From the NCBI RefSeq assembly GCF_036321535.1, contig NC_087436.1, positions 15,252,001 through 15,316,000 of the forward strand: a stretch of 64,000 bases of DNA. The letters are read 5' to 3'. A program made the position numbers and the translations under genes. The stretch is from Camelus dromedarius. Taxonomy: Eukaryota. Below the pieces are notes generated by a model. The model made no database searches and was not told the DNA's origin. It saw only the letters and a program-made list of their open reading frames with translations. Shown one piece after another: positions 1 to 64,000 of this stretch. The first letter of the stretch is position 1. Each line of letters opens with the position of its first letter.

Positions 1-3000
1 AATTATATTTTTCTCCATATGTATGCCCAGAAGTGGGATTGCTGGATCATATGGTAACTCTGTTTTTAGTTTTTTAAGGAACCTCCATACTGTCCTTTAT
101 AGTGGCTGCACCAATTTGCATTCCCATCAGCAGTGTAGGAGGGTACCCTCTTCTCCACACCCTCTCCAGCATTTATAATTTGTAGATTTTTTAATGATGG
201 CCATTCTGACTTATTTGAGGTGATCTACCTCATTGTAGTTTTAATTTGCATTTCTCTAATAATTAGGAAAATTGAGCAACTTTTCATGTGCATGTTGACC
301 ATCTGGATGTCTTCTTTGGAGAAATGTCTGTTTAGTCTTCTGCCCACTTTTTGACTGGGTTGCTTATTTTTTTAAATATTAAGCTGTATGAGCTGTTTGT
401 ATATTTTGGAACTTAGTCCCCTGTCTGTCACATCATTTGTAAATATTTTCTTCCATTCTGTAGATTGTCTTTTTGCTTTGTTGATGTGCAAAAGCTTTTT
501 AAGTTTAATTAGGTCCCATTTGTTTATTTTTGCTTTTATTTCTATTACTCTAGGATCTGGTTTGAAAAAAGTATTGCTGCAATTTATGTCAAGGAGTGTT
601 CTGCCTATGCCTATGTTTTCCTCTAGGAGTTTTGTAGTATCCTGCCTTACATTTAGGTCTTTAATCCATGTTGAGTTTATTTTTGTATGTGGTGTTAGAG
701 AATGTTCTAATTTCATTCTTTTACGGGTAGCTGTCCAGTTTTCCCAGCACCACTTATTGAAGAGACTGTCTTTTCTTCATTGTGTATTCTTGCCTCCTTT
801 GTCAAAGATTAATTGACCATAAATGCATGGGCTTATTTCTGGACTTTCTGTGCTGTTCCGTTGATCAATGTGTCTTTCTGTGCCAGTACCATACTGTTTT
901 GATTACTGTAGCTTTGTTCTATCGTCCAAGGTTGGGGAGCATGAGTCCCCCAGCTCCATTCTCCTTTCTCAAGATTGTTTTGGCTATTTGGGGTCTTTTG
1001 TGTTTCCATACAAATTTTAACATTTTTTTTTGTTACAGTTCTGTGAAAAATATCACTGGTAATTTGATAGGGATTGCATTGAATCTATATATTGCCTTGG
1101 TAGAAGTATGGCCATTTTAGCAATATTTATTCTTCCAGTCCAAGGACACAGTATATCTTTCCATCTCTTTGTGTCATCCTCAGTTTCTTTCATCAGTGTC
1201 TCATAGTTTTCGGAGTACAAGTCCTTTTGCCTCCTTAGGTAGGTTTATCCCTAGGTGTTTTGTTCTTTTTGATGTGATGGTAACTGGGATTATTTCCTTA
1301 ATTTCTTTTTCGGATATTTCTTTGTTAGTGTACAGAAATGCAACTAATTTCTGTGTATTAATTTTGTATACTGCAACTTTACAGAATTCATTGATGAGAT
1401 CTAGTAGTTTTCTGGTAGTGTCTTTAGGATTATCTATGTATAGTATCATGTCATCTGCAAACAGTGACAGATTTACTTCTTCTTTTCCAATTTGGATTCC
1501 TTTTATTTCTTTTTCTTCTCTAATTGCCATGGGCTAGGACTTCCAAAACTATGTTGAATAAGAATGGTGAGAATGGGCATCCTTGTCTTGTTCCTGATCT
1601 TAGAGGAGATGCTTCCAGCTTTTCACCATTGAGTATGATGTTAGCTGTGGGTTTGTCATATATGGCCTTTATTATGTTGAGGTATGTTCTCTGCCCACTT
1701 TTTAGAGAGTTTTTAATCATAAATGGATGTTGAATTTTATGAAAAGCTTTTTCTGCATCTATTGAGATGGTCATATAGCTTTTATTCCTCAAGTTGTTAA
1801 TGTGGTGTATCATGTAGACTGATTTGCAGATATTGAAAAATCCTTGCATCCCTGGGATAAATCCCACTTGATCATGGTGTATGATCCTTTTAATGCATAG
1901 TTGGAGTTGATTTGCTAGTATTTTGTTGAGAATTTTTGCATCTATATTCATAAGTGATATTGGCCTGTAATTTTCTTTCTTTGTGATATCTTTGTCTGGT
2001 TTTGGTATCAGGGTGATGGTGGCCTCATAGAATGAGTTCAGAAGTGTTCCTCCTTCTGCAATGTTTTGGAATATTTCTGAAGGATAGGTAACTACTCTCT
2101 AAATTGTTGGTAGAATTTGCCTGTGAAGCCATCTGGTTCTGGACTTTGGTTTGTTGGGAGTTTTTAAATTACTGATTCAATTTCATTATTGGTAATTGGT
2201 CTATTCATATTTTCTATTTCTTCCTGGTTCAGTCTTAACAAATTGTACCTTTCTAAGAAATTGTCCATTTCTCGTAGGTTGTCCTTTTTGTTAACATATA
2301 TTTGCTCATAGTAGCCTCTTATGATCCCTTGTATTTTTGTGGTGTTGATTGTAACTTCTCCTTTTCCATTTCTGATTTTATTAATTTGAGACCCTCTCCC
2401 CCCACCCCCGCTTTTTTTTTTTTTTTGATGATTCTGGTTAAAGGTTTATCGATTTTGCTTATCTTTTCAAAGAACCAGCTTTTAGTTTCATCAATCTTCT
2501 CTATTGTTTTTTAGTCTCTATTTCATTTATCTCTGCTCTAATCTTTATGATTTCTTCCCTTCGACTAACTTTGGGTTTTTGTTCTTTCTCTAATTGTTTT
2601 AGGTGTCAGGCTATGTTGTTTATTTGAGATTGTTCTTGTTTCCTGAGATAAGCTTGTATTGCTGTAAACTTCCCTCTCAGAACTATTTTTGCTATGTCCC
2701 AGAGGTTTTGGATCGTTGTGTTTTCATTTTCATTTTTCTGTAAGTATTTTTTTTATTTCCTCTTTTCTTTCTTCAGTGATCCACTGGTTGCTCACTAGCA
2801 TATTGGTTGGCCTCCGTGTGTTTGTGGGTTTTGCAGTTTTTTTCTTGTAGTTGATTTCTAACCTCATAGTGTTGTGGTCAGAAAAGATGCTTGATGTGAT
2901 TTCAGTTTTCTTAAATTTACTGAGGCTTGCCTTGCCTTGTGGGTCAGCATGTGATTTATCCTGGAGAATGTTCCATGTGCACTTGAGAATGTGTATTCTG

Positions 3001-4237
3001 CTGCTTTTGGATGGAATGCTCTATAAATATCAGTTAAGTCCATCTGGTCTAATGTGTCATTTAAGGCCTATGTTTCCTTATTGATTTTCTGTCTAGGTGA
3101 TCTGTCCATTGGTGTAAGTGGGGTGTTTAGGTCCCCCACTATTATTGTGTTACTGTTGATTTCTCCTTTTATGTCTGTTAACAGTTGCCTTATACATTGA
3201 GGTGCTCCTGTGTTGGGTGCATGTACATTTACAGTTGTTACATCTTCTTCTTGGATTGATCCCTTGAGCATTATGTAGTGTCCTTCTTTGTTTCTTGTAA
3301 CAGTCCTTATTTTAAAGTCTTTTGTCTGATATAAGCTTTTCTACTCCAGCTTTCTTTTGGTTTCCATTTGTATGGAATATCTTTTTCCATCTCCTCACTT
3401 TCAGCCTCTAGCTCTAAAGTGGGTCTCTTGTAGGCAGCATATTCATGGGTCTTGTTTTTGTATCCATTCAGCCAGTCTGTCTTTTGGTTGGAGCATTTAA
3501 TCCATTTACAGTTAAGGTGATTATTGATACGTATGTTTTTATTGCTGTTTTGTTGTTTTGGATTTGTTTTTGTAAGTCTTTTTTTCCCCTTTCTTCTTTT
3601 TGTTCTCTTGTGATTTGATGACTATAGCATTACATTTGGATTCCTCTCTTTTTCTTATGTATGTCTATTATAGATTTTTGGTTTGCAGTTACCATGAGGT
3701 TTTGGTGTAGAAGCCTGTGTATATATATGATTGTTTTAAGTGGCTGATCTCTTAATTTCAAATGCATTTTAGATACCCTGCACTCGTACTCTCCTCCCCT
3801 CAGGATTACTGGTTTTGATATTTTTTACATCTAGTTGTTTTGTGTATTGTTTAACTGCTTATTGTGGATACAAATGATTTTTACTACTTTTGTCTTTGAA
3901 CCTCCGTATTAGTTTGTGTATGGATGATTTCCTACCCTTACTGTATATTTGCCTTTACTGTTGAGCCTTCCCTTTTTGTAATTTTCTTGTTTATATCTGT
4001 GGCCTTTACTTTTCCACCTAGAGAAGCTCCTTTAGCTTTTGTTTTAAAGCTGGCTTGGGGGTACTGAATTCTTTTAGCTTTTGCTTATCTGTGAAGCTTT
4101 TGATTTCTCCAACAAATCTGAGTGAGAGCCTTGCTGGGTAGAGTATTCTCGGTTGTACGTTTTTCCCTTTCATCACTTTAAATATATCATGCCACTCGCT
4201 TCTGGCCTGCAGAGTTTCTGCTGAAAAATCAGCTGAT
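1..4237 (-). mobile_element. Older, decayed LINE-1, 5'-truncated inside ORF1; 3' end lies beyond the window start
   Basis: Minus-strand ORF fragments match L1 ORF2p: EN (3068-3271), RT '[13 protein letters not shown]...SGTRQGCP' (1520-1951), '[11 protein letters not shown]' (1201-1530) and the C-terminal region (372-716). The ORF1 C-terminus (LSADFSAETLQAR...LKELL*) has its stop at 4018-4020. Many frameshifts and stops. Confidence 0.95.
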
Positions 4238-4304
4238 CAGAGTTAGTAATCTTTATGGCTAACAGTCATGCATTTTATTCTTTGAAGATTTAAGATAAGA
4301 ATAT

Positions 4305-4480
4305 AGTTGAGAGCCTGGGTTCTGGGGGTCAGACTTCTTGGCTCTGTCACTTACTGTATGTGTCATTTTGGCCAAGTTACTTAATCTCTCTGAGAATCAC
4401 AGTAGGATCACTGAGGGGGTTAAATGGCACATGTGTGTGATGTATGTCACACATCCCCGACACAGCGTGATACACAGTCA
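4305..4480 (+). mobile_element. MIR SINE fragment
   Basis: MIR core-like 'ggctctgtcacttactgtatgtgtcattttggccaagttacttaatctctctgag'; boundaries approximate. Confidence 0.65.
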
Positions 4481-4864
4481 GTACTTTCTGTTCATGGTTC
4501 CTGAAGCCAGAGTGAGATGTCCCAAGGCTCAGTTGAGAGAATTCTGCTTTTGTGAGTTCCAAGGAGCATTGCTTTCCTTCCACATGAAAGCTACTGTGGT
4601 TAACCCTGAGATCTTTTGTCGTCACTTTATGTTAATTGCAAAGAAAATTCCAGAACATGCTTCTTCAGGACAAGTTAGTCTTTCGAGTTTTTGAGTTATC
4701 TCTTTGATCATATCTTACGTGATTGGTAGTCACTTCAGGGCACTTCTGGAAATGAGTTTGGAGGCCAGCATGTGGCAAGTAACACCTTAGAGGAGATTCA
4801 GGCATCACCGCCTCTCTGAGACTCTCCCTTGATATCCATCACCTCCCTCCTCATTTGCGTTCAT

Positions 4865-5360
4865 CACTCATCTCATTGATTGAGCAGCACTGCCTTTTAG
4901 TCTGTCTGAGGCTCCAGAGATCCAACAGTGAACAGACAGTTCCCATTCTCATGAAACTTAGTCTTGTGGAAATGTATGTAAACGCATCTAATCCACCATG
5001 ATACGAGTGCAAGTGGCAGTGTGGAGAAGGTCAGAGAGGTGCCTAGGGAGAACGGTAAGGAAAGTTGCACAGGTTTGGTGACATCTCAGTGGAGGGTGAA
5101 TGGCTAAGAACAGGGGAAGTCGGCAGTCAGCCTGGTTTGTACAGGAGGATCAGACCCTGTGTCGGAGGATGTGGGGGTGATGGGAGATGAAATTGAAGAT
5201 GGAGGCAGATGCTAGGTCGTGTAAGAGTTTCGCCTTTATCATGTGGACAGGGGATGGGTGGCGTTGAATGATTTGAGGCAACAGAATGCTGTAAGACTTG
5301 CGTTTTTAGCAAGATCTTCCTCATGCGGAAAATGAACTTGAAAAGGATGTAAGTCAGGCC
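4865..5360 (-). mobile_element. L2 3'-end fragment (highly decayed)
   Basis: 'cattgattgagcagcactgcc...gatccaacagtgaacagacagttccca' followed by purine-rich sequence typical of antisense L2; approximate. Confidence 0.45.
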
Positions 5361-7848
5361 AGCAGGTCCGTGTCCCCACCGCACATTTACGGAGACCAGC
5401 AACAGAGCCCTCTGCATCCTAAAGCCCTGACTTTATAGACATTTAAGACACTTTCTGGAATAAAGACAGCCGAAGTTGAATTTTCCAATTCTGCATCCTC
5501 TCCCCAGAACACGCTGACCTGGCCCTCCATCTGTCATAAGCAGCTTGACTAGGATCCTAATAAATTATTTTTTCTTGGCATTCTTTTAACTGGAACTCTA
5601 TTTACTAGCCCCTCTGTGCAACTATGGTGTGGTGATGATGGATGCTTATAATTCTGGCCGTGAAGTACTCCAAGCCTTCTAAATCATCAAAAAAAGATTA
5701 AAGTGTATTCAATATTGCTGTAATGTTTGTGTGTTTCACTGCATTCTTATTCTTTGGAAATTGATGGTTTATTGAGTGCCCATGCCCTCGTGTGCATGCA
5801 GGTGCAGGGAGAGCCTGTGACCACTCACAGCTCTTCACTCCCTCACAGCACCAGGCACAGGGCAATTATTAGCAAAGTGCACTCAGAAATAAGCAAAACA
5901 GACCTGTGTTCTCTTTATGTTTAGAAGGAGGAAGCAGGTGGCCCCAAAAGGGCAGACTAGACAGAGATGAGAGAGGAAGCGGTGGTTAGAAAACAGTGCA
6001 AGTGCTGAGGCAGGAACTGGACAGACAGCGAGCCGGCCAGTCTACCAGTGGCCCAGCCCAGGGGGCGCGGGGCTCGGGCCCAGACACCAGCTTCGCCTTC
6101 AGGTGCGCGTTGATCCAGCTCGGATCGTCCGTCTTGGATTTGGCAGTATTCCCCACCAGCTTTATTTGGATTTGCAGTAACAACTGTTCAGTAAAATGCC
6201 AAACATTAGCAAGTGAAAACATCGATAATCAGGGCATCCTGTTCCCCCCCCGCCCCCCACACACACATCTTTTCATGAAAACTGTTATGACTGCCGAGCT
6301 GACAATATTATCTAGCCCAGAATGCAGAGCTCCAAATAGAAGCTGTGAGGTGGCTCCATCTTGTAACCTGGCTTCCAGAGCCAGGCATGTGATGCTGTTA
6401 TTAGGAGGGAGATCTGCTGTTGGCACTTTCTTTCAGGGGTTGTGTGTTGCAGTAAATAGAGGTGCTGCTTACATTTTCTCATACAGATTTGTTTTTAAAA
6501 TCTGCCTGTTTGATCAGCAAGTCACACTGTGTCCAGGTGCCTGGAGGGCCAGTCCCTGAACCACAGGGAATCTGTTTGTCACCCTCTGGACAAGGGCACG
6601 TTTGGACTTTCAAGCTGGTTTCATCGTTTGCCTGCTCTGAGGTGTGGTCTCTTCGTCCCTCTGGGTCTTAGTTCTCTCTTTTTCTGACATATTGGAATGA
6701 TACAAATTCCTTTTTTACAGGGTTGCTGTGCGGCTGAAGTGAAATGGTGGTTGTGAAAAAGCGTAATTGGAAAGCCCTATATAGATAATAACATACTAAA
6801 TATACTAAAGAACATCATAAATATTCTAATAAAAAATAGAAATCTGTTTCATTAGCAAGCACGATGTCCTCAAAACTTTCCCCAAAGCAGAGTGGGGAAA
6901 ATAAACTATTTACTGCATCCCTGCTATAGATTCTAGCTGTTACTTTATCCACTCTGCAAAGTGGATATTAAATCCCTGCTCAAAGTTGAGGAAACGGGGG
7001 CTTCCAGTCCCACAGCTGTCCATGTACATGGCAGAAGTGGGGTTTGGACCTGTGTGACCCCAGAATTTAATGTTCTTTTTCCTTATCTCTAGTTGCCTGT
7101 CTTATTCCAATCTCCCACCCACCCAAAGTTCTTAAAAGCTTTTTACATCCTTTGGGACTAGAAAGTTTGCTAGCCCTTTCTTGATCTTTTGCTTCTGAAA
7201 GCAGGGTGGGGCATCAGAAGGAACTCCTGAGCCCTGGGAGCCCCTGGGGGGACCAGCAATGTGGGGAGAGCCCGGGGTGGGGCACACCCAGCTCCCACTT
7301 TTAGGGAGCCGGCCAGGCCTGGACTGAAAGCAGGAGGCAGGTGTGTGGCATTTCCCCACCCTTGAGGAGGTGGCTGCAGCCCTGTAGTTTCCAGAAGTTC
7401 ATCTTTTCTCTGTCACAGCGTTTCCCAAGCTCCCCGAGGTTGTTTGGAGAGCTGCTTCTCGGATCCTCCTCTCAGGAATCATTGCCTCTTGTGGGTTCTG
7501 ACCGGCTCCTCGTGCTGCTTGTGGGGGGGAGTGAGATTAAGTTTATTCTGTATAATAACCACTCTACTGAGCTATTTTGGGACCTTCCCTGTTAACACTG
7601 ATGTTGGGTATCGGAGGAAAGGACCCCTGATAGGGGGGATTCTTTAAGTGCCCGTGGGATGTGGTTCCGTATGCATCTTCTTTTTTAAATAAACTTTCCC
7701 CAATTCTAGACACACTGAGCCAGCTTGTGAGCTGGAGCTGCCCACACAGAACCAGAGACAACGCCCGTCAGACGGCCAGATTGACTCTTCAGGGAGATGC
7801 CCTAGGGTGGGAGGCGCATGTGTTCAGGCTGAGGCTCTGTCCCCACAG

Positions 7849-7962
7849 GTGCTCAACAGGAGGTGCGTGGAGGCAGCCGTGATGACCGGCCTGGCCCTGG
7901 ACTGCCGCATAAACAAGAAGTCCTTGTTTGACAGGAAGCACTACTTCTACGCAGACCTCCCG
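7849..7962 (+). CDS. GATB: GATB exon 3 ([38 protein letters not shown])
   Basis: ccccacag|GTG ... CCG|gtaagt; 114 nt, phase 0/0; GatB signature [12 protein letters not shown]. Confidence 0.97.
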
Positions 7963-9016
7963 GTAAGTACGCTCTGCCGTCCGCCCGTGGCAGGTCCTTG
8001 GAGCTGGGGGTTTGCAGCCGGAGGAGGGCCGTGTGCTCGTGTCTTCAGCTAGAGGTCCATCCAGCCCGCCCGGCGGGGGACTCTGCCCGGCCCCGATGAA
8101 GCCCGTGCCCCCTGACGTTTCCTAGATTGGATGCCGTGGTCCTGATTGCCGACTCCTGGCCCAGCCTCATGCTTCTGGTGGCTGGCTCGTAATTGAACGG
8201 GGAGTAGGAGCCGCCCGCGTTCCCAGGCTCAGCCCTGCTGTGGCGTGTGGTGCTAATTGCCTGTTAGGGCAGAAGCTGCCTCTGTGGCTGATGCAGGGGT
8301 CAGTGCATCGGTGGCTCTGGAGACAGCGAGAGCGGCCTTCTTTTAAGTGGCAGCTCCCAGTAATAGGACTGTCTCCTTTGGAGATACCCCTGTCATCTCC
8401 CAGGGACCATGTAAGTGGACAAGAGTGAGCAGAAACACGAACCAGAAGCCTGGGCGAACAGCAGTAATTGCCCGAGCAGCGAGCCCTGTATTAACCCACT
8501 CTTTCCTTAAAACTAGAAAGTTTTCTCCTTTAAGAGAAGCCAGTGTGAACTAGAGCCAATTTTTCATAATATTGAACTGAACCAAAACTGTAATGTTGAG
8601 TGGGTTTCCCAAAATAATATTTCATGCGTTCTGAGCCTCTGATGGCAAGCGTGGCCCTTCTTCAGATGTAGGAACACAGTAGTGATACTGTTCCTCCATG
8701 TGATTTTCCTTGAACTGAAGACAGGGGTGAGCTGTTTTCAGGGGGTGAGGGCAGAGGTGGAATTCAACACAAAATACACTGAAAGCCTGAGTTCCCTCCA
8801 GTTGCTGCTGCTTTTTCCCCCTGGCTGCCAGCCTTTTAGCAAATTCTCCTGCCTGGGAGGGTGGAGAGAATTCAACTGCATTATTTTCACCTTTTGAGAG
8901 CGATGAGCAGTTTGGTTAAGGTGGGAGACTTAGCAGTGTGAGACTAGAGTGAGATGTCCTGATGATTCCTGCCTCCTGGTCTCTCTGGCCCAGGCAGTTC
9001 AGATCATCTGCAGTTA

Positions 9017-9136
9017 GTGTCGCCAAATAGCACACGGGACACACTTATACTAAAAAAGTATCCGTTTTTATCTAAGTAAACAATTTACTCAAATTATTCT
9101 AGTTTGACTGAGCATCTGTATTTTATTTGGCAACCG
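9017..9136. mobile_element. MER53-like hAT MITE, right half
   Basis: 'gggacacacttatactaaaaaa...ttgactgagcatctgtattttatttggcaacc' resembles the recalled palindromic MER53 consensus. Confidence 0.6.
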
Positions 9137-9202
9137 TCCCCACACTTTAATTTTTACAAATTGAGACTTCCTGTCTCAGCCCCGAGAGTAAGGTGGCGGA
9201 AT

Positions 9203-9393
9203 GCGGTGGTTCTCAGAGTGTGTGCCACAGGCCACGAGCATCAGCATCTCCTAGGACCGCAGGAGAAACAGACACTCCTGGGCGCCTCCCCAGACCTGCA
9301 GAACTGGAGGCTCTTCAGTTGGGCCAGATGGTCTGTGTTCTGACCATCCGGCCAGGTGATTTCAATGCCGTTCACGATTGAACAATACCTGCT
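9203..9393. mobile_element. MER5A-like hAT-Charlie DNA transposon
   Basis: 'gtggttctcagagtgtg...agcatcagcatc...cccagacctgcagaac...ccaggtgatttc' follows the MER5A layout. Confidence 0.65.
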
Positions 9394-9394
9394 G

Positions 9395-9575
9395 AGTGGC
9401 CAGGAGCACGGACTCTGGAGCCAGACCAGCTGAGTACTTAGTAAGTACTAAGTACATTAGTACTTACCAGCTCCATGGCTTTGGGCAAGGGCTCTTAACC
9501 CCTCCGTGCCTTGCACCTCTCTCCTAGGGTTGTCGTGAGGGTTAGACGGCATGAAGCACTGAGAACAGTGTATGG
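9395..9575 (+). mobile_element. MIR SINE with a rearranged core
   Basis: 'gagcacggactctggagccagac...ttgggcaagggctcttaacccctccgtgcctt...agggttgtcgtgagggttaga'. Confidence 0.65.
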
Positions 9576-10299
9576 GGACACCGTGTGTCTGCTCTCCTCC
9601 TGTTCTCCACTCTGACCCACCCTCTCTTCAGTGCGTACTGGTGCACGTGTGCCTCCATTTAGAAGGTGGTGAGGGAGTCCTTGCACCATCCATCAGTATT
9701 TTAGTACTCTGTGCTTTCTGTTAGCTGAGTGTGAGTGTCACTGCATTTTCTGGCTAGAGGAACAAGCGAAGTGGGGTTAGGGAGGGCAGCTGATGTGATT
9801 GGTTAGCTAAAGAGCAAGAACAAAACAAGCTACCCAGCACGAGCCACCGCTGTCGGCTGTCCTGAGAGGAGATGGGAGATGCTAAGCCAGCAGTTCCCAG
9901 TGAGGAAGGCCTGTCAGGAGCCCAGGAATCAGATGCAGGGCGTAGCTATTGAGCTACGTGGAAACAATACGGTATTTTCTTAGAGAGTGAGATTACTGTT
10001 ATTCCCCAAAATGGTGGTAGGTAGGGAAGATAGGATGCATGTTGTGTACTGCTTCATTATTGGGGTTGGGGGTACAGGGAAGGGTGGGGAGTGGGGTACA
10101 GGAAAGCCAGAAGAGGCCAGGCTAAGGTATGACCCCAGCACATCAATTAATTTTCCTTCTTCTTTTCCTTTTTCCTCTTTTTCTTGCTGTGTTGCCTTTT
10201 TAAGTAAGCCTAGAGTTTTGTGACAATGAGAGGAATGGTAAACTGGTCCACAGCTTTTCTTTACTGACTCGTGACCCTGTGGCCCGTGTTTGCGTGCAG

Positions 10300-10498
10300 G
10301 CAGGCTACCAGATCACCCAGCAGAGGCTCCCCATCGCTGTGGACGGGAGCTTGGCATACAGCGTCTGCGTGGGGAAGAAGCTGGGTCAGGCGGTCACCAG
10401 GACAGTGAGGGTCCGGCAGATCCAGCTGGAGCAAGACAGCGGCAAGAGTCTCCACGATGACCTGCGGTCCCAGACGCTCGTGGATTTGAATAGGGCAG
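10300..10498 (+). CDS. GATB: GATB exon 4 ([14 protein letters not shown]...[12 protein letters not shown]...DLNRA)
   Basis: gtgcag|GCA ... GCA G|gtaggc; 199 nt; conserved [14 protein letters not shown] and DLNRAG motifs. Confidence 0.97.
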
Positions 10499-10912
10499 GT
10501 AGGCGTGCAGAGTTTTCCATTTCCCTTCCTGCCTCCTCTCCTCCCCTCAAGGTTTTCCCAAGCCAATTGAGGAAACAGGCCTAGGGAGCCTGACAGGTGG
10601 AGATGAGGGTCCCAGTGCTGGTAATAGCCAGTTCAAGAGCACGGCTTCAGCTGTGGCTTCTGTGGGCTCGCTGATGACCCAGCCCTCAGGTGAGCCTAAC
10701 GGAGCCGCCTTGTCACGGACCCAGCAGCTTGATAGCTGAAGCAGACAGGAAAAGAAAAGACCCAAATTTAAAGACCCATAGGTGAAGGCAGAAATGACTG
10801 AGAGGCTGGAAGCCACTTTGAGAGCCCGTCAGTGACGCAGGGTTGTCAGCCTGATTGATGTGTGGCTCAGATCGGAGGCTCCAGTCAGGCTGACTCTGCC
10901 TCTCCCTGGCAG

Positions 10913-11035
10913 GGGTCGGCCTGCTGGAAGTGGTCCTGGAGCCCGACATGTCCTGTGGAGAAGAGGCGGCCGCGGCCGTCAGGGAGCTGCAGCTGATTCT
11001 TCAAGCCCTGGGGACCAGTCGGGCCATCATGGCAG
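10913..11035 (+). CDS. GATB: GATB exon 5 ([41 protein letters not shown])
   Basis: tctccctggcag|GG ... GCA G|gtagaa; 123 nt, phase 1/1. Confidence 0.96.
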
Positions 11036-11904
11036 GTAGAAGCCCCAGGGGCACGGCCCCTCTCCACCCCTCCCTTCACCCTTTCTGCTCCCAGGGTCTC
11101 TTCTCCCTGGAATCTGGTTCCCCCATCGGGTGGTTTGCATTCTTTTCTCAGCCTTTTCTCCCTCAGGGGCTTTTTTTTTTCCCTTCAGAGTTTCCTTGGA
11201 TTCTTCTCTGAGCTCCCAACCAAAACTAAACACACCAGCAGCGGCAGTGCCGAGGCGCCAAGCCCAAGACTGTGAGATTAGGCGTCGAGAGACTAGAGGC
11301 TTTCTCCTGGCTTTTTGCATCAGAATGTTGTGAGAATTAATAAAACAATGTGTTTGAGCAGCTTCGTGGTCCTCAGAGAGGAGGCACGGTGTTTACCCAG
11401 AGAAGCTGTCAGTTCGTGAGTTCTGTGCGGGCAGTGCTTAGTTGCTAGCTGGTCCTTTTCCTTTGGGTCTGTTTCTTTTCCTTCTTTTATAGACTTTTCA
11501 TCCAGGTACAGCTGAAGCCAAATTATTTCGACTGCAAACCAAGGTTATGACTTCACAAAACATGAACTTTGAGATAAAGTCTTAAGTTCAGTAGAAATGT
11601 AATAGGGAATGAAAATAAACAAAAGAAACAAGGTGCAAACTTGGGACCAAGCAAACTACACATTTGAAGTGTTTGCAGATCGGATATAAAGATGACAAGT
11701 TTTAATCAGACTCAGTTTCTTCACGGCCCCTTCCTAGCACAGCTTTGCCGGCCCTCATGTCCCTGAATGCTCATCTCTCCCGTGGTTTTCCCGTATTTTC
11801 TGTTCCCAGGGAGGGGCTTTTGAAAAAACTTCTACCACTTGCAGAGCACTCCTGACAGAGTGGAGAAAGGGTCCAGATTCCTCATCTACAGTTGTTAACC
11901 CATA

Positions 11905-12378
11905 GCTCAGGACACGGGGTCTTCCGGAGAAACAGAACAGACTGTGTGTACGTGTGTGTGTGTCAGATGTAAAGAGATTGATTATAAGAAATTGGCTCAT
12001 GTGATTGTGGAGGCTGAGAAATCCTAAGGTCTGCAGTCAGCAAGCTGCAGGAGGGTCGAGGGTATAGTTCCAGCCTGAGTCTGAGGATCTGAGAACCAGG
12101 AGAGGATGTAGATTCCAGGCTGAGCCAGAGCCCAGCGCCGAAGAAGACAGATCAGAGGCAGTGGGGCTGAGACAGCGAATTCCCCCCATTTCACCTTTTG
12201 TCCTGTTCAGGTTTTCAGTGGATTGAATGAGGCTCACTTATAATGAGAAAGCAGCCTGCTTTGCTCAATCTGTGGATTCAAATGTTAATCCCTCACAGAC
12301 ACACCCAGAATAACATCCAACCAAATATCTGGGCACCCCTTGGCCCAGTCAAGTTGACACATAAAATTAACCATTGCA
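11905..12378 (-). mobile_element. MLT2-type (ERVL) solo LTR
   Basis: Ends in 'ggcccagtcaagttgacacataaaattaaccat', the reverse complement of the MLT2 5' end; internal 'gaaattggctcatgtgattgtggaggctg'. Confidence 0.8.
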
Positions 12379-13519
12379 GGTGGTCGTGGGGTTCCCAGCA
12401 AATACTACTGATGGTGATGAGTCAGCTCCCTGTCAGTTTATGATACTATTTACCAACCATTTTGTCACATTTGCAAAGGGACTTTGGAATTTATCATACC
12501 ACAGTTGTCACACAGGACATCGTACAGGCAACAGATTGTAACATCAGAGTCCTGGTGCAGGTTGAACCTGGAGACAGAACTTGCTTGTTCGCTATCTTCT
12601 TTAAGCTGAAGGTTGAAAAAACAGCCATGTGCATTTGAGTGGTGTAAAGGTTAGCGGCCTGCAAGTTTGCTTTGTAGAAAGGAGGCTCTGTTTTAGAGGA
12701 GGAGAACGCTCCAGCTTAAGTTTCTGGCTCGCAGGGCTTTTTTACCCACAGGTTGGATGGTTATCTGCATATGCACTAAGTGTTGAGTCTCTGTTGCTTT
12801 AGAAAAGTTATTCCATTCTTCCTCAGAATAACTGATTCCCACCGAACCTATGGAATAATTAACAGGCCACCATTAGCTGAGAACTAGCCCCACCTGGGTC
12901 CTTGCCATGAGATAAACCACAGTGGCTAGAACTCACCAGTCAGTGGCAGCTGAGCGGGTTCATTCAATCTTGTTTGTTGGGACACTCTCTGTTGCTTTTC
13001 AATCCAGACCCAGCAGCTTGGCCCCCAGCATGGCAGCAGCGTGGCTCCAGTTGTTCCGAAGTGCTGGGAAGCAAGGGTCTGCCTAGAGTCCACGGGGGTC
13101 CAGCTTTCTGTGCCATCAGCATTTTATCAGCCCAGACCCATTGCCCGTCCTTCTGTTCCCCCACTGTAGGGCCACCGCGATGGCAGTGGAGACTGCATTG
13201 TGGGACCCGGGCGTGCCCTGGAGGGCACCTGGGGACCCCCAGCCTGCTTTTGGAATGAAGCTTAAAGTGCCAGGGGTTGTGATTCAGTGAGTTCCTGATA
13301 GTTTTGCTAATGAGCAGGGACTAGCTCAGCCTGGGTTCCTTCCCGGTGGACGTTTGCCCCCGTTGAGATCCTCCAAGCAGCCTTTTAGTTCGAATATGTA
13401 CCAGGGAGGTAGACGAAATGTTTCAAAGGTCATAATATCTGCCAGTGTGAACATTGAGTATGTGGTCGTCAGCTCACTAAGCTTTTTTTTTTAAATTAAT
13501 CTGTCATCTCCTTTAAACT

Positions 13520-13670
13520 TGATGATATTCATGAGAGATGGGTATAACTGTGCCTGTGTAGAGGTGAGGACTCTGAGGCTTAGAGAGGTTGGGCTGTTTG
13601 CCCAAGGCTCCCAGGAAGTGATCGCACTGGGAATGGAGCCCAGGTGTGTCTAGCTCAAGAAGCCCTTCCT
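13520..13670 (-). mobile_element. MIR SINE
   Basis: 'gaggtgaggactctgaggcttagagaggttgggctgtttgcccaaggc...ggagcccagg'. Confidence 0.65.
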
Positions 13671-15124
13671 TTAAGTGCTGCGTCGCTGGGCTTCCTAGTG
13701 CCAGCACGACAGTGCCACGGCTGCCAGAGGTAACAACCCTGAGAGCTGGGAGAGCAGAGCGTGGGCACGGTGCCTGCTGGGGGCACTGCGGTCCCAGACT
13801 CAGGCTGGAATCTTGTCCTGCCACTTCTAGCTGTAGAAACCCCAGCAAGGTGTTTGACTTCCCTGAGCCTCCCTTTCTGCACTTGCAGAATGAGGCCTTA
13901 AATAATTGTGTCTGCAAAGGGAAAGGAAGAAATCAAAGAAGAGAGGAAGGCATCCAAGTCATCCCAGCTGGGCTGCTGAGTGGGGAGAGTGAAGGAGGGA
14001 TGGCCTTGGGGGAGAAAACCTGGAGTTCCACCCTGGAAACATGAAGTGTGAGTTGCCTGAAGGGTGTCTGAGTGGCTTGGTTGTGAAAGCCGCTTTGTAG
14101 GGAACAAACGTGATCATGTACGTGAGTCGTGTCACAGGCCCTGGCAGATAGCCCGTGCTCATTGAGTGTCAGGTGCTTTTATTAACAATGATAAGTGGTT
14201 TTATTTTTACAAAATCACCACGCGTTTTGGATGAATAAGCTTTGTGAAATATGTTGAATAAAATGTGGCCACATTATTTATTTTCTTTTCTGTCGAGCCC
14301 TGTTAAGTTCTGGAGAGTATTCAGGGATCAGAATGAGACAGCTTAACATGCTTTCTCACCAGCCCCTCAGGCCCCTGCTGTTTACAGAAACAGTTTTCTG
14401 TCCTGATGTTATATTTCTGATGTGTGAGTGTGCTTTAGAAAAAAAAAAAAAAACCACACCATATCACTGTACTCAGTGGTACAGTTTTTTCATTTTGCTG
14501 TTACAAATCTCTACTTCTCGAGGGTGGAAACTGAGCTTGATAACGTCTCATGAAGAGGGAACGCAGGCCCTCCCTCGGGGTTGCAGAATGCACTGAAGCA
14601 AACCTGACTGGTGAGGCTTTTATGGACTTGAGGCAATTTAACTTAATTTGTTTAAAAGGTATTTTTGTCTTCACTGTCTAAAATGCCTTTTGCTAATGTT
14701 TGACACTGTGTTATACTGTATTTGAATCCAGGCAGGTGAACCTTCTCGCGCACACAGCACTGCGGGACGCTAAATGCGTCCTCTCAGACGTCTATGGAAT
14801 ATGGTCTTCTCTGGGAGAGACTGAAACTCATGCTTTTATTCCTTTTCCAAATTAAAATTCTAAATTGTGAAACGTGGTTTCATTTATAAAAGCAGGTGAT
14901 GTTCAGTTCAGGGTTTTCTGTGCTCAAAAAAGGTTACCTCCCAAGTGTTGAGATTTGATTGGGCAGAGCTCAGCAGACGTTGGAAGTTTTCCTTTGAGCT
15001 GACTGGGCCTTTCCGATGATCCCAGTAGATTTAGTCCTGTTCAGATCGAACTTTAGAACTTGTCAGGAACCCACCACGAGACAGTAAGGCATCTGCTTAC
15101 TCATCTCTTAGGAAGATACCAGGG

Positions 15125-17400
15125 CATTAATTTATCGAACAGTCACCACATGCCAGAGCCGGCTCCAGGTTCTGAAAGGAGCCATGAAAGAGACGTGGCC
15201 CGTGCTACCTCGAGCTTGTACTCATGAGGGGTACACGTACATTAACAAGTGGAACCAAATAGTTACAGTCATAAGTGCTTTAAGGAAGTAAAGGGCCCCG
15301 TGATGACGAGTAACGTCGGAAGGTGAAGGCCTCTGCAGTGACTCAGGGCCCCGCAGCGTGGAGCTGGAGTCTGAGCCTCCGAGGAAACAGCTCAGGCCGA
15401 GTCCCCAAGGTGAAAAGAAGCTTAGGATGTGCTTGGGGGTACACAGAGGTAGCAGGAGGCCCCCGGAGGGAAAGCACATTGTGCAGGGGAGCATGGCATC
15501 AGGTAAGACAGAAAAGATGCTGACATTACCGACAATGACAAGAAGTTTGGATTTCATGCCAAGTGCAGAGGGAGGTCATGGAAGGGCTTTTAAGCACAGG
15601 AACCATAGTCTGATATTTTAATGTTTTAGAAAACCACTTTGGCTGCTCTGTGGAAGGTGGATTTCAGAAGGGTAAGAGTAGAAGCAGAGAGACCAATTAA
15701 GAAGCTTTGGTGATCATTCAGATGGAGGACGATGCTACTGTGGACGGGGCTGGTGTCTGTGAAGATGGAATAATCAAGATGGGTAGATTCTGGGTGGTTT
15801 TTAGAAATCACAGGATTTGTTTACAGGTTGGTGTAGAAGGCAAGAGGCAGGAAGAAATCCGGGAAGCTTGAGGAACTAGTTGGTGGTGCTATTTACTGAA
15901 ACTGGGGAGATGGGGACAAGAATGGCTGTGGCGGGGGTTGAGGGGTGCAAATTCTTCAATTTTGGAAACTGAAATGCCTGTGACACCTCCAGACATCAGA
16001 GATCAGTGTGGACTCAGAGTAGGGGGTTCTGAGCTGAAGAGAGAAATTTAGGAGTTAACAGCACATAGATAGTGCTAAAAACCATGCACCCTTACAGAGA
16101 GAATGCAAGTAAAGAAGACAGTCCTGAGTTTGGTTGGGAAAAGGCACCAGCAGGTGGCATGGAAATAGTGTCCAGGAGGTCGGCGGACACTAGGTCACAG
16201 AAGCTGAGAGGGGGTGATATTTCAGGAAGGAAGGGTGGGCTGGTGCGTCACATGGCACTGAGGTGTCCAGCAGGGTGAAAACACAGCATGTCCTGGGTCC
16301 AGGGGTTGTTGGTGATTTTGACAAGGCCTTTTCAGAGAGATGGGGACAGAAGCCAGGCCCTAGTGGGTTTAAGAGCAAATGGGAGGTTAGATCATGGAGA
16401 TAATATGTCAACAAACAAACAATACTTGTTTGAGAGGATTTGCTGAAAAAGAAAGCAGAGAAATGAAAAAGAAAGCTGAATGATGGAGAGAGAATTGGAT
16501 TCAAGGGATAATGAGAACTGCTGTTGCGTGTGTATGTGTACGTGCATGTGTTGAGGGGATGCTGAGGAAGAGGGTTAATGACTGGTGTGGGAGAGAGGAG
16601 GTAGCTGAAGGGGTGATGTCCTCGAGAAGGCAAGAAGGCTGGTGATGTTAAATTTGGACCCCTGTCACAAGAGCCTCCCATTCTGGCCCTAAAGATAAGA
16701 TCAATTCAGAATAGACTGTAGTCAGGTGCTAAATTCTGTGCCCCTGATTGCATGTATTCTGATAACTCAGAGTCACCAGTGGAGGCTGGCTCGATGTTGG
16801 GGCTTTCCAGGAGAAGGTAGCAACACTTAGTGGGACCCTGAATGATGAGCAGAGGTTAAAGAAGGGACGGTAAGAGTGCTGATGAAAGCACATGGAATCC
16901 AGCAAGTAGACGGGGACTGGCACGCAGGAGCCCCCCTGTTTGGAGGGGGCTTTCTCACGGAATGGGCAGCGGAAAATGTGGGCGAGTCAGCCAAGACAGA
17001 TGAGGGCTGTTGAGTACCTACCAGGCAGAGGAGATGTTTGATCAGTGGGAGCTGGCTGTGCCCACAGGCAGGCACCCAGATGATGAAAACCGCAGCCACA
17101 CTGGGGGTGGCTGGATGAGGAGGGTTTGTTGCGCCCAGGGTCGGGATGCAAGATAACCCAGACTTGAAGTTCCGAGTCCTCAGGCGAGGGTAGCAGTGGT
17201 GGGAATGGAGAGGAAGTGACAGGCCTGAGGGGTGTTGGGGGAGGAACTGCCTGGATCTAATCAGTGTGACTGCCAAGGGCAAAGACAACAGAGAAGCGGG
17301 GGATAATCAGGGTTCCTCGCCCAAGGATCTGATGGCATCAGGAGTCGTTGGGACTTCTGAGATTCGGGGAAGCACACATTGTCCAGAAGGGGCTACAGGA
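15125..17400 (-). mobile_element. Long decayed L2 element
   Basis: Characteristic antisense L2 text: 'gaagggcttttaagca...ttttagaaaaccactttggctgctctgtggaaggtggatt...agaagcagagagaccaattaagaagc'. Distal boundary uncertain. Confidence 0.65.
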
Positions 17401-18630
17401 TTTTGTAAAAATGTTGAGAGGTCTGTGCTGCAGACCCAGTCATTTCTGGACTGAATGGCACCTTTCCCCTGCATGTCTGCGTGGGTGGCTGTCAGAGCTG
17501 CAGACTGGGAGAGACAGAGACCAGTTCCAAGGGTCTCTTTTTCTTGGCTTGGATTGATTTATACTCTTGTATTACTTTAATATGCTTTTGCTCTGAAACC
17601 CTGGGAAATGAATTTTGTTATTCAGCCCATCAGAACATTCCGATTTGGCAGATTCTTTTTCAGTTTAAAGACTTGCCTAAGAAAATAAAAATCCATAAAA
17701 ATCCCAACATTTTGTCTTCCCCTTTTGTTCTATTTTAAATATTGTAAATGAAATTGGAGAATAGAGAATTCAGCTTCCCTTTGCAGGGTGTGAAATGTGA
17801 TTATTTCTTGTCTTTCTCTCTCTGTGTGTCTTGGGATTTCGCCTCCCTCTCCTCCTGGAAAGCCTCTTAGTCCTCTCCACAAACCACCTGCTTCCTCAGG
17901 GGCTACTGCTCCCAGTCTGCAGGGACTTTCAGGGTCAGAGAATGTCCTCTGGGGCCCCCCACAGGCCGTCCCCTTCATAACACCTCTGTCCATCTGCTGC
18001 AGCAGCTCCTTACCACGTCAGGAAGGATCCAGAGTCTTGTTTGCAGAAGGAAGAGATTATTACAGTACCTGGCGGGAGGAGGAGGGGAAAAGCCCAGGTT
18101 TCTGGCTCCTACCCTTGAGCTGTAAATTCTCAAGGACTCTCTTATAAATCTCCTGGAATCGCTGTTGGAAATCCACATTCCAAAGGAGAGCAGCATAGGG
18201 TTATCAGACAATCATTTCTGAGGCCTTCCTCCCAACCCAGCTCTGACACTTTGAAAAAAAAACTTCAGAATAAAACTGCAGAGTAAACCTCCATTTTTAT
18301 AGTGTTGTTTTTCTTATTTGGCACACAAAAAATGAGATTTCCCCAGCTGGTATGTCCAGAATTTCTCCTGTCTTCTGCGGGTGCACAAGTGCACAGAAAT
18401 ATACAAACACACGTACCAGCACACTCCTCAGATGCCATAGGACTGTCCTTCTCATAAGTGGACAGAAGTACCAGCCATGTACTTCAGGACCAGCCATACC
18501 TCTCTGAAGTTAGGCTCTGTAACTAAACAGCAACTAGAGTTAGATATTGCACCTGGACACTCTCTTGCCTTAAAAAGACTGTGCTGCCTCAGAGAATTTG
18601 TAATGAGTTGTCTTTTTTCTCTCCTTCCAG

Positions 18631-18744
18631 AGGGCCAGTTGAGAGTGGATGCCAATATATCTGTGCATCATCCTGGGGAGCCTTTGGGTGTTCGAACAGA
18701 AGTGAAGAATCTCAACAGTGCCAGGTTCTTGGCCAGAGCAATAG
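18631..18744 (+). CDS. GATB: GATB exon 6 ([38 protein letters not shown])
   Basis: ctccttccag|AG ... ATA G|gtgaat; 114 nt; LRxDxNIS and EVKNLNS motifs. Confidence 0.97.
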
Positions 18745-18778
18745 GTGAATGTCAGCTGTTACTAATCATGTGCCTCTT

Positions 18779-19225
18779 TGTATCAGTTATCTGTTGCTGT
18801 GTAACAAGCACCTCTCCCCCCAACTTAATGGCTTACATGATAATATTTCAGATTTAGTTCTGTGGGTTGGGTGGTTTCGCTGCTGGTCCTGCTGCAGCTC
18901 ATTACTGTGGATGTGGGGAGCCAACAGCTCAGTTGAGATGAAGGGTTCAAAATGACCTCACTCACGTGTTGGGGCCTTGGTGCTGGACATCTGCTGGGTT
19001 TCTCTGCCTCACGTGATTTTCTTCATTCCCTTACCTCACTTGGGTCATCTTAAGTGACAGAGGGGGCTTCCCAGGAGGGTGAAGGCAGATGCCCCAAGAC
19101 CTCTTGAGTCCTCAGCTCTAGAACTTGCACAGTGTCTCTTCCAGCACATTCCATTCAAAGCAGATTCAAGGGGAGGGGAAATAGACTCCACCCCTATGGG
19201 AGGATCTGCAGAATTCTGCAGCTCT
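18779..19225 (-). mobile_element. MLT1-type (MaLR) solo LTR
   Basis: Begins 'tgtatcagttatctgttgctgtgtaacaa...aacttaatggctta'; ends 'ggggaaatagactccacc'. Confidence 0.65.
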
Positions 19226-19560
19226 CTTGTTCCAGGTACCGCGCTCTTGAGCAGCCTGAACTTTAGAGTCATATTTGTTCCTTACAGGTTGGCCCCAGTT
19301 TGACCCAGTTGGTCAGTATGTTTTTCTGCTTTTTATTGTTTTAACTAATTGGTTTCTTGGGCCTATGTAATCAAGTATTGGTCTTGCTGGAGCACACGCT
19401 GTGAATATTTCAGTGGTGATGGATGTATACTAAAAATTAAAACAGAACAGTTGAGCAAGATAAACATCTGGGGCAGTACCAAAGAAGCTGATGACTGACT
19501 GTGAGGGGAGGACATCTCCGAGGAATGAAAATATTCTGTGAAAGCAGAGGTATCTGGTGT

Positions 19561-19683
19561 GGGCGGGGAGGGTAGAGCACGTGCTTAGCATGCATGAGGT
19601 CCTGGGTTCAATCCCCAATACCTCCATTAAAGAAATGAATAAATAAACAACTGAATTACCTCTCCCCTCCAAAAAAAAAAAAA
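19561..19683 (+). mobile_element. tRNA-derived SINE, camelid Vic-1-like, nested in an L1 3'-end remnant (~19400-19735)
   Basis: 'ggtagagcacgtgcttagcatgcatgaggtcctgggttcaatcccc' contains a Pol III B-box (GGTTCAATCC), followed by an AT-rich tail and poly(A). The downstream 'tatgtcaattatatctcaataaa' is an L1 3' terminus. Confidence 0.75.
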
Positions 19684-20674
19684 GGATACAGTGCTGTATG
19701 TCAATTATATCTCAATAAAACTAGAAGGAAAAAAATAGTGGTTTTTTTTTAAAACCAAAGGTGTCTAGAGAGGAAGAGAGAGACAAGGGAAGAGGTGGAG
19801 TTTAAAGAGCAGCCTTCAGGGTGCACAGAGCACGGGGCAGGTGGGGGTGTCGTCACAGCCAAAGGGCTAGTAGAGTCCTGGGTGTTAATGATACCACGGA
19901 AAAGATTTTCTAGTCTGGTATAAAACCTTATTCTGTTGAACCTAAAATGATCAACTAGCCTCAGTGAAGACACTCTTGAGTCCACGAATTTTCAGGAAGA
20001 AGGCATTAAAAAGGTCAAAGGGTTGACTCACAGGCGGGGAAGTTGCCCATATGAAGGTAGACTAAACAGGGTGGTCTCTTCTGTCTCTAAAAGGAGACAC
20101 AGTCTGTATTTCTGAAGCCGTGAAAGGTTTGGGTCAGGAAAAACCCTTACAGCTCAGGTTTGTGAGGGAAAAGCTTGGAGCCGATGGAAGGAAGATCCAC
20201 TTCACCGTGTAGGTGGTGAGTGTTTTGGAAGTCATTATTCTGAGAGGTGATGGTAACCTAAAAAGACAAACAGCAGGGTTTTAGGTAGACTCACGCCTAA
20301 TGAGTTTTGAAGGAGACCCCGCCCTAACCCTCTGTTGTCCTGCGAGGGACCCTTTGGAGCAACAAACGATCTGAGACATTCTCCCTGTGGTCAGACTCAG
20401 ACCGGAAGGCCCGGAGCTTTATGTTAGGGGCTTACTTCTCCAAGCCTGTAATTTTTCCACCCAGTTTTTCTCCCTCCGTCAGGCCTTTTGCCACCATCTT
20501 GGTGTTGCTGCTTTTTGTCAGCTCAGAAAAGGGTTTGGATTTGGGCCAGGGAAGGTGATGTCTGCAGGGTGGGGAGTTCAGGTGGCTGGAGGCTGAAGCT
20601 GTTTTCATAGAGAAGCTCAGCTTGTTTGGATGACCAGCTTTGCCCTGTTTGGCGGGAGGGAGTGTGACGTAGAG

Positions 20675-20848
20675 CAGGGCCTGTTAAGCATTTGGGACCA
20701 TAGATCCCTTTGAGAATATAATGAAAATTCTGGACCCTCCCTCCAAGGAGGTGTACATATGCACACATCTGCATTTTATATATGATTTCAGGAGGTACCA
20801 GAACCCCTTGAAGCCCATCCATGGATCCCGGGATAAGAACTCCTGATA
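20675..20848. mobile_element. hAT-Charlie-type DNA transposon remnant
   Basis: 'ccctttgagaat...atttcaggagg...gaagcccatccatggatccc...taagaactcctg' resembles short Charlie elements; family uncertain. Confidence 0.5.
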
Positions 20849-21167
20849 AGCAGCAATCCAAAATCTGGAGTCACTTGGCCTACATACTGGTCCTAGCCCT
20901 TCTTCTGCCGAGTTGTTTAATCTGTACTGGTCATTTAATCTCTCTGAACCTGAGTTTTCTCAAAAAGTGAGGGAGCAGGACTTCCTAAAAGGCCCTTCCC
21001 AGCACTGTTATCCTGACAGCAAGAAGAGAATGTGGCATATGTGGGAGGAATGACTATAAGAAACTCCCTTGATTATTTTTTGACATAAGGATTGAAAGAT
21101 TTCTAATTATTGCTGAACTGGGTGGAAGGACTCAAAATATGATACTAAACTACTATTTTTTTTTTAG

Positions 21168-21252
21168 ACTATGAAATTCAGAGGCAAATCAGTGAACTGG
21201 AGAATGGAGGTGAAATTCTGAATGAAACACGCTCGTTCGATTACAAGCTGGG
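21168..21252 (+). CDS. GATB: GATB exon 7 ([29 protein letters not shown])
   Basis: ttttttag|AC TAT GAA ... CTG GG|gtgagt; 85 nt. Below the ORF-track cutoff, translated by hand. Confidence 0.96.
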
Positions 21253-21886
21253 GTGAGTTCTCATTGACAGCATCTTAAACACAGGTAGATGGGGCCCCAG
21301 CCTGGGTTCACCACAGTCACCTTGGAGAAGGTACTTAGCTTCTCTGCACTTTGCTTTCCTCATTAGTAAAGTTAGGAAAATGCTGTACGGGGATGTAATA
21401 GACCCTATAGGGCTGGTGAGAGTTTCACCTGACCGAACCAGTCACAGGTCCTGGCCCTTCCCCAGCTTCCAGTTTATATCCTTTGCACCAAGAATTTTTA
21501 CTTCCTTAAATTCTATCGGTCCTAAGCTCTGCCATTTTAAGCTAGAGGTGGAGGGAAGCTCAGAGCTGGTTGTAGAAGTGCCTTCTTCTGTTTGGATAAC
21601 TCCGAGTCTCATTTTCTGACTCTGAATTTTAAGGGTTTTATACACTTAGCAGAAGACTGAGAAGAAATGTTCAGAAGCTTGGAGTTTGAGCTGTTAAATG
21701 TTAGAAACATTGAAATAATTTATTTTCTTTTTAAATTATCATGCTAAACATTTCTCTTTCTTTAATATTGCTGAAATGTATTCACATAAATGTCTCCCAA
21801 GAAAGGCCAAGATGCTGGAATCTCCTGTCATCTACTGATTGGGGAATCCCTGTCTGCATATGCACTTGCCAATGCTACATGCAGCC

Positions 21887-21912
<26 letters not shown>
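21887..21912 (+). repeat. T26 homopolymer
   Basis: Direct count; ends 26 nt before exon 8. Confidence 0.9.
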
Positions 21913-21921
<9 letters not shown>

Positions 21922-21938
21922 TGATTTAACTGTCACAG

Positions 21939-21983
21939 GTGCACCGTGCCGATGAGAGACAAAGAAGGAAAACAAGACTACAG
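21939..21983 (+). CDS. GATB: GATB exon 8 (CTVPMRDKEGKQDYR)
   Basis: tgtcacag|G TGC ... TAC AG|gtgatt; 45 nt; MRxKE and DYR motifs. Confidence 0.96.
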
Positions 21984-23129
21984 GTGATTACTCCTCTTGT
22001 CAAAATACCATTTTGCATTCGGGGTTGGGGCTCATTTCAGATCCACTTGCAGACCAACGTGATGATCCTAGGAACCCCTTTTTGTTGTTGCATGATGGAA
22101 AATCTAGACTTCCTATTTTATGTGTATACTGAGAGAAAGAATATTTCTTGGACTTGGTATCGTTGGAGCATCTTACTTGACATAGTTCAACAGTTAGAAA
22201 ACACTGTTCACTCACCTCTGTGTCAGAGTTGTTGCAGTTAAGCCCAGAGGATGGCAGCTGAGGGTGGGGCCTGGGCTGTTCTTACTTCATATTCAGTGAC
22301 AAATTCAGTAACACACTGAAAGTCTTTGAGAAGATAGAAAAAAGAGATGTTTATGTTAATGGCAGTTCCCTTCAAACCTCAGGTGATGCTATTTGATTGA
22401 TAAATTTAACAAATCAGACTTAATATGAGGTCCAGAAGTAAAGCAAATAATAAGGATAGCTTAAGAGCAATGGAACCTTTCATTTCTTGCCTGTGTTGAG
22501 TTTAGCAGGCTGCAGAAATTGAAGATTTAAGCAACAGAGTTGTGGAGATTGGCCCACCTTTCCTATGCAGCGTGCAGGGAGATGTCAGAGTAGCCATTGC
22601 TGTTGATGAGGAACAGACGTAGCATTGGGATGTGGGGAAGCAGCAGCTCATAAACCCGCAGGGTGAATGTCACCTCGGGGACTCCCCTCGTGTGTCCATC
22701 AAAGTCACCCTTGCTGTTACTCTGATCTTCTAGGTTCAGTCTGTTCTTCCCAAGAACTTTCTTGTTCTCCAGTGTTGCCCCTACTGTGTTTTTGCAACTT
22801 TCTCTCTGAGCATGGAGTTTGGCTTTTAGCTCAGCCGATGGCTTCAGCTCAATCCCCCAGGTGAATAGATGGGATTCAGGAAGCCTCCCTTTGGTTTCCT
22901 CTTGCCTTCAGAATTCAGACTGATTCATAGCACAGATTTGGCGTCGAGGTGATAGGTCGCCTGCACGTCTGATCTGTTGCCTTGGAGCTGCCATTTATTC
23001 TGCATTATCCTGCTTCTGCATAAGCCCTTTGACAAGTATGGGCTGAGAGAAACGTTAGATGCTGGAATAGAACAAAGGGAAGGTCATCTTTGTTTCATAA
23101 GAGTATATGCAGTGGTGCGGCTTCCACAT

Positions 23130-23237
23130 TTTTGAAAAAGTTAATTGACTTTTTTAGAGCAGTTGTAGGTTTACAGCAGAATTGAGTGGAAATTACGGTT
23201 CCCATAAACTCCTTGTTTTATGCCATGAACTTCCTCC

Positions 23238-23335
<98 letters not shown>

Positions 23336-23590
23336 ACACACACACACACGGATTCCCCTGATGACATCTTGCGTTAGTGTGTAGTGTGGTAATGTTTGTT
23401 AAAATTGATGAGCCGGTACTGATACCTTACTATTAACTGAAGTCCGTGCTTTACATGAGGGTTTGCTCTTTACGTTGTACATTCTCTGGGTCTTGACAGA
23501 CGTGTAATGACATGTCCCCACCGTTACAGTGTCACGCAGAACAGTTCACTGCCCTGAAAATCTCCTGGGCTCTTCCCCTCCCACCCTCCC
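23130..23590 (-). mobile_element. Old L1 (L1MC-like) 3'-end fragment interrupted by an (AC)n array
   Basis: 'tttttagagcagttgtaggtttacagca...attgatgagcc...tattaactgaagtcc...gaacagttcactgccctgaaaatc'. Confidence 0.65.
23239..23349. repeat. (AC)n microsatellite: 48 perfect units, a 1-nt slip, then ~7 more
   Basis: Direct count: pure AC at 23239-23334. Confidence 0.97.
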
Positions 23591-24070
23591 TCCCTCTCCC
23601 CTTGTGTCTATATTATGTTTAGGCAAAATCCATTTTTTCTTTTTCTTTTTCTCTGACTTTTCATTTATTCCACAAAGATTGCTAGAAGTTTTGAAAATAT
23701 AAAAATGGAGGACATTGTCTTTCTTCCTAAAAATTGTTCTCAAGTTGGTCCTGTTTCTTCCCGCCTGTGTCTTTGTGAATATGTACTTTATCCACAGCTA
23801 TAGATCACAGCACAGCTTCAACCCCGTCTTGCGCCTTTTTCACTCAGCGCTAGTTTGGAAACATGGAGAGAAGGGGGTTAGATCGTTTTGACTGTACTTT
23901 ACACCCATACAGGGGCTAGTTCCTAGGAAACCAGGAGACTTGACATGCGGGGTTAGAAAATTTTTGCAAGTGGCATGGCTTCTAGACACAAACCTCCGTG
24001 TTGATGACAGGTGGGTTTCCTCTAAGCAAATGAAGTACTCAGCGGCAGGCCGTCTCCTCTCTCCGCCCAG

Positions 24071-24260
24071 GTTCATGCCGGAGCCCAACCTGCCCCCGCT
24101 GCTGCTCTATGACTCGGCGTCCCTGCCTGCTGGCGCAGACCCGCAGCAGGTGATCAACATTGACCGGATCCGGGAGCAGCTCCCTGAGCTGCCCAGCGTG
24201 ACTCGGGAGAAGCTGGTGCGACGGTACGGGATGCTGCCAGAGCACAGCTTCGCCTTACTG
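24071..24260 (+). CDS. GATB: GATB exon 9 ([13 protein letters not shown]...LPELP...[12 protein letters not shown])
   Basis: ccgcccag|G TTC ATG ... CTG|gtgggt; 190 nt; FMPEPNLP and LPELP motifs. Confidence 0.97.
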
Positions 24261-27200
24261 GTGGGTATCGATTGGGAGGCTGCATTGAGCTTGGCAGCTG
24301 GGGATGCTCTGCAGGGGGCTGCGGGTGGAGCGTCCCGATGGCTTCAGTTGTACTGCAGAACGAGATGTGATGACCTTGGCTCACCAGCCCTTATGATCAG
24401 TGCGCCTCAGAAAACGAGACATGGCGTCTCCTGTCAGTTATTTCTTGTGTATAGAAGTGAACAGTCACCCACCACTGCCGGGGAGGCGTCCTGAAGACGG
24501 TCCAGCTGTAACAGATGAATGTTTCCCTGTGCATCTGGGAGACAAAGGAAAATCAAAGTATAGGCTTTCCAGATGTCTGACAGTATTGAACCATGACAGG
24601 GTCTGGCAGGAAGCTGGGCTCTCAAAAAGCCAGCCAGTTGTATTACTGCTTGTAGAGGGAAACATTCCACACAAAATGCCAAAAACTCGGACCAGAAGTG
24701 TCGGTCCTCTGAGGCTTGAGAATGCTTCTGAAGAGAATCTGACACCGCGCAGATCTGTCAGGGATTTTCCATCCTCCCAGGGCTGCTGGGACTTTGTAGT
24801 TTCCCTTTGTCACGGCAATGTTAAAGCGACACAGTGGCCATGAAGTGGCATTCCATCACGGATGCTTTCCTGTCTGTCAGGGAGGAAGTGGCAGGTCCTG
24901 CTGCGTCTCTCAGGGGCAGGGTGTCCACTGCACTCATCGTGGGCAGCACGTGAATCGCTGGGAACGCCAGAGCTTTGCATTTTAATTGACCCATAATAAC
25001 ACATAGGGATGTCAGGGGATTTGTATTTGTGTTCAGACTTACCCACTTCAGTAACAACACCCAGTGTTTCTGGTCCAACACAGGCCAGCGAATGTTGAAT
25101 GAATGAGTCTTTCTGTATCATCTGTTAATCAGTTAATCTGAAAAGTATCCAGAGAGTATCCAAAACTCGGTTTTGGTAAATCGACTTCAGAAAAACACAC
25201 AAGTGCTAAGAGGCTTCAGGTTAAAAGGTGTTCCGTACAAGCTGCACGTGAAGGCTCTCACCACCGGGATTGGACACGGTGGGTTATTTTCTCATCCTTA
25301 GAGTTGATCGCTGCCTCCTCTGGGCTGCTGTTGTCTCTTACACCTCTGCGGCGATTACATCGGCTGTATTTTAATTATTTATTAATTAATGTATTTTGTT
25401 CAGTGCCTTGAACACAAGGACTGTTCCATCCTCTCTCTTTGTCACTCAGGGCAGATTAGCTCATCAACAGTGCTAATTAAGCGCATTAAGCCAAGTCTTT
25501 GTGTGAGTCAGTTCGTCTTTGTGAGTCAGTTAGTCTGCATCTTGTTCAGAGTACCTTTTAACCTGAAACCTCTTAAAACTCACCAATTTTTCCCAAGTTG
25601 ATTTAACAAAACTGAGTTTTAGCCTCACACATCTTCCCCACCATCTTGAATTTCCAGCCCGCTTGAAATAAACTCCAGACTAAACACTAAAGCCTAAATT
25701 CCAGTCCTGCATTTTGTAACATGTTTGCCGAATTCTATAATGGGTGGGAGGACCCAGACCAAGCCTCCGCCGCCACAGACAGTGCCCTCACTGGCCCCGG
25801 AAGGAAGCCCCTGCGGCAGAGACACGTCTGTATCTGTGCCCGGGCCCCACACCTCTGTCTTTCAGGTGCCACAGCCTCGGAGGTCTTGAATAAATATTTG
25901 CTGAAGGTGGCAAGTGATGAGTGGGTCTCACTTTTCATAGTTTAAGGCCCTGTTTAGGGGAACTTCTTTTTGATCTATTCATTTCAGCACTTTTATTAGC
26001 ATCTCCTATGTAGCAGGTACTGAGATAGGGACAAAGTTGTTGTTGTTGTTGTTTTTAATGTTTTCTTTGCTTTCTAAGAGCGTGTGTGTATATGTGTGTG
26101 TGGCACTACAGCTAACCAACCCCGGGGCAGGCTGCAATGTACAATGTAGGCTGGGAGCCCAGAGGAGGTAATGATTACCTTGATGGGACAACAGGGGGAA
26201 AAAATTAAAGAAGAAGGTGGTTTTGAGCCAGTTTTGTAGGGACTTACTCTTTTGATATATTAAAAATATGCTTATTTTTACAGCTTGCAAATAATGTATT
26301 AGGTGATTAGTTTGGGGTTTTTTTTTTCAATATATGTAATGTCTAGTACTAGAAATTCTCAAGACAGGTGAGAAGAGAACTTGATCGGAATGGAAAGAGA
26401 ATGATTCAGACACTTTCCTGAAATTCGCCATCCTGAGCTCCTGATGACTTGGGTCATCAGTGGAAGCTGAGTTACTCATAACGTACTCATAACGGTGTGT
26501 CCGTGTTTTCTCCTGCCTTCATCAGAAACACAACAGATTGCCAAGAAGGGCAGATGCACAAATCTAATGAACCATCTTTCAATCTAAAGAGTGCCCAGGA
26601 GTATTCATTAAATCAGTAGCTGTGGTGGAGGTGTGCTCTGCAGAGCTTTGACTCTATGCTTCTGCTTCCGGATCGCTCATTAATTAAACATGATGCACAT
26701 AACCCACTCCCACACAGGCCTCACCCACCACCAACAAAAAACTTTAAAACTCAACTCTAGCCTTTAACTTATCCTGTCATCTTACAGCACTGATTGCGTA
26801 TTGATCATTTCTTCCTGGTATTTACAGAGCTCTGACGTGGGTGTATCTTGTCACCCGACACAATGTCTGGCACATAGGAGGCATCCGTGAATGGCTGGAC
26901 AGACAGGTAGATGAACAGGGCACTATCATGGCGCTTAGGGAGGTCCTAGGAGAAGCAGCAATCCTATTAAGCATCCCTGTTTCCAAAGGTCGGATACATA
27001 AACCATTGACCACATGAACCTTTTTGACAGGCCAGCAAGTCAGGGGGTGGCATGTGTGTCCCTGAGCTCCGGGAAAGAAGGCTGATATTTGCCCCTCAGC
27101 CACTCCACATGCAGTGGCTGGCCACACGTCCCTCAGTCTCTCTGACTCTTGTTTTCTGAACTGGTTTCTTTAGGACATTAAATCAACTCTACATTCTGAT

Positions 27201-29895
27201 TTTGTCTCTTAAACCCTCCTGAGAATCCCCTCCCAAGAGATAAACCTGTATTACTATTTTTTCGTCTGGCCTCATAAAAAGGACCTCGCCCCACGTGAAA
27301 TTTCAACCTACTTAGCTAACCTTTCTTCCCTACCTTGTGTCAAACTCTCTTGATTTCTGACCTCATTTGTAAGGATCAAGGAATAGAAATCCAGAAGCTG
27401 AGATCTCGGCGTTAGAATTCTGAAGTAGGAGAGACTCTAATAGCCTAGCAGGTCCTTTTCTGAGCCAGTGTATCCAGGAGTAATTATTAGAACGGTCTAG
27501 ATTATACACATGTGCATTTTCCTTAGCTGATAACCCAGGTGATTTCTGTGGGGGATCTCTTCTTAAACCCAGCTTTACTGAACTCAGAACACAAACGAAT
27601 TGCAGTCACTGGCTGACAAGCAGCCCGGAGTAGAGGCCGTTGGCTGACAGCAGGCTCTGCAGTTCATGGCCGACCACCTTCTCGTCCGTGCTCCCAGCTT
27701 CCTCGAGGTCGGTACCGTCCACCTCCCCATCCTCCTGGGGAGGAAACGTCACCTCTGTGGGTAAGTGTCAGATGCTGAGTGACTTCGTCAGGCCTGTGGG
27801 GAAGCTGAGTTCAGGGCCCAGACTTTTCTAAGCTCTCCTGCCTGCTGGCATGTGTCATGTGCCATAAGCCCAAACAGAAATAATGTTTCAAGTTCATTGC
27901 TATTTGGCTCACTTAATAGAGAAAACAGAGTGTTTACAATTGTTGATATGAATGCTTTATCTGGCCCCACTGATGCTTCATGAAGCACGGTCATAGAACA
28001 TCAGTTCCTTTTAAACTTTTGCCCACCCTTTAGGTTTTTAAGATGCCAGACTGTCCTATAAATAAACACAAAGTGCTGGCTACTATACTTAGTGAAAATA
28101 ATCAACTCCAATGAAAAGCAGAAATTATGTTTATTTTCTAAGTAGAAAATTTAAGTCAGAAAAGAAATGTAGGCTCTCCTCTGCAGTGTTACTTACTTTG
28201 ATTCTTAGACTCTCTGTCGTTGGTCCTTGGCCCCTTCTGGCTGAGTCATTGAGAAGGGCCTCCGCCCAGGGTGGGGCGGGGGCGAGTTGTAGATTCTGTG
28301 GGATGGTTCTGCCCAGTATCTCACGTCATGCACTTGGTAAGGGATGCATGTGAGCTCACAGCGTGACTGGCAGAAAGATTTCAGTCTCATCTGCTGTGAA
28401 AGATTCCAGTGGAGGAAGGGCAGAGCGGCCCCAGTTCAGTGTTTCCCGAGAGCCCTCGGTGCTCACTATAGCGCCCAGTCCTGCTGTCAGATGTAAGAGC
28501 TTTATCTTTTCCGGGTTGTTTGTAAGTCTTCTGAGTAGCCCTATGGGTCAGTGATTGAGAGACAGACACTCTGGGTTCCAGACCTCACCTCTGACACTTA
28601 GGAGCTGGAAGGGCTCAGCAAACGTACCCAAAGCTATTCCCTCCCCAGAGGAAGGAGGAGGGGTGTGAGTCACTTACCCCGAAGGTGACAGGCACAGGGC
28701 ATCTTCAGTGAATCGAAAGAATCTCAGTACAGCCAAGCAGATTCCCGGGAACAGGCTGGCACAGAAAAGAGCACCAGGCAGCTGCTAACACATCAAGAGC
28801 CGTGCGAGGCAGGATCTTAAGGAAAATCCAACATGGGCCCAGCGAGACTGTCGGGAGACGTGACTGAGACCCTCCAGGGCAATGCCTTGCTGCGGTATGC
28901 GTCTGCCTGTGTGTGCAACCTCAAGGCGCGTGGTCTTGTTTGAACAACTTCATTCCCCCAGCTGGTTATTCCCCATTTAAAGTCATAATCTTTTGTTTCT
29001 GACATCATGGAAAAGGTTAAGGTGTCTCTAAGGAACAAAGAAACAAAGTATATCATGACTGTGGTTGGTTGTCAAATGGATTGTTTTCCAAGAGTTTTGC
29101 TTTGAGTCTCTCGTTAGCTGGAAATGGCCTGGTTTTCTATCTGGATGAATTGCCTAGGAAATAATTCCCTGTGATAAATAGCTGTGTATCCCATAGCTAA
29201 TGCTGCTTTAAAGCTAGTAGTTTAAAAAAGCATCTGAAGCCTTATTGACTGGTTTTAGACTGCCCTGACTTACCGAGGAGCAAAGGACGACGCACCGTCT
29301 AACTGCAGCCAGAGGAAAATCCATTCGATCACCCTCGTCACCATATTTCAGCTCCATGCAATTTTCAAAATTGATTTTATTCTTCATTTTATAAAATTGC
29401 ACCCAGTGCTTGCCAGCTTAAGGATGCTTTCACAGTTAGTCTCTGCACTGGAAAAATAACCAGTATTTTGTTCTGGGAAAGCTGAATCAAAAGACGTGTC
29501 TTCTGACTTGACCCCTGCAAAACCCCCCGTTCATTTGACTCAGGTGTGAATGCCGGGGGGTGGGTGCTTTCAGAGGTGAGGATCGTCTGGGTTCAGAGCC
29601 GTCTGCCCCTCAGGGACCTGCGCACCAGGAGGAGTGCATCCTGAGCCCTAGCCATGGGGACTCCACGGGGCTGTGTTCCGAGCCCATCTGGAAGCCTCCC
29701 TTCCTGTCTGTGGGATGGCTTCCTTTTGGGGACAGTTAACAGAAAGTCGCTATTGAGTGACACAGGCCCCCTCCCTGCCAGGACCTCTAGACAACCGTGG
29801 CGTTAGGCTCATTAAAATGTGATTGTCTTCAGAATTGATTTCTTGACAGCATGCTCTCTGTGTCCCATTCTTGTGGAGGCTTTGATTATGCCTAT

Positions 29896-29910
29896 CTGCT
29901 GTCAACTTTT
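29896..29910. repeat. Left target-site duplication of the full-length L1 (CTGCTGTCAACTTTT)
   Basis: Identical 15-mer at 37011-37025. Confidence 0.95.
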
Positions 29911-30230
29911 TTTTTTTAACATTGTTATTGATTTATAATCATTTTACAATGTTGTGTCAAATTCCAGTGTTCAGCACAATTTTTCAGTTATTCATGGACA
30001 TATACACACTCATTGTCACATTTTTTTCTCTGTGAGTTATCATAACATTTTGTGTATATTTCCCTGTGCTATACAGTGTAGTCTATTCTACAATTTTGAA
30101 ATCCCAGTCTATCCCTTCCCACCCTCCACCCCCCTGGTAACCACAAGTCTGTATTCTCTGTCTGTGAGTCCATTTCTGTCCTTTATTTACGCTTTGTTTT
30201 TGTTTGTTTGTTTGTTTTTGTTTTTGTTTT

Positions 30231-33200
30231 TTAGATTCCACATATGAGCGATCTCATATAGTATTTTTCTTTCTCTTTCTGGCTTATTTCACTTAGAATG
30301 ACATTCTCCAGGAGCATCCATGTTGCTGCAAATGGCATTATGTTGTCAGTTTTTATGGCTGAGTAGTATTCCATTGTATAAATATACCACATCTTCTTTA
30401 TCCAGTCACCTGTTGATGGACATTTAGGCTGTTTCCATGTTTTGGCTATTGTAAATAGTGCTGCTATGAACATTGGGGTGCAGGTGTCATCCTGAAGTAG
30501 ATTTCCTTCTGGATACAAGCCCAGGAGTGGGATTCCTGGGTCATATGGTAAGTCTATTCCTAGTCTTTTGAGGAATCTCCACACTGTTTTCCATAGTGGC
30601 TGCACCAAACTGCATTCCCACCAGCAGTGTAGGAGGGTTCCCCTTTCTCCACAGCCTCTCCAGCATTTGTCATTTGTGGATTTTTGAATGACGGCCATTC
30701 TGACTGGTGTGAGGTGGTACCTCATTGTAGTTTTGATTTGCATTTCTCTGATAATTAGTGATATGGAGCATTTTTTCATGTGCTTTTTGATCATTTGTAT
30801 GTCTTCCTTGGAGAATTGCTTGTTTAGGTCTTCTGCCCATTTTTGGATTGGGTTGTTTATTTTTTTCTTATTGAGTCACATGAGCTGCTTATATATTCTG
30901 GAGATCAAGCCTTTATCGGTTTCACTTGCAAAAATTTTCTCCCATTCCGTAGGTTTTCTTCTTGTTTTATTTCTGGTTTCCTTTGCTGTGCAGAAGCTTG
31001 TAAGTTTCATTAGGTCCCATTTGTTTATTCTTGCTTTTATTTCTTCTAGGAGAAAATTTTTGAGATGTATGTCAGATAATGTTTTGCCTATGTTTTCCTC
31101 TAGGAGGTTTATTGTATCTTGTCTTATGTTTAAGTCTTTAATCCATTTTGAGTTGATTTTTGTATATGGTGTAAGGGAGTGTTCTAGCTTCACTGTTTTC
31201 CATGCTGCTGTCCAGTTTTCCCAACACCATTTGCTGAAGAGACTGTCTTTATTCCAATGTATATTCTTGCCTCCTTTGTCAAAGATGAGTTGACCAAAAG
31301 TTTGTGGGTTCATTTCTGGGCTCTCTATTCTGTTCCATTGGTCTATATGTCTGTTTTGGTACCAATACCATGCTGTCTTGATGACTGTAGCTCTATAGTA
31401 TTGTCTGAAGTCTGGGAGAGTTATTCCTCCAGCCTCTTTCTTTCTCTTCAGTAATGCTTTGGCAATTCTAGGTCTTTGATGGTTCCATATGAATTTTATT
31501 ATGATTTGTTCTAGTTCTGTGAAATCTGTCCTGGGTAATTGGATAGGGATTGCATTAAATCTGTAGATTGCCTTGGGCAGTGTGAGCATTTTAACAATAT
31601 TGATTCTTCCAATCCAAGAGCATGGAATATCTTTCCATTTTTTAAAGTCTTCTTTAATTTCCTTCATCAATGGTTTATAGTTTTCTGTGTATAATTCTTT
31701 CACCTCCTTGGTTAGATTTATTCCCAGATATTTTATTACTTTGGGTGCTATTTTAAAGGGGATTGTTTCTTTACTTTCTTCTTCTGTTGATTTATCGTTA
31801 GTGTAAAGATATGCAACTGATTTTTGAACGTTAATTTTGTAACCTGCTACCTTGCTGAATTCTTCAATCAGCTCTAGTAGCTTTTGTGTGGACCTTTTAG
31901 GGTTTTCTACATATAGTAACATGTCATCAGCATATAATGACACTTTTACCTCTTCTTTTCCAATTTGGATCCCTTTTATTTCTTTCTCTTGCCTGACTGC
32001 TGTGGCTAGGACTTCCAGGACTATACTGAATAGGAGTGGTGATAGTGGGCATCCTTGTCTTGTCCCAGATTTTAGTGGGAAGCTTTTGAGTTTTTCACCG
32101 TTGAGTACTATGCTGGCTGTAGGTTTGTCATATATAGCTTTTATTATGTTGAGATATGTTCCCTCTATACCCACTTTAGTGAGAGTTTTTATCATAAATG
32201 GGTGTTGAATTTTATCAAATGCTTTTTCTGCATCGATTGAGATGATCACGTGGTTTTTGTCCTTTCTCTTGTTGATGTGATGTATTACACTGATTGATTT
32301 GCGTATGTTGAACCAGCCTTGTGTCCCTGGGATGAACCCCACTTGGTCATGATGTATAATCTTTTTTATGTGTCGTTGGATTCTATTTCCTAAAATTTTG
32401 GTGAGGATTTTGGCGTCTATGTTCATCAGTGATATTGGCCTATAATTCTCTTTTTTTGTAGTGTCTTTGCCTGGTTTTGGTATCAGGGTGATGGTGGCTT
32501 CATAGAATGAGTTTGGGAGTATTCCCTCCTTTTCAATCGTCTGGAAGAGTTTGAGAAGGACTGGTATGAGTTCTTCTTTGTATGTTTGGTAGAATTCCCC
32601 GGTGAAGCCGTCCGGTCCTGGACTTTTATTTGTAGGGAGGTTTTTAATTGCTATTTCTATTTCCTTTCTAGTGATCGGATTGTTCAAGTGTTCAGATTCT
32701 TCTTGATTCAGTTTTGGTGGACAGTATGTTTCCAGAAACTTGTCCATCTCCTCTAGGTTATCCAGTTTGGTTCCATATAGTTTTTCATAATATTCTCGTA
32801 TGATATTCTGTATTTCTATTTTGTTTGTTGTAATTTCTCCATTTTCCTTTCTTATTTTGCTAATTTGTGCTCTCTCTTTTTTCTTCTTTGTGAGTTTGGC
32901 CAGAGGTTTTGTCGATTTTATTTACTTTTTCAAAAAACCAGCTTTTGGTTTGGTTGATTTTTTCTATGGTCTTGTTAATCTCTATTGTATTTAATTCCTC
33001 TCTGATCTTTATTATTTCCTTCCTTCTGCTGCTTTTTGGGGCTTTTTGTTCTTCTTTTTCTAATTCATTCAGGTGGTGGGTTAAGTTGTTTATTTGAGAT
33101 TGTTCTTCTTTTTTGAGGAAGGCCTGTATCGCTATAAACTTCCTCTTAGCACTGCCTTTGCTGTGTCCCATAGGTTTTGAGTGGTTGTGCTTTCATTATC

Positions 33201-34028
33201 ATTTGTCTCAAGGTATTTTTTAATTTCAGCTTTGATTTCCTCATTGATCCATTGTTTTTTCAATAACATATTGTTTAATCTCCATGCTTTCCTTTTTTTC
33301 TCCTTTGTTTCTCTGTTGTTGATTTCCAGTTTCATGGCATTGTGGTCAGTAAAGATGCTTGAGATAATTTCTATCTTCTTAAAATTGTTGAGGTTTCTTT
33401 TGTGCCCAAGTACATGATCGATCCTGGAAAATGTTCCATGTGCACTTGAAAAGAATGTATATCCTATTTTTGGGGGGTGTAATGCTCTGAAAATATCCAC
33501 CAAATCTAGTTTTTCTATTGTAGTATTTAATTTCTCTGTTGCCTTGTTTATTTTCTGTCTGGAAGATCTGTCTAGTGATGTTAATGCAGTGTTAAAATCT
33601 CCAACTATGATTGTATTCCCATCAATATCCCTCTTTATCTCTGTTAGTAATTCTTGTATGTACTTAGGTGCTCCTATATTGGGTGCATATATATTAATGA
33701 GTGTAATATCCTCATCTTGTATCCCTCCTTTAATCATTATAAAATGTCCTTCTTTATCTTTCTTTATGGCCTTTGTTTTAAAGTCTATTTTGTCTGAAAT
33801 CAGTACTGCAACACCTGCTTTTTTGGCTTTTCCATTTGCATGGAATATCCTTTTCCATCCTTTCACTCTCAATCTATATGTGTCCTTCTCCCTAAAGTGG
33901 GTCTCTTGTATGCAGCATATTGAAGGTTCTTGCTTTATTATCCAGTCTGCCACTCTGTGTCTTTTGACTGGAGCATTTAGTCCGTTAACATTTACAGTAA
34001 TTAATGATAGATGTGTGTTTATTGCCGT
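30231..34028 (-). pseudogene. L1 ORF2 (APE endonuclease, reverse transcriptase, CCHC), disrupted
   Basis: N-terminus (T)AINTHLSLITVNVNGLNAPVKRHR; EN motifs CCIQETH, GDFN and TDHNA; RT QGCPLSP and YADD; CCHC '[18 protein letters not shown]'. Lesions: ACG start, -1 at ~33141, +1 at 32907-32910, in-frame TGA at 30876-30878. Confidence 0.95.
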
Positions 34029-34246
34029 TTTGAACTTATCTTTGCAGTTGAATTGGTATATCCTCTTTGTTCCTTTCTTCTTCCTTTTGTGGTTTGGTAA
34101 TTTTCCTTTGTATTATCATGGATTTTATTTACTTTTTGTGACTCCTTTGTAAATTTTTGGCTTGTGGTTACCCTTTTTTGTAAATCTGTCAACCCATTAC
34201 TATAACTGTTTTTATTAAACTGATAGTAACATGATCTCAAACCCAT
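34019..34246 (-). other. 75-codon ATG-initiated ORF in the L1 inter-ORF spacer; its stop overlaps the ORF2 start
   Basis: Present in the ORF track; homologous in-frame relic at 3767-3630 in the older L1. Translation not demonstrated. Confidence 0.45.
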
Positions 34247-34433
34247 CCTACTGTTAAAAAAAATTTAAAAAAGAAAGAAAAAAATATTCTATACTTCCCT
34301 GCCTCCCTCTCCCACTCTCAGTGATTTGTATGTCTTCTTTTATAATTTCATGTTTACTTTATTTGTAATTCATGAGTTATCACCTTTCCAGTTGTGTGTT
34401 TCTCATTTCTGTAGCATCCTGCTGCTTTTCTAT

Positions 34434-35338
34434 TTAGAATAGCCCTTTCAGTATTTCTTTTAGCATGGGTTTAGTGTTGCTAAACTCCTGCAGCTTTTTT
34501 TTTGTCTGTGAAACTCTTTATTTCTCCTTGTATCCTCAAGGATAGCCTTGCTGGATAAAGGATCCTAGGCTGCATCTTTTTTTCATTCAGGGCTTTGAAT
34601 ATATCTTGCCACTCCCTTCTGGCCTGTAGTGTTTGTGTAGAGAAATCAGCTGAGAGCCTTATGGGGGTTCCCTTGTAACTTACTCTTTGCTTTTCTCTTG
34701 CTGCCTTTAGAATCATTTCTTTATCCTTGACTCTGGCCATCTTGATTATGATATGTCTTGGTGTGGGTCTATTTGGGTTCTTCCTGTTTGGGACCCTCTG
34801 AGCTTCCTGTACTTGGATATCTGATTCCTTCTTTTAAGTTTGGGAAGTTTTCAGTCATGATTTCTTCAAAAACCTTTTCAATCCCCTTTGATCTTTCTTC
34901 TCCTTCTGGGACCCCTATTATGCGAAGATTGGGACGCTTTATATTATCCCATAGGTCCCTTATGCTATTTTCATTATTTTTTATTTGCTTCTCTTGTAGT
35001 TCTTCTGAATGGGTGCTTTCTATTGCCCTGTCTTCTAGATCACTAATTCGTTCCTCTGCATTATCTAGTTGGCTTTGCACAGCTATTAGATCATTCCTCA
35101 TCTCTGTCAATGAGTTTGCCCATTCTACTTGGCTCTTCTTTATAGCTTCAATTTCATTTTTGACATATTTTATATCTCTAAACACTATCTCTTTTAATTC
35201 CTTCAGCAATTCGATCACTCCTTTTTTGAAATCTTGATCTAGTAGGCTATCGATGTCTATTTCGTTGATCTTTCTTTCAGGGGATTTCTCTTGTTCTTTT
35301 AATTGGGAAAGGTTTTCCTGCTTCTTCATCTTGCTCAT
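34434..35338 (-). pseudogene. L1 ORF1 (coiled coil, RRM, CTD) with two +1 frameshifts
   Basis: MSKMKKQ...LWDNIKRPNLRIIGVPEGEE...ENFPNL / ILKAAREK...IRLSADFS...YPARLS. Extra A in the runs at 34832-34835 and 34495-34503; restored stop TAA at 34436-34434. Confidence 0.93.
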
Positions 35339-35799
35339 ACCTCTTTGGCACTTTATGGAGTATCAGTTGTTTATTTTGGTCCTTAAGGATTTTATCTATC
35401 TGATGCCTATTTAGGAATAGAACTTAGGAAAAAAAGAAAAAAAAATAGAGAGAGAGAAAGAATTTTAAAAGAAGGAAGAAAGAGGGTTTGAAAACAGTGT
35501 ATAATGAATAATAAAAGAGTGAGTTGAAGCAGAGTATTAATCGGGTTGAGACGTCCTTTTAAAAACTTTACAAAAAAAAGGGGGGGGGGAGATGAATAGA
35601 TGTATTTGAAACCTGTGTCTAATCAATAGCAGGACATCAAAACCCAAGAGAAATAGAAATGAATTAAGAAGTAAAGATTAAGAGAGTAATAGAAAATAGA
35701 ACAGGTAAAAACAGATTTAAAAAAAAGGGGGGGGGGGGTTTGTCGGTGTTCTCCTGGAGTCTGTGTGCTTTTAATGTGAAGTCTTTCTGTCTTCGTCCT

Positions 35800-37010
35800 G
35801 TTTTGGAAGCTCAGCTTGCTGTTTTCAGAGGCCCTCCGTTGGCGCCCTCTTCTGTGCTGCTCCCAGCACCTGTCGGCAAGCCGATCGCGCCTCCTCCTAA
35901 CAGTGGGTCAGGTGCAGCTCTCTGCTGTGGGCGGGCGGGTGGGTCGCTGCCCCTCCGGATGCCACAGTCAGATGTTGCAGACTGGCCGGGTAGGAGGGCG
36001 GGTCGTGCCCCCTCCCAGCACCTCGGTCAGGGGCTGTGTTCCTGCCCGAAAGGCGGGGGGGGGGGGGGCTCTCCCTCTACCTGCGCTGCTGGTAGTTCCG
36101 CTCTGTGCGGCTGCGCGCTCCGCCCTGCTCGGCGCTCCGCAGGTGGGCTCGGGGAAGACCCAGGGACAGCCCTGTCCCTGCTCTGAGCCAAAACCCAGCT
36201 CCTTGTTTGTGTTTGTGGAGCAAGTTCTCTGAGGGACCAGAATGGAAGGATCCTATCTGCCCCGGGCTGCAGGCCAGTCTCAGTCTGGCCTTTGAGGCTG
36301 CTAAGCCCTTTGGTGTGGATGCAGGTTTCGCCCCGCCCCCGCCTGAGTGCTCAGCGAGGAGGATATGGCGGCTGTGCCTGAGCCCCACCTCTCTTCCCCA
36401 GAAAACCTTCCGCGGGTTTTCAGAGATGGGGGTGTGCACCCTTCCCCCGAGAGCACATCAACCTTGCTGTTTTATGGAGGGCCCAGGTTGTTATGCCCTG
36501 TGCACCCACAGCCACGGCGCGCAGCCCCTTGCGTTCCCCCGGGGCTGCCTCCGTGCAGCCACTTCCGTCCTCCGCCCGGCTTGTGCAGCCTGGCCCTGCC
36601 CGCGGCTGCCTGCCCGTGTCTCAGGCTGGGTGTCGGGGGGACGCTCTGTGCCCGTTTAACTTAGTTCTGTTAGTCAAGGGCTGCTCTGTACAGATCCGAG
36701 CCTCGGAGGCTCCCCCTCCGTCCAGCTGGCCTCTCAGTTGGAGAGGGGAGACCCATCGAGCGAGCGCCAGTCCTCCTTTGCCGCTCCCTCCCCGCGGGAC
36801 CCGTCCTGCGCTGCTTTGCCTTTTGTTCTTTCGTTTTTCCTTTTCTCCTACTAGATTTTTGGCGTCTTTATCTTTTGAAGAGGGCGATGTTCTGTCGGAG
36901 TTCCACAGGTGCTCTGGTTGGCTGAGTGGGTCTGTAGATGTGGGTCTTGGTGTATTTGTGGGAGAGGGTGACCTGCGAGCGTCCTTCTACTCCGCCATCT
37001 ACTCTGTCTC
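35800..37010 (-). promoter_or_regulatory. L1 internal promoter: CpG-rich 5' UTR with a YY1 site
   Basis: High GC/CpG density by eye. YY1 core CCGCCATCT at 36992-37000, ~10-19 nt inside the 5' end, as in other mammalian L1s. Confidence 0.8.
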
Positions 37011-37025
37011 CTGCTGTCAACTTTT
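37011..37025. repeat. Right target-site duplication of the full-length L1
   Basis: CTGCTGTCAACTTTT, identical to 29896-29910. Confidence 0.95.
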
Positions 37026-38329
37026 ATTACCTGAATTATTTGAATTTTGATTATCCAAGGAAAGTCCCACTCCTAAGTTGGTTTCCCCTCAATGTCTCTT
37101 CTAGAGTTGCTGCATCGCAGAGAATGTAAACCCTTTTCCCTGAGCGGAGCCAATACCCTGAGCCCAGCTCAGATGTGTGTACTTCCCGGCTTTGCTGGGA
37201 ACAGAGCACAGGAGAAATTGCTGAGACCAGAGTTTCACTCAGATTTTAGGGGCTCCCAAGCCCTCCGGGAACCTGACCTAGAGGTGGAAATTGTGGGACC
37301 AAAACAGAACTATAGACTTCTCGAATCATGCACTCCTGAGACAGACTAGAGGTCGCACACTTGGTGTTTCAGTCAATTTCAGAGCTTCTGCAGATGTTAT
37401 TGAAAGTGGCAGTGGTGGGTCAGGGTTCCGACTTCTTGCTGACACACCCAAGTGGAGAGTGATGTTTCCTGTGCTGGCCTCACACCCCAATTCACCACCT
37501 TTTGTTTTTCCCTGCTGACAACTCCTCTGGATGCTGCTTTTTTTTTTTCCCCCCTCACTCGCTAAGAGATTTCACAGCCACTCCCTGTTTCTGTAAAAAG
37601 CAGGTCCCATTCACATCGTAGACCCAGGCCCGCTTTCCCCCCTACACCGAACACCCCAGTGCTTCATCTGCCCTTGGTTTCTGCCCTAGACCCACCACTC
37701 TCCTGGGGTCGCCTTCCTTAATTTCCATTTCTACCCCAACTCTAGCATCTGATGTTATTTTCAGGGACATTTTTCACCAAGTTGTTGGGCCTGCGTTCTG
37801 TCTCTCTCAGTTTGTAAGAGTGACGAACGTCACAGGAATGACAGGGAACCACGGAGCCCCTGATAGGCAGATGCCAGGCCCTCCTCCCAGGCGGCAGGTG
37901 GTGCTGGTCCTGCAGGCGCCTCCCTCGGCAAAACGACTCCACAGGACGTGTGGGAGGGCTCCTGTCCCCTGGGAGCCCTGTACTGTGGGGGTGGGGGCGG
38001 CCCCACCATCCTCCTTCCTGGTCTGGGAACAGCTATGTGGCAAGCCACAGCGGAGAGTGCCACGTGGTCTAGGTGTACCCTGGCAACGGCAGAACCCATG
38101 CTTGCCGTTTTCTCCTTGTTTCTAAGCTAATTGCTGAGGGCCTTTGCGACATTTTTTAACATGTTAGGAACCTTTGAACAGCTGGCAGCTATCAGGTAAA
38201 ATAATGGAAGTGGTGGGAAGGTGCATTCTTTGGATGAGCTGGTTGCTTTACGTCGTGCCCGGCCCAGTGGGAGCTCAGTGTCAGGCCCCAGGAGGGAATG
38301 GGACCTTTCTTCATCAGAGGCAGCACAAC

Positions 38330-38525
38330 ACGGAGCCTAAGAGCACAGGCCACAGAGATCTGAGCCCCAACTCTACTGCTCTGTTGCTGTGCGACCTCAA
38401 GCAAGTTAGTGCTCAGTGTGTCCTCATCCGTGAAAGAGGATTCCACTGGTACCTTGGCTGATAGTTGGTGTTGGGATTAAAGGAGTTAATGTAGAGAATG
38501 CACTTAGGACAGTGCTGGCACCCGT
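38330..38525 (+). mobile_element. MIR SINE
   Basis: 'gctgtgcgacctcaagcaagtta...tcagtgtgtcctcatccgtgaaa...gggattaaaggagttaatg...gcacttaggacagtgctggcac'. Confidence 0.7.
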
Positions 38526-41500
38526 TACTGTTGCTGGTAAGGCCATTATGAACGTTACCCACAGCAGCCACAGCCATGTGCAGCCCCCCGCAGGGCTGGC
38601 TGCTCATCTTCAGGTAGCAGGTATTCAGGCAATAAATCCGGGGTCCCCGTAGCCGCCGGGTCACCCACGGCCACACAACCAGCTGTTCCGCAACGTGTGC
38701 TCCGTGGCCTTTTTCTTCCCTGACTCTACCACCAGGCAGCTGTGTCTGTCCAGTTCCGTTCTACTTCTAAATATAGTCCAGCTGCATTCTGCCCTATCAT
38801 CAGGTTCCCAGGGCATGTGGCTTAGAACAGGAATGGCAGTTGAGAAGTCAGCCTTCATCCCATTCCAACAGGACAGCCTTCCAGCATTTGTCATCTCTGA
38901 AGGTAGAATGAACAAGGCAGCTTCGGGGCACCTGGCTTGCAGGCCCTATGCAGGGGGAATCGGATTCTTCCCAGAGCCTCAGGGAAGGCAGGTGACCCCT
39001 CTGCCTTGTCTCACCCCAGCGACGACACAGTGATCAGCCGACAGACCCACTGGCAGCAGAAGTTTCCTGTCAACGTCTGAGAGGCTGGCCTGGCATTGGC
39101 TCTGGGTGTAATCGAATGCTTTGGGAAATCTGATTAAAATGTGAAAAGGATGCTCTACGGTCTCAGAGCTGTGAAGAGTGTCTGGTATTATAGAGAAGAC
39201 AGGCCGGTGTCCGTGCTGCTTTGGCTCGCTCTGAGGGAACAGCCAGAGCTGCAGCTGAGCAGGAGACTTGGCCGCTGTAGCTGAAGTCTCAGCTCTATCT
39301 GATGTGTGGAAGATTAGTGCTGGCTGGTTGCCTCTGAGAAGGGTCCCCTAACGCAGTGGCCTTTCTGCATTGCCCGTAATACAGTTTTCACATAGGGGAA
39401 TGACTGGTCCACAGTGTCCTGAGAAAACTCGATAGCTACCCTGCCTTGTCCACCAGGGACTTCAGAGATTTGTGCCAAGCTTATTAGCATTCACCAATCT
39501 CAGAAAAATGAAGAAGGCCTTACGTAGAATGCTGTGTGTTTTTTTTTCCTGAGAAGCGGGCTTCAGATCTAAAGAGCCAGAGCGGGCAGCCCACACGTGA
39601 CGTTCCATCGATCCGTCATCTCTGGGTGGCAGCAGCTCAGCCTCCCCCAGCCCCGCCCGCCCGCCGCACGTTGTGTACTGAAACCATGGAGCCCCCAGTG
39701 AAGTACAGCGCCAGCCCGGAGAGGCTTCATCACAGCACTGACACGAGAAGACAAACCGAAGTCTGACTGGCCGTGTTATCCATCCAATACAAAAACCACC
39801 CAAGGGTAGAGGAATAGATATTCATCACGTCTCAGCAACTCAGCCAGGCCTGGGAGTTCAAGTGCGGTATTTCTAGGTGGATTTAGAAAGCCTTTCCTTG
39901 GCCAGGCGGAGTCCTCCCCCTGACAGCTCTCTTCACCAGCGGGCCAGCCGGCTGGATTAAAGCAAAGGGAACTCTGCTTGTCTGATTTGGGCCGGATCGC
40001 GGTTTTTCCTACCTCCCAGTGGTTTGTGTGCCATTGTGGAAGTCTGAGTGCTTTTCCCTAAGTTAAGCAGAACTTTGTCTTTGTGCCGCCTGTATTTGCC
40101 TTTATCTGTAGACAAGCTTTGGCTGCTGCGGTGGCCTTTGCCCTGGTTTAGCATGAACAGAATGATGGCATCGGCTTGAAAAGAGGTTCAGGAGATGACG
40201 AGACCATTCAGCAGGCTTGTCCTTGGAGGCTGCATCTGTTATTGAGGGCACGTAGGTTTTTTTTTTAATTATGGACTGTCTCCTTCAGCAGCTGCGTGCC
40301 TGTGTGGGTGTTACAGCCTCTGCAGTAGCGCAGCTTTGACAGCACTTTTGTCAGTAGGTCTTCTTCCCCATATTGTATCTTTCCTGAAAGATCTCTTGGT
40401 TAATGAAGGGTCTCTGGAAGCGGCGAGGGTGAGAGCCTTACCTGCAGTAAAAAGTGAAAAAGGAATATTTCAAGGAAAGTCGGCTTGATTTGAATGTCAG
40501 CAGGTAGGGCAAATCTGCTGCTTAGAACGTGGTCCCTCTGCATTTGGAAACTCCAGCCTCCCCTACCTGCTGGAACATGTTTTTATTTTCCTTATTGAGT
40601 AACAGAGGGTGGACTTAGCTGAATTTCTCGGTTCTGCCAAATCCATGAGAGCTGGTGGTTAGCCACTGTGTGTAAATTGATGGGTGCCATGGGTTTCCTC
40701 TTAAGCAGATTTGTGGCAATTCTCATATTTAAGGGTGAACATATGATAAAGGGTGAGCGTTCCTGTGTGATTTTTTTTTTTAAAGTCCACGTAGTGATGG
40801 GAGAGTCCATCCACCCAGACTAACCAGGCAGGTGCAGCGACGCAGCACTGACGAAGCTCTAGTCACAGAACGGGGCCTGCGGCCCCTGACTCTCAAAGCC
40901 GGCGGTCCAGAGGGCAGGAACAGTAGAGGCGTCTTCAGACACCTCTCCTTGGTGAGCCAACCCAGCTGATTGTTTTCACAGAGCAAGATGAGGCTCAGGG
41001 TCAGCTCAGCGGCCTGGCAGCTCCCTCCTCCGGTTAGTGGTCTCAATAGATCACCTGTCTATGTTCTTCCTCGTTTTGGAAACATGTGAAAACCACTTCT
41101 GTCACCTCTGGGGCTGATGTGAAGATGGATACAGTTATGATCCACTTTTGGTTTTGCAGAAGTAATATGTTCTGTTTGTTGCTTCTTGATTTGCTCCTTT
41201 CCTGCCTTCTTATTCTAGCGATCGCCAGGACCTGCAGCAGAAGAGAGGCCGGGCAGTAAACTCGGCCGGGCGTGCAGCTCGGGAAGAACGGTTTTAGGGG
41301 ACGCAGGGCTGACACTGAGCTTGGGGGGTGGCGAGTTCCACTGTCCTCGGGCCCACAAAGTCCAGGCTCTGCAGCATGTTCATTCCTCTGACAAAATGCT
41401 CTGTAAATGTACGGTGACAGCGTAGAAGTAGGATTCTTGCTGTTTACTGAAAGTGATCGGAATTTTCTGGTGACAGCTCTGTGTTTGGGGAAGTACCAGT

Positions 41501-41602
41501 CGACATCTCAGAGGAGGCAGAGGGTGACAGTTTCATATTTGCCTTCAAAATGCTGATCTTTCAGTTTTTAGAGGTTTTATATAATTTTTTTTTCCTTTAC
41601 AG

Positions 41603-41736
41603 AATGAAGTTGGCCTACTGGAGTTCTTCCAAAATGTGATGAAAGAAACTAGGGCAGAGCCAAAAAAAGTGGCTAGTTGGGTCCTCAACACTTTTCTGGG
41701 TTTTTTAAAGCAGCAGAACCTTGCTGTTAGTGAGAG
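41603..41736 (+). CDS. GATB: GATB exon 10 ([45 protein letters not shown])
   Basis: ttcctttacag|AAT ... GAG AG|gtgagt; 134 nt, phase 0/2; translated by hand. Confidence 0.96.
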
Positions 41737-41999
41737 GTGAGTGGGGACGGCGTGGGTGGGACGGTGGGTCTGGGGGCTGGTCTCCCTTTGTGATGAACTC
41801 TGTCCAGAAGCACTTGAGATAGCACAGGGCCTCTGTCCTCAGGATCCCCTGACAAGATACAGATGTCCCCTGTGAATCCCAAATCCTAAAGCTGTCCGCC
41901 ATCACATCTGAAAGGTCATTTATTCAAACCTCCGACTCTCCATGCTGTCCTTTATTCCATGCTGGGCTGAGGGCCTGAAGGTGTATAAGGCAGGGAGTT

Positions 42000-43320
42000 G
42001 ACAAGTGGGTGCGGGATACAAACCCGGGAGAAGCAGAAGGGTGCCTCAGGCGTTCGGCTGGCGCTGTTGGGCCGCAGGTGCGCACAGGCTGCTGCGAATG
42101 CGCAGAAAGGGGAGCTGCACCAAGGCGGGGGGTCAGCCAGGCACTCCCTGAGAAGGGAGAGCGAGGTTCCTCAGAGGCCGAGCCCTGAGGGACTAGTGGG
42201 AGTTGCCAAGGGCTGGGAGAGGCAGGGCATCCAGAGCAGGGGCACGATCGTCAGTCGTGGACCATGACGCTCGGAGACCAGCAGGCGTGGGAGGCTCAGA
42301 AGACCCAGAAGCTCCGGGGGCCTCAGGAGGGACGGAGGGAACTTCAGAGATGGGAGAGGGCCACCCGGTGGCTTCACCTGCCTTTGTTAGCAGCCCTCAA
42401 AAGCCTAAGAGCACAGCTCACTCGAGTTTCCCTCTAGGGGGTGGGATGGAATATGGACCAGAGGTGGGAAGCCTGGTTGGGCCCCTCTTACAGGAGCGCC
42501 CATGAGAAACGCCCTGTGCCCGAGTGTGGTGGCATCACTGAGTGAGGTGACCAAGGTGAGGGCAGTGATTTCACACCTGCATGACTCCAGGTCCCAGGAA
42601 CGGGCTGTGGAGCAAGATGGGGGCAGCGCCTTTCAGCGTGGCCGGGGGTGAGGGAAGGGGGACAGGGTGTGGAGGACGCTGTGTTCCTTTTGGACACCCT
42701 GGGTTTGAGCTGCCTGTGGGACAGATGTCCCCCTAGTGGGGTGACCCATGGCAGCTGATGAGAGACATCTGTCTCGGAGGTGTAAATCCAAGAGTGGGTT
42801 AGTTTAGACTCTGCCCCGTGCCAAGTTCTGTGCCGAATATGGGGAAACCAGTCCCAAAGACAGATGTGGTCCCTGCTCTTGGAGCTGCCAGTCTAGAGGC
42901 TAGTGACCATGAAGCAGTGAGCCGAGTTCCCTGAGAAGGGGCGGGAGCAGCTGAGCTGTGCCCTGTGTGAAGGGTGAGTGGGGCCAGGCGGGCCGCGGGG
43001 GTCCGAGCGCTCCAGGCACAGGGACCAGCGCACGTCAGAGTCTTGGGGGTGAAGGCAGCGCACAGCCCATGTATGTGGATCATGGACTCGGCGGCAAGTA
43101 GATGGTACGAGAAGCCATGGGAGCAGATGAGAGCAGTCGGGGAGGAAACAGTGCGACCGGCAGCTGCGGAAGGGGCCTGAGACCCCCCTGGACTTTAACC
43201 ACCGAATGTAGGCAGAGGAGGGGGAGAACCAGGAGTGTGGGGGTCACAGAAGCCAGAGAAAAGGGAAGTGTCGAGAAGGACAGAATGAGCCGCAGATTCT
43301 AGTGTGTGGGGGACACAGTG
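42000..43320 (-). mobile_element. Decayed L2-like sequence
   Basis: Purine-rich, with L2-like words ('gtgttccttttggacacc...gtttgagctgcctgtgggaca'); boundaries uncertain. Confidence 0.4.
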
Positions 43321-46300
43321 GATGGTCCCAGCGGGAGGCAGAGTGGTTTGAGCTTTTGCAGGAGAGGCCAATCTTAGCTTTAAATAAGTTTTTCCACTTT
43401 GTCGGCTGTGATGTCACTTGAGTCACTGAATCTCAGTCTCGGCGGAGACCTGAGATGCCTTCTGGTTGGGCTCTGGCCTTTAGCAGAGGAGAAGATCCAG
43501 GCCCTGGGGGTGAGGTGCCCACCTGCTCAGGCTGGAAGCCAGTCCCCTGACTTTCAGGTCAGTTTCTTCCTATGTTGATCTGTGAAGTTAGGGGTTTGCT
43601 TAACAACCATTTGGGGAGCTTCTAGAGGAGCTGGGGTTGAACTTGGAGTTGAATTCGAGCCCCCGATATTTATCCAAACAGTTCATAAGCACTAGAGTTT
43701 TAAGAACCCAAGGGCACCAACCGCTCAATAAAAGTGTACTTGGTTGTTCCAAGTCAAGTAAGGAGGAGGCTGAGCAACGGTTCTTACAGTTTTTGTGGAG
43801 CAGGAACTGAGGGGCCAGAACCAAGCTGTGGCAGATCCCCCAGCTCCACAGCTCAGAGCAGCGCTGGCTGGGCTGCGTGTGTCCACCAGCCTCACCGGGG
43901 AGGGCACGTAGCCAGCGAGCGACCTCGGCGCCGGGGCTCACGTTTCCAAAGCGGAGAACAGCAGTAGCCACGAAGCTAGCAGTGTTCCCGTGATGACACC
44001 AGGCTGGGAGCCCTCCAGAGATCACATCGGCAGGAACTGATTTTGCAAATGAGCATTCATCTTTGGAAACTGCCTGAAAGAGATGTTTAAAGAGTCCAAC
44101 CCGGAAAGCTCTAGTTGAACTTGGCACTTGGATTGTTTCGAGTGTATTGCTTTGGAAGTTGGCCTTTGATTAGTAACTCATAAATAACTATTCGTAACAG
44201 GTTTGATTTACTTAAGAAAGTGGAAATAACAGATTTCCCGAGCAGGCATTTCCTGGTAAGATCAGGCAAGTGCAGCTGTCCAGTTGTGCACTCCAGCTGT
44301 TTACCCAGACTTGCAGGGCAGCCTTGGCAACTGAGGCGCTAGGAAACCAGGGGAAGCTTTTCAGCCGAGAAGGCACTGGTGCTGACAGGAGGGTCAGTCC
44401 AGCGTGTGACGGGCGGGGCAGCATCCAAGATGGGGCGCAGGAGGCCGGAGCCTGTTAGAGGTCCCTGCCGCAAGCCTCTTTGTATCCAGCCTGTGAGCTG
44501 AGGATGGTTATTACCTCTCATATGAGTCAAAACAAAGACCATGTGACTGAGACCAGGTGAGTCCCACAGAGCCTTACGTACTTACTCTTGGGCACCTTCC
44601 AGAAGTTTGCCGACCCCAGGCTTAGAGCCTGTTGGGGCCGGGCCCTCTGCGGGGCAGCTGACCGGTGGGCGGGGGGGCCCGGGCCCTGAGGGCAGCGGCA
44701 GCCTGGGGACAGGGGTGCTTTCCTTCTCTGTCAGACTGAGGCGGAGCCCCGGGCCCCTCCTCGTGAGCAGGAGGACACGGAAGAGGGCAGTCAGGGAGGA
44801 GGAAGGGAACCCGAGGCCCAGGAGGAGGGATTTTCACAGACGTTTATGGTCTGCCCAGGAGTCAGGGTGCGGCAGGCTGGGGACGCTGTGACATTTGGCC
44901 ATAAGTGAGGGGAGGCGAGTTTTTAAGAGCACAGCTTCCTTGGAGGGATAGAGTTGGAGTCGAAGCGACGTGTGCTTGCGAAGGCAGATGGCAGCCACTG
45001 ATGCTCTCTATAGGTAAAGAATAGATAAGAAACCAGGCAGAAGCAAGTGACCGCAAGCTCACTGGAAGGCATTTTCAAGAGAGGGAAGCCTGGAGCGTTT
45101 GTGAAGGTGTGGGATTAAAGCCGCAGGAGAGAGGAAATGGGTACCCGAGTAGCAGAGAGGAGAGAGGAAGGTGGGGTGGAAAGTGATGAGGTCTGGCGCA
45201 TGGGCGGAGGGGTTGTGTGAGGGAGGAGGAGGGCACCCTGGAAAATTCTGAGCCTTGTCTCACTGGTGTCCTGGTGATGTGGGAGGTGAGGATCTGCTGA
45301 GAAGGGGGCGGGGGGTGGGAAGGAGACTAAGACCGTTGCTTGGGTGGGGGCACCAGGTAGGGGCGTCAGGAAACTAGTGAGTTGACCAGAAGGATTACTG
45401 AGCAGCATGAGCTACCTGGATGTCCACGCCTGTCTTCCTCCGCCAGCGTCTCGTGTCCCGTGGACTTTGGGCCTCAGGTGAGCCTGGGGACTGAGACGGG
45501 CCATGTGTTTCATGGGTACCAGCGTGGCTGTCGAAGTGTCAGGTGTCTGCTCCCAGAACCCAAGCTGGAGATGGAGCTGTGATCCTAAAAGGGCTCTGAA
45601 GGACTGGGGGAAGCCGGAAGGCCTGACAGACCCCACGTCCCCGCATCTGTGGATGCACCGGGCTCGGGATTGGAGACCAGCACACGGAGCCCACGGCTTC
45701 CATGTCAGGTTCTTCTGTGGTGGAGACACTCACGGTCCAGAAACCAGTACGACCTGACAGCAGCACATGCGTAGCTTGGGCCTCTCTCACATTATGTTCC
45801 ACACCACGTGGTTTATTTATTTAACTATGAGGGGGCCTCTCCGGATCAGGGTGACAGGTCCTGATCTTTGTCACTGTCTTACTCGAGGTTGGCCCTGGCA
45901 CGGCTGGAATGAGTCTGTGCAGGAGACCAGCCGTCCTTGTTGGGTCGGAGGAGAGAAGTCCCGAGGGGCGGGGGAGAAGTCCATGACACAGATACTGTTG
46001 CCCTACTGTGTGTCACGCACGGTGGCTACAAAAGAGTGATTGAGATATCCCACAAGCTGCGAGGTTGGTGGAGATACTTTATAGTGAATTAAGGTCGCCG
46101 GATGAAAAGCCAAGTATTTTTAGCTGCGCTGTATTCTATTTCTGTCCCCACAGCCCTTTATCATCGTTCATACGGGAGCAAGGACCCTTCCTTTCGCAGG
46201 CTCAAGAAATCTAGTTCAACGCAGTGCTTAGTACAGGTTCTGCCCACGGTCTGCGCTCTCATTGGCCTTTGTGTTGACTAGGATTGTAGAACATCCAAGA

Positions 46301-47673
46301 AACCCGAATTTTTAAAACAACCTGGATTCTTTATTACTTGTCGGTAAGGGCGGGAGGTTGGAGAAGGGTTCCCGTTTATTCCCTAGCCCTCTGGCCTCGT
46401 CCTGATGAGAGTTAATTAATCAGGGTGGCTCACAGCCGTTCCAAATACCAACTTAGTGCCGCCAGGCACTCTCCAAAGCCGGTTTCCTCCGGGAATTACC
46501 TTTTATCCACACTTGGGGATGAACAGACACTTGAAGGACGATGGGCCCGCAGTCCCACGTGAGCAGCCCCGTGAGGCTTCACTGGACCTGAGTCAGAGTC
46601 CGGTCGGTCCGACCTGGTGAGCTTGCACGTGGTTGGTTTGGAATTCCGAGAAATGGGCATAAGGGGCGAAGCGGTCATTTCTTTTTTATTGTCTGAGAGC
46701 TTACAAAGAAGTGTGAATAGTGAATGATGGAAGTGAGACTTAAAGGGGTTTTCAAGTGGCATTAGGAGCATCTCCGAAGATTTCGTTTCCACAGAGCCTT
46801 CTATGCTATGAGTCGTTGGCAGTCTGTTTGAAGCTCACCCCCTCGTGACCTCAGATAGACAGCGTTTCATTAGCCTATTGCTGTATGTGTTTAAAAGTAT
46901 CAAAACCATCTATTTTACAAGAAATAGTCTGTAATTCAGGCTTGTGTTCTCACTAATCCTCAACATTCACCCCAGCTCTTGCCCTGAGTGTGACCTGATG
47001 ACACTTTATGTGTTTGGTTGCCCTTCGGCCTTGTATATCATGAGATCTTGGCAAGTAAGTCGCTTCCTAGATGTGTAGATATAATGGAGTCTGGGCCCTT
47101 CTGAGTCCGGAAAGCTGCCGAGAGGCTGCAGGACAGGACTGAGTGTGGCCGCCCGTGAGGCCGGTAACCACGTGGCTGGTACTCATTGCGTCCCTACAAG
47201 AAAAGCTCTTCCAATTAAAAAATTTATATTTGCCAGAAAACACTCAGAAAAGTGTCTTTGTTAGCTGTTTTGTTTGAAGTAATTTTTAGGCTGATCTTTT
47301 AGTTGACAATATTTAATTACTGGGTTTTTTCTTTTCTTTTCTTTTCTTATCGTGGTTCATGAATTTTGCAGCCACCTCCTTTTTTTTGACTAATTAAACT
47401 GAGCAGTTGTCTGTTGCTACAACTTCTGCCAAACAGCGGTTATTGTCGGTGGTGAAATAAAGAAAAACAACACTAGTCACAGAAATGTGTTATATCCTAG
47501 AATACCAGATATATAAATAAAATAGAGCCCAGTTGGCCTTTCTTTTCATTCCTGGGCGGGGGTTTAATTATTCAAACCTACAAAGTCAAGTGCTTTGCTT
47601 TTGAGTGACCCTAAATGTGGAGGCCGACAGAGTGAAATGGAAATGTTCCTTCTCTCCTTTTGGGGGCTGCCAG

Positions 47674-47752
47674 TCCTGTCACCCCTTCTGCCCTGGCGGA
47701 GCTGCTCAACCTGGTGGAGAGGAAGGCCATCTCTTCATCCGCAGCTAAGCAG
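47674..47752 (+). CDS. GATB: GATB exon 11 ([26 protein letters not shown])
   Basis: gctgccag|T CCT ... AAG CAG|gtatgt; 79 nt; ISxxxAK motif of the GatB helical domain. Confidence 0.95.
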
Positions 47753-48732
47753 GTATGTGCGTCCGCTGCCAGAAGCGTCTGGCACAGGTAATTTGCTTCT
47801 CATCTGCGCTAACCAGAGGGAGGAGTTATTGTTTGGCTTTGCCTGGAATGTTTCCCAAACATTTATGTGAAAGGTGGGGCCCTGCAGCTCCTGGGAGCTT
47901 CAGACTGTGCACGCTCCCCCCGTGCCCTGTCCCCAGCCCTCATCCTCCCTCTCCCATCCAGGGGCACATTCATCTTGGCATGTGGTCGCCCCTGAAAGTC
48001 AGTCTTCCAGCCAGGAGGGTGAGGTCAGCCTGCCTCGCACCTAGATAAAAATTTACATGCATGCCCAGTGTGTGAAAACTCAGAAAAGAAGCATCATCAT
48101 CAAAGGCGGCCTCCCGCCTCATCTCCACCTCCACCTGACAGTCTCCGGTGGGCGCAGGATGCCCAGGATTCAGAAGACCCTGACAAGTAAGCACCCAGAA
48201 GGATGAGGAACACCAAGGTGGCTGCCTGATCTCAACTTCTGATGTCGCAGCTGTCAATGCTTCAGCCAGAAACTTAATGTTATTTTAATGGTGCCTTTTG
48301 CATTTAATATTTATACACGTCGACAGCAGTGGCAGGTTACAAAGCGAGGCTTTGGAAAAGTGGCTGCTTTGGGCTAATTACAAGGCACCGTGGAGCAGCC
48401 ACCCAGCTCTGTGCTGGGAAACTGGAGCCGGGAACTAATAAAGGCTTTGTTTACCCACCACCAAGTGAGGCTGGGAAGTGCGGGCCTGCACTGCACTTAG
48501 GAGAGGGTTTTAGCTGCCTGGGTGTCAGGGGAATACAAATGTTTATGACAGTGCTCAGCAGTAGCAGAAAGATTAGATGGCCTGAGGGCAGAAGGGGACT
48601 ATATATACACGCATAAGAGCAGACAGACTGTAGCATTTGAAACCAAAAAGGGAAAAACCTTCCCCCTCCCACACATCTGCCCCACCAAGGAGAACCTAGC
48701 GCAGCGAGTCTGACGGGTTCCGTGGGAAGAGA

Positions 48733-48770
48733 CGGGAGATGCCGACAGCCGGGAGATGCCGACAGCCGGG
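48733..48770. repeat. 17-bp tandem duplication (CGGGAGATGCCGACAGC x2.2)
   Basis: Direct reading. Confidence 0.9.
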
Positions 48771-49249
48771 TTCAGATACAGATAGAGATGTTTTTGGGTT
48801 CTGTCAACTTCCAGCATGTGTAAAGCAGTGAATCCTGCCTCCTGTGAGGCAGTCACAGAACTGACATAAAAGTCTGTTTAGCAAGGTATTAAATGTGTGT
48901 CACATAAGGCAATCTCCCTCATACACCGTTGTCTTGGGGGGTTGCTTTTTGATTTTTCTACTTTGTTTTCTGTTTTTAAAAAATCACCAATTTTCTGGTG
49001 GAAAAATGCTATTTGTTTATTATAAAGAACTTAAGTAATGCAGAAAAATACAAAGATTTTCAGATACTACGACCTCAGAATAACTGCCATTAATTCTGGC
49101 TGAGCATTGTCCCAGGCATTTTTCCATGAATACATTGTGTTAGAGGGATTGGTTGATGGGATGGGCAGATCGGAGGTTAGAGGAATAAGATTTTCGAAAA
49201 TAAGAGGTTTTAGTGTACTGATTTTAGGGTTTTTTTTTTCATGAAGTAT

Positions 49250-49780
49250 ATGGTTCATTGGTTTTTAGGATAGTCACAAAGTTGTACAACCATCACCACT
49301 ATGTAATTCCAGAGCATCTTCATCACCCTAGGAAACAAACCCTGCATCTCCTGATTAACCCTGCATCCTAGGCAACCAGTAATCTGTTTTCTGTCTCTGG
49401 ACTTGTCTGTTCTGGACTTTTAATTTAAATGCACTCATACAGCATGTGGCGTCTTGTGTCTGGCTTCTTTCACCTGAGACTGTGTTTTCAGAGTCCATCT
49501 GTTGTAACAAGTGTCGGCACTTCCTGCCTTTTTATGGCTGGAGAATACTCCAGTGTGGACCTAACCACGTTCTGTCTGTCGTTCATCAGTAATGGGCAGC
49601 TGTGTAGTTTCCGCGTTTGGGCTCTTACGAGTTATGTTGGCTGTGAACATGTATGTACAGGTTTTTGTTTGTGCCTGTGTTTTCAAATATCTTGGGGATA
49701 TACCTATGGGAACGGAATTTCTGGGTCATCTGGTAATTGCATTTTGAATATTTTGAGGACCTGCCAGACTGTCTTCTAAG
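49250..49780 (-). mobile_element. Old L1 (L1MB-like) 3'-end fragment
   Basis: 'gttgtacaaccatcaccact...ctaggcaaccagtaatct...tctggcttctttcac...ttgaggacctgccagactgt'. Confidence 0.75.
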
Positions 49781-50924
49781 AGGACCCCCTCTCTCATTGT
49801 CACCGCCCCCTTCCTGCCCTGTCCCTGGGATGGGTCTTTTCCCCCCTGCACTCTGACCCCGAAGCCGTGGAACAGGGACAGGCCAGAAGCCTGGGTGCTT
49901 TCCTTTCGTACTTCCTTCCAGATGCTTTAAAAATCACTTCAGCTAGAGAAACCGATGGGTGGTAGTTAAGAGGGTGTGTGAATTTAGTCACCAGGAACCC
50001 AAGGCTGAGTTTCCGCCCCGCGTGTCAGAGCCGGCTCCTGTGGTCGAAGTGTGACCAGGGGTCCCCGCTTGCATCGCCCCCCACTCTTGGCGGCCATTCA
50101 TTAGCACACATGACCAGCATTGCAGCAGGAACCCTTCGTTATAGGTCTGTCTTGGGTGGGTGGCTGCAGGCTGGGCCAGAAACCATTGTACGTGGACAGC
50201 ACTTCCCGGGCTGGGGCTTTGAAGGCAGACAGAGCTGAGGATCTGTGCCATGTTGTGTTTGCCGCAAGGGGGCCAGAAGAGCCCGCGGAGCCTGGCCTGG
50301 AGGCAGCTGGCCCGCTTCACTGGCTGCCACCCTGCTGGGCTCCAGCCAGGAGTGCACGATCTGTGTCTTAAATAGGAATAAGCGGAGGGTTGGGTGCTGG
50401 AATCCTGTGTCAGCCCAGGGGGCAGGGGCTGGGCTGTGACAGCACTTGACTAATTTGGGAAGTTAATAAGCTGGTCGTCCTAACTCCGGGAATAGAGGAC
50501 ACTCCCGCCACCAGGCATTTGTCCCTGGAGGCCCCTGACGTTTGCTTCCCTAGCGTCACTCCTTGGTCCCCCACCCTAAACAGCCCCTCTCTCTCGGGGA
50601 GCAGCCAGCCTCTCTGCATGTAAAGCATCCATCCCAGCGCCGTCCTGCTTTTCCTGCTGAGTGGTGTGGCTTGGCCATGATCCCTGAGCTATCTCACCTC
50701 ACCTCTGTTCTGGTTATTTTGGCTCAGGCAGATCCAACCAGTATTTGGGCCTGTCGGGTCCCAGCTATACTGGGTGCCAGGCAGCTGACCCCTGGGCGGT
50801 CAGCTCGGCTCTGCTCTGCACTGTCAGCCACATGACTGCCAGGCCCGCTGGCTCGCAGGCCCGGGCCGCCAGCAGCGTCCACATCTGCCAGGCTTCCCTG
50901 TAAAAAGTTGCTGCACAGATTCTT

Positions 50925-51071
50925 CATTATTATATTATTGAAGTATAGTCAGTTTATAATCTTATGTTAGTTTCTGGTGTACAGCATAGTGATTGAGATA
51001 TATATATATATCTTCCTTTTCATATTCCTTTTCATTATAGGCCATTATGAGGTGTTGAATATAGTTCCCTG
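50925..51071 (-). mobile_element. Severely 5'-truncated L1 3' end with a 15-bp TSD
   Basis: TSD GCTGCACAGATTCTT at 50910-50924 and 51072-51086; body 'ttgaagtatagtcagtt...tggtgtacagcatagtgatt...ttgaatatagttccctg'. Confidence 0.85.
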
Positions 51072-52657
51072 GCTGCACAGATTCTTTATCAGCAAGTCCT
51101 TGCAGGTGATTTGTTATGAGCCAGAGGTCTGGACCTCTCTTGAGATCTCTACTCTCTCTTCCTGGATGTTGGACATTTTCCACTAGGAACTTTTTTAGGA
51201 GACCTTGCAGATGAACAAAATAAACACTGGTCGAAGTCTAAATACCTGCCAGCAGGGGTCATTTAATTAAACTATGATGAGTACATTTGATGGATATTAA
51301 GATTATTTTTTGTATTAATATAAGAAAGTGCCTCTGTAATAAGTGAAATGGAAGCAGGTTACAAACTGTTTATGTGTTGCGATCACAACTATTTACGAAA
51401 CAGAAACCGATGGGAAGGGAAAACACCAAAATACTAACACGGGTTCTCTCTAGGGCATGGGAATCCCTGATTTCTCTTTGTCTATGCTGTATTTACTCAT
51501 TTTTTAGAGTGACATGTGTTAACTTTTACAATTAGGAACAGTGTTTTTAAATTCTAAGTCTTAATTCAAGAGAAGCAAATGTTATCTGTACTGGGGAGAA
51601 GAGAAGCCCTTTAGACTTGTTGGCTCCCGGGGTCCAGTCCGCATTACAGACTGTTCTGTGCCCCGGTCCCCTTGCTACTGACATGCCATCCCTGAGCTTG
51701 TGGAGAGCAGGGAGAGTTCTTACCTGCTTGTGTGCCCTGTCTCCTCAGTGCCTTACTCATCATCGGCTGAATAAACATTTGAGGAGTTGAGTTGGAGGCA
51801 CCTGTTGTTCTGTATTTTTCTTAAAAAAGCAACAGGTTTTTCTGTGTGCAGCCAGGGGGCGCCCTGGGGGTGGGGGAAGCTTTCAGAGGAATGCCTCTGG
51901 GCCAGGGTCACTGTGGGCCTCCGGCAGCTGAGCTGAAGCCTTACGGCCTGTTCCCCAGGCCAGGTGACTCCTGCTGGCCAGCACTTGGCCAGCAATGTTG
52001 TAGTGCAGGTACTGACTGCTGGTTGGGATGGACTGAGATGGAGGAGGAGCTGCAGAGGCTAGTAGGAACCCTCCCATCCGGCCCACACTGGAAAGACAGG
52101 AGGAGTGAGGACAGCTGCCCTGGGGAACCTCTAAAACTGTCTTCCTTTTTTCCACCTTTATTAAGTTTGTTATTTTTTTTTTTTTTAGTAGAAAAATACC
52201 CACACTGTTAACTGCGGATTATTGTAGTCAGATTCAGGTCCAGGTCTACTTAGAGGGTAGATAGGGAAGCCTGGGGCCCCTGTGGATTGTGATTGATGTT
52301 TTTAGTTATTTTCCGTTTTGCATCCTCTTTACAGGCCACTCTCTCGCCCCACTAAAATCACTTTTCCCAGCAGGCTGAGTGTTATGACTTCATCTAAGTG
52401 CATTGGTCACCTCCTGCATCCTTCACCAAAATGTCTCCTCAATTAATTAACTCAGTGGACGTCATGTCAACAGGGGTCCTGCGAGTAATCATGTCCTCTC
52501 ACCTCCCCGCCCCTCCCTTCTGTGCCAGTTGAGTCAGTGAGTGGGGAGGACCATCCGTCTCCCCTGGGGGTGGGTCTGCGCACAGCTGGGGCTTCCGCTC
52601 CGCTGCCCCGGCCGATGGAGCTGGCGGGAGAGCTGACTCATCCCCCTCTGGCTGTAG

Positions 52658-52792
52658 GTGTTTGAGGAGCTGTGGAGGAGCGAAGGGAAGACTCCTGCCC
52701 AGATCGTGGCAGAAAAGCAGCTGGAGCTGATGCAGGATGACGAGGCACTGGAGCAGCTCTGCCGCGCCACGATGGAGGCCCACCCTCAAGTG
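52658..52792 (+). CDS. GATB: GATB exon 12 ([45 protein letters not shown])
   Basis: ggctgtag|GTG ... GTG|gtaccc; 135 nt, phase 0/0. Confidence 0.95.
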
Positions 52793-54097
52793 GTACCCAG
52801 CACCGCGGGCGGGGTGGGGGGCGGGGCTTCGCGGCCCGAGCGGCTCCGCCCTCCCGAGCCCAGAGGCTCCTCCTAATAATGGTCCATAATCCCCAATTAT
52901 TTTTGTCAGTTTTTAGCTAAGGTGAAGAGATGAAATTAGGTGAATACTGGAAAAGCACAGCTTTTCCTGGAAGGAAAATCCACCCCGGAGTTCAGTCTCA
53001 CGGAGTCTGGGTTAAAGAGGGTGTTAGCAAGTTTGCACCTCCCAGGCCTGCGTCCTCTCCCAGGGTTGGGGCGCTCTGCTTTATAGGAGGACCTCTCTAT
53101 CCTAAAGCAGCAGGCAGGGCTGCAGAGAGGGGAAAGAGGGAAACACTTCAGTTTCATGCCCTTGAGAGGTGGGAAGAAAGGCAGAAGCGAAAATTATTTG
53201 TAAATTATGGAGAAAATCCTTGACAGGAACATAGCTGGAAATCAAGTCATTTTGTGTTCTGAGCATAGAACAAAGCAGAAAAGGTAAAAATGAGGAGCAC
53301 CCCTCCCTCCTTGAGTCTAATCACACTGTCCAGAGATGTTTTTCAATGGGGAAAAAATGGCTAGCCTCCCTTTCAGAACGATACCACCCACCCATCAGCT
53401 TGCGGGAGACACTAACAGCTCTGTAAAGAGCTCTCGATAAGGAAAATGAGCTTGCGCTGGGGCCCGGCAATCTCCATCTTCCTGCCTCATCTGGAGTGAC
53501 TGATAAAGACACTCTTTTAGTTTCAGACTCGTTCTGCAGTGCCGAGTGCAGATACTCGGAGACGCTTTTGCCCATCCGGACACAGCAGAGCAGGAGGTTG
53601 GGCGGGAGGCCCTGACGCGGTGGCTGTTTGACAGGCACTCCGTGCCCCTGCCCCGCATCCCATCCTGCCCACCGGGCACTCCTACTCCCACTCCCACACC
53701 CAGATGCTCCTGAGAGCTGGCCTTTTGTGGGTCTGTCTGCTAGTAAATGAGCTTCTCAGCCAGGAGTTGGTGGGGAGCCTGCTGAACCCCACTGGAGGAT
53801 TAGTGAGGGGGCTCATTATCGCCCAGGAGGGGCATCCTGCATGCCAGCTTCTCAGTGTGATATGTCACCATCCTCAGTCCCTTTTAATAATAATAAGGCA
53901 AGGTAGCAAATATCTCCTGTGCCAGGAGCCCAGAAACCTCCCCCGAAGTTCACGCCTTCCCCTTGTCTTTTCTCATTCTGTATCTAAGTCTCAGAGAAAA
54001 AAAGTAACTGAATGTAAGTTTCAGTGAACATGAACTTGATTTAGGATTTTCAGACAAGAGTTTCTTTTCTCCTCTAAGACGGTTTCTGTCTTTAAAG

Positions 54098-54226
54098 GTG
54101 ATGGATCTAAAGAAAGGAAACCCCAGAGCGATAAACAAACTAATTGGGTTGGTCCGAAAAGCGACTCTGGGCCGAGCAGACCCCACTGCGATCAAGGAGG
54201 TCCTGGAGAGGCAGCTGTCGGGGTGA
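54098..54226 (+). CDS. GATB: GATB exon 13, coding part ([42 protein letters not shown])
   Basis: tctttaaag|GTG; YqeY-like tail GxVxKxTxGRADP; TGA at 54224-54226 immediately followed by TAG. Confidence 0.96.
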
Positions 54227-54738
54227 TAGCCAGACCCCTGGCCTGAGGGAGGACAGTGCCACCCCAAGAGCTGAAGCCCCACTGCGCCCCGATGTGACGC
54301 CTCCACAGAAGACCAGGCCTCCGGCTGTTGCTCCACTGACATCAGGATGGCTCCGTGAGGTGCACCCACGGTTAAGACATAGCACGTTCTAGTGCTTAGT
54401 GACACTGCGCTCACTGAAACACGCTGTTCCAGATACGGTCACCAGCCTTGGAAAACATTTCATTCTGCAGCTTCCTCAACAAATATATTTAAGCACATCC
54501 TAAGGGCCAGGCATTGTGGTGGGGGTGAGGGGTGGTGAAGAGACTGTGGTCTGGATGCAGTATTTTAGACCTAAAAATAGGTTAATGAAGAAGAAATCAC
54601 ACATTTGTTTGGGGAGCTCTCCTGAGGGCGCGGAGGGAGGGCACTAGTCTTGGTACCAGGAGTGGGTGGTGCTCGCCCACCCAGAGTAAAAGTGATGGTG
54701 CCCGTTCAGCTCCCCAGGGATTCCCGAAGAGGTCTGAG

Positions 54739-54801
54739 AATAAATGATTTGGGGGGGGGGGTAAAAAAGACAGGAGTTTTCAAATAAATTTAATGAATAA
54801 A
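54739..54801 (+). terminator. Candidate GATB polyadenylation signals (AATAAA at 54739, 54783 and 54796)
   Basis: Three canonical hexamers 0.5-0.6 kb after the stop codon; which is used is unknown. Confidence 0.65.
54789..54794 (-). terminator. Candidate distal FHIP1A polyadenylation signal (ATTAAA on the - strand)
   Basis: On the - strand: upstream UGUA (54835-54838) and AU-rich sequence, ATTAAA, then U-rich 'CTGTCTTTTTT' downstream. Confidence 0.5.
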
Positions 54802-55974
54802 ATATATACTGAAATATCACATAAAAAATTAACTTACATGTCAAAGATTGTGCAGTTGACAACCCCCCTCCCAACCCTCAGGCCAGAAAAAGGAAAAAAA
54901 AAAAACAGCTGTTAACATTAAACTTAATTTGTTTTGCCTGAAAAGATGATGATAAAACTAGTATGTCAAAATCCTGACCTTTAACAGTAACTGTGGTGCA
55001 GTTAACGGTTTAAGTCCACGAAGGCTGGGTTGCCCTCACCCCTGTTCTCATGACAATAATACTATTTCTGTCTGTCGCACCAGGGTGCCCCTTTGTTCAC
55101 TGCCTGCCTTTGTTACCTCAGACTCAACAACGCCTGAAGCCCAGTTTTGCGGATGGTTTGTTTCTTTTTAAAGCACATGTCAAATTGTGACCTAAGAGAA
55201 CAAAATCTTTGGAGGCCCTGATTTGCAGTGAATTCTCTCTTGTGCTAAGAGTACAAACATTTCCATCACGGATGGCGCTCCAGTGGCAGCTGGGGACGTA
55301 GCGAGGTAGGCCTTCTTGGCTCCTGGGCTGCAGACAACGCTCGGACTTCCCTGACTAGGAGTAATGAGAGCCGTGTCCCTCCTACCCAGCCAGAAGAGCA
55401 CGGCCAGGAAGGAACCTTGTTGTGTGGTTTCTTTTTGACAAGCATGAAGAGGTAAGGTTTTTTTGGTTGTTTTTTTTTTAATTGACTTTTAAAAAGATTC
55501 GTGCCTTAGAAGTGTTAAGAGAATACGTTACATCGCCCAGGAAGCCATGTGCCCCTCACACATTCTGTTGCAATGCTCAAAACTACTGGGCCTAAAAGGA
55601 AAATATTTTCCGCAAACCTCTTTTTGAGAGAGAAGGCAGAGTGAGTTCCATCTCCTTGCGCCGTGACTCTCAATTACAAACGGGTGAAGGCGGTCTGAGA
55701 CTGGGATCTGGCGGGAGAATGGTTTTGTAAGAAATGATGAGGTTCAGTTTTGTTTCACAAACTCTGTTTTCACCAAAGTCTGCCTTCTTGGTCATCAGAC
55801 CTTACAGAAGGCCCTGGACGATCTTTCCAGACTTTAAATCAAGGCCTACGTAAATGGGGGCTGGGGGGGTGGGCAGCTGGATGACCATTTGCCACAATAT
55901 TCAATATTCTGTCCAGTGTAAACTGTGTTAGGGACGGATCACTCCCCAAGAAAAGTGCCACCGCTGGGGACAAA

Positions 55975-56120
55975 ACGGGTAAAGGGGTCAGCCGTATGGC
56001 AGCAGATGGAAACTCAGCCTTTGGTGGTGAGCACACTGTAGTGTATCCCGAAGTCAAAATACAGTGTTGCATATGTGAAATTTATGTTATAAACCAATGT
56101 CACCTCAGTTAATAAAGAAA
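55975..56120 (+). mobile_element. Short L1 3'-terminal fragment
   Basis: 'gatggaaact...tttggtggtgagcacactgtagtgtat...ttataaaccaatgtcacctca...aataaa'. Confidence 0.65.
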
Positions 56121-59100
56121 AGCTTTAAGTCCTTGATCTTCATAATGCCGTCAGCCAGCTCTTGTTGACAACTACCTGCCGTCCTGACTGCCTGCTTCTG
56201 AAATCCTAGAAATCAGATTATGTTGTAACTGCTAATAGAAAGAAAGGTGGGGGCAGCCGGAGGGGATCAAAGCACAGCTCAGATATCTGACTTGGAACCT
56301 GACCAGACAGTCAAACTATATGTTCATACAACACCCTAAGAAAGTCACAGAGGGTCACTCTGCTTGTAAACGGGCCTCAGTGAAATACAAATTACAATAC
56401 ATTGTTGCATGAGTGTGAATTTAGTCTGGTTCTCTGCTTTTCTGGGGAAATCTCATTAAAATGGATGAGTTGGCACCACAGGTGAAGCCACTGTCATCTG
56501 TCACTGGAATCCACGCACCTGCAGGCTGGGAGGGGACGTGCTGGAAACTGGTGCTCCCCGGGGGAGCCCGGACCAGCTCCGCGTGGTCAGGCTCAGACCG
56601 TGTGTGGTGTTGCTTGAGCAGGTCGGCTGAGGGGTTGGATGGTTCTGCTGGGAGGGTTGGAGTGGCAGCCTTAACACCCAGCATGCTTCCAGCATAGAGT
56701 AAGTTTTTGTAAAAGTTTACAAAACAAAATCAACGGACGAGGAGCCCCTTATACGAGTATGAGAAGTGGGTGCCGCCAACCACGAGGCTTTTAAATTCCA
56801 GATGTCTGGGTTTAGGACGGAGCTTCTTGATTCGGTCCACGCTCGTACATCAAGGTGAACGTCTGTTCCCATCTTTTAGGGAAAAAACTCACCATCATTT
56901 ACATCAAGGGTGTTTTTGCTGGGCTCCTCCCACGCCCCCTGTTTTTGTAATTATCACTAATCTGGAAGAAGGCTATGAATTTTTTTTTTAAAGTAAACAC
57001 CCTCCTAGAGTTGGTTGGTTAATTCAGTACATAGCGTATGGCCATGAGCCACAAACTGCTGTCCTTTTCACATCTACTCAACGTAGCTGCATCTGTTCAA
57101 GGATTCCACATAGTGAGTATTTGGAAGAAGCCACTAAGTCTATCTGAAAGGCCCTGTTATTCACCCACTACCAAAAGCAGCATGGAAATGGTGGCCATGC
57201 CTCTTCAGTGGATTTTAGACAAATGCACTAGTGGGTTATCTGTGAACAGAGTGGACACTCGATGGTGAGATGGCAAAAGTCTGGTTGGTGGTCCACCCTC
57301 GCTGTCTCCCATAGTCAGACAGCTTAGCAAAGATCATCTAAGTAATATTGTCAACACCAAATTCTCTCTTGTAAAACAGCTGTGGGGCAGAATGGAGCCT
57401 TGTTACAGGTGGGCCTTTTCTAGACTTGTCCCCAGTGCTTGTGTGGGTGACAGTGAGTCAGATTTACTCACGAGCTGTGAGACAGGAGCAAAATCTACAA
57501 CGACAGCTGGGCAGGGAGGGGCCTCCCAGCTCAAATCAGGCCCTGCCCTGGGGTGCCTCATGCAGAAGCCTAAGAACTTCGTTCCTGTCCTTCTGGTCCC
57601 TACAGAACATCACCAGAAATCTTCCACTCAAGCCCTGTTTGTCCAGTTAATGAGCTGCCAGGATAATCTGTCCCCCAAAGCAAGCACTGGCCAAATGAAC
57701 ACCTGAACACGGGGGGATTTGCTACGGCAAAATTATCCCGAAAACGGCTTAGTCTTCCAAGAGCTCTGTCCAAAGCCTTAGGTTTATGATGGTCATTCAA
57801 AGAGGGGGAAGAAAGTCAACTCCATTCTCTTAAAATGTTTCCTCCGTGACATGATTTAAGAATGGAGTATAAATTAGTCTGCCTGTGGCCTGTTTTAAGC
57901 TGCGCTTTGATGGAGAATCAGCGCTGTGTGGTTTACATGGTTGAAGTGAGAACATCTTCCTAATGACTGACAGCGGATGTGGCCTCAGCCGCAGAGGCTG
58001 CCGTGTCCAGGAGGAGCTTACGCTGCAGAGCTGCCCGAGACGCACGGGAGCCACAGACTGCACCGGCCCGGCCGGCGACTCCCAGCGGCACGCGCGGTAC
58101 TAACTGTCCTGCGGTGACGCTGCATGAGAACGGCAGGGCTGACAGCCATCTCAGTAAACGCAGGCTGGTGATGAGCAATTATGCTGAACCGCCCACCCCT
58201 CCACGGGAGCTGTGGGCGCTGTGGACATTCAGCATCACACCAGCAACATGTCCCCACCCCCCCACGCCGGGGCAGCACTTCCCACAGGAAGGCAGTCTAG
58301 ACACCCTGATACCCACACTCAGAGCAGGCAGCCCATCTGCAACCCTAAACCTCTAAACCCATCTGAAAATCCACCAGCATTGACTGCTGCAACCAAGCTG
58401 ATTCCGAGACAGCAAAAACGACTTTCAAGCCCTCATACCACAAGCTGCCCCAAATGAACAGGCAGCCCAAACATGCACACGCCCGGCTCTAGACTCTGCT
58501 CCGGAGAGGGTGCTCTCTGACAACACCCTGGCCCCAGGATGTCTTAATGGACTGAAAAATCAGTAACTACATCAGACCTAAACAGAAACCACTTGTTGAG
58601 GAAAAAGGACCCCTCAAGACCCGCAGAAGAACTGAATACCTCGTCCCTAAACATGACGGAGACATCGATTCCAAACCCCCAGCACGTCAAAGTATTTTCC
58701 AAAATAAGACTAAGTAAAATGGGGACCACTTCATAATTCCTCTAAATACCAGGGTTAGGCAGTATCTGTTAATACAGTCACAGCTCTGATTGGTTACTCC
58801 AGCACTCCCATTTCATGTCTGGGAAACTAATTTACTCCATGAAATTGTATTTTAGACTAAACTCAACCTGGAATCTCTTTAAAATTTTAAAAACATTTAC
58901 TTGGTCATTTCCAAAAATCAATTTCAAGTATCCCAGTGCTCTCATATACCCTGAACCACAAAATTCACTCCTAGAACCTGACCTCAGACCCTGAATTAGG
59001 AACCAAGGTTAAAGATGGATGTTCCAGGAACCCTTGACTCACCCTCACTGCCCAGGACCATCAGGCTTGAGACAGTGATGCCAGCCTCAGGGGCTGCACC

Positions 59101-61827
59101 TGAGCACTGTGTCCACTCCAACCAGTAGCGCAGCGTCTGACACGTGAGTCTGTCGCGTGGAAAAGCGGCCACACCCTTGGACATTGTAAAGCATGCCAAG
59201 TATCATTCAATATTTCCCCCCAACTCATTACAAAAGATTTTTCCAAGGGCATCACCCATTTGTGACTAGAATATTCTATTTCATTACCATGATTTTTCCC
59301 ACCACGGAATTCCCGTCACCACCCACCTGCTGTACAGGGTTTTCTCATCTGCCTGGATCCACGTCCATCCCTCCAGCCCCCCCGGGACTTGCTGCTCTCC
59401 TTTCAGCTTCAGGTTTCTGCTGTTTCTCCTCTGGCAGGACCACACCACCCCCAAACCGTCCCCACCTAACCTGCCCGGCTGTTTCCCTCAATTGCGTGCG
59501 TTCACTGGTTCCCTATTGTGTTATTTCTGGGTCAGTTTTCTGACGTCATTCTGAAAAGCCCTGGACACAGTACTCTGGCGGAGGGTGGCAATGGATTCAG
59601 AAACCTGAACCAGTGTCCAGTTCCAGAGGGTTAGCATTGAGTCTGCTGCCTGCACCCCACCTCAGGAGTTCATTTTCCTGCCTCTTGCCCCAGACAACTC
59701 TATCCTGTACAGCAAGTCTACTTCAGTACCTACTTTGAAAACATACTTTTCCCCTAAGGGCACCTTCCACAAAGGGGACTTCACTGTTCTAAGTAAAGCA
59801 ACATGGACTCAAGAAGAAGAATCAACACTGTCACCAAATAGTGGAGGGAAGTGTGAATCAGACCAGAAAGCTAAAGAACACAGCTTCCAGATGTGACTTC
59901 AGCATCTTATATACCTGGGAAGTCCAAACGGGGAGATAAGTACTTGTGTGAAACAAAGTTGGAGGATAATCAATTGCAGCTGAAGCTCCATCTTTCTGCT
60001 CCCCTCTTCCGATCGCTTCCTTAAACCAACCTCATTTCCGACAGAGACCTGTGCAAATACAGGCGGGCGCCGGGGAAGCTGAGGGCAGGCTGGTCCCCCG
60101 GCCCCATGCGTCCTGGCTGCTGCACCATGGCCTGGCAAACCAATTTTGAAGGCAGACAAATTTGAAGTCAGAAAGGTACAACGCACTGGAACGTTTGGCT
60201 TCTTGCTGAGACTCAGAAGCACTGCGAGGCTGCCTCCCGAGCCCCGGCCAGGTCCCCCGGGGCTCCAATCCAGGCGCTGGCTCGCTCGCTCTCCTTACAA
60301 AGCTGCCTCCAGATCCCTGACGCACAAAAGGCAGCCTCTGCTCTGCAGCGTCTCGGCTGCGGTTCTTTCTTCCACGCCCCTCCTGCACTAGGTCCTGATG
60401 AAAACCAAACCTGTGCTCCCGAGGCCCAACCAGCAGACCTGCGGCTGCCCCCGGGGCTCAGCAACGCTGCCCACAGACAGCAGACAGCGGGGGCTTCCAG
60501 GTCCCCTCAACAGGCAGGCTCATCCCAGTTCTGTGCTTCTCACCTGCCCACGAGAGAGACGAGTGGCATCCGAAATCCATACGTATCAGTTGGTTATGGT
60601 CTCATTTTTTAGCCCACAATTATTTTGTGTTTCCCCCTCTCGGTGGCTTAAGGAGACTGTGGCCCTCAGTATAATTATGCCCTTGGAGCAGGCTGCAGGG
60701 CGGCAGAGGCGCTAATACATCACGGTGGGGCCTCCTAATGAGCCCCGTTACTCAGGAGGCAGCGTTCCCGCGCAGAGCGCATCCCCAGCAGGCACTCGGC
60801 TTGGCAGCGCTCCCTGCGACCTGTTTCCTTGACATCCCTGTCCCCAGAGTGGCTGCACAGTTTCTGTTTCTCTACAAAGTGCAACATATTAGAAAAAGCA
60901 AAGAGAATTTAAAATAATTACTGATGTTTGTACAGATTGTATTTAGTTTACCTCTATCCCTTTCCCCACTCCAAACGCCCCAGAAAACCCCACTATGAAA
61001 TAGGTTAACAAATAATTCAGTCTGTTTTCCATAAAACACTTTAAAAAATAATGATGGTTGTCTTCTCATGTAAGCATATGACACCATGCTTTCTTCATCA
61101 GATCGATCGAAGTCCTTAAAACCAAAGTAACAGTTTGCATAGATATATTTCATTTTCTGCAAATCTGACTAAAATAAGGCTATTTTCAGTGTTTAGGTAG
61201 TGATGTTCTGAGTACAGAAAGCTCTCAAGCAACAAGAACATTTCCCTGCGTTCCAAATTCTCTCCAGCTGCATCTGACTTCCCAGGCAGAGCGCTTGGAC
61301 CGGTGGACGAGCCCGCACCATAAGGCAACACACGGTGGGTGGAATACAAGTCTTGGAAGTAAAATGCAAAGGGACGTACGATCTGTGCCTGTGATGGAGG
61401 CAGGAGGCGCTCCATCTTCATTCTTCCCTTTTATAAAACGGAAGCCAGAAGGCAGCAGGCCACCGGAGCAGGCGTGCCTTCTTCACAGGCACTTCCAGAC
61501 ATCACCGAGCCCCAGGATGCGCCTGGTGTGGCCTCAGCTGCAAACTGAGTGACTCAAAGGGATGGGAGAAGGACCAAAACCTCTGAGGAGGGACAACAGC
61601 CAAGACCTGCCAAAGGAGCACCCTGCTTCTGAGACGTACATTCTAGGGACAGGAGGTGGGAAGACCCGGCTGGTGAGAGAGGAGGTGCCCAGGAAACCCC
61701 CTCCCCACCAATCAAGTATCGTCAGGAAGTCTCCAAGTAGAAAGTTTTGTAAGCAGCTTTGCATTTAACATTCAGTCGAGATACTAAAACCTTAAAAAAC
61801 AAGAATGTCTTAAAAAAAAAAAAATAG

Positions 61828-62081
61828 CTAACAGCAGGAGTCCTCCAGGTCGCCCAGGACCCTGCAGCACAAGATGGAGTGCTCCTGGGCCAAGGCCGCC
61901 AGCTCCTTCAGGAACTCGGGGAAGAGGGCGGCGGCCAGCATGGCGTTCCTCACCGGCGGCGGCAGGCTCGGGGGCGCCCCGGCCACCCTGGCTCTGTGTG
62001 TCAGGAAGGGCTGAAGCACTCTCGGGGGGCCATCCAGAAAGTTCTTGCCACTTCCTGTCCTGGAGGCGTCCTGAATGGGAT
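61828..62081 (-). CDS. FHIP1A: FHIP1A (FAM160A1) last coding exon (DPIQDASRTGSGKNFLDGPPRVLQPFLTH...LFPEFLKELAALAQEHSILCCRVLGDLEDSCC*)
   Basis: Minus-strand acceptor ttctttctggtttcag|AT at 62081; FHIP-family FPEFLKELAA motif; TAG at 61830-61828. FHIP1A is GATB's tail-to-tail neighbour in mammals (recalled synteny). Confidence 0.9.
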
Positions 62082-63594
62082 CTGAAACCAGAAAGAAGCC
62101 AGTCTCGGTGACCCTGCAGAGTCCCTCCCGTTGGCCTCTTAGTGGGGCGTGTGTGCTGCACGGGGGGCAGGGAGGATGGAGGGGCTGGTCTCGGGTCCAG
62201 CGGCCACACCGCCCGCAGGCTGAGGACACGGCCCTGCCCGCCCTCACCCCACTCCGTCTGCAGATCTGCCCTGTGGCTCAGCTCCAGCGCAGGGCCTGTG
62301 ACCTGAGACTTTGATCCCAAGTTCTATATGAGGAACTTCACGCAGCCACTGTGGCAGGAATATGTTTATCAGGAACCCTCCATGCCTAGGACATGGAGGT
62401 CTGGCGGCGAGACAGAAAAAAAGGCATCTCCTGCCGCTGCATCCACAAGTGAAGACTCAGCTCAGCGTGTTATTTAGGGATGTCCAGGGCCTCCACCTGC
62501 TCCCCGGCTCCCGTTGTTGGGGGGCCCATCCTGCCTTGGCCAGCTAAGCCCTGACTGCCCGGCAGAGCTGCAGAAGGCGGACTGGGCTACACACCTGGCC
62601 CGGGCTCCAGCCTCTGGGGCCCCCTGGCCACCCCCAGCTGCTTCTGGCCGGCACCTCCAGCCTTTGTGGAGAACAGAATGGAATTTGCCTCTTAAAGGTT
62701 GGGAATGATGGACAGGAAGCTGGGTGCCAGTGAGACCACACCAGGAACTTCCCTTAACCGTGGGCGTCCGGTGGCAGCGAGTGGCTTGGACCTTCCACTC
62801 GAGGAAAGTTTCCAGGGCTTTCGAGCTCAGTCTCGGGTCTAATGTGAGCCTAAGACCATATGAGCCCAAACTTCAACATGTTCCAGTGATTTGCATTTTC
62901 ACATCTAAATAGTTCTACCAATTAAAACAGTTTGACTTTCCCAACTGTTTAATTCCTCAGCATCTCTGGCCTTTATATTTCTAGGAATTATTTATGCCTT
63001 CTTCTGCCCCCAACTCAGACTCATTACTCCTTATAAATCATTATATTCCAGCTCTTCATTACTTTGGCTGCTTTTTAGAATTCAGCCCCGTTTTTTAACA
63101 CTCCTCTCAGAGTGTCGTTAACTACAGTACTAAAAATTCTTGACATTTATAGTTCTTTCCACATCTCACTAGTATAGTCTTCAGTGTTAAAAAAAAAAAA
63201 AGTCCTCCACTTTACTGCTTTAAATATCCTTTTAGATTAGAGCTTATCACAGTTCGTGCCACAAAGAACTGGAAACGTGGAGAATCTGCTGCCACCTTTC
63301 AGCAGAAACTCACAAGATGTCTTGACAACAGAGTGAGGACAAAAGTGTTGACATCCTTGAGGACACTGCCAGTCTTGAGGACCGTGCCTCAGCACCCCAC
63401 CCCAGCCCTCCAGCCGCTCAGCTCTCCAAAGGGTCCCACGAGGCTCACCAGGGAAGCTGGCCTGGATACGGTGGGGAACGGGACACCGCGGGCACAAGCC
63501 CCAGACCGAGACACGCACTGCTCACGCCAGTTCCCCCCGCCGGCATTCCTTCCCCACGGCTCTGCACACCTAAACCTCGCCAGGCTTGAAGGGA

Positions 63595-63745
63595 CCAGTG
63601 CAGTAGTTAAGAGCATAGACTCTGCCACTTACTGGCGGAGTGACGACAGGCAATTTGCTCTACCTCTCTGTGCTTCCATGTCCTCATCTGTCAAAAGCTC
63701 ACAGTTGTTAGGGATTAAATGAGTCAACAGGTATCACGACACAAG
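63595..63745 (+). mobile_element. MIR SINE
   Basis: 'gtgcagtagttaagagcatagactctgccacttact...tacctctctgtgc...tcctcatctgtcaaa...gggattaaatgag'. Confidence 0.7.
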
Positions 63746-64000
63746 GTGTCAACCATCGTATCACCATCAATTCAGCTGCCGCTGACTTCACAGAGCACCT
63801 CGACTTCCTGCCCAGGAAGTGGTCCCCTGCTCCAGCCCCCACTCGTTTACTTCCCGACCAGGGCTGCAGTGCCCTTCAGCCTTGCCTTGTGGTTTAGGTT
63901 CTTTCTCCTCAGCTAGGCCTTGAGGTTTCTGAGAGCTGAGCCCCTACGTGATGTGTCCTTCGTGGCCCCCAGCGTACTTCCTGATTCACAGGGGAGACTA

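Follow-up and report, generated by a model that had tools for sequence, protein, structure and literature searches.

A reading frame in the ORF1-ORF2 spacer is kept open across long-spacer placental LINE-1 lineages and may relay ribosomes to ORF2

How LINE-1 (L1) makes ORF2p, the enzyme behind mammalian retrotransposition, is still debated. Human ORF2 is translated by termination/reinitiation (Alisch et al. 2006, as given in PMC5972666, PMC4072516, and PMC5381506), and stop-restart coupling is described for SART1, which uses a UAAUG overlap, and for caliciviruses and influenza B, which use a TURBS (PMC5972666; the papers cited here were accessible in part, and what we say of them refers to those parts). 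Long spacers between ORF1 and ORF2 occur in Laurasiatheria, Afrotheria, and marsupials and have been shortened repeatedly (PMC4072516, PMC5381506, PMC5872511, and PMC6501411). Yang et al. 2014 (PMC4072516) pointed to the survival of such long, apparently inhibitory spacers as puzzling; they also voiced and partly tested the idea that small spacer ORFs aid ORF2 reinitiation, proposing that those of megabat L1 bring a stop near ORF2. In their assays, retrotransposition dropped 3.3-fold upon removal of the spacer AUGs, 6.9-fold upon loss of the 3' third, and 8.8-fold when the spacer was shuffled, and one-third-length fragments were just 0.3-0.5-fold above full length; no conserved spacer ORF is named in the accessible parts of that paper. 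Boissinot and Sookdeo 2016 (PMC5381506) predicted a dicistrovirus-like IRES structure for long spacers. An extra L1 ORF is known in primates, the 71-aa ORF0 without known domain (Denli et al. 2015), and the accessible parts of two reviews of reinitiation (PMC5972666 and PMC10275272), a paper on ancestral L1 (PMC9252281), and an L1 survey (PMC5203782) hold only ORF0 or IRES/reinitiation models. The preliminary description of the locus reported here had stated that it knew of no functional account of its spacer ORF, and our search, which had most subscription papers and the Repbase/Dfam notes outside its range, found no conserved sense spacer ORF described. The selected reading frame that we report in long-spacer placental L1s is thus apparently new to the literature.

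The ORF lies in a young L1 in the 64,000-nt stretch of the Camelus dromedarius genome that we analyzed (hereafter the window), where we annotated the following features.

29911..37014, minus strand: full-length young LINE-1, about 7.1 kb, with a poly(A) tail and an 11-nt target-site duplication
29900-29910 and 37015-37025: the two copies of the 11-nt target-site duplication flanking the young LINE-1
34434..35338, minus strand: L1 ORF1, with Pfam trimer, RBD, and dsRBD-like domains, frameshifted here; TAA at 34436-34434
34029..34433, minus strand: ORF1-ORF2 spacer, 405 nt, 46% A
ATGs near 34417, 34406, 34373, and 34351, minus strand: four mini-uORFs of 3-8 codons, upstream of the spacer ORF
34019..34246, minus strand: spacer ORF, 75 codons plus TAA, in a strong Kozak context (A at -3 and G at +4)
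34154..34171, minus strand: VTTSQK, codons 26-31 of the spacer ORF and its best-conserved stretch
34026..34028, minus strand: ORF2 start codon, ACG here and ATG in 28 of the 30 top genome copies
30231..34028, minus strand: L1 ORF2, endonuclease plus reverse transcriptase, fragmented in this copy
3630..3767, minus strand: decayed homologous frame in an older L1, with its ATG at 3767, VTxxQK at residues 26-31, and a stop at codon 46

Membership of the L1 clade is evident from the trimer, RBD, and dsRBD domains of ORF1, the APE endonuclease and reverse transcriptase, the poly(A), and the target-site duplication, and both ORF1 and ORF2 are broken in this copy. From the ORF1 stop (34436-34434) to the ORF2 start (34028), the spacer measures the 405 bp initially reported, and the uninterrupted, ATG-initiated 75-codon ORF is present on the minus strand at 34246-34019. 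Its ATG stands 218 nt before the ORF2 start, VTT begins 75 nt after that ATG, and the first base of the TAA is 7 nt downstream of that of the ORF2 start codon (+7), which places the TAA, as first described, in ORF2 codons 3-4 with ORF2 in the -1 frame. The resulting overlap reads AUG-4 nt-UAA, its TAA being also dictated by ORF2's own Ile codon. Three further AUGs lie inside the spacer ORF in other frames, and the plus strand across the region is full of stops. Such an arrangement is rarely produced by chance: an out-of-frame ATG ORF of 75 or more codons whose end lies no more than 10 nt from the ORF2 AUG has P = 0.0013 in 20,000 Markov spacers, and the absence of any stop in the ORF region has P = 0.0008 against a shuffled control.

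Two observations concern the surroundings of the element. A near-identical copy of the L1 region, with an ORF2 ATG, lies on the opposite strand ~70 kb away (G000:C1:15214880-15215580) and is a local duplication, a gene conversion, or an assembly duplicate. On the plus strand of the window, positions 24030-24290 hold an exon-like coding stretch, which we tentatively assign to mitochondrial amidotransferase subunit B (GATB); a Pfam search with the ORF as given returned nothing. If the assignment to GATB is right, the young L1 is intronic and antisense.

The older L1 in the window has a spacer of 469 nt (4017-3549) and a decayed ORF2 start at 3548. A parallel had been drawn between the two copies, and it stands for the VTxxQK motif, found at residues 26-31 in both, and fails for an ATG at the same distance and in the same frame, since that of the older copy is 219 nt from the decayed ORF2 start, in frame 0, with its stop at codon 46. 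The homology of the older frame is real and is visible at the family level.

Since inserted copies decay neutrally, we tested for selection between master lineages. In brief, we gathered 174 copies, consisting of 30 of the 40 listed matches to the young element, 30 of the 40 listed matches to the old copy, 17 of the 18 matches of one DNA pattern, and 97 of the best 100 of 307 matches of a second. The patterns specify two short anchors and put no constraint on the reading frame in between; the VTxxQK motif itself served as search anchor for older copies. The resulting tree is a ladder, which we cut by eye into 13 families (labels are our own) of 6-31 copies each, with one near-duplicate removed. 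Copies differ by 0.9-25% from the majority of their own family, and families were read as column majorities, which are related to one another and not independent. Within the young family, the spacer ORF is intact in 25 of the 30 top copies; we rejected this as a sign of selection, because the first 75 codons of ORF2 are equally intact (26/30), and the count therefore shows merely that the young master was open. Many young copies have a stop-free run of 112 codons, versus 81, with no earlier AUG, apparently because an altered tract length extends the frame upstream to just past a mini-uORF stop (34247-34360, minus strand).

Over the 13 family majorities, the spacer-ORF frame contains 7 stops, whereas the two alternative frames have 85 and 68, with 5-9 stops over the same bases in most families, and the upstream spacer has no comparable stop-poor frame. 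Eight of the 13 families (Y, A1a, A1b, A2, B, C, D1, and E) are open to a stop at +7, and in 7 of these 8 the ATG lies exactly 75 nt before the VT codons, the 5' part of D1 being a microsatellite. The other five (D0, D2, D3, F, and G) are not cleanly open to +7. D0 has one in-frame TGA (8 copies) and keeps its end point at +7; F is one base short, with a stop at an apparent decayed CpG; and the reading of G changes with the alignment. In D3, and ambiguously in D2, the frame closes at a TAA located 7 nt ahead of the ORF2 AUG, so that the stop occupies a position suited to stop-restart coupling in the eight open families plus D0 (+7) and in D2 and D3 (-7). D3 is an amplified natural frameshift variant in which a shared 4-nt deletion changes the last ~25 residues, the stop still falling within 7 nt of the AUG; the deletion is common to about half of the old copies (L031, L032, L034, and 13 others; window 3548-3767).

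These differences are not those of a neutral sequence. A neutral simulation on a nine-family tree, which omits D2, D3, F, and G, an omission favoring the result, predicted 16-27 stops with ~7 of 8 tips broken, and 1 stop was seen (P ≤ 0.0014). The 200 differences between successive families should have included 13.7 nonsense changes, and at most 1 is found (P = 1.7e-5). Net indels in the ORF over the five steps C-B-A2-A1a-A1b-Y were 3, 6 (aligned as 5+1), and 12 nt, i.e., multiples of 3 throughout, versus 3 of 20 for upstream spacer indels. Raw anchor distances in 100 decayed copies split 43/29/28, a modest lean to the frame (one-sided p = 0.03; chi-square p = 0.12). These findings show selection across L1 master lineages on the openness of the frame, on where its AUG lies, and on where it ends, and they show that the frame has been kept against nonsense and frameshift changes as that of a protein-coding gene is. 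The original proposal, that the spacer holds a conserved frame tied to the start of ORF2, is supported at the family level by both the stop depletion and the 3n indels.

The amino-acid sequence behaves differently. A codon model of 10 families, from which G, F, and D3 were left out and parts of D1 and D2 masked, gave a dN/dS of 0.78-0.81, compared to 0.15-0.21 for ORF2 codons 2-32 and 0.89-1.26 for the alternative frames. Once the anchor codons are removed, dN/dS is 0.83 (p = 0.29 against 1 and p = 0.004 against 0.5), statistically no different from 1. Along the six-family line that leads to the young element, values were 0.61-0.65 (p 0.047-0.08), among them 0.63 at p = 0.066, and the C-half of the ORF, anchors included, gave 0.54-0.62. 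The young and oldest families share 36% amino-acid and 64% nucleotide identity. The K and R content, noted initially as rich, amounts to 23% versus 26% expected from base composition and is no protein signal. Searches with the peptide found no Pfam family and no usable match in the Atlas, and AlphaFold2 predicted no fold (pLDDT 55.6; pTM 0.20). The sequence of the peptide is thus at most weakly constrained. Since frame, start, and end point are kept and the sequence is not, translation of the spacer ORF would matter more than its product.

How widespread is this frame? The elephant, hyrax, pig, and opossum spacers were read by eye, not machine-translated, and the expectation of the same frame in other mammals held for elephant, hyrax, and several pig consensus spacers. 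In the 458-nt elephant spacer (PMC5381506, supplement 4), an AUG at 196 is followed by VTT at +75 nt and by 87 open codons plus 2 nt; in the 422-nt hyrax spacer (same supplement), an AUG at 169 opens 84 codons plus 2 nt. ORF2 is in the -1 frame in both if the listed spacers end at the ORF2 AUG, the stops lying beyond the visible sequence. By rough composition, each open frame has a probability of ~8e-4, and the two peptides have little in common beyond VTT. In the opossum spacer, no long frame extends to ORF2. Among 33 of the 45 places in the pig consensuses of Chen et al. 2019, we located 26 ORF2 starts, and seven of the places were read completely. In places 2, 3, and 10, the frame runs without a stop from the AUG to KWQ* over 80, 80, and 75 codons; places 23 and 25 (L1D-type by file position) are open and end at +11 or +7 according to poly(A) length; place 13 is shifted in its poly(A) run; and place 1 has a short spacer and has lost the ORF. 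The end frame of young pig consensus spacers depends on poly(A) length. In the pig consensus of PMC5381506, the frame is closed by a stop at codon 49 within a poly(A) run, though a 15-codon AUG ORF ends on the same overlap. The alpaca L1-1_Vpa spacer, at 442 nt and 46.2% A (PMC4072516 Table S2), resembles the present one (46% A). Since elephant, pig, and camelid-type spacers share the same AUG-to-VTT spacing, we argue that the long spacer is a single inherited element, also in pig, where PMC5381506 has it regained.

Gene-called proteins add to this picture. A search with the single sequence returned 3 proteins, and profile searches returned 1,089 and 2,268 gene-called homologs. Among the 120 listed matches of the 1,089, nearly all from ENA assemblies, 50 start exactly 25 residues before VT and 20 have KWQ-like tails. 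We did not count these homologs for conservation or expression, because they are predictions selected for open frames. In two lineages of homologs (P0059, P0079, and P0099; P0016, P0035, and P0072), the frame extends upstream, to ~120 codons from soon after the ORF1 stop or by 19 extra codons, and the ancestral spacer ORF may have been longer, or a link in a chain of relay ORFs. A scan of GTDB gave 4 loci, none with a long spacer, viral contigs gave 0 loci, and a metagenome pattern scan gave 15 loci, none of them L1 by tblastn. Mammalian L1 fragments in two bacterial genome records (L061 and L062) are host contamination; L062 has a short ORF1-ORF2 junction, presumably rodent-like.

Because the frame, start, and end point are kept and the peptide is not, we favor the possibility that, in long-spacer placental L1s, the spacer ORF acts in cis as a relay that brings ribosomes to ORF2 for its synthesis, a reading drawn from sequence comparison to which we give slightly better than an even chance. 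Ribosomes ending ORF1 would restart within the spacer, ~190 nt on and past the four mini-uORFs, and initiate at the strong-context AUG of the spacer ORF. As elongating ribosomes, they would then traverse the remaining ~220 A-rich bases with their decoy AUGs, terminate 7 nt past the ORF2 AUG, step back, and reinitiate on ORF2. Deletions placing the ORF1 stop some tens of bases from ORF2, as in human, two pig subfamilies, and recent horse L1, would make the relay dispensable. The megabat spacer is likewise long and Laurasiatherian, and, on the assumption that it is homologous to the present one, the AUG-removal, truncation, and shuffle results fit a relay, which would offer one explanation for all three. 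In family F, an in-frame ATG stands 36 nt ahead of ORF2, matching the 36-bp alternative start of the megabat study, which is a hint only as to that homology. A frame kept from Afrotheria to Laurasiatheria and ending on the ORF2 AUG would be a specific answer to the long-spacer puzzle.

Several observations weigh against a relay, among them the lack of a UGGGA tether and of stable structure at the junction. UGGGA (TURBS motif 1) occurs within 250 nt of the ORF2 start in none of the 13 families; the nearest is 258-296 nt upstream in five, and eight have none. With no UGGGA at a short, fixed distance upstream of the junction, we rejected the calicivirus/influenza B TURBS class. No stable structure surrounds the junction (z +1.67 upstream and +0.58 downstream, the latter for one 141-nt stretch), and the spacer-ORF region folds worse than shuffled sequence; coupling of the SART1 type was rejected, since the UAAUG overlap is absent and no stable structure lies downstream (z +0.58). 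After an ORF of 75-85 codons, reinitiation should be inefficient unless a TURBS-like tether is present, and the usual effect of an out-of-frame uORF that overlaps a start codon is to repress that start. Also against a relay are the 5 of 13 families not cleanly open to +7, the second role of the overlap TAA in ORF2's Ile codon, the tie of the pig end frame to poly(A) length together with the published pig consensus that stops at codon 49, and the lower activity of long spacers than of the human spacer in human cells.

A further feature of the region lies immediately upstream of the spacer-ORF AUG (~34250-34320, minus strand), where a pyrimidine tract grew longer on the way to the young family. 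Its terminal AG resembles that of a splice acceptor (the elephant is without AG there), and the tract can pair with an upstream purine tract in a hairpin of ~20 bp, whose z of -1.5 to -1.7 falls short of significance. A search pattern that catches just part of the possible splicing events detected no spliced retrocopy among 761 young copies, and on that result the idea of a spliced subgenomic RNA was set aside; the tract is missing in 2 of the 761, both the same local variant.

The strong Kozak AUG and the out-of-frame overlap of the ORF2 start would also suit an attenuator, an overlapping uORF that captures ribosomes and carries them past the ORF2 AUG, keeping ORF2p scarce and limiting its toxic endonuclease. 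Although the near-neutral peptide, and the reduced retrotransposition with long bat and pig spacers in cell assays, agree with this, we consider it unlikely, since removal of all AUGs from the megabat spacer lowered activity rather than raising it (PMC4072516), and a repressor has no need of a stop within 7-11 nt of the AUG.

Alternatively, the ORF might encode a third L1 protein, a ~9-kDa basic, mostly disordered polypeptide, fast-evolving like the ORF1p N-terminus and acting on the RNP or host. A length that stays at 75-87 codons and an unchanging distance from AUG to VTT throughout placental history would be natural for a protein, as would the lower dN/dS of the lineage to the young element and of the C-half, and a pure relay could be far shorter. 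The overall dN/dS not below 1, the divergence between the young and oldest families and between elephant and hyrax peptides, the composition-driven K/R content, the absence of a Pfam family, Atlas match, or confident fold, and the repeated loss of the ORF from successful L1 lineages make this improbable. A combined scenario, to our minds doubtful, is that the ancestral placental L1 was tricistronic, its middle cistron relaying ribosomes to ORF2 and also yielding a fast-evolving ~9-kDa peptide with a role in the L1 particle or against host defense, the two-gene L1s of human and mouse being deletion derivatives. If true, thousands of fossil copies in mammalian genomes would hold an unrecognized small gene.

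A conserved frame with a near-neutral peptide could also mean that ribosome coverage of the A-rich spacer is what matters (guarding the RNA against decay or premature polyadenylation, or clearing ORF1p), with no hand-over to ORF2, and the longer upstream extensions in gene-called homologs would agree. This leaves unexplained why the end point sits on the ORF2 AUG, even after the D3 frameshift, and why the 15-codon pig ORF, as read by eye, ends on the same overlap, and we judge it very unlikely. The same low standing goes to a by-product, in which a conserved T-poor RNA element, e.g., the predicted IRES-like structure, lacks stops in one frame by chance. A dN/dS near 1, conservation of the third positions of the VTT motif too, the IRES predictions for long spacers (PMC5381506), the choice of older copies by DNA anchors, and the just modest lean of raw anchor distances speak for it; the 5-9 stops of the other two frames in most families, the 3n indel bias, the retention of AUG and frame in the highly divergent elephant and hyrax spacers, and the worse-than-shuffled folding have already largely refuted it.

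Fusion by a programmed -1 frameshift, in which the spacer ORF would slip into ORF2 to give an N-terminally extended ORF2p, is scarcely credible and was rejected: in 11 of 13 families the ORF2 frame stays open for 18-43 codons ahead of the ORF2 AUG, and A-rich slippery-type heptamers occur in 8 of 13, but none is at a shared position, they are absent from the young family, A1a, A1b, C, and F, family C has just 5 open codons upstream, no downstream stimulator is present, and the A-AAA-C site first put forward rests on a private ATG>ACG change (28 of the 30 top copies have ATG and an ORF ending in ...KWQ*). Among the three mechanisms originally proposed, the ribosome relay is thus the best fit, slippage fails, and a basic protein is weakly supported at best.

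Set beside described systems, the spacer ORF is unlike ORF0, which is antisense, in the 5'UTR, and primate-specific, whereas the spacer ORF is sense, inter-ORF, and common to Laurasiatheria and Afrotheria. The IRES model (PMC5381506) addresses the same sequences and question, and mentions no ORF in the accessible parts of the paper, though its elephant and hyrax spacers contain the frame. Like SART1, caliciviruses, and influenza B, the spacer has an upstream stop a few bases from a downstream AUG in a different frame. In those systems, a major protein gene lies upstream and coupling needs a TURBS or a downstream structure; here, the upstream ORF specifies a near-neutral peptide, the stop comes 4 nt after the AUG, and we found neither UGGGA nor stable structure. 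The spacer ORF therefore appears to work like a stop-restart relay, yet outside the TURBS, SART1, and -1 frameshift classes. In human L1, ORF2 likewise relies on translation ending just upstream, without a known viral-type tether; there, a 63-nt spacer couples ORF1 directly to ORF2, whereas in the present element a 75-codon cistron stands between the two and overlaps the ORF2 start. A spacer-ORF relay would add a cellular case of relay or stop-restart translation that works without a viral tether.
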